This document shows, one piece after another, positions 1 to 24,000 of a DNA stretch of 24,000 bases (position 1 is its first letter; each line of letters opens with the position of its first letter). The translations under genes were made by a program, and so were the position numbers. Below the pieces are notes generated by a model. That model made no database searches. It had not been told where the DNA came from and was given only the letters and a program-made list of their open reading frames with translations. Source of the stretch: Terrisporobacter mayombei. Lineage in GTDB: Bacteria; Bacillota; Clostridia; Peptostreptococcales; Peptostreptococcaceae. Where the stretch lies: NCBI RefSeq assembly GCF_031202285.1, contig NZ_CP101637.1; one strand, 5' to 3'.

Positions 1-214
1 ATTTAAAACCTTTTATATTAGAAATATTAAAGTTTTTTTCTAGTAATAATACAATTATAAAAAATATAAATCCAAGTATTAACGTATGTGTATGAGTTAC
101 ACTCAAAGAGGTTACTCCTGTGAAATTATTTATTTTTGTAAACTCTCTATAAAAAACTCCTAGTGCCAATCCTAAAATTAGATAAAATGTTGAAATCTTA
201 AAATATTTTTGCAT
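1..214 (-). CDS. DUF2871-like small integral membrane protein (N-terminal part; CDS runs off the left window edge)
   Basis: Absent from the ORF track because the window edge cuts it. Reverse-strand ATG at 214-212, preceded by GGAGG (complement of 221-225). Translation MQKYFKISTFYLILGLALGVFYREFTKINNFTGVTSLSVTHTHTLILGFIFFIIVLLLEK is hydrophobic and fits my recollection of the DUF2871 signature (GVFYREFTK, HTH..LG). Confidence 0.55.
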   Translation of the reverse strand, partial: MQKYFKISTFYLILGLALGVFYREFTKINNFTGVTSLSVTHTHTLILGFIFFIIVLLLEKNFNISNIKGFK

Positions 215-304
215 ATCCTACCTCCGCTAAATAATTAATAATAATATATATACCTAAAAAAGTTTGCATTAAAACAAAATGAAGTAGTATTAATTTATTA
301 AATA

Positions 305-351
305 AAAAATAAGGTGTAACAACATAATTTTAATGTTTACACCTTATTTTT
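305..351 (-). terminator. Rho-independent terminator downstream of the aminotransferase gene
   Basis: Stem AAGGTGTAA (311-319) pairs with TTACACCTT (337-345). Flanked by an A-run on the left and a T-run on the right, so it can act in either direction. Confidence 0.6.
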
Positions 352-355
352 TCAT

Positions 356-1588
356 TTAAAATTTTAAATCAAGGGCAGTTAGTCTATTGTAAATTTCTTT
401 CATAAAGATCATTTCCGCTTCTTCACTATAAGCTTCGTAAGTAACGGAAAGTCTTAAATAAGCACCACAATCATCCCAAGGAACAGTGGATATCATGGCA
501 TTATCTAAAATATAAGCAAAAGCATCTTCTGCATTATTAAAGGCTACATCACCAGCTCCCTTAGGAATAGGAACATAAAGATAAAATCCACCTTTAGGCT
601 TTTCCACTTTAAATCCAACTTTTCTAAGAACATCAATTAGTAAATCAAAACGTCTAGAATATCTTTCTATATTTTCTGAAATGAATTTTTCATAGTTATC
701 AAGAGCAAATGAAGCGGCTTTTTGTATAGGAATAAATTGTCCAGAGTCAGTGTGACCTTTAATAGTTGAATAAAGTTTAATAGTTTTAGGAGAGCCGACT
801 ACAAAAGCCATTCTAAAACCAGTCATATTAAAGCTTTTAGATAAAGAGTGGATTTCCAAACAAAGATCCATAGCACCGTCAACGCTTAAAATGCTAAGAG
901 GCTTATGATCGTCATAAGTCAAAGTACCATAAGCCATATCAGAGATTATAAATATCTTATTTTTTCTACAAAAATCAACTAAATATTCATAATATTTTTT
1001 AGTAGCAATTTGTCCAGTTGGATTGTTCGGATAATTAATATAAAGAAGCTTAGATCTTTTTAAAATATCTTCAGGAATATTTTCTAAGTCAGGGTAGAAG
1101 TTGCTTTTTTCACAAAGAGGTAGATTGTAGATTTCTCCCCCTAGAAATTTAGTATAAGTACCCATAATTGGATAGCCAGGAACAGTCATTAAGCAAACAT
1201 CACCTGGATTTATAAAACCTATAGGAATCATGGCTAAAATAGATTTTGAGCCTATACCATGCATAACATTTTCGTAAGTTAAATTGTCTATATGATATGC
1301 ATTTTTCATAAATCTACAAGCTGCTTCCTGAAACTCTAATATGCCATTGTCTGCATAAAATCTATTTTCATTCTTATGTGATTCTCTACATAAAACATCA
1401 ACAATTGAAGAGTCAGCAATTTTATCAGGCTCACCAACTCCCATATTAATAAGTGGTATATTAGGATTATTTATTTTAGCATCATTAGTCATTTTTTTTA
1501 GTTTCTCAAATTTGTATAATCGTGTAGCTGTATTGAAGAAAGATAAATCGCCCAGTCTTTCTGAAATCATGCTGTCTATAAAATCCAT
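356..1588 (-). CDS. PLP-dependent aminotransferase, class I/II (LL-diaminopimelate aminotransferase-like)
   Basis: 410-aa ORF. Motifs GVGEPD, INYPNNPTG and SLSKSFNMTGFR (PLP-lysine motif). Overall collinear with the DapL / aspartate-aminotransferase fold-type I family. Confidence 0.85.
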   Translation of the reverse strand: MDFIDSMISERLGDLSFFNTATRLYKFEKLKKMTNDAKINNPNIPLINMGVGEPDKIADSSIVDVLCRESHKNENRFYADNGILEFQEAACRFMKNAYHIDNLTYENVMHGIGSKSILAMIPIGFINPGDVCLMTVPGYPIMGTYTKFLGGEIYNLPLCEKSNFYPDLENIPEDILKRSKLLYINYPNNPTGQIATKKYYEYLVDFCRKNKIFIISDMAYGTLTYDDHKPLSILSVDGAMDLCLEIHSLSKSFNMTGFRMAFVVGSPKTIKLYSTIKGHTDSGQFIPIQKAASFALDNYEKFISENIERYSRRFDLLIDVLRKVGFKVEKPKGGFYLYVPIPKGAGDVAFNNAEDAFAYILDNAMISTVPWDDCGAYLRLSVTYEAYSEEAEMIFMKEIYNRLTALDLKF

Positions 1589-1806
1589 TTTTAATCCTCC
1601 AAAAGTGTCGAGATACTTTATATTATGAAAAATTATTAAAAATGGGACGACTTTATTCTTTTTTGTTAATTTTTAAAAATTAACCTCTAATAAAATTACC
1701 TAAATGGAAAATATATTATGTTAATATAAATGATACCAAATATAATTATTTATATGTATAATGTAAAAGCATTATAAAATTCATGACCTTTAAGTGAGGG
1801 TTAACG

Positions 1807-3222
1807 ATGGAAAAAAAGAATAAATGTAAATTATTTATAATACTGGCAGTTGCTATAGTATTAGGCTTGATCATGTACAGTGGACTATTTTCATCTAAAA
1901 TTTATGACAAGCATATGGGTAGAGGGTTAAATTATTTAACAAATGAGAAATATGAAGATGCAATATTATCTTTCCAAAAAGCAATAAAAATTAAGAAAAA
2001 TAGTACTTATGCAAGAATTTATTTAGGAGAGACATACATATTAAATAATGAAATAGAAGAAGCAACTACCATATTAAAAGAAGCGCAGAGTTTAGATATA
2101 GCTAATGAAAAACTACTTATGGAAATATTAGAAATTCTAACTTATATAGATGGAGATTTAGCATATGAATTTTTGGATACATTCGTACAAGTTGTACAAA
2201 AATCTAATATATCACCTAAAATACAAGAAATAATTAATTCAGCAAACAAGGCATTACTAAATCCAGAAGTAAATATAGAGCCAGGAAAATATGTAGATTC
2301 ATTACAGCTAAAAATGTTAGATGAGATAATGACAGTTGGCCATAGTTACTACTATACAATGGATGGAAGCATCCCAAATAAAAACTCATCTAAATATACT
2401 GGAAAGATAGACATATCAAAAAGCACAAATATAAAAATAATAGGGTACAATAAAAATGGAGACTGTACAGATGTTGAAACTTTTAAATATATAATTGATA
2501 AAGATATAATAGAGCAGATTAAAAAAAGTATTTCTGAAGGCGAATCACTAATCAATAATACTACTGTGGGAAGTGAAATTGGAAATATATCTAAAGAAGA
2601 TAAAGAGAAACTTCAAAATATATTAAATAAAGGAAAAGACTTATTAAATGATTACTTTATTAATTATAAAGATGCAAGCAATATAAAAACAGATATAGAA
2701 AGTGGGATTAGCTTATTTAATGATAATATAATTAAACCGATAGATAAGTCAAAACTAGAATCGGCTATTTCACAAGCTAATTCATTATACAATAATTCTA
2801 TAGAAGGTAGTAATGTAGGTGAATACAAATCAGGGACAAAATCAGTTTTTATAAGTACAATAAATTATGCCAAAAAAATTTATAACAACTCATCCTCTAA
2901 TCAAACAGAAATAGACTCAGCTCTAACTAATTTAAATAGTGCTATAGGTAAATTTAAAAAGAATAAAATTACAACAAATGATCGAAATTCAGATGGAAGT
3001 TATACTAGAGAATATGTAGAATCATATATTAAAAAAGAATATGTAGGTTATGGTATATTTGTAATGGATGCTACATATGATGAGTTTTATAATAATGAAA
3101 AATGTTACTTAATATCAGGCTCTTCAAATGAAACAAATGCTTCGGGATTTACACATCCAATAGAGTTTTTTATAGGTTCTAAAAAACTTAATAAGTATTC
3201 TTATAGTGATGTTGCATGGTAA
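1807..3222 (+). CDS. Membrane-anchored TPR protein with a chitobiase/hexosaminidase C-terminal-like (FN3-associated) segment and FIVAR-like repeats
   Basis: N-terminal TM helix (KLFIILAVAIVLGLIMYSGLF). TPR-like region (YEDAILSFQKAIKIKKNSTYARIYLGETY). YYTMDGSIPNKNSSKYTGKIDIS resembles the CHB_HEX_C_1 motif. Two segments of the form G.E.G.Y.....L...I..A resemble FIVAR. RBS GTGAGGG upstream. Confidence 0.7.
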   Translation: MEKKNKCKLFIILAVAIVLGLIMYSGLFSSKIYDKHMGRGLNYLTNEKYEDAILSFQKAIKIKKNSTYARIYLGETYILNNEIEEATTILKEAQSLDIANEKLLMEILEILTYIDGDLAYEFLDTFVQVVQKSNISPKIQEIINSANKALLNPEVNIEPGKYVDSLQLKMLDEIMTVGHSYYYTMDGSIPNKNSSKYTGKIDISKSTNIKIIGYNKNGDCTDVETFKYIIDKDIIEQIKKSISEGESLINNTTVGSEIGNISKEDKEKLQNILNKGKDLLNDYFINYKDASNIKTDIESGISLFNDNIIKPIDKSKLESAISQANSLYNNSIEGSNVGEYKSGTKSVFISTINYAKKIYNNSSSNQTEIDSALTNLNSAIGKFKKNKITTNDRNSDGSYTREYVESYIKKEYVGYGIFVMDATYDEFYNNEKCYLISGSSNETNASGFTHPIEFFIGSKKLNKYSYSDVAW

Positions 3223-3285
3223 ATAATATTTTTAAATAAATTAAAATATATAATTTGATAAATTAAAAATAACAAATATAATTCA

Positions 3286-3309
3286 AAAGGCTGCAATAAA
3301 GCAGCCTTT
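3286..3309. terminator. Bidirectional terminator between convergent genes
   Basis: AAAGGCTGC (3286-3294), loop AATAAA, GCAGCCTTT (3301-3309). Lies between the stop at 3222 (+) and the stop at 3315 (-). Confidence 0.7.
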
Positions 3310-3314
3310 AATTA

Positions 3315-3776
3315 TTAATTACAATTTTCTAAGATTGAAGGAATATCTTCAATTGTTACACTTTCATAAACTCGTCCGTTTACAGTTACAATAGGTGTTC
3401 TACGACAAACTCCTACACATCCACCTGACTCTAAACTAAACTTCATATCTTTGGTAGTTTCGCCAGATTTAATTCCTATTAATTTTTCAAACTCATGAAG
3501 AATACTAGAGCTATTATCCTTGCTACAAGCATTACCAAAACAAATTTTTATCTTGTATTTACCTTTAAGATCAGTAACAAAGTAACTATAAAAATTAACA
3601 ACACTTTCCACTTTGCTAAGAGGAAGATTTAACTTTTTGGAAATGTAAATCTGTACATCTTTTGGTAGATATCCGAATATACTTTGAGCATGATGTAAAG
3701 TATCCGTCAGCATTTTTTCATTATTATCAATTGAATTTATAAATAAATCTTTATTTTTAGAGAGAAAATCACACAT
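3315..3776 (-). CDS. NuoE/HydC-family thioredoxin-like [2Fe-2S] ferredoxin (stand-alone)
   Basis: 153 aa. Cysteine pattern CFGNAC ... GGCVGVC (C-x4-C ... C-x3-C) and the ending PIVTVNG..Y are typical of NuoE / 24-kDa subunit-like proteins. RBS AAAGGAGAT. No partner NuoF or hydrogenase gene is adjacent. Confidence 0.8.
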   Translation of the reverse strand: MCDFLSKNKDLFINSIDNNEKMLTDTLHHAQSIFGYLPKDVQIYISKKLNLPLSKVESVVNFYSYFVTDLKGKYKIKICFGNACSKDNSSSILHEFEKLIGIKSGETTKDMKFSLESGGCVGVCRRTPIVTVNGRVYESVTIEDIPSILENCN

Positions 3777-3814
3777 ATTAATCTCCTTTATTTTTTAAAT
3801 ATTGACTTTCTTTT

Positions 3815-3831
3815 TATACCCTATGGGTAAT
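3815..3831 (-). promoter_or_regulatory. Candidate operator: GC-core palindrome TACCC-N3-GGGTA overlapping the putative -10 of the NuoE-like gene
   Basis: Plus strand reads TATACCCTATGGGTAAT. On the coding (minus) strand it reads ATTACCCATAGGGTATAAAAAG, with TATAAA as a possible -10 about 35 nt upstream of the ATG. It is an isolated GC core in AT-rich DNA. Confidence 0.3.
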
Positions 3832-3976
3832 GAATATAAACTTTCTAAGGATTATATGATATATCATAATCATTAATAATATAAACCTATATAAAGTAAA
3901 TGTAAGGCAAGTATGATATGAATATGTGTTATTATTTATAATATATTTGAAAATAAATGAAAGAAGGTGTTTAAGG

Positions 3977-4537
3977 ATGAAAATTTCAAAAAAAGAAGTA
4001 TTTTCAATACCTAATATAATGGGGTATTTTAGGATAATTTTAATACCTGTATTTTTATATGTTTATTATAATGCAACATCAGTGGAGGATTATTATATTG
4101 TAGCAGGTATAGTATGCGTTTCTGGAATAACAGACTTTTTAGATGGTTTTATAGCCAGAAGGTTTAATATGATTACTGAATGGGGAAAGTTTATAGATCC
4201 TTTGGCAGATAAGTTAACTCAAGCAGCTCTTGTATTCGCTTTATCATTTAAATATAAATTAATGTGGTATTTAGTTGGGTTGTTTATAATAAAAGAAGGC
4301 TTTATGGCAATTATGGGAATTATAATGCTTAGAAAAGGCAAGAAACTAGATGGGGCAAAGTGGTTTGGAAAGCTTTGTACGGCAATATTATACATAGTAA
4401 TGTTTATGTTAATGTTATTCCAGAGAATGAATAATGATAGAGCAAACTTCTTAATATTAGTGTGTGGAATATTTATGTCAATGTCTTTTATACTATACAT
4501 ACCTGTTTTTTATAAAATGCATAAGTCAAATAAATAA
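3977..4537 (+). CDS. pgsA: CDP-alcohol phosphatidyltransferase (CDP-diacylglycerol--glycerol-3-phosphate 3-phosphatidyltransferase type)
   Basis: Signature DFLDGFIARRFNMITEWGKFIDPLADK, i.e. D-x2-DG-x2-AR-x8-G-x3-D-x3-D. Multiple TM helices. I place the start at ATG 3977 (MKISKKE), preceded by AAGGTG, rather than the track start at 3926. Confidence 0.8.
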   Translation: MKISKKEVFSIPNIMGYFRIILIPVFLYVYYNATSVEDYYIVAGIVCVSGITDFLDGFIARRFNMITEWGKFIDPLADKLTQAALVFALSFKYKLMWYLVGLFIIKEGFMAIMGIIMLRKGKKLDGAKWFGKLCTAILYIVMFMLMLFQRMNNDRANFLILVCGIFMSMSFILYIPVFYKMHKSNK

Positions 4538-4608
4538 GATATTTTTTGGAGAGTATTAAAACATTTATTCATATAGTTATATATAAGCATAAAATTAGGA
4601 GGGATTAT

Positions 4609-5088
4609 ATGACAACATATATTCTATACACATTGGCAGCTATAATGTGCTTTATATCCTACTTGAAAAATAAAGAAAGAACAAAAAATGCTTTAATCAA
4701 AGGTTGCAAATCTATTGAAAATATCATGCCTCAATTCTTATACATAATAGTAATTGTAGGATTAATGTTAGCCTTTATTGATACTAATACAATTTCAAAA
4801 TTAATAGGAAATGAATCAGGATTTTTAGGAGTTTTATTTTCCGCAGCAGTAGGATCTATTGTAATGGTTCCGACTTTTGTAGCATTTTCAACTGCAAATA
4901 CATTATTAAATAGTGGGGCGGGTTATGCTCAAGTAGCAGCATTAGTATCAACTTTAACTTTTGTAGGCATAATGACTTTTACGCTGGAAGCTAAATATAT
5001 TGGCAAAAAGGCTGCTTTTTATAGAAATTTTTTTGCATTTCTATTTTCAGTTGTAGTTGCCTTCTTTATGGGAGTGATTTTAGGGTGA
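4609..5088 (+). CDS. Predicted permease, DUF318/ArsP_1-like, first half of a split pair
   Basis: Polytopic membrane protein. Start moved to ATG 4609 (MTTYILY), preceded by AGGAGGG. The stop overlaps the start of the next ORF. Confidence 0.55.
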   Translation: MTTYILYTLAAIMCFISYLKNKERTKNALIKGCKSIENIMPQFLYIIVIVGLMLAFIDTNTISKLIGNESGFLGVLFSAAVGSIVMVPTFVAFSTANTLLNSGAGYAQVAALVSTLTFVGIMTFTLEAKYIGKKAAFYRNFFAFLFSVVVAFFMGVILG

Positions 5089-5639
5089 AGAAGAAAATTT
5101 ATTACTTGGTAAAGAGATATAAACTTTTTCTTATTGTTTTTATTATTCTTATTTTAGTTATTATATTTGAAAAAAATACTGGTCTGAGGGCATTTAATAG
5201 TGTAAAAGATAGCTTTTTTCAGATGTTATCAGTACTACCACCTATTATGATTATTCTAGGATTAATGGATGAGTGGATATCTAGAGAATCCATGATGAAG
5301 TACATGGGCGATGATTCTGGAATTATGGGAATTGCTATCGCCATAACTTTCGCAGCTTTTGCTGCAGGACCAATGTATGCCGCATTTCCATTTACAGCTG
5401 TTTTATTAAAAAAAGGTGTAAAGTTTACTAATGTGATTATTTTTATGAACGCTTGGTGCGTTATAAAAATTTCTACTCTTCTATTTGAAATAAGTTCATT
5501 AGGGTATAAATTTACTTTTTATAGATTGTTAATCGATTTTGTTGGGGTTATTGCTATGGGATATTTGGTTAATTATTTTGTTATGAAAGTAGGAAAAGAA
5601 GATAAAATTTTAAGTAGCTATATGAAAGAAGATGTCTAA
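5085..5639 (+). CDS. Predicted permease, DUF318/ArsP_1-like, second half of a split pair
   Basis: GTG start overlaps the upstream TGA (GTGA, 4-nt overlap at 5085-5088), implying translational coupling. The segment AGPMYAAFPFTAVLLKKGVKF...FMNAW resembles the conserved permease core. Confidence 0.55.
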   Translation: MKKKIYYLVKRYKLFLIVFIILILVIIFEKNTGLRAFNSVKDSFFQMLSVLPPIMIILGLMDEWISRESMMKYMGDDSGIMGIAIAITFAAFAAGPMYAAFPFTAVLLKKGVKFTNVIIFMNAWCVIKISTLLFEISSLGYKFTFYRLLIDFVGVIAMGYLVNYFVMKVGKEDKILSSYMKEDV

Positions 5640-5651
5640 AAGTAAAAACGT

Positions 5652-5685
5652 AAGGCATGAATTATATTTGCATAATTCATGCCTT
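5652..5685. terminator. Bidirectional terminator between convergent genes
   Basis: Perfect 14-bp stem AAGGCATGAATTAT (5652-5665) / ATAATTCATGCCTT (5672-5685), flanked by A-rich sequence on the left and T-rich sequence on the right. Confidence 0.75.
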
Positions 5686-5712
5686 ATTTATATAAAAATA
5701 AAAGTATTTAAT

Positions 5713-7488
5713 TTAGGAAAGAATACCAACTTTTTTCAATAAGAATTCTGCATTTGTAGTAAGAGATCTTCCCTTTTTAAGTTTGTAATCAAAGTAAATT
5801 TCATTATCTATGTAATGTTCATTAAAACTATAGTTTATAATATTAGGATTTTCATTTTCTAAATTACAAACATCCAAATCATGAGTTGTAATCATCCCTG
5901 AAACATGATATTTACACAATTCTCTTAGGACACCTTCAGCACCTTTAAGTCTATCTATGGAATTTGTACCTCTAAAAATCTCATCTATTAAAAATAGTGT
6001 ATTAGAGTTAACATGAGATTGGTCAATTATTTTTTTTATTCTTTTTAGCTCAGCATAGAATGTTGAAATTCCTTCGTTTAAATCATCTCTTATACGCATA
6101 GATGTAATTATATCCATTTTAGATGATAACATGCTACTGGCACATACATAACTTCCAGAGCAAGCAAGAACCGCATTAATGCCAACAGTCCTCATAAAAG
6201 TAGTTTTACCAGACATATTAGAACCAGAAATAATGTAAATATTATTATCTAGATTAAAATTGTTGCAAATACGTTTATCATTGGCGATTAAAGGATGACC
6301 CATATTTGTAGCTTCAATGATGTTGTTTTCCTCAGTAAAATTAGGAAGACACATATTGTTACAAATTCTAGGAAGATTGGCAAAGCTAATTAAACTTTCC
6401 AGTTCTCCTAAAGTATGAAACCAATTTTCTACTGAATCAGAATATTCTTGCTTCCAATTATCTAAATCTATAGCGTTTTTGTAGTCCCAAAGTAATAGTG
6501 AGTTTAAAATAATGCACATAACACCATTATTACGCTGATTTATACTTGAAGCAATTTTTGATAGTTTGTTAACTCCAACTTTAGCTTTTTCTATATTCTT
6601 TTCAATTTCATTTAATTTATCAGAAGCAAATTTTACTTTTGTAATATTATTAATAACATCGTCGTAGCGACTAATTTTAGGTGCTAACTTTTTAAGTGTT
6701 CCAACATAACTATTTGATTTTAAATAACCAATAACCCATAGTAATAGTTGAAATATAATTAAACAGTTAAGAACAATAAAAGCATCAGTATTTTTAGTTA
6801 CTAGAGCATAAAGCAAAGCAAGACAAGTTACGATACTAGATACTTTAAATAATAATTTTAAAAATTTACTTTCAATAAATCTTTTTTTATCTTGAAGTTG
6901 TGAAATTAAATTGGCAAAATCCTCATCGACACCTATAAGAGAAAAATCATACTCTGTCTCAACAGAAAAATCATAATTCTTGCTTAACTCAGCAATAGCC
7001 TCATGACGATTTTGAATTTCTTTATCTGAAAAATTAGGACTTAGCAAGTCTTTTACAAATCTTCTTCTTCCATAATAAGTACCAGTACTATTAATCATTT
7101 GGAATAAAGAATTTTTACCTACTATATCCAAGTCCGTTGCATAAGGGTGATCATAATTTATAAATTCTTCACCAATATCTGTAAAGTCAGACCATTCACC
7201 AGAAATTCTCTTCATATTAGCCTCATTAATTTTTATAACTCCTTCAGCTTTATGTATTTGCTCATAAATAGTTTTATGAAATAAAGATGCAATAATAAAG
7301 ATAACTATTTCCACAATTAAAAGTAAAATTAATTTTAAAGGATAATGATTTACATATATTTTGTATATGTTATAGCATATTAAAATAAACAATGCCATTT
7401 TGAATACAGATATTATATTAGTAGTTTTGTTATGTTCTAATATACTTGCTTTTCTTTTTTCTATATCATCATTAAATTTTGATTCCAT
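5713..7488 (-). CDS. MutS-related ATPase (MutS domain V only) with N-terminal transmembrane segments; no mismatch-binding or Smr domain
   Basis: Walker A GSNMSGKTTFMRTVG, Walker B LFLIDEIFRGTN, and TTHD, all typical of MutS domain V. Two hydrophobic helix pairs lie near residues 35-75 and 215-260. Start moved to ATG 7488 (MESKFNDD), preceded by GGAGGT; the track TTG at 7503 overlaps that RBS. Confidence 0.85.
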   Translation of the reverse strand: MESKFNDDIEKRKASILEHNKTTNIISVFKMALFILICYNIYKIYVNHYPLKLILLLIVEIVIFIIASLFHKTIYEQIHKAEGVIKINEANMKRISGEWSDFTDIGEEFINYDHPYATDLDIVGKNSLFQMINSTGTYYGRRRFVKDLLSPNFSDKEIQNRHEAIAELSKNYDFSVETEYDFSLIGVDEDFANLISQLQDKKRFIESKFLKLLFKVSSIVTCLALLYALVTKNTDAFIVLNCLIIFQLLLWVIGYLKSNSYVGTLKKLAPKISRYDDVINNITKVKFASDKLNEIEKNIEKAKVGVNKLSKIASSINQRNNGVMCIILNSLLLWDYKNAIDLDNWKQEYSDSVENWFHTLGELESLISFANLPRICNNMCLPNFTEENNIIEATNMGHPLIANDKRICNNFNLDNNIYIISGSNMSGKTTFMRTVGINAVLACSGSYVCASSMLSSKMDIITSMRIRDDLNEGISTFYAELKRIKKIIDQSHVNSNTLFLIDEIFRGTNSIDRLKGAEGVLRELCKYHVSGMITTHDLDVCNLENENPNIINYSFNEHYIDNEIYFDYKLKKGRSLTTNAEFLLKKVGILS

Positions 7489-7636
7489 AAGTTTTACCTC
7501 CAAATTTATCCTGTAACTTTTATGATAACCAATATTTATAGAAAATCCAACTAATTTGCTTTATTTAATATTTAAATTAAATTTTTAATATTAATTTCCT
7601 TGTTTTTCATGATTAAAATAAATATTAAAAGTTGTA

Positions 7637-7667
7637 TTGACTCTGACGCTACGTTATAGAATATAGT
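7637..7667 (+). promoter_or_regulatory. MerR-type promoter with an overlong 19-bp spacer upstream of the MerR/TipA-like gene
   Basis: TTGACT (7637-7642), 19 nt, TATAGT (7662-7667), about 40 nt upstream of ATG 7707. A 19-bp spacer is the hallmark of promoters remodelled by MerR-family activators. I could not see a clean dyad in the spacer. Confidence 0.5.
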
Positions 7668-7706
7668 TATAAGTGTAATAGGGAATTGAAGAAAGGAGGT
7701 TGAAGA

Positions 7707-8438
7707 ATGAAGATAAGTGAAGTAGCAAAATTGACAGGTATAACAGTTAGGACTTTGCATTATTATGATGAAATAGGACTGCTAAAGCCTAGTGAAATTA
7801 CAGAATCAGGATATAGATTGTACTCTAAAGATTCTCTTGAAACTTTGCAGCAAATATTGTTTTTTAGAGAATTAGATTTTCCTTTAAATGAAATAAAAGA
7901 AATAATGACAAATCCCAGTTATGATAAAATGGAAGCTTTAAACAAGCAAAAAGAATTGCTAGTAAAAAAACGCCAACGAATAGATAATTTGATTGGACTA
8001 ATAAATAATACTATAGAAGGAGAGGATAATATGAGTTTTAAAGAATTTGATATGAAAGATATAGAAGAAAGTAAAAATAAATATGCTAAAGAGGTAAAAG
8101 AGCGTTGGGGAAATACAGAGGCATACAAAGAATGTGAGGAAAAAACAAATAGCTACAGTGAAAATCAATGGGGAGTTATTAATAAAGAAAGTAGTGAAAT
8201 TTTAAAAGCTTTTGGAGAGCATATAGGTTGTGATCCAGGAAGTGCAGAAGTACAAGATTTAGTAGAAAAATGGAAAAACCATATTTCGTCTAGTTTTTAT
8301 AATTGCACAAAAGAAATCTTATCAGGCTTAGGTTTAATGTATATAAATGATGAGAGATTTCAAAAAAATATTGATCAAAATGGGGAAGGAACAGCTGAAT
8401 TAATGTCAAAAGCCATTGAAATTTACTGTTCTAAATAA
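7707..8438 (+). CDS. MerR-family transcriptional regulator with a TipAS-like antibiotic-recognition C-terminal domain (TipAL/Mta type)
   Basis: N-terminus MKISEVAKLTGITVRTLHYYDEIGLLKPS is the canonical MerR HTH. A coiled-coil linker follows, then a C-terminal domain of about 140 aa with the TipAS-like ending (YINDERF...). RBS AAAGGAGG. Confidence 0.9.
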   Translation: MKISEVAKLTGITVRTLHYYDEIGLLKPSEITESGYRLYSKDSLETLQQILFFRELDFPLNEIKEIMTNPSYDKMEALNKQKELLVKKRQRIDNLIGLINNTIEGEDNMSFKEFDMKDIEESKNKYAKEVKERWGNTEAYKECEEKTNSYSENQWGVINKESSEILKAFGEHIGCDPGSAEVQDLVEKWKNHISSSFYNCTKEILSGLGLMYINDERFQKNIDQNGEGTAELMSKAIEIYCSK

Positions 8439-8470
8439 CTAAAGATTATTTTACAAAGTAAAAAATTAAA

Positions 8471-8510
8471 AAAGCCTCTTAATTTTATAAAGTTAAAATT
8501 AAGAGGCTTT
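8471..8510. terminator. Bidirectional terminator between convergent genes
   Basis: AAAGCCTCTTAATTTTA ... TAAAATTAAGAGGCTTT long stem, with an A-run upstream and a T-run downstream. Confidence 0.8.
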
Positions 8511-8512
8511 TT

Positions 8513-9034
8513 TTAATATTTAATATATATTAATTCAGATTCATTATATCTAGCAATAGCGTAAATTAAATCGGAAAGTCTGTTTACATATTTCAATAAC
8601 TGTGGATTGACAGTTTCAACTTTACTAAGAGAAAAAATTCTTCTTTCAGCCTTTCTACAAATTGTTCTAGCTATATGTAAATTAGCAGAAATTAAGCTAG
8701 TTCCAGGAACTATAAAAGCATTCATTTTATCAATTTTTGAAATATAAGAATCTATAATTTTTTCCAATGACCTTACATCATCATCAGTTATAGGTGTTTT
8801 ATATTTTCCCTCTTCCTTAGTTGCTAATTCAGCAGATACAGCAAATAATTTTATTTGTATGCTTCTTAAAATTTCTTTATCTTCATCTTTAGCATAATTT
8901 GTGCAAAGACCTATGTAAGAATTTAATTCGTCTAAAGTTCCGTAAGATTCAACTCGCATATCATCTTTATCAACTCTACTTCCGTCATATAGAGAGGTTT
9001 TACCTTTATCACCTGTCTTAGTATATATTTTCAT
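8513..9034 (-). CDS. ATP:cob(I)alamin adenosyltransferase, PduO type
   Basis: N-terminus MKIYTKTGDKGKTSLYDGSRVDKDD is the PduO/MMAB-family signature. 173 aa. RBS AAGGAGGA. Confidence 0.9.
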   Translation of the reverse strand: MKIYTKTGDKGKTSLYDGSRVDKDDMRVESYGTLDELNSYIGLCTNYAKDEDKEILRSIQIKLFAVSAELATKEEGKYKTPITDDDVRSLEKIIDSYISKIDKMNAFIVPGTSLISANLHIARTICRKAERRIFSLSKVETVNPQLLKYVNRLSDLIYAIARYNESELIYIKY

Positions 9035-9232
9035 AATTGTCCTCCTTATATATTTTTATTAATAATATACCCATAGATAACTAGTACATATTTAAATATT
9101 TATTAAAGATGACACATTAGAATACGAAATTGTGGGTATATACTAATTATAAAACGAATTTATCAAAATTGTTGATGATATAAAAATTAATAAATAATAA
9201 ACTAATAATTATAATCTACGGAGGAAAATAAA

Positions 9233-10057
9233 ATGGCAAATTGTAATTCATGTCCATCAAAAAATAATTGTAATAAACAAGATACTTGTACAATAGAAAA
9301 TAATCCAAACAATAAAATAAAAAATATAATAGGTGTTATGAGTGGAAAAGGTGGAGTAGGAAAATCTACGATAACATCACTAATAGCGAAAAAACTTAGT
9401 AAGGAAGGATACAAAGTAGGAATATTAGATGCAGATATAACAGGACCAAGTATTCCAAGACTTATGGGAGTACAACATGAAAGAGCATTTTCAAACAATG
9501 GAAAAGATATTTATCCGATAATAACTAAAGAAAATATAAAGACCATGTCAGTAAACTTTATGGTAAATGATGAAAGTCAGCCAGTAGTATTTAAAGGGCC
9601 ATTAGTAAGTAATACAATAAAACAGTTTTACAAAGATGTAATATGGGAAGAGTTAGATTATTTATTAATAGATATGCCTCCTGGAACAGGAGATGTGGCT
9701 CTTACAGTTATGCAATCTTTACCTTTAACTGGAATGATTATGGTATCTGTTCCTCAAGATATGATATCCATGATAGTTGCAAAAGGTGTAAATATGGCAA
9801 ATACACTAAATATAAATATATTAGGTGTGGTAGAAAATATGAGTTATATTGAATGTCCAGATTGTAATAAAAAGATTAAGTTATTTGATGGAGAAGAAAC
9901 AGAAACATTCTTGGAAGAAATGAATTTGGATCTTTTAGGAGAATTACCAATGACTAGAGAAATTGTGGAAATTACTCATAAGGGATCAGAAGAAATAAGT
10001 GAAGAATTAGAAAATATTTTAAGCAATATAGTAGAAAAAATAAATAAAAAATTATAA
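9233..10057 (+). CDS. mrp: Mrp/NBP35/ApbC-family Fe-S cluster carrier ATPase
   Basis: Deviant Walker A SGKGGVGKST, DMPPGTGD, C-terminal CPDC motif, and a Cys-rich N-terminus (CNSCPSKNNCNKQDTC). RBS GGAGGA. Confidence 0.9.
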   Translation: MANCNSCPSKNNCNKQDTCTIENNPNNKIKNIIGVMSGKGGVGKSTITSLIAKKLSKEGYKVGILDADITGPSIPRLMGVQHERAFSNNGKDIYPIITKENIKTMSVNFMVNDESQPVVFKGPLVSNTIKQFYKDVIWEELDYLLIDMPPGTGDVALTVMQSLPLTGMIMVSVPQDMISMIVAKGVNMANTLNINILGVVENMSYIECPDCNKKIKLFDGEETETFLEEMNLDLLGELPMTREIVEITHKGSEEISEELENILSNIVEKINKKL

Positions 10058-10165
10058 AAAAGCTGAATTATATAAAATTATATCAAAATGGGCTTGTTAA
10101 AATTATTAAAAGTACTATAAATAGTGATACATTTATTTCTAGAGCAAGAGGAGACTTTAAAGGTT

Positions 10166-10222
10166 ATGACTGTATTTGGTATTAGACTAGAGGCTATAAA
10201 AATGGTTCCTCTAGTGAAGTAA
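10166..10222 (+). pseudogene. 5' remnant of a UDP-N-acetylglucosamine 2-epimerase (wecB/mnaA-type) gene
   Basis: An 18-codon ORF, MTVFGIRLEAIKMVPLVK-stop, preceded by AGGAGA. It matches the conserved N-terminus of non-hydrolysing UDP-GlcNAc 2-epimerases (MTVFGTRPEAIKMAPLV) with substitutions, then stops. A terminator follows 18 nt later. Confidence 0.55.
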
Positions 10223-10239
10223 TTAGAATCTAGGGAAGA

Positions 10240-10270
10240 AAAAGATAGTATATTATTATACTATCTTTTT
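10240..10270 (+). terminator. Rho-independent terminator
   Basis: Perfect 13-bp stem AAAAGATAGTATA (10240-10252), loop TTAT, TATACTATCTTTT (10257-10269), ending in a T-run. Confidence 0.8.
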
Positions 10271-10291
10271 ATGTTTTAAATAAAATTATAT

Positions 10292-10300
10292 TGGTATAAT
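10292..10300 (+). promoter_or_regulatory. Extended -10 promoter element for bcp
   Basis: TGGTATAAT (TGnTATAAT) lies 38 nt upstream of ATG 10338. There is no good -35. Confidence 0.35.
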
Positions 10301-10337
10301 ATGTAATATAAATATATATAAGTAGGAGTTGAAAAAA

Positions 10338-10793
10338 ATGTTAGAAGTAGGAGTAAAAGCGCCTGAATTTAAATTACAAGATAAGGAAGGAAATGAAGTA
10401 AGTTTATCTGATTTTAAAAATAAAAAAGTAGTATTGTATTTTTACCCAAGAGATAATACGCCTGGATGTACTAAGCAAGCATGTGCTTTCAGAGATAGTT
10501 ATGAAGAATTCACATTAAAGGATATAGTAGTAATAGGAATAAGCAAAGATAGTGTAAAATCACACAGTAATTTTGCTACAAAGCATGAACTACCGTTTAT
10601 ATTACTATCAGATCCTGAACTTGAAGCAATAAAGGCTTACGATGTATGGCAGGAGAAGAAGTTATATGGAAAAGTTAGTATGGGTGTGGTAAGAACAACA
10701 TATATTATAGACGAAAATGGAATTATAGAAAAAGTGTACAACAAAGTTAAAACTGACAAAAATGCAGGAGAAATATTAGAGTACTTAGGTTAG
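10338..10793 (+). CDS. bcp: Thiol peroxidase / peroxiredoxin Bcp
   Basis: Motifs VVLYFYPRDNTPGCTKQAC (peroxidatic Cys in the PxxxTxxC context). About 151 aa. Start placed at ATG 10338 (MLEVGVKAPEF) because the track TTG at 10329 is only 1 nt from the RBS AGGAG. Confidence 0.9.
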   Translation: MLEVGVKAPEFKLQDKEGNEVSLSDFKNKKVVLYFYPRDNTPGCTKQACAFRDSYEEFTLKDIVVIGISKDSVKSHSNFATKHELPFILLSDPELEAIKAYDVWQEKKLYGKVSMGVVRTTYIIDENGIIEKVYNKVKTDKNAGEILEYLG

Positions 10794-10974
10794 GGTAGAT
10801 ATAAGTAAACCAAATTTGCAGGTTATATATATCTAAGTGTGTCTTATAACAAGTTACTGTAGCTGTATGTATTGATTATATTATTGAGTTTTGGGAAAGT
10901 GTATATTTAAGTTAAATTAAATAAAAATATATTTTATTATCGACATGATAAAGCGAATGTAGAAATAAAAAGTA

Positions 10975-11003
10975 TTGACATTAAAAAAGAAATGATATAA
11001 TAT
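10975..11003 (+). promoter_or_regulatory. Candidate sigma-A promoter of the PTS operon
   Basis: TTGACA (10975-10980) followed by TGATATAATAT. Possible -10 readings are TATAAT at a 15-nt spacer or TAATAT at 17 nt. It sits about 130 nt upstream of the first RAT element. Confidence 0.4.
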
Positions 11004-11137
11004 CTAAATATAATAATATTAATAAACGACAAGATAACGTTTTTTACTTTATGAATTGTTAATGTTTGTTTAAAATAATTAAATATATATTAATAATTTA
11101 ATTATTCATGAAAATAAAATAATAGTAAAATCTTTTA

Positions 11138-11165
11138 GGATTGTAACTGATAAGCAGGCAAAACC
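11138..11165 (+). promoter_or_regulatory. RAT (ribonucleic antiterminator) element 1
   Basis: GGATTGTAACTGATAAGCAGGCAAAACC closely matches the BglG/SacY/LicT-family RAT consensus (GGATTGTTACTG...GCAGGCAAAACC). Its 3' end overlaps the left arm of the following terminator. Confidence 0.85.
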
Positions 11166-11230
11166 TAAATCACTAAATACAGTTTATATATTTTTGATAT
11201 ATAAATTGTATTTAGTGATTTAGGTTTTTT
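11160..11230 (+). terminator. Conditional terminator 1 (leader of the antiterminator gene)
   Basis: Long stem AAACCTAAATCACTAAATACA ... TGTATTTAGTGATTTAGGTTT, followed by TTTTT. Confidence 0.8.
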
Positions 11231-11373
11231 AATATTTAAAATAATTTGCTAATAATTATGTTAAATATTAAAAAATTAGGAGTTAATAATAATCACAACA
11301 GCTTTTATAATTTATAAAAAAGTAATAATTTTTATGTTTTATTTATATAAATATTTTTTAGGAGGAGTAACTA

Positions 11374-12210
11374 GTGTATATTAAAAAAATATTTAATAAC
11401 AATGTGGTCTTGACGATATTAGATAATAATACAGAAGCTATAATTACAGGAGCTGGGGTTGGTTTTAAAAAAAAGCCAGGGGATTTCATAGATGAAAATT
11501 TAATATCAAAGAGTTATATAATACAAGACAATCAAAGATATAGATATAATCAAATATTAAATGATACTTCTATTGAGTACTTTAGAATATCAGAGGAAAT
11601 AATAGAAAAAGCAAACGATATGTTGGAAAATTATGTTGATGATTCTATAATAATATCTTTGACAAGCCATATTAAGTTTGCAGTTGAGAGAGAACAACAG
11701 GGAATAAAACTTCCTAATTTAATTTTGAATGAAACTAAGTATTTATATAAAGAAGAGTTTAAAATAGGATTATGGGCAATTGACCATATTTATAATGTAA
11801 TAGGAATAAAACTTCCAGTTGATGAAGCAGGGTATATAGCTATTCATATAATTAATGGATTAGTAAATACTAAAGAAAATGAGGGAATTAGTATTTTAGA
11901 ATTTTCAAAAGAGGTAGTTGATATAATTGAAAATATTTATGAATGTAAATTAGATCAAGAATCAATGGGTTATATGAGACTTATGACTCATTTGAAATTT
12001 TTTGTACAACGAATTTTAAAAAAAGAGAGTTATGAAGATAGTAGAATGGATAGTATGTATAAAATAATCAATAAGAGATTTATTAACTCTAAAAAATGCA
12101 TTGATGAAATATCTAAACTAGTATTAGAAAAATTTGAATACGATATAAGTAGTTCTGAGGAATTATATTTGATGATACATATAAATAAAATAACTACCAA
12201 TGAATTTTAG
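11374..12210 (+). CDS. BglG/LicT/SacY-family PRD-containing transcription antiterminator
   Basis: CAT domain MYIKKIFNNNVVL...GAGVGFKKKPGD. Two PRDs, each with paired conserved His (SHIKFAVER / IAIHIING; THLKFFVQR / LMIHINK). GTG start preceded by AGGAGGAG. Confidence 0.9.
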   Translation: MYIKKIFNNNVVLTILDNNTEAIITGAGVGFKKKPGDFIDENLISKSYIIQDNQRYRYNQILNDTSIEYFRISEEIIEKANDMLENYVDDSIIISLTSHIKFAVEREQQGIKLPNLILNETKYLYKEEFKIGLWAIDHIYNVIGIKLPVDEAGYIAIHIINGLVNTKENEGISILEFSKEVVDIIENIYECKLDQESMGYMRLMTHLKFFVQRILKKESYEDSRMDSMYKIINKRFINSKKCIDEISKLVLEKFEYDISSSEELYLMIHINKITTNEF

Positions 12211-12237
12211 GATTGTAACTGCTAGGCAGGCAAAACC
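12210..12237 (+). promoter_or_regulatory. RAT element 2
   Basis: GGATTGTAACTGCTAGGCAGGCAAAACC, identical to RAT 1 at 26 of 28 positions. Its first base is the last base of the antiterminator stop codon. Confidence 0.85.
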
Positions 12238-12297
12238 TAAATCATTGAACTAAATATATTATATATATATTTAATTCAGTGGTTTAGGTTTTTTTGT
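12233..12297 (+). terminator. Conditional terminator 2 (upstream of the EIICB gene)
   Basis: Stem AAACCTAAATCATTGAA ... TTCAGTGGTTTAGGTTT, followed by TTTTTT. Confidence 0.8.
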
Positions 12298-12366
12298 ATC
12301 TAGAATGTTTATATGCGAACTGATTCGCTGATAATAATTTTTTAAAATTAAAAAGGAGATAAAATT

Positions 12367-13932
12367 ATGAGCAAAGGTAAAAAAACAAATTTTTGGAATT
12401 TCTTCCAAATGCTGGGGAAAACATTTATGTTCCCAATAGCATTACTTAGTATTTCGGGTATGATGTTAGGTATAGGAGCAGGATTTACAGATCCTAATAT
12501 GATTGGAATGATTCCTTTTTTAGGAAATAAATATGTTAACTTATTCCTTCAATTAATGACATCATTAGGCTTATTTGCATTTAGCAACTTGGGAGCACTA
12601 TTTGCAATGGCAATACCACTAGGGCTACTTAAGAAAGAAAAAGAAATAGGAGCATTTAGTGCTTTAGTAGGTTTTATAGCAATGCACTTAGGAACAAACT
12701 TCTATTTAAATCAAGCAGGGTTATTAGTACCAGCTGAAGATATGGCCATAAATGGTCAAGCAATGATCATGGGGATACAATCATATAATACAAGTGTTTT
12801 AGGTGGTATCATAACAGGTTTAATAATATATGCAATACATGATAAAGTTACTAATTTTAAAATGCCAGAGTCATTAGGGTTTTATAGTGGGGCTAGATTA
12901 GTTCCAATAGTATCATTATTACTAATGGGAGCTGTTGGATTAATAGTTCCCATAGTATGGCCACCAGTACTACATGGATTCCAAACAGTAGGTTCTTGGA
13001 TTTCATCGTCAGGACCGATAGGATACTTTGCATACGCAGCAGCTGAGAGAATTACAATACCATTTGGTTTAAATCACTTAGTAACATCTACATTCCGTTT
13101 CACTCCAATAGGAGGAAGTGCAGTTATAGGTGGACAAGAATATTTTGGAACATTAAATATGTTTATGGCTTATGTAGAGAACAATCAAATTATACCTTTA
13201 GATTTAGCTGGTAAGATGGAACAAGGTAAGTTGATGATACAATATGGATTAGCAGGTGCAGCATTAGCAATATATCGTACAGCAAAACCAGAAAAGAGAA
13301 AAGCTATAAAAGGCCTTTTAATTTCAGGTGTACTAACAGTTATAATTGGTGGAATAAGTGAACCGATAGAATTCTTATTCTTATTCATATCTCCTGCATT
13401 ATTTGCATTCCATACTGTAATGAATGGTCTTGGAAATATGATACTACCATATCTTGGAGTACATATGGGGTTCACTGGAGACTTAATACAGTTTTTAACA
13501 TTTGGAGTTTTAAGAGGAACAGAGACAGGCTGGCCAATGGCAGTAGCTGTAGCAGCTCTATACTTCGTAATATACTATTCTGTTTTCAAGTGGGCTATTG
13601 TTAAATTTAATATAAAAACTCCAGGTAGAGAAGATGAAGATATTGAAATAGGAAATAACGGAGGTTCAGATTTCAACGGACTATCAACTTATAAAGGACA
13701 ACAGATGATAGCTGCATTAGGTGGAAGAGATAATATAGTTTCTCTAGACAATTGTGTAACTAGACTTCGTTTAGGTTTAAAAGACGTATCTAAAATAAAT
13801 GAATCAGCAATTAAACAAGCTGGAGGAATTGCAGTAGTAAAGTTAAATGATAATGCAATTCAAGTAATAGTAGGAACAAAAGTATATGCACTTAGAAAGC
13901 AAATGGACAAAGTACTTGATGGGGCAATATAA
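12367..13932 (+). CDS. malX: PTS glucose-family EIICB component, MalX-like
   Basis: N-terminus FWNFFQMLGKTFMFPIALLSISGMMLGIGAGF is collinear with E. coli MalX (LWEFFQQLGKTFMLPVALLSFCGIMLGIG). Polytopic EIIC. C-terminal EIIB with phospho-Cys motif NCVTRLRL. RBS AAGGAGA. Confidence 0.85.
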   Translation: MSKGKKTNFWNFFQMLGKTFMFPIALLSISGMMLGIGAGFTDPNMIGMIPFLGNKYVNLFLQLMTSLGLFAFSNLGALFAMAIPLGLLKKEKEIGAFSALVGFIAMHLGTNFYLNQAGLLVPAEDMAINGQAMIMGIQSYNTSVLGGIITGLIIYAIHDKVTNFKMPESLGFYSGARLVPIVSLLLMGAVGLIVPIVWPPVLHGFQTVGSWISSSGPIGYFAYAAAERITIPFGLNHLVTSTFRFTPIGGSAVIGGQEYFGTLNMFMAYVENNQIIPLDLAGKMEQGKLMIQYGLAGAALAIYRTAKPEKRKAIKGLLISGVLTVIIGGISEPIEFLFLFISPALFAFHTVMNGLGNMILPYLGVHMGFTGDLIQFLTFGVLRGTETGWPMAVAVAALYFVIYYSVFKWAIVKFNIKTPGREDEDIEIGNNGGSDFNGLSTYKGQQMIAALGGRDNIVSLDNCVTRLRLGLKDVSKINESAIKQAGGIAVVKLNDNAIQVIVGTKVYALRKQMDKVLDGAI

Positions 13933-13975
13933 GAATCAGTAATGGCTTAAAACTTAAGTGCATGGAGGAATATAA

Positions 13976-15151
13976 ATGATTGATTTTAACAAAGAAGTAG
14001 ATAGATTGGGTACATATTGTACCCAATGGGATTATGTAGAAGATAGATTTGGTAAGAAAAATTTACTTCCATTTACTATTTCAGATATGGACTTAGAATA
14101 TCCAGATGAAGTTGCACAAGTACTTCAACAAAGGTTAGATCATAGGGTTCTGGGATATAGTAGATGGAAACATGATGACTTTAGAAATTCAATAAAAAAT
14201 TGGTACTCAAAAAGATTTAATTGTAATATTGATTCAGAGTGGATTTATTATAGTCCAAGTGTAATGTATTCAATTAGTAAATTAATTGAAATATTTAGTA
14301 AAGATGGAGATGGCGTACTTCTAAATACACCAGCATATAATGCATTCTATGATGTATTAAGAACTAATAATCGTAAGGTTATTAAATCTCCTCTAAAAAA
14401 TGAGAATGGACATTATTCAATAGATTTTGAGGATTTCAAAGAAAAATGTAAGGAATCAAAGTTATTTATACTATGCAATCCACACAATCCTACAGGTAGA
14501 GTATGGACAGAAGAAGAATTAATAAAAATGATAAATATCTGTAAAGAGTATGATGTAAAAATTATTTCTGATGATATACATATGGACATAGTGTATGGAT
14601 CGAGAATGACACCTATACTAAAGGTAGCTGAGGATTATTTAGATTCAATATATATATGTACATCACCATCAAAATCTTTTAATATACCAGCATTAACGGG
14701 CTCTTATGTAATTATACCAGAGGCTAAAACAAGGGATAGATTTGAAAATATAGTAAGATATAGAGACTTTGTAAATTCGCCTGCAATTCTATCTGTATTA
14801 GCAACAATGACTTGTTACAACGATTGTGAATACTGGATTGAAGAATTATTGAATCATCTTGAAAATAATTTGAAATACACAATTTCATATTTAGAAGAAT
14901 ATTTACCACAATTAAAATTAAAAATGCCACAAGGATGCTACTTTGCTTGGATAGATTTCTCAGAATTAAATATACCTGGAGAACAATTTCAAAAAATGTT
15001 GATTGATATTGGAGAAGTGGCGATAATGAATGGTCATGTTTATGGAGAAGAGTGCGAGTTTTACTTGAGATTAAATGTAGCATGTTCTAGAGACAAGCTT
15101 ATAGATGGATTAGATAGATTAAAAAAGACTATAGATTATATAAAATTGTAA
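13976..15151 (+). CDS. malY: MalY/PatB-type PLP-dependent cystathionine beta-lyase-like C-S lyase
   Basis: Collinear with E. coli MalY as I recall it: VDRLGTYCTQWDYVEDRFG..LLPFTISDMD, NPHNPTGRVWT, ISDDIHMD, SPSKSFNIPALTG (PLP lysine). RBS GGAGGA. Confidence 0.85.
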   Translation: MIDFNKEVDRLGTYCTQWDYVEDRFGKKNLLPFTISDMDLEYPDEVAQVLQQRLDHRVLGYSRWKHDDFRNSIKNWYSKRFNCNIDSEWIYYSPSVMYSISKLIEIFSKDGDGVLLNTPAYNAFYDVLRTNNRKVIKSPLKNENGHYSIDFEDFKEKCKESKLFILCNPHNPTGRVWTEEELIKMINICKEYDVKIISDDIHMDIVYGSRMTPILKVAEDYLDSIYICTSPSKSFNIPALTGSYVIIPEAKTRDRFENIVRYRDFVNSPAILSVLATMTCYNDCEYWIEELLNHLENNLKYTISYLEEYLPQLKLKMPQGCYFAWIDFSELNIPGEQFQKMLIDIGEVAIMNGHVYGEECEFYLRLNVACSRDKLIDGLDRLKKTIDYIKL

Positions 15152-15164
15152 GAGGAGAAGTATT

Positions 15165-15758
15165 ATGAAATATTTAGAAATAGTTATAGATGTAATGAAT
15201 AAAGAGATGCAAGCTATAAAATCATTAATTGAATATGTGAATGAAGATTATGAAATTATAATAGATGAAATATTAAACTGTAAAGGAAAAGTAATCTTTC
15301 TAGGCGTAGGTAAATCAGGGCATATAGGAAAAAAATTAGCGGCAACTTTTGCTAGTACGGGAACACCAAGTTTCTTTGTACATGGTACAGAGTCTGTTCA
15401 TGGTGACTTAGGAATGATAGAAAAAGATGATATTGTAATTTTAATTTCAAATAGTGGGAATACAATGGAAGTAGTAAACTGTATACCTTTTATAAAGAAT
15501 ATAGGAGCTAAAACAATTGCAATTACTTCAGGTAAAGAGTCAAAATTAGGTCAAGGATGTGATTATGCATTAATATATCCAAAAGAAGTAGAGTCAGATC
15601 ACTTAAATTTAGCACCTACTTCATCATCTACAATGACTTTGGTTCTGGGAGATGCAATAGCATGTACAGTATCTAAGCTTAAAAACTTTACTTCATCAGA
15701 TTTTTACAAATATCATCCAGGTGGGAGCTTAGGTGAAAAATTAAAAACAGTTAACTAG
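15165..15758 (+). CDS. Single-domain SIS protein of the KdsD/GutQ/KpsF arabinose-5-phosphate isomerase type, lacking CBS domains
   Basis: GVGKSGHIGKKLAATFASTGTPSFFVHGTESVHGDLGMI is near-identical in pattern to the KdsD/GutQ SIS core. At 197 aa the tandem CBS pair is absent. RBS GAGGAGA. Confidence 0.8.
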   Translation: MKYLEIVIDVMNKEMQAIKSLIEYVNEDYEIIIDEILNCKGKVIFLGVGKSGHIGKKLAATFASTGTPSFFVHGTESVHGDLGMIEKDDIVILISNSGNTMEVVNCIPFIKNIGAKTIAITSGKESKLGQGCDYALIYPKEVESDHLNLAPTSSSTMTLVLGDAIACTVSKLKNFTSSDFYKYHPGGSLGEKLKTVN

Positions 15759-15785
15759 GCAAGTCAAGAGAGGAGAATCAAGTAT

Positions 15786-16265
15786 ATGTTTAAGCTTTTA
15801 AAGAAAGAGAATAAAAAAATATTAAAATCACCTACAGAAGGAAAAATTATAGATTTATCAGAAGTTGAAGATAATGTTTTTTCTCAAAAAATAATGGGAG
15901 AAGGAGTTGCAATAGATACGATAGGCGACATAATATCTTCACCTATTAAAGGAAATCTAGCTTTAATAACTGAGACTAAACATGCATTTGTTATAGAATC
16001 AGAAAATGGAATGGAAGTTTTGGTTCATATAGGTATAGATACAGTTAATTTAAAAGGAGAAGGTTTTGAAATTTTAGCTGAAGCAGGAACAGAAGTTAAG
16101 GTAGGGCAACCTATTATAAAAGTAGATAGAGAATTTATTAAATCTAAAGGTTATTCTTTAGTTACTCCAGTTATAGTGACTAATCACTCTGATTATAATG
16201 TTAGTACATGCAATATTGGTGAATTAGCTCAAAGTGCAGTAACTGATATAATAAAATACAAATAG
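15786..16265 (+). CDS. PTS EIIA, glucose family (Crr-like)
   Basis: KHAFVIESENGMEVLVHIGIDTVNLKGEGF carries the two conserved His of EIIA(Glc). 159 aa. RBS AGAGGAGA. Confidence 0.9.
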   Translation: MFKLLKKENKKILKSPTEGKIIDLSEVEDNVFSQKIMGEGVAIDTIGDIISSPIKGNLALITETKHAFVIESENGMEVLVHIGIDTVNLKGEGFEILAEAGTEVKVGQPIIKVDREFIKSKGYSLVTPVIVTNHSDYNVSTCNIGELAQSAVTDIIKYK

Positions 16266-16277
16266 AAAATTATTAAG

Positions 16278-16309
16278 GGTTTCATATGAAGAAATATGAA
16301 ACCTTTATT
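16278..16309 (+). terminator. Terminator ending the PTS operon
   Basis: GGTTTCATAT (16278-16287), loop GAAGAA, ATATGAAACC (16294-16303), then TTTATT. Confidence 0.65.
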
Positions 16310-16462
16310 ACATATTGAAAATATTGCAAGCTTAAGGAGATTAATAGGCAAATTTAAAATTTTGAAGAAAATTAACGTTCAAAATAGAGCCATTAATAAA
16401 AATATAATTTATATACCGTTTTATATAAATTTATACATCATGTAAAGAGAAAGGAAATTATT

Positions 16463-17278
16463 ATGTTAGATTTAACAGTAATATCTAATAATATTAGAAA
16501 GAATATAGTAGAAATGATTTATGAAGCAAATTCAGGTCATCCAGGAGGATCATTATCAGCAGTAGAAATATTGACGTATTTATATTTCAAAGAAATGAAC
16601 GTAGAAGCCAATAATCCGAAGAAACAAGATAGAGATAGATTTGTGTTAAGTAAAGGCCATGCAGCACCTGTACTTTATGCTACATTAGCAGAAAAATGTT
16701 TTTTTGATAAAAAATTATTAAAAAGCTTAAGAAAGCTAAACTCCCCACTGCAAGGTCATCCAGATAGTAAAAAATTATCTGGTATAGATATTTCAACGGG
16801 ATCTTTAGGACAAGGTATATCTAATGCGGTAGGACTAGGGATAGGAATGAAAATGGATGCTAGTAACTCAAGAGTATATTGTTTATTAGGGGATGGAGAA
16901 GTACAAGAAGGACTTGTTTGGGAAGCCTTTATGGCAGCAGCTCACTATAAACTAGATAATTTAGTTGTAATAATAGATAACAATGGACTTCAGATAGATG
17001 GAAAAAATGAAGATGTTTTAAATATAAATAACTTAAAGAAAAAACTAGAAGCATTTAACTTTAATACTATAGAAATAGATGGACATTCATTTTTTGAAAT
17101 AGAAAAAGCATTAAATGTTGCTAGGGAAACAAAGGGGTTTCCTACTGCGATAATAGCTAAAACAGTAAAAGGAAAAGGTGTTTCATTTATGGAAAATGAA
17201 GCAGGGTGGCATGGGAATGCTCCAAGTCTAGAACAAAGAAATAAAGCATTAAAAGAGTTAGAGAATAAGGAGGTATAA
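16463..17278 (+). CDS. Transketolase, N-terminal (thiamine-diphosphate-binding) subunit
   Basis: Motifs SGHPGGSLS, SKGHAAP, LGDGEVQEG...IIDNNG (ThDP motif). 271 aa, split-type transketolase. Confidence 0.9.
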   Translation: MLDLTVISNNIRKNIVEMIYEANSGHPGGSLSAVEILTYLYFKEMNVEANNPKKQDRDRFVLSKGHAAPVLYATLAEKCFFDKKLLKSLRKLNSPLQGHPDSKKLSGIDISTGSLGQGISNAVGLGIGMKMDASNSRVYCLLGDGEVQEGLVWEAFMAAAHYKLDNLVVIIDNNGLQIDGKNEDVLNINNLKKKLEAFNFNTIEIDGHSFFEIEKALNVARETKGFPTAIIAKTVKGKGVSFMENEAGWHGNAPSLEQRNKALKELENKEV

Positions 17279-17284
17279 ATACAT

Positions 17285-18211
17285 ATGGGAATAGCAACTA
17301 GAGAAGCATACGGAAAAGCATTAGTTTCACTTGGAAGAGAGAATAAAGATATAGTTGTTTTAGATGCAGACCTTTCAAAGTCAACTAAAACAGCAGATTT
17401 TGCCAAAGAAAATAAAGATAGATTTATAAATGTAGGAATAGCAGAGCAAAATTTAATGGGGATGGCTGCAGGGCTTGCATCATATGGGAAAATACCATTT
17501 GCTAGTACATTTGCAGTATTTGCTAGCGGAAGAGCTTTTGAAATAATAAGAAATTCAATATGTTATCAAAACTTAAATGTAAATATAGCAGCAACACATG
17601 CAGGAATAACTGTAGGAGAAGACGGTGGCTCACACCAATCAGTAGAAGATATTGCAATAATGTCATCACTACCAAATATGACAGTAATAGTTCCAGCGGA
17701 TGAAACTGAGACTATGCAAGTTATAGAAAAAGCTACAAAAATAAATGGACCTGTATATATAAGACTAGGGAGGCTTGCAGCTGAAGACATATTCGATGAA
17801 ACTTATAAGTTTGAAATTGGAAAAGGAACACAAGTAAAAGATGGTAAAGATATAACAATCATTGCAACGGGGATTACTACTAATCTAGCAATGCAAGCAG
17901 CTAAAGAATTAGAAGAAGATATAAATGTAAGAGTAATACATATGCCAACTATAAAGCCGATAGATGAAGAAATAATAATAAAAGCAGGATGTGAAACTAA
18001 GGCTATAATAACAGTAGAGGAACATTCGGTAATAGGAGGACTTGGAGATAGGGTTTGTGCTGTGACGGCTGAAAAATCTCCAACAAAAGTTATAAAAATA
18101 GGAATAAAAGATATGTTTGGACAATCAGGAAAGCCAGATGAATTATTAGAGTATTATGGTTTAACGACTAAAAATATAAAGCAAGTTATAAAAGAGGAAT
18201 TTAACAAATAG
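17285..18211 (+). CDS. Transketolase, C-terminal (pyrimidine-binding/C-terminal domain) subunit
   Basis: Motifs FINVGIAEQN, GEDGGSHQ. 308 aa. Starts 6 nt after the N-terminal subunit's stop, with RBS AAGGAGG. Confidence 0.9.
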   Translation: MGIATREAYGKALVSLGRENKDIVVLDADLSKSTKTADFAKENKDRFINVGIAEQNLMGMAAGLASYGKIPFASTFAVFASGRAFEIIRNSICYQNLNVNIAATHAGITVGEDGGSHQSVEDIAIMSSLPNMTVIVPADETETMQVIEKATKINGPVYIRLGRLAAEDIFDETYKFEIGKGTQVKDGKDITIIATGITTNLAMQAAKELEEDINVRVIHMPTIKPIDEEIIIKAGCETKAIITVEEHSVIGGLGDRVCAVTAEKSPTKVIKIGIKDMFGQSGKPDELLEYYGLTTKNIKQVIKEEFNK

Positions 18212-18254
18212 TATCTATTAAAATTGCTATAAATTAAATATGAGGTATTATAAT

Positions 18255-19790
18255 ATGATTGGAAAGCTAAAAAAGCTACAAAATGGTGCGGATATTAGAG
18301 GAATTGCACTTGAAAATAATGATAAAGAAGTAAATTTGACAGCTCAAGAAATTTATTATATTGGACAAGGATTCATAAAATGGATAAAAGAAGAACAAAA
18401 TAATAGTAATCAATTGAAAATAGCAATAGGTATGGATTCGAGAATATCTGGTCCAAAATTAAAGAAGACTTTAATAGAGTCAATATCAAAAACAGGTTGT
18501 TTTGTATATGACTGTGATATTAGTACTACTCCAGCGATGTTCATGGCGACAGTATTAGAAAACTATGAGTGTGATGGTGCGGTCATGATAACAGCAAGTC
18601 ATCTACCTTATTACTATAATGGATTAAAATTTTTTACTAAAAAAGGTGGATGCGAAAACGAAGATATAAAAAGAATAATAGAGTTAGCTACGTATAAACA
18701 AACTAATGAATTTATAAGGAGTGGAAAGGTAGAAAAAGCTAATTTAATAGATGATTACTCAAATTACTTAGTTAAGTTCATAAGGAGGGATGTAAATTCA
18801 AAAACAAATTATTGTAAGCCTTTAAAAGGATTAAAAATAATAGTAGATGCAGGTAATGGATCTGGTGGATTTTTTGTAGATAAAGTACTTAAGCAATTAG
18901 GGGCATGTACAGATGGAAGTCAATTTCTTAATCCAGATGGATTATTCCCTAATCATATACCAAATCCGGAAAATAAAGAAGCTATGAAATCTATAAGAGA
19001 AGCTGTTATAAAAAATAATGCAGATTTAGGAATTATATTTGATACAGATGTAGATAGATCTGCTATTGTAGGAGATGATGGTCTAGAAATAAACAGGAAC
19101 TCATTAATAGCATTAATATCTGCAATAATTTTAGAGGATCATCCAAATAGCACAATTGTAACTGATTCAATAACATCAACAGGATTAAAAGAATTCATAG
19201 AATCTAAAGGTGGTGTGCATCATAGATTCAAAAGAGGTTATAAAAATGTAATAAATGAATCAAAAAGATTAAATTATGAAGGTATTGAATCTCACTTAGC
19301 TATAGAAACATCAGGACATGCTGCAGTTAAAGAAAATTATTTTTTAGATGATGGAGCATATTTAATATCTAAAATATTAGTGAAAATGGCACAATTTCAT
19401 GAAGAAGGAAGGAAAGTAACAGACCTGATATCTTCATTAAAAAAAGCAAAAGAAAGTAAAGAAGTTAGAATAGGAATAAATAAAAATGACTTTAAAACAT
19501 ATGGAGAAACTGTAATAAGTGAATTAGAGGCATATGTAAATGAAGTCGAAGGATGGTATTTATCAGAAAATAACTATGAAGGAATAAAAGTATTCTGTAA
19601 AGAAAATAGAGGAAATGGATGGTTCTTATTAAGGATATCACTACATGAACCATTATTACCATTAAATATAGAATCGAATGAAATAGGCGGAATAGACAAG
19701 ATAATATCTAATTTACTTCCATATTTAGGTAAATATACAGACTTAAATATAGATAAATTAAAATTAAATAAAATAGATACTAATAATTAG
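18255..19790 (+). CDS. Alpha-D-phosphohexomutase family protein (PGM/PMM-like) with variant catalytic motifs
   Basis: Active-site loop ITASHLPYYYNGLKF (SHLP rather than SHNP), Mg loop FDTDVDRSA, sugar loop IETSGH, phosphate loop RISLHEP. Start placed at ATG 18255 (MIGKLKK), preceded by TGAGGT. Confidence 0.85.
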   Translation: MIGKLKKLQNGADIRGIALENNDKEVNLTAQEIYYIGQGFIKWIKEEQNNSNQLKIAIGMDSRISGPKLKKTLIESISKTGCFVYDCDISTTPAMFMATVLENYECDGAVMITASHLPYYYNGLKFFTKKGGCENEDIKRIIELATYKQTNEFIRSGKVEKANLIDDYSNYLVKFIRRDVNSKTNYCKPLKGLKIIVDAGNGSGGFFVDKVLKQLGACTDGSQFLNPDGLFPNHIPNPENKEAMKSIREAVIKNNADLGIIFDTDVDRSAIVGDDGLEINRNSLIALISAIILEDHPNSTIVTDSITSTGLKEFIESKGGVHHRFKRGYKNVINESKRLNYEGIESHLAIETSGHAAVKENYFLDDGAYLISKILVKMAQFHEEGRKVTDLISSLKKAKESKEVRIGINKNDFKTYGETVISELEAYVNEVEGWYLSENNYEGIKVFCKENRGNGWFLLRISLHEPLLPLNIESNEIGGIDKIISNLLPYLGKYTDLNIDKLKLNKIDTNN

Positions 19791-20019
19791 ATTACAAGTA
19801 GTAGAAGAGATAGACAATCGGATTCTTAGAAGCTGTAGTATACTTATATTTATGATATAAATGAAAACCAGATAAGAGAATTAGACAGTGTAACAAACGA
19901 AGTAAAATGCTGCATTTATGATGCAGCAAATCGCATGGATAATGCTATGTTCACAAAATCTTGAACAGTAATATTGAAACACCAAACATTTATAACCAAA
20001 TATGGTAAGAGGTCTGTAA

Positions 20020-20056
20020 AGAGATGTTAGATAAAAACTAACATCTCTACTTTTTT
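20020..20056 (+). terminator. Rho-independent terminator
   Basis: Perfect 11-bp stem AGAGATGTTAG (20020-20030), loop ATAAAAA, CTAACATCTCT (20038-20048), then ACTTTTTT. Confidence 0.8.
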
Positions 20057-20091
20057 ATGGTATTATAAGAAGAAGACAGGAGTGAGACATT

Positions 20092-20988
20092 TTGAAATTA
20101 CAAAAACCAGGAATGAGAAATATAAAAACAGGTATAGGAGTTATGATATGCGTACTAATTGGGAAAATGAATGTAATAGATAGTACTTTTTATGCAGCAA
20201 TAGCTTGTATTGTTTCCATGCAAACAACTGTTAAAAGCTCGTTAACAGTAGGTTTAAATAGATTAAAAGGGACATTTATTGGTGGTTTAATAGGATTTCT
20301 ATTTGTACTTATTCATCCAGGTGATCCAATAATATCTTGTTTAGGAATAATCACAACTATCTATATTTGTAATATTTTAAAAATAAATAAATCTATAACT
20401 ATTGCTTGCGTTGTATATTGTGCAATCAACTTAAATATAGGTGATGCAAACCCAATAGTGTACTCTTTATTTAGAATTTTAGACACATCTATAGGAGTAA
20501 TTGTAGGAGTGGCTGTAAATTATTTTATATTTAGACCAGACTATTTAGAAAGTATATATAAAGAAATTAGAATTATTGAGGAAACATCAATTAAACTACT
20601 AAAGAGTGAAATAGAAAAAGGTGAACACGCAGATATTTCATCTTTAAAAAATGAAATTACAAGATTAGAAGGATTGTACAAAAACTTTTTAGAAGAATTA
20701 GAGTATAGTAATGAAGAAGTTGAGAATAATGAAATTAACAATACTATAAAAAGATGCAAACAGATTTACTTACATCTTCAAGTTCTAGAGCAAATGAAGG
20801 ATAAATGTTATCTAAATAAGGAAAACTATATTAAATCTAAAAGTATATATGATACTTTATCTAAAGATATTGAAATAAAAAATAATACAAGTGCTGTTTA
20901 TAACTATCACATTAGTTCCATAATTGACAATATAAATGAAATACATGAAATTGATGAAAATCATAATAATAATGAAAGTGATTTATAG
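20092..20988 (+). CDS. Aromatic acid exporter (ArAE)/FUSC-like family membrane protein (UPF0421/YgaE-like)
   Basis: N-terminal pattern MKL...RNIKTGIGV followed by 4-5 TM helices and a C-terminal coiled-coil-like soluble domain, as in B. subtilis YgaE-type proteins. TTG start 9 nt after AGGAG. ATG 20113 is an alternative start. Confidence 0.7.
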   Translation: MKLQKPGMRNIKTGIGVMICVLIGKMNVIDSTFYAAIACIVSMQTTVKSSLTVGLNRLKGTFIGGLIGFLFVLIHPGDPIISCLGIITTIYICNILKINKSITIACVVYCAINLNIGDANPIVYSLFRILDTSIGVIVGVAVNYFIFRPDYLESIYKEIRIIEETSIKLLKSEIEKGEHADISSLKNEITRLEGLYKNFLEELEYSNEEVENNEINNTIKRCKQIYLHLQVLEQMKDKCYLNKENYIKSKSIYDTLSKDIEIKNNTSAVYNYHISSIIDNINEIHEIDENHNNNESDL

Positions 20989-21114
20989 ATAAGGGTTTAA
21001 TATATATAAAAAAAATTAAAAAACGCTTAAAATAAAGATAACTCATAATATTTTTTTTTTAGTGTTATAATTACTTTGTCAGCATAATCAATATTTAGAC
21101 AGGGGGAAGAAATT

Positions 21115-22200
21115 ATGAATTTCGAAATGCCAAAATATACTCATCCAAATTTTCAAAAAGAAAAATTTGAAAATGCGCCAGATGCAAAATATGTATTAGT
21201 GGAAAAAGATAGAGTTGCACCTGACAACTACCATGCAATGTCTATTTTTCCGGAGTACTTTAAAGTTGAGGGTGAATGGAAATTAGCTAAAGAATCAAGA
21301 ATGGACTGTGTTGCAAGACTAACAGAGGATAAAGAAATAGAGGTAGTAGAATTTAGACATTTAAAAGTTGGAGATAAAATTATTGTTGGAAGAACTGAAG
21401 ATGGTAGTGAGGGAATATATTTACACACAACAGGTTTTGAAGAAGAAAAAGTTGAAGAAGAAGCTTTTGCTTTTAGAGGAAGTAGATCAAGAGAAACTTC
21501 TCAAACTATGGACTACGATCAACTAATTGAACTTTTAAAACATGAAAAAGAAAATGGATATGTAGTTTGGGTAATGGGACCAGCAGCAGTATTTTCTAAG
21601 GGCGCTAGAGATTCATTAACAAAATTAATAAATAATGGATATGTAGATGCTTTCTTAGGTGGAAATGCAGTTGCAACTCATGACTTAGAAGCAGGAGTAT
21701 ATAATACAGCATTAGGACAAGATATATATACTCAATGTTCTATAAAAGATGGTCATTATCATCACCTAGATTTATTAAATAAAGCAAGAAAATATGGTAC
21801 AATAGAAAAACTTATAGAAGAAGAAAATATAACATCAGGATTAATTTACTCTTGTGTAAAGAATAATGTGCCTATTGTACTTGGAGGGTCTATAAGAGAT
21901 GATGGTCCACTCCCTATAGTAATAGCAGATGTATATGAAGCTCAAGAGCAAATGAGAAATCAAGTAAGAAAAGCTACAACTGTAATTTGTATGGCAACTC
22001 AATTACACACAATTGCTACAGGAAACATGACACCATCATATAGAGTTGTTAATGATGAAGTAAGACCAACATACTTCTATACAGTAGATACTTCAGAATT
22101 TGCTGTTAACAAGTTAAAAGATAGAGGAAGCTTAAGCGTTAGAACAATGATATCAAATGCACAAGATTTCTTACAAAGATTAGCTGATAATTTAGAATAG
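21115..22200 (+). CDS. TIGR00300 / LOR-SDH-like family protein (possibly an NAD-dependent ornithine-cyclodeaminase-type enzyme)
   Basis: 361-aa ORF with RBS GGGGGAAG. Segments APDNYHAMSIFPEYF, GGNAVATHDLE and GGSIRDDGPLP fit my recollection of the TIGR00300 family. The functional call is tentative. Confidence 0.6.
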   Translation: MNFEMPKYTHPNFQKEKFENAPDAKYVLVEKDRVAPDNYHAMSIFPEYFKVEGEWKLAKESRMDCVARLTEDKEIEVVEFRHLKVGDKIIVGRTEDGSEGIYLHTTGFEEEKVEEEAFAFRGSRSRETSQTMDYDQLIELLKHEKENGYVVWVMGPAAVFSKGARDSLTKLINNGYVDAFLGGNAVATHDLEAGVYNTALGQDIYTQCSIKDGHYHHLDLLNKARKYGTIEKLIEEENITSGLIYSCVKNNVPIVLGGSIRDDGPLPIVIADVYEAQEQMRNQVRKATTVICMATQLHTIATGNMTPSYRVVNDEVRPTYFYTVDTSEFAVNKLKDRGSLSVRTMISNAQDFLQRLADNLE

Positions 22201-22203
22201 ATT

Positions 22204-22238
22204 AAAAAACTGCTTTAATTTTTTAAAGCAGTTTTTTT
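22204..22238 (+). terminator. Rho-independent terminator
   Basis: AAAAACTGCTTTAA / TTAAAGCAGTTTTT stem with a TTTT loop, followed by a T-run. Confidence 0.85.
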
Positions 22239-22286
22239 ATTATTTCAAAAAATATGGCGAAGGCCTCTCATATTGTATACAATTCT

Positions 22287-22337
22287 ATTAATATAAAAAG
22301 AAAAGAAATATTTAACTCAATGCACATAGTTTGGTAG
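22287..22337 (+). pseudogene. 3' remnant of the ACT-domain UPF0237 gene that normally precedes UPF0210 genes
   Basis: Translation INIKRKEIFNSMHIVW-stop ends 6 nt before the UPF0210 start. It resembles the conserved C-terminus of UPF0237 ACT proteins (..Q.EDIFNAMHRI). The rest of that roughly 90-aa gene is missing. Confidence 0.45.
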
Positions 22338-22343
22338 GTTTTT

Positions 22344-23530
22344 ATGAATATAAATAATATATTAGAAACCATAAGAATGATTGAAGAAGAAAAATTAGAT
22401 ATAAGAACTATTACTATGGGTATATCATTGCTAGACTGTATAGACTCTGATGGAGAAAAGTGCAGAGCTAATATTTATAGAAAAATAATGAGCTGTGCAA
22501 AGGATTTAGTTAAAGTAGGAAAAGAAATTGAAAATGAGTTTGGCATACCTATTGTAAATAAAAGAGTATCAGTAACACCAATCTCAATAATAGCAGGAGC
22601 TACAAATGATGAAGATTATGTAGAATTTGCTAAAACGTTAGATAAAGCAACGGAAAATTTGGGAATTGATTTTATAGGAGGATTTTCAGCATTAGTTGAA
22701 AAGGGTTGTACAAAGGGAGATGAAATTTTAATTAAATCTATTCCTAAGGCATTAGCTTATACTAACAAAGTTTGTTCATCTGTAAATGTTGGATCAACTA
22801 GAGGTGGATTAAACATGAATGCAATAAAAAATATGGGAAAAATCATAAGAGAAATGGCTGAACCTACAAAAGATGCAAAGGGATTTGGATGTGCCAAGTT
22901 AGTTGTATTTTGTAACTCAGTAGGAGACAATCCATTTATGGCTGGAGCTTATCATGGTATAGGTGAAGCTGATGTAGTTATAAATGTGGGTGTAAGCGGA
23001 CCTGGTTACAAAGAGCTTTGGAAAAAGTAAGAGTAGAATCTTTTGATGTGGTGGCACATACTATAAAAAATACAGCATTTAAAGTAACAAAAATGGGTTA
23101 ATTAGTTGGCCAAGAAGCATCAAAAAGATTAGGAGTACCTTTTGGAATAGTGGATTTATCTCTAGCTCCAACACCTGCAATCGGTGATTCAGTAGCAAAT
23201 ATTTTAGAATAAATGGGACTTGAAACTGTAGGAACCCACGGTACTACAGCAGCACTTGCTCTTTTAAATGATGCAGTAAAAAAAGGTGTAGTAATGGCAT
23301 GTTCTAGAGTTGGTGGCCTTAGTGGAGCGCTTATACCAGTATCTGAAGATGCAGGAATGATTGATGGAGTAATAAAAGGATCTTTAAATTTAGAAAAGTT
23401 AGAAGCAATGACTGCAGTATGTTCAGTAGGATTAGATATGATAGCAGGTGAGGCTGCCATAGGAATGATGAATAATAAAAAAACTGCAGTAAGAATAATT
23501 CCAGCCCCAATACATTCTTTTAAAAACTAA
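22344..23530 (+). pseudogene. UPF0210/DUF711-family gene inactivated by a frameshift, two in-frame stops and apparent deletions
   Basis: The first 228 codons ([27 protein letters not shown] ... NVGVSGPG) are family-typical. Homology continues in the frame of 23006 ([98 protein letters not shown]...). Readable length is about 395 codons against about 450 in intact members. Confidence 0.8.
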
Positions 23531-23556
23531 TAGGCAATTAGCCTATTAGTTTTTTT
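23527..23556 (+). terminator. Rho-independent terminator
   Basis: Perfect 9-bp stem CTAATAGGC (23527-23535), loop AATTA, GCCTATTAG (23541-23549), followed by TTTTTTT. Confidence 0.85.
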
Positions 23557-23777
23557 GTTATTAATAAAATATTTTGCTTTATATTATATAAAAAAAATTG
23601 AACATGTAATTTTTTTGATTTGTTGTTATTATGTTAATAAAAAAGGTACAATAAGTATGGAGTATGATGTAAGGCTTTAATAAAAAATAATTTTTAATGT
23701 ATAATTAAAATGATATTGAAAATTTTTTCTTATATATTATACTTATTATGTGAATTAGACAATAAAGGAGACTTATA

Positions 23778-24000
23778 GTGAATAAATTAAAATATACATT
23801 AATTCTTTTAACAATTTTAATATGTATATTGCCTAAAAATATATATGCATCTAAAATGATGAATTTTGAAAATCTAACAATAGAAAATGGATTATCTCAA
23901 GCAACAGCAGAAACCATAATTCAAGATAGTAAAGGGTATATATGGATAGGTACAAATGATGGGTTGAACAGATATAATGGAACAGATATAAAAGTTTTTA
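23778..24000 (+). CDS. Signal-peptide/TM-anchored protein with two-component-regulator propeller (Reg_prop) repeats; likely a sensor kinase or cyclase (5' part; runs off the right window edge)
   Basis: GTG start preceded by AAAGGAGA. VNKLKYTLILLTILICILPKNIYA is signal-like. NGLSQATAETIIQDSKGYIWIGTNDGLNRYNG matches the Reg_prop repeat consensus. Confidence 0.65.
   Translation, partial: MNKLKYTLILLTILICILPKNIYASKMMNFENLTIENGLSQATAETIIQDSKGYIWIGTNDGLNRYNGTDIKVF

What the first reader, a model, noticed from the sequence alone, without database searches (positions are those of the whole stretch)
10975..16309. PTS operon for an unidentified carbohydrate: antiterminator + MalX-like EIICB + MalY-like lyase + CBS-less A5P-isomerase-type SIS + EIIA, with no hydrolase
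Seen in sequence:
- Five tightly spaced co-directional genes (11374-16265) are bounded by a promoter candidate and a terminator, and gated by two RAT/terminator units.
- The content is atypical for a glucoside or maltose PTS operon. There is no phospho-glycosidase or other hydrolase. Instead there is a PLP C-S lyase and a KdsD/GutQ-type sugar-phosphate isomerase.

From memory:
- A PTS + beta-cystathionase-like + CBS-less arabinose-5-phosphate isomerase combination was reported for the E. coli CFT073 PAI-metV genes c3405-c3410. That operon is needed for urinary-tract fitness and its substrate is unknown.
- A close homologue of that isomerase was later characterised from Clostridium tetani, which lacks LPS and capsule pathways and so has no known use for A5P.

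Inference:
- This window appears to hold the complete Gram-positive version of that unsolved system.
- The imported sugar-phosphate may be converted through an arabinose-5-P or ribulose-5-P node into the pentose-phosphate pathway.
Basis: partly seen in the sequence, partly recalled or inferred. Interest (0 to 1): 0.75.

Follow-up and report, generated by a model that had tools for sequence, protein, structure and literature searches.

The report
Unsolved sugar-uptake operon, Clostridial copy
This is a real five-gene sugar-import operon of the gut anaerobe Terrisporobacter mayombei. It is the counterpart of a known gene cluster in Clostridioides difficile and uropathogenic E. coli whose sugar has not been identified, so it is a further copy of a known puzzle rather than a new system.

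Summary
**Observation: confirmed.** Five co-directional genes lie at 11374-16265. They encode a LicT/BglG antiterminator, an EIICB, a MalY/PatB PLP C-S lyase, a CBS-less KdsD-type SIS protein and an EIIA-Glc. Two RAT-plus-terminator gates and a 3' hairpin are present. No hydrolase is present.

**Interpretation: supported.**
- The window is Terrisporobacter mayombei.
- E. coli CFT073 carries the same four genes in the same order: PRD-EIIC-MalY-SIS. Identities are 34, 64, 49 and 51%.
- C. difficile carries all five genes (CD3027-CD3031) at 57-80% identity.
- Every intact copy among 69 metagenome loci keeps the four-gene core. These loci fall into about nine lineages.
- The SIS protein keeps all five KdsD residues probed by mutagenesis. 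It clusters with c3406 (PDB 5UQI) in a CBS-less clade with 93% bootstrap support.

**New context.**
- Other members of that clade sit beside ribokinase-type kinases in clusters that look like D-arabinose or Kdo catabolism. This points to a catabolic A5P-to-Ru5P role.
- Transketolase follows the cassette in two lineages.
- An EIICB-MalY pair without SIS recurs in Enterobacteria and Fusobacteria under unrelated regulators. MalY therefore probably acts on the transported product.

**Still open.** No held paper named the substrate. This is a new member of a known, annotated but functionally unsolved cassette.

The parts
10975..11003 (+). Candidate sigma-A promoter (TTGACA-17-TAATAT, or TGaTATAAT read as an extended -10)
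   Evidence: Found by the pattern scan and read directly in the sequence. Such matches are not enriched over shuffles, so the support is positional only.
11138..11230 (+). RAT 1 overlapping an intrinsic terminator, in the leader of the antiterminator gene (autoregulation)
   Evidence: The RAT matches the LicT/SacY-type consensus. The hairpin has about 33 pairs, folds at -41.6 kcal/mol (z = -9.2) and is followed by a T run.
11374..12210 (+). BglG/LicT-family transcription antiterminator (278 aa)
   Evidence: CAT_RBD (E 8e-20) and two PRD stretches (E 1e-30). The LicT model scores 271 bits, below its cut-off of 300.
12210..12297 (+). RAT 2 overlapping an intrinsic terminator, gating the structural genes
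   Evidence: -32.2 kcal/mol, z = -6.7. There is a weak Rfam bglG-cis-reg match of 28 bits, below its gathering score.
12367..13932 (+). PTS EIICB of the c3408-type subfamily of the Glc/MalX family (521 aa)
   Evidence: Identity is 64-80% to the C. difficile, KNHs214 and CFT073 cassette EIICBs, and 42-43% to K-12 MalX. The EIIB Cys motif NCVTRLR is present.
13976..15151 (+). MalY/PatB-family PLP-dependent enzyme (C-S beta-lyase type, 391 aa)
   Evidence: TIGR04350 scores 356 bits against a cut-off of 340. The best PDB match is E. coli MalY 1D2F, E 3e-102. The PLP Lys in SPSKSFN is invariant, as are NPHNPTG, D199, H202 and R365.
15165..15758 (+). CBS-less KdsD/c3406-type SIS protein, predicted D-arabinose-5-phosphate isomerase (197 aa)
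   Evidence: The best PDB match is 5UQI, which is c3406 (E 5e-61). K59, H88, E111, E152 and H193 (KdsD numbering) are invariant. The CBS-less clade has 93% bootstrap support.
15786..16265 (+). EIIA-Glc-type PTS component (159 aa)
   Evidence: PF00358 E 4e-48; TIGR00830 scores 142 bits against a cut-off of 97.5.
16274..16310 (+). 3' hairpin, probable weak operon terminator
   Evidence: -16.6 kcal/mol, z = -5.4. The U tract is poor, and the pattern scan did not call it.
16463..19790 (+). Downstream split transketolase (16463-17278, 17285-18211) and a PGM/PMM-family phosphomutase (18240-19790). Possibly linked in function, but not part of the conserved core.
   Evidence: Split transketolase also follows the cassette in metagenome locus L096. 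It is absent next to the C. difficile, E. coli and other copies.

Best explanation
This is a substrate-inducible PTS catabolic operon of Terrisporobacter mayombei. It is the orthologue of C. difficile CD3027-CD3031 and of the E. coli CFT073 PAI-metV cassette. That cassette holds the genes for PRD, EIIC, MalY/PatB, the CBS-less API c3406 and a PGDH-like enzyme.

**Shown**
- The five genes and their families.
- The two RAT/terminator gates typical of LicT-type control. The first gate makes the antiterminator autoregulated.
- The strict conservation of the antiterminator-EIICB-MalY-SIS core across Firmicutes and Enterobacteria.
- The intact PLP site of MalY and the intact KdsD-type residues of the SIS protein.

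**Inferred**
1. When the unidentified sugar or sugar derivative is present, EIICB stops phosphorylating the antiterminator. The antiterminator then binds the RATs and allows read-through.
2. EIIA and EIICB import the compound and phosphorylate it on its terminal primary hydroxyl.
3. The MalY-type PLP enzyme takes the place that a phospho-glycosidase holds in ordinary glycoside PTS operons. It processes the phosphorylated product, probably by beta-elimination that releases pyruvate and ammonia.
4. The SIS enzyme converts the resulting arabinose-5-phosphate-type sugar phosphate to ribulose-5-phosphate.
5. Ribulose-5-phosphate enters the pentose-phosphate pathway through the adjacent transketolase.

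The substrate remains unknown.
For: **Identity of the locus**
- Gene content and domains.
- RATs overlapping strong terminator hairpins.
- Source organism.

**Conservation**
- Same order and 34-64% identity in CFT073.
- All five genes at 57-80% identity in C. difficile.
- In 69 metagenome loci and 4 reference loci, every intact copy has BglG-EIICB-MalY-SIS, across about nine lineages.
- The EIICB forms a discrete subfamily at 61% identity or more, followed by a gap to 51% or less.

**SIS protein**
- 51% identical to c3406 (PDB 5UQI).
- Catalytic-type residues invariant.
- CBS-less clade supported at 93% bootstrap.
- In the 14 other CBS-less loci examined, 13 have a ribokinase-family kinase immediately downstream of the SIS gene. 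In the 14th (L013) the contig ends within the SIS gene. These loci also carry FucU/RbsD mutarotase, LacI and GH172 genes, or an IclR-TRAP-DHDPS-lyase-YhcH set. This fits D-arabinose to A5P to Ru5P.

**Link to the pentose-phosphate pathway**
- Transketolase lies directly downstream in the window lineage and, independently, in L096.

**MalY as an enzyme acting on the transported product**
- The PLP lysine and the carboxylate-binding arginine are invariant.
- The EIICB-MalY pair recurs under unrelated regulators: MalI, an HTH protein, a PRD activator and the BglG antiterminator. This argues for an enzymatic role of MalY rather than a regulatory one.
Against: - No substrate is known, and nothing here identifies one.
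- No established reaction of a MalY-type lyase yields arabinose-5-phosphate.
- EIICB-MalY modules without SIS work in other taxa, so the isomerase may serve a side reaction or a regulatory purpose.
- GutQ is a precedent for an API inside a PTS operon (srl) with no clear catabolic role (plus own knowledge).
- C. difficile MalY has cysteine desulfhydrase activity in vitro and is discussed as a sulfur-metabolism enzyme (PMC6143707).
- Transketolase adjacency is seen in only 2 of about 9 lineages.
- The tree is a neighbour-joining tree on 197 columns, and the PTS-type SIS proteins are not monophyletic within the CBS-less clade.
Confidence: 0.6

Rival explanations
1. It is an ordinary glucose/maltose PTS of the MalX type. 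MalY and the SIS protein are passengers with housekeeping or moonlighting roles. MalY would serve cysteine/methionine metabolism, and the SIS protein an unrelated sugar-phosphate isomerisation.
For: - Family models name the EIICB as maltose/glucose-specific.
- Public annotation calls the E. coli cluster 'PTS system, maltose/glucose specific' (PMC2831201).
- The C. difficile operon rises together with ptsG in biofilm, and MalY desulfurates cysteine in vitro (PMC6143707).
- From own knowledge: K-12 MalX can carry glucose and maltose.
Against: - The four-gene core is kept in every intact copy across about nine lineages and two phyla.
- Adjacent genes overlap by about 4 nt in several lineages.
- The EIICB is a separate subfamily, about 43% identical to MalX, and scores below the malX cut-off.
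- The regulator and the RATs are LicT/SacY-like, not GlcT-like.
Confidence: 0.15
2. The SIS enzyme makes arabinose-5-phosphate from ribulose-5-phosphate as a signal or cofactor for expression or activity of the system, as proposed for GutQ in the sorbitol PTS operon. It would not consume A5P made from the substrate.
For: - GutQ, an API, sits in the srl PTS operon of K-12.
- No known MalY chemistry yields A5P.
- EIICB-MalY modules function without SIS in other taxa.
Against: - The nearest CBS-less relatives are embedded in clusters with a dedicated ribokinase-type kinase and sugar-releasing enzymes. There a catabolic A5P-to-Ru5P direction is the simple reading.
- Transketolase is adjacent in two lineages.
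- The CBS regulatory domains are absent.
Confidence: 0.1
3. The substrate is an amino sugar acid such as a 2-amino-2-deoxy-aldonate. After PTS phosphorylation, the MalY-type enzyme deaminates or transaminates it to a 2-keto(-3-deoxy) sugar acid phosphate. This would parallel the Salmonella D-glucosaminate PTS with its PLP ammonia-lyase. In E. coli, the PGDH-like 2-hydroxyacid dehydrogenase would then act on the keto acid.
For: - MalY keeps the alpha-carboxylate-binding Arg and the PLP Lys.
- The E. coli cassette adds a D-2-hydroxyacid dehydrogenase.
- The precedent of a PTS plus a PLP lyase (the dga operon) comes from own knowledge.
Against: - Glc-family EIICs are not known to carry acyclic aldonates.
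- This route does not explain the invariable presence of the isomerase.
- The dehydrogenase is confined to the enterobacterial lineage.
Confidence: 0.05

Closest known systems
E. coli CFT073 PAI-metV cluster c3405-c3410 (PRD antiterminator, EIIC(B), MalY/PatB, CBS-less API c3406 = PDB 5UQI, PGDH-like dehydrogenase)
   Same: The antiterminator-EIICB-MalY-SIS genes are in the same order. Identities are 34, 64, 49 and 51%. The SIS proteins lie in one clade. Neither locus encodes a hydrolase. No held paper identifies the substrate.
   Different: - The E. coli copy has no EIIA gene of its own and ends with a D-2-hydroxyacid dehydrogenase.
- The window copy has an EIIA and is followed by transketolase and a phosphomutase.
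- The E. coli cassette has 40.7% GC inside 52% GC flanks, so it looks imported. The window copy matches its genome's GC.
- The E. coli cassette is present in 1690 of 5426 complete E. coli genomes.
Clostridioides difficile CD3027-CD3031 (CD630_30270-30310; 'malX', 'malY', putative phosphosugar isomerase, EIIA, antiterminator)
   Same: All five genes are present in the same order at 57-80% identity. RAT sequences are nearly identical. The genes are co-transcribed and co-regulated (PMC4026244, bioRxiv 10.1101/2020.09.14.297382).
   Different: - C. difficile has three tandem RATs between the antiterminator and EIICB, and none was found upstream of the antiterminator.
- No transketolase or mutase gene is nearby.
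- The operon lies in a strain-variable region (PMC10880999).
E. coli K-12 malI-malX-malY
   Same: A Glc-family EIICB is followed directly by a MalY PLP C-S lyase, with no hydrolase. As far as I know, its natural substrate is also unidentified.
   Different: - Identity is only 42-43% for both proteins.
- It is regulated by a LacI-type repressor.
- It has no SIS isomerase and no EIIA.
GutQ in the E. coli sorbitol (srl/gut) PTS operon; KdsD; KpsF
   Same: All are arabinose-5-phosphate isomerases of the same SIS family, with catalytic-type residues conserved. GutQ is also encoded within a PTS operon.
   Different: These proteins carry a C-terminal CBS pair (about 320-330 aa). They form a separate clade from the CBS-less proteins. 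KdsD and KpsF serve Kdo synthesis, which a Gram-positive organism lacks.
MurP/MurQ (N-acetylmuramic acid PTS plus SIS-domain etherase)
   Same: A Glc-family EIIBC is paired with a SIS-domain enzyme that processes the phosphorylated product without a glycosidase (comparison from own knowledge).
   Different: The window SIS matches MurQ models only weakly, at E 6e-11 against 1.5e-61 for KdsD. There is no PLP enzyme in the mur system.

Membership tests
c3405-c3409 / CD3027-CD3031 PTS-MalY-API cassette | Gene order antiterminator - EIICB - MalY/PatB - CBS-less SIS on one strand | tested here: met
   Window, CFT073, C. difficile and 69 metagenome loci.
c3405-c3409 / CD3027-CD3031 PTS-MalY-API cassette | EIICB belongs to the discrete c3408-type subfamily (61% identity or more within it, 51% or less to other MalX/MalT proteins) | tested here: met
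   64% to CFT073, 80% to C. difficile, 42-43% to K-12 MalX.
c3405-c3409 / CD3027-CD3031 PTS-MalY-API cassette | Accessory genes (PGDH-like dehydrogenase in E. coli; EIIA in Firmicutes) | tested here: inconclusive
   EIIA is present, as in C. difficile. The PGDH-like gene is absent. Accessory genes vary by lineage, so they do not define the cassette.
Arabinose-5-phosphate isomerase (KdsD/GutQ/KpsF/c3406) | SIS domain with the KdsD residues K59, H88, E111, E152 and H193 | tested here: met
   All five are invariant in alignment A4. SIS Pfam E 1.4e-30.
Arabinose-5-phosphate isomerase (KdsD/GutQ/KpsF/c3406) | Groups with the experimentally characterised CBS-less API c3406 rather than with MurQ, GmhA or PHI | tested here: met
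   - NJ tree: the CBS-less clade including c3406 has 93% bootstrap support.
- NCBIfam E-values: KdsD 1.5e-61, against HxlB 1.5e-14, MurQ 6e-11 and GmhA 1e-5.
- MurQ, GmhA and PHI were not placed in the tree.
Arabinose-5-phosphate isomerase (KdsD/GutQ/KpsF/c3406) | Curated model score above cut-off | tested here: not met
   TIGR00393 kpsF scores 200.0 bits against a cut-off of 203.7. The full-length KdsD and GutQ models score far below their cut-offs because the CBS half is missing.
Arabinose-5-phosphate isomerase (KdsD/GutQ/KpsF/c3406) | A5P/Ru5P isomerase activity | not testable with these tools
   This needs an enzyme assay or complementation of a kdsD gutQ mutant.
MalY/PatB C-S beta-lyase | Family model above cut-off, and the PLP-binding lysine and carboxylate-binding arginine present | tested here: met
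   TIGR04350 scores 356.4 bits against a cut-off of 340. K233, R365, D199 and N171 are invariant. Best PDB match is 1D2F MalY.
MalY/PatB C-S beta-lyase | Beta-C-S lyase activity on cystathionine or cysteine conjugates as the physiological reaction | not testable with these tools
   Only in-vitro cysteine desulfhydrase activity of the C. difficile orthologue is reported (PMC6143707).
BglG/SacY/LicT antiterminator with RAT | CAT RNA-binding domain plus two PRDs | tested here: met
   CAT_RBD at residues 1-54; PRD in two stretches.
BglG/SacY/LicT antiterminator with RAT | RAT sequence that overlaps the 5' arm of an intrinsic terminator | tested here: met
   Two copies. The same RAT occurs in C. 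difficile and in L082.
E. coli MalX (maltose/glucose EIICB) equivalog | Score above the curated TIGR02004 / PRK10110 cut-offs | tested here: not met
   562 bits against 632, and 558 against 665. Identity to K-12 MalX is 42-43%.

The most novel reading that the evidence does not exclude
The cassette would be a hydrolase-free glycoside pathway. The transported compound would be a sugar joined through O or S to the beta-carbon of serine or cysteine (a beta-substituted alanine).
1. After PTS phosphorylation, the MalY-type PLP lyase replaces the usual phospho-glycosidase.
2. By beta-elimination it releases pyruvate, ammonia and the free sugar phosphate.
3. In the SIS-bearing cassette, that sugar phosphate is D-arabinose-5-phosphate, which the CBS-less isomerase feeds into the pentose-phosphate pathway.
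4. In the SIS-less EIICB-MalY modules (K-12 malXY, Fusobacterium), the product would be a hexose-6-phosphate that needs no further enzyme.

This reading would also give K-12 MalX/MalY a physiological role.
Probability: 0.12. Interest if true: 0.8.

Novelty: new member of a known kind. Interest (0 to 1): 0.45.

Why it matters
**Where the cassette occurs**
- It is carried by C. difficile.
- It is carried by 31% of complete E. coli genomes. These include UPEC CFT073 and 536, an O25b:H4 strain and Nissle 1917.
- From memory, it has been linked to urinary-tract fitness. I could not verify that in the held papers.
- None of the held papers I searched names a substrate.

**What the comparative picture adds**
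- An invariant four-gene core.
- A probable low-GC origin of the E. coli copy.
- A catabolic context for the CBS-less isomerase clade.
- An EIICB-MalY pair that is independent of the type of regulator.

**What this makes testable**
- The hypotheses narrow to a few: a D-arabinose-type sugar tail, and a PLP lyase acting on the phosphorylated product.
- It suggests tractable hosts for testing: C. difficile 630, E. coli Nissle and T. mayombei.

The window itself adds one more orthologue and an adjacent transketolase. It does not add a new kind of system.

Tried and rejected
**Literature**
No held paper assigns a substrate.
- One search was wasted by a loose term setting.
- The Cech 2017 and Mosberg 2011 papers are not held. 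The C. tetani claim and the biochemical data on c3406 therefore rest on memory plus a citation.

**Sequence checks that found nothing**
- A cre (CcpA) site near the promoter was looked for and not found.
- The Rfam scan gave only a sub-threshold bglG-cis-reg hit.
- The exact-protein look-up for the window SIS failed in one index but succeeded in another.
- The 231-aa ORF between SIS and transketolase in L096 has no family or PDB match and looks like a membrane protein.

**Substrates considered**
- I considered glucosaminate, Amadori compounds, S-ribosylhomocysteine, AI-2 and Kdo taken up through the PTS.
- None explains MalY plus API together on established chemistry.
- They are kept only as low-probability ideas.

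**Scope of the conserved unit**
- The PGM/PMM-like mutase and the transketolase are not in the conserved core. They are absent next to the C. difficile and E. coli copies.

**Tree**
- A first bootstrap run timed out and was redone with a faster neighbour-joining implementation.

Full report
**1. What is in the window**

The region 10975-16309 holds five co-directional ORFs on the + strand with short gaps.

| Coordinates | Length | Assignment | Evidence |
|---|---|---|---|
| 11374-12210 | 278 aa | BglG/LicT antiterminator | CAT_RBD plus two PRD stretches; best model LicT |
| 12367-13932 | 521 aa | EIICB | PTS_EIIC plus PTS_EIIB; malX model 562 bits, cut-off 632 |
| 13976-15151 | 391 aa | MalY/PatB C-S lyase | PatB-family model 356 bits, cut-off 340 |
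| 15165-15758 | 197 aa | CBS-less SIS protein | SIS domain only; best models KdsD, KpsF, GutQ |
| 15786-16265 | 159 aa | EIIA-Glc | PF00358 |

- Two RAT sequences lie at 11138 and 12210 (GGATTGTAACTG...CAGGCAAAACC).
- Each overlaps the 5' arm of a long hairpin followed by a T run.
- The two leaders fold at -41.6 and -32.2 kcal/mol, with z-scores of -9.2 and -6.7.
- A third hairpin follows EIIA (-16.6 kcal/mol, z = -5.4), but its U tract is poor.
- The promoter candidate at 10975-11003 is a good match. Such matches are not enriched in this 27% GC DNA.
- No glycoside hydrolase is encoded in or next to the operon.

**2. Source organism**

The MalY, SIS and EIICB proteins are identical to Terrisporobacter mayombei proteins WMT83070, WMT83071 and WMT83069. 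This species belongs to the Peptostreptococcaceae, the family of C. difficile. NCBI already annotates these genes with generic family names.

**3. Comparison with the E. coli and C. difficile loci**

- In E. coli CFT073 (NC_004431.1 3249590-3254819), RefSeq annotates five genes on one strand. They are a PRD protein, a PTS EIIC, a MalY/PatB protein, a 198-aa KpsF/GutQ isomerase and a phosphoglycerate-dehydrogenase-like protein.
- tblastn gives 34, 64, 49 and 51% identity to the window's first four proteins.
- The 198-aa protein is 100% identical to PDB 5UQI/5VHU. That entry is also the best PDB match of the window SIS protein.
- PMC2831201 places c3405-c3410 in PAI-CFT073-metV and labels it a maltose/glucose PTS.
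- C. difficile genomes carry all five genes in the window's order at 57-80% identity.
- These are CD3027-CD3031 (PMC4026244). They behave as one transcription unit (bioRxiv 10.1101/2020.09.14.297382).
- They lie in a strain-variable region (PMC10880999).
- Their MalY is reported to desulfurate cysteine in vitro (PMC6143707).
- Clostridium sp. KNHs214 has the same core with EIIA divergently upstream.

**4. How conserved the cassette is**

- The cassette EIICBs form a tight group. They are 64-80% identical to one another and 42-43% identical to K-12 MalX.
- In a 5.8-billion-protein collection, full-length homologues drop from 61% or more straight to 51% or less. The first group has about 30 full-length clusters: C. 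difficile, Longicatena, Clostridium KNHs214, E. coli, Atlantibacter and Enterobacter.
- A metagenome scan with the EIICB alignment returned 69 loci.
- Wherever the contig reaches far enough and the copy is intact, the order antiterminator-EIICB-MalY-SIS is present.
- The only exceptions are fragmented or deleted copies.
- At 90% EIICB identity there are about nine lineages.
- Accessory genes differ between lineages:

| Lineage | Accessory genes |
|---|---|
| Enterobacteria | PGDH-like dehydrogenase |
| C. difficile and T. mayombei | EIIA downstream |
| Other Firmicutes | EIIA upstream |
| Two gut Firmicute lineages | HAD phosphatase downstream |
| T. mayombei and, independently, locus L096 | Split transketolase downstream |

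- The E. coli cassette has 40.7% GC between 52% GC flanks. The T. mayombei copy matches its genome. The enterobacterial copy therefore looks imported from a low-GC donor.
- The E. coli cassette is present in 1690 of 5426 complete E. coli genomes.

**5. The isomerase**

- All five KdsD residues that have been probed by mutagenesis are invariant in the window protein, c3406 and the other CBS-less proteins. They are K59, H88, E111, E152 and H193.
- All of these proteins end right after the SIS domain.
- A neighbour-joining tree of 36 SIS domains puts all CBS-less proteins, including c3406 and the window protein, in one clade with 93% bootstrap support. That clade is separate from the CBS-bearing KdsD and GutQ proteins.
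- Within the clade, the PTS-linked proteins are not monophyletic.
- Of the fourteen other CBS-less loci examined, thirteen have the SIS gene immediately followed by a ribokinase-family kinase. In the fourteenth (L013) the contig ends within the SIS gene.
- The ribokinase model TIGR02152 scores 337-354 bits against a cut-off of 300.
- The neighbours fall into two patterns. One has a FucU/RbsD-type mutarotase, a LacI regulator, an ABC transporter and a GH172 enzyme. The other has IclR, a TRAP transporter, a DHDPS-family lyase and sometimes a YhcH-type anomerase.
- From own knowledge, GH172 includes alpha-D-arabinofuranosidases, and Kdo aldolase yields D-arabinose plus pyruvate.
- I therefore read these clusters as D-arabinose and Kdo-type catabolism, in which the kinase makes A5P and the SIS enzyme converts it to Ru5P. 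This is inference, not demonstration.
- By analogy, in the PTS cassette the PTS replaces the transporter plus kinase, and the isomerase again works in the catabolic direction. The adjacent transketolase genes fit this reading.

**6. The PLP enzyme**

- The window protein's best solved relative is E. coli MalY.
- The PLP lysine, the NPxNPTG motif, D199, H202 and the carboxylate-binding arginine are invariant across cassette MalYs and K-12 MalY. It is therefore very probably an active enzyme acting on an alpha-amino acid.
- An EIICB-MalY pair without SIS occurs in several taxa under different regulators:

| Taxon | Regulator | Note |
|---|---|---|
| E. coli K-12 and Klebsiella | MalI | |
| Cetobacterium | HTH proteins encoded next to the pair | |
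| Fusobacterium | PRD-type activator | MalY 60% identical to the window's |

- The regulators differ while the pair persists. A purely regulatory role for MalY, such as its binding to MalT in K-12, therefore cannot explain the pairing.
- The simplest reading is that MalY acts on what the EIICB delivers. It would take the place that a phospho-glycosidase holds in other glycoside PTS operons.
- Which bond it breaks is unknown.

**7. Mechanism proposed, and its weak points**

- Regulation by PTS-controlled antitermination is well supported by the anatomy.
- Import and phosphorylation by EIIA and EIICB follow from the families.
- The order 'MalY first, then isomerase, then pentose-phosphate pathway' is inferred.
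- No established MalY reaction gives A5P.
- The isomerase could instead make A5P as a signal, as suggested for GutQ.
- The system could also be a plain glucose/maltose PTS with passengers.
- I rate these rivals lower because of the strict synteny, the discrete EIICB subfamily and the catabolic contexts of the isomerase clade.

**8. Novelty and verdict**

This is the T. mayombei orthologue of a cassette already known and annotated in C. difficile and UPEC.
- No substrate assignment appeared in any held paper I searched.
- It is a new member of a known kind.
- The interest lies in the unsolved function and in the comparative clues gathered here, not in this particular copy.

Noticed in passing
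L086 2114-8506; L087 1772-8962; L088 2241-8517; L004 5111-11500: A recurring cluster in Clostridia has the order IclR, TRAP DctPQM, DHDPS-family lyase, (FucU-like mutarotase), CBS-less SIS, ribokinase-family kinase, (YhcH-type anomerase). It reads like a catabolic route for Kdo or a related 3-deoxy-ulosonic acid: lyase gives D-arabinose plus pyruvate, kinase gives A5P, isomerase gives Ru5P. I did not search the literature for this pathway, so I cannot say whether it has been described.
   Followed up: partly
L089 5958-12840; L009, L010 and L013 (GH172 at about 4300, 4270 and 916): In Bacilli and unnamed bacteria, LacI, CBS-less SIS and a ribokinase-type kinase occur with an ABC transporter and a GH172 enzyme. 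This suggests use of D-arabinofuranosides through A5P.
   Followed up: partly
L002 6900-7134: C. difficile has three tandem, nearly identical RAT sequences about 100 nt apart between the antiterminator gene and EIICB. The window has one RAT there and one upstream of the antiterminator.
   Followed up: no
L081 19591-24820 (E. coli CFT073): The E. coli cassette has 40.7% GC against about 52% in its flanks, and it abuts a type VI secretion cluster. It occurs in 1690 of 5426 complete E. coli genomes. Variants include an IS1 insertion in the MalY gene (hit H7) and a deletion that joins a truncated EIICB to the dehydrogenase gene (L158).
   Followed up: partly
L096 5251-17209: A 31% GC metagenome copy of the cassette is followed directly by a 231-aa membrane ORF with no family match and then by split transketolase. 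It is flanked by RES-domain, M78-peptidase and IS200 transposase genes, which suggests a mobile context.
   Followed up: partly
L164/L165 5027-9182; L162 6001-10034: Fusobacterium and Cetobacterium carry an EIICB-MalY-like pair without SIS, next to a PRD-type activator or HTH proteins. The Fusobacterium MalY is 60% identical to the window's, closer than the E. coli cassette MalY is. Its EIICB is only 46% identical.
   Followed up: partly
window 16463-19790: Split transketolase (N and C halves as separate genes) and a 516-aa PGM/PMM-family mutase lie immediately downstream, with gaps of 6 and 28 nt. A 58%-identical mutase lies about 3 kb from the cassette in Clostridium sp. KNHs214 (L084 1-1247, opposite strand). 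I could not tell whether this is functional linkage or leftover synteny.
   Followed up: partly
window 10794-11373: A 580-nt, very AT-rich intergenic region (about 20% GC) precedes the operon, downstream of a Bcp-type thiol peroxidase gene (10329-10793). In C. difficile the orthologous operon lies in a variable region next to a thioredoxin gene (PMC10880999).
   Followed up: no
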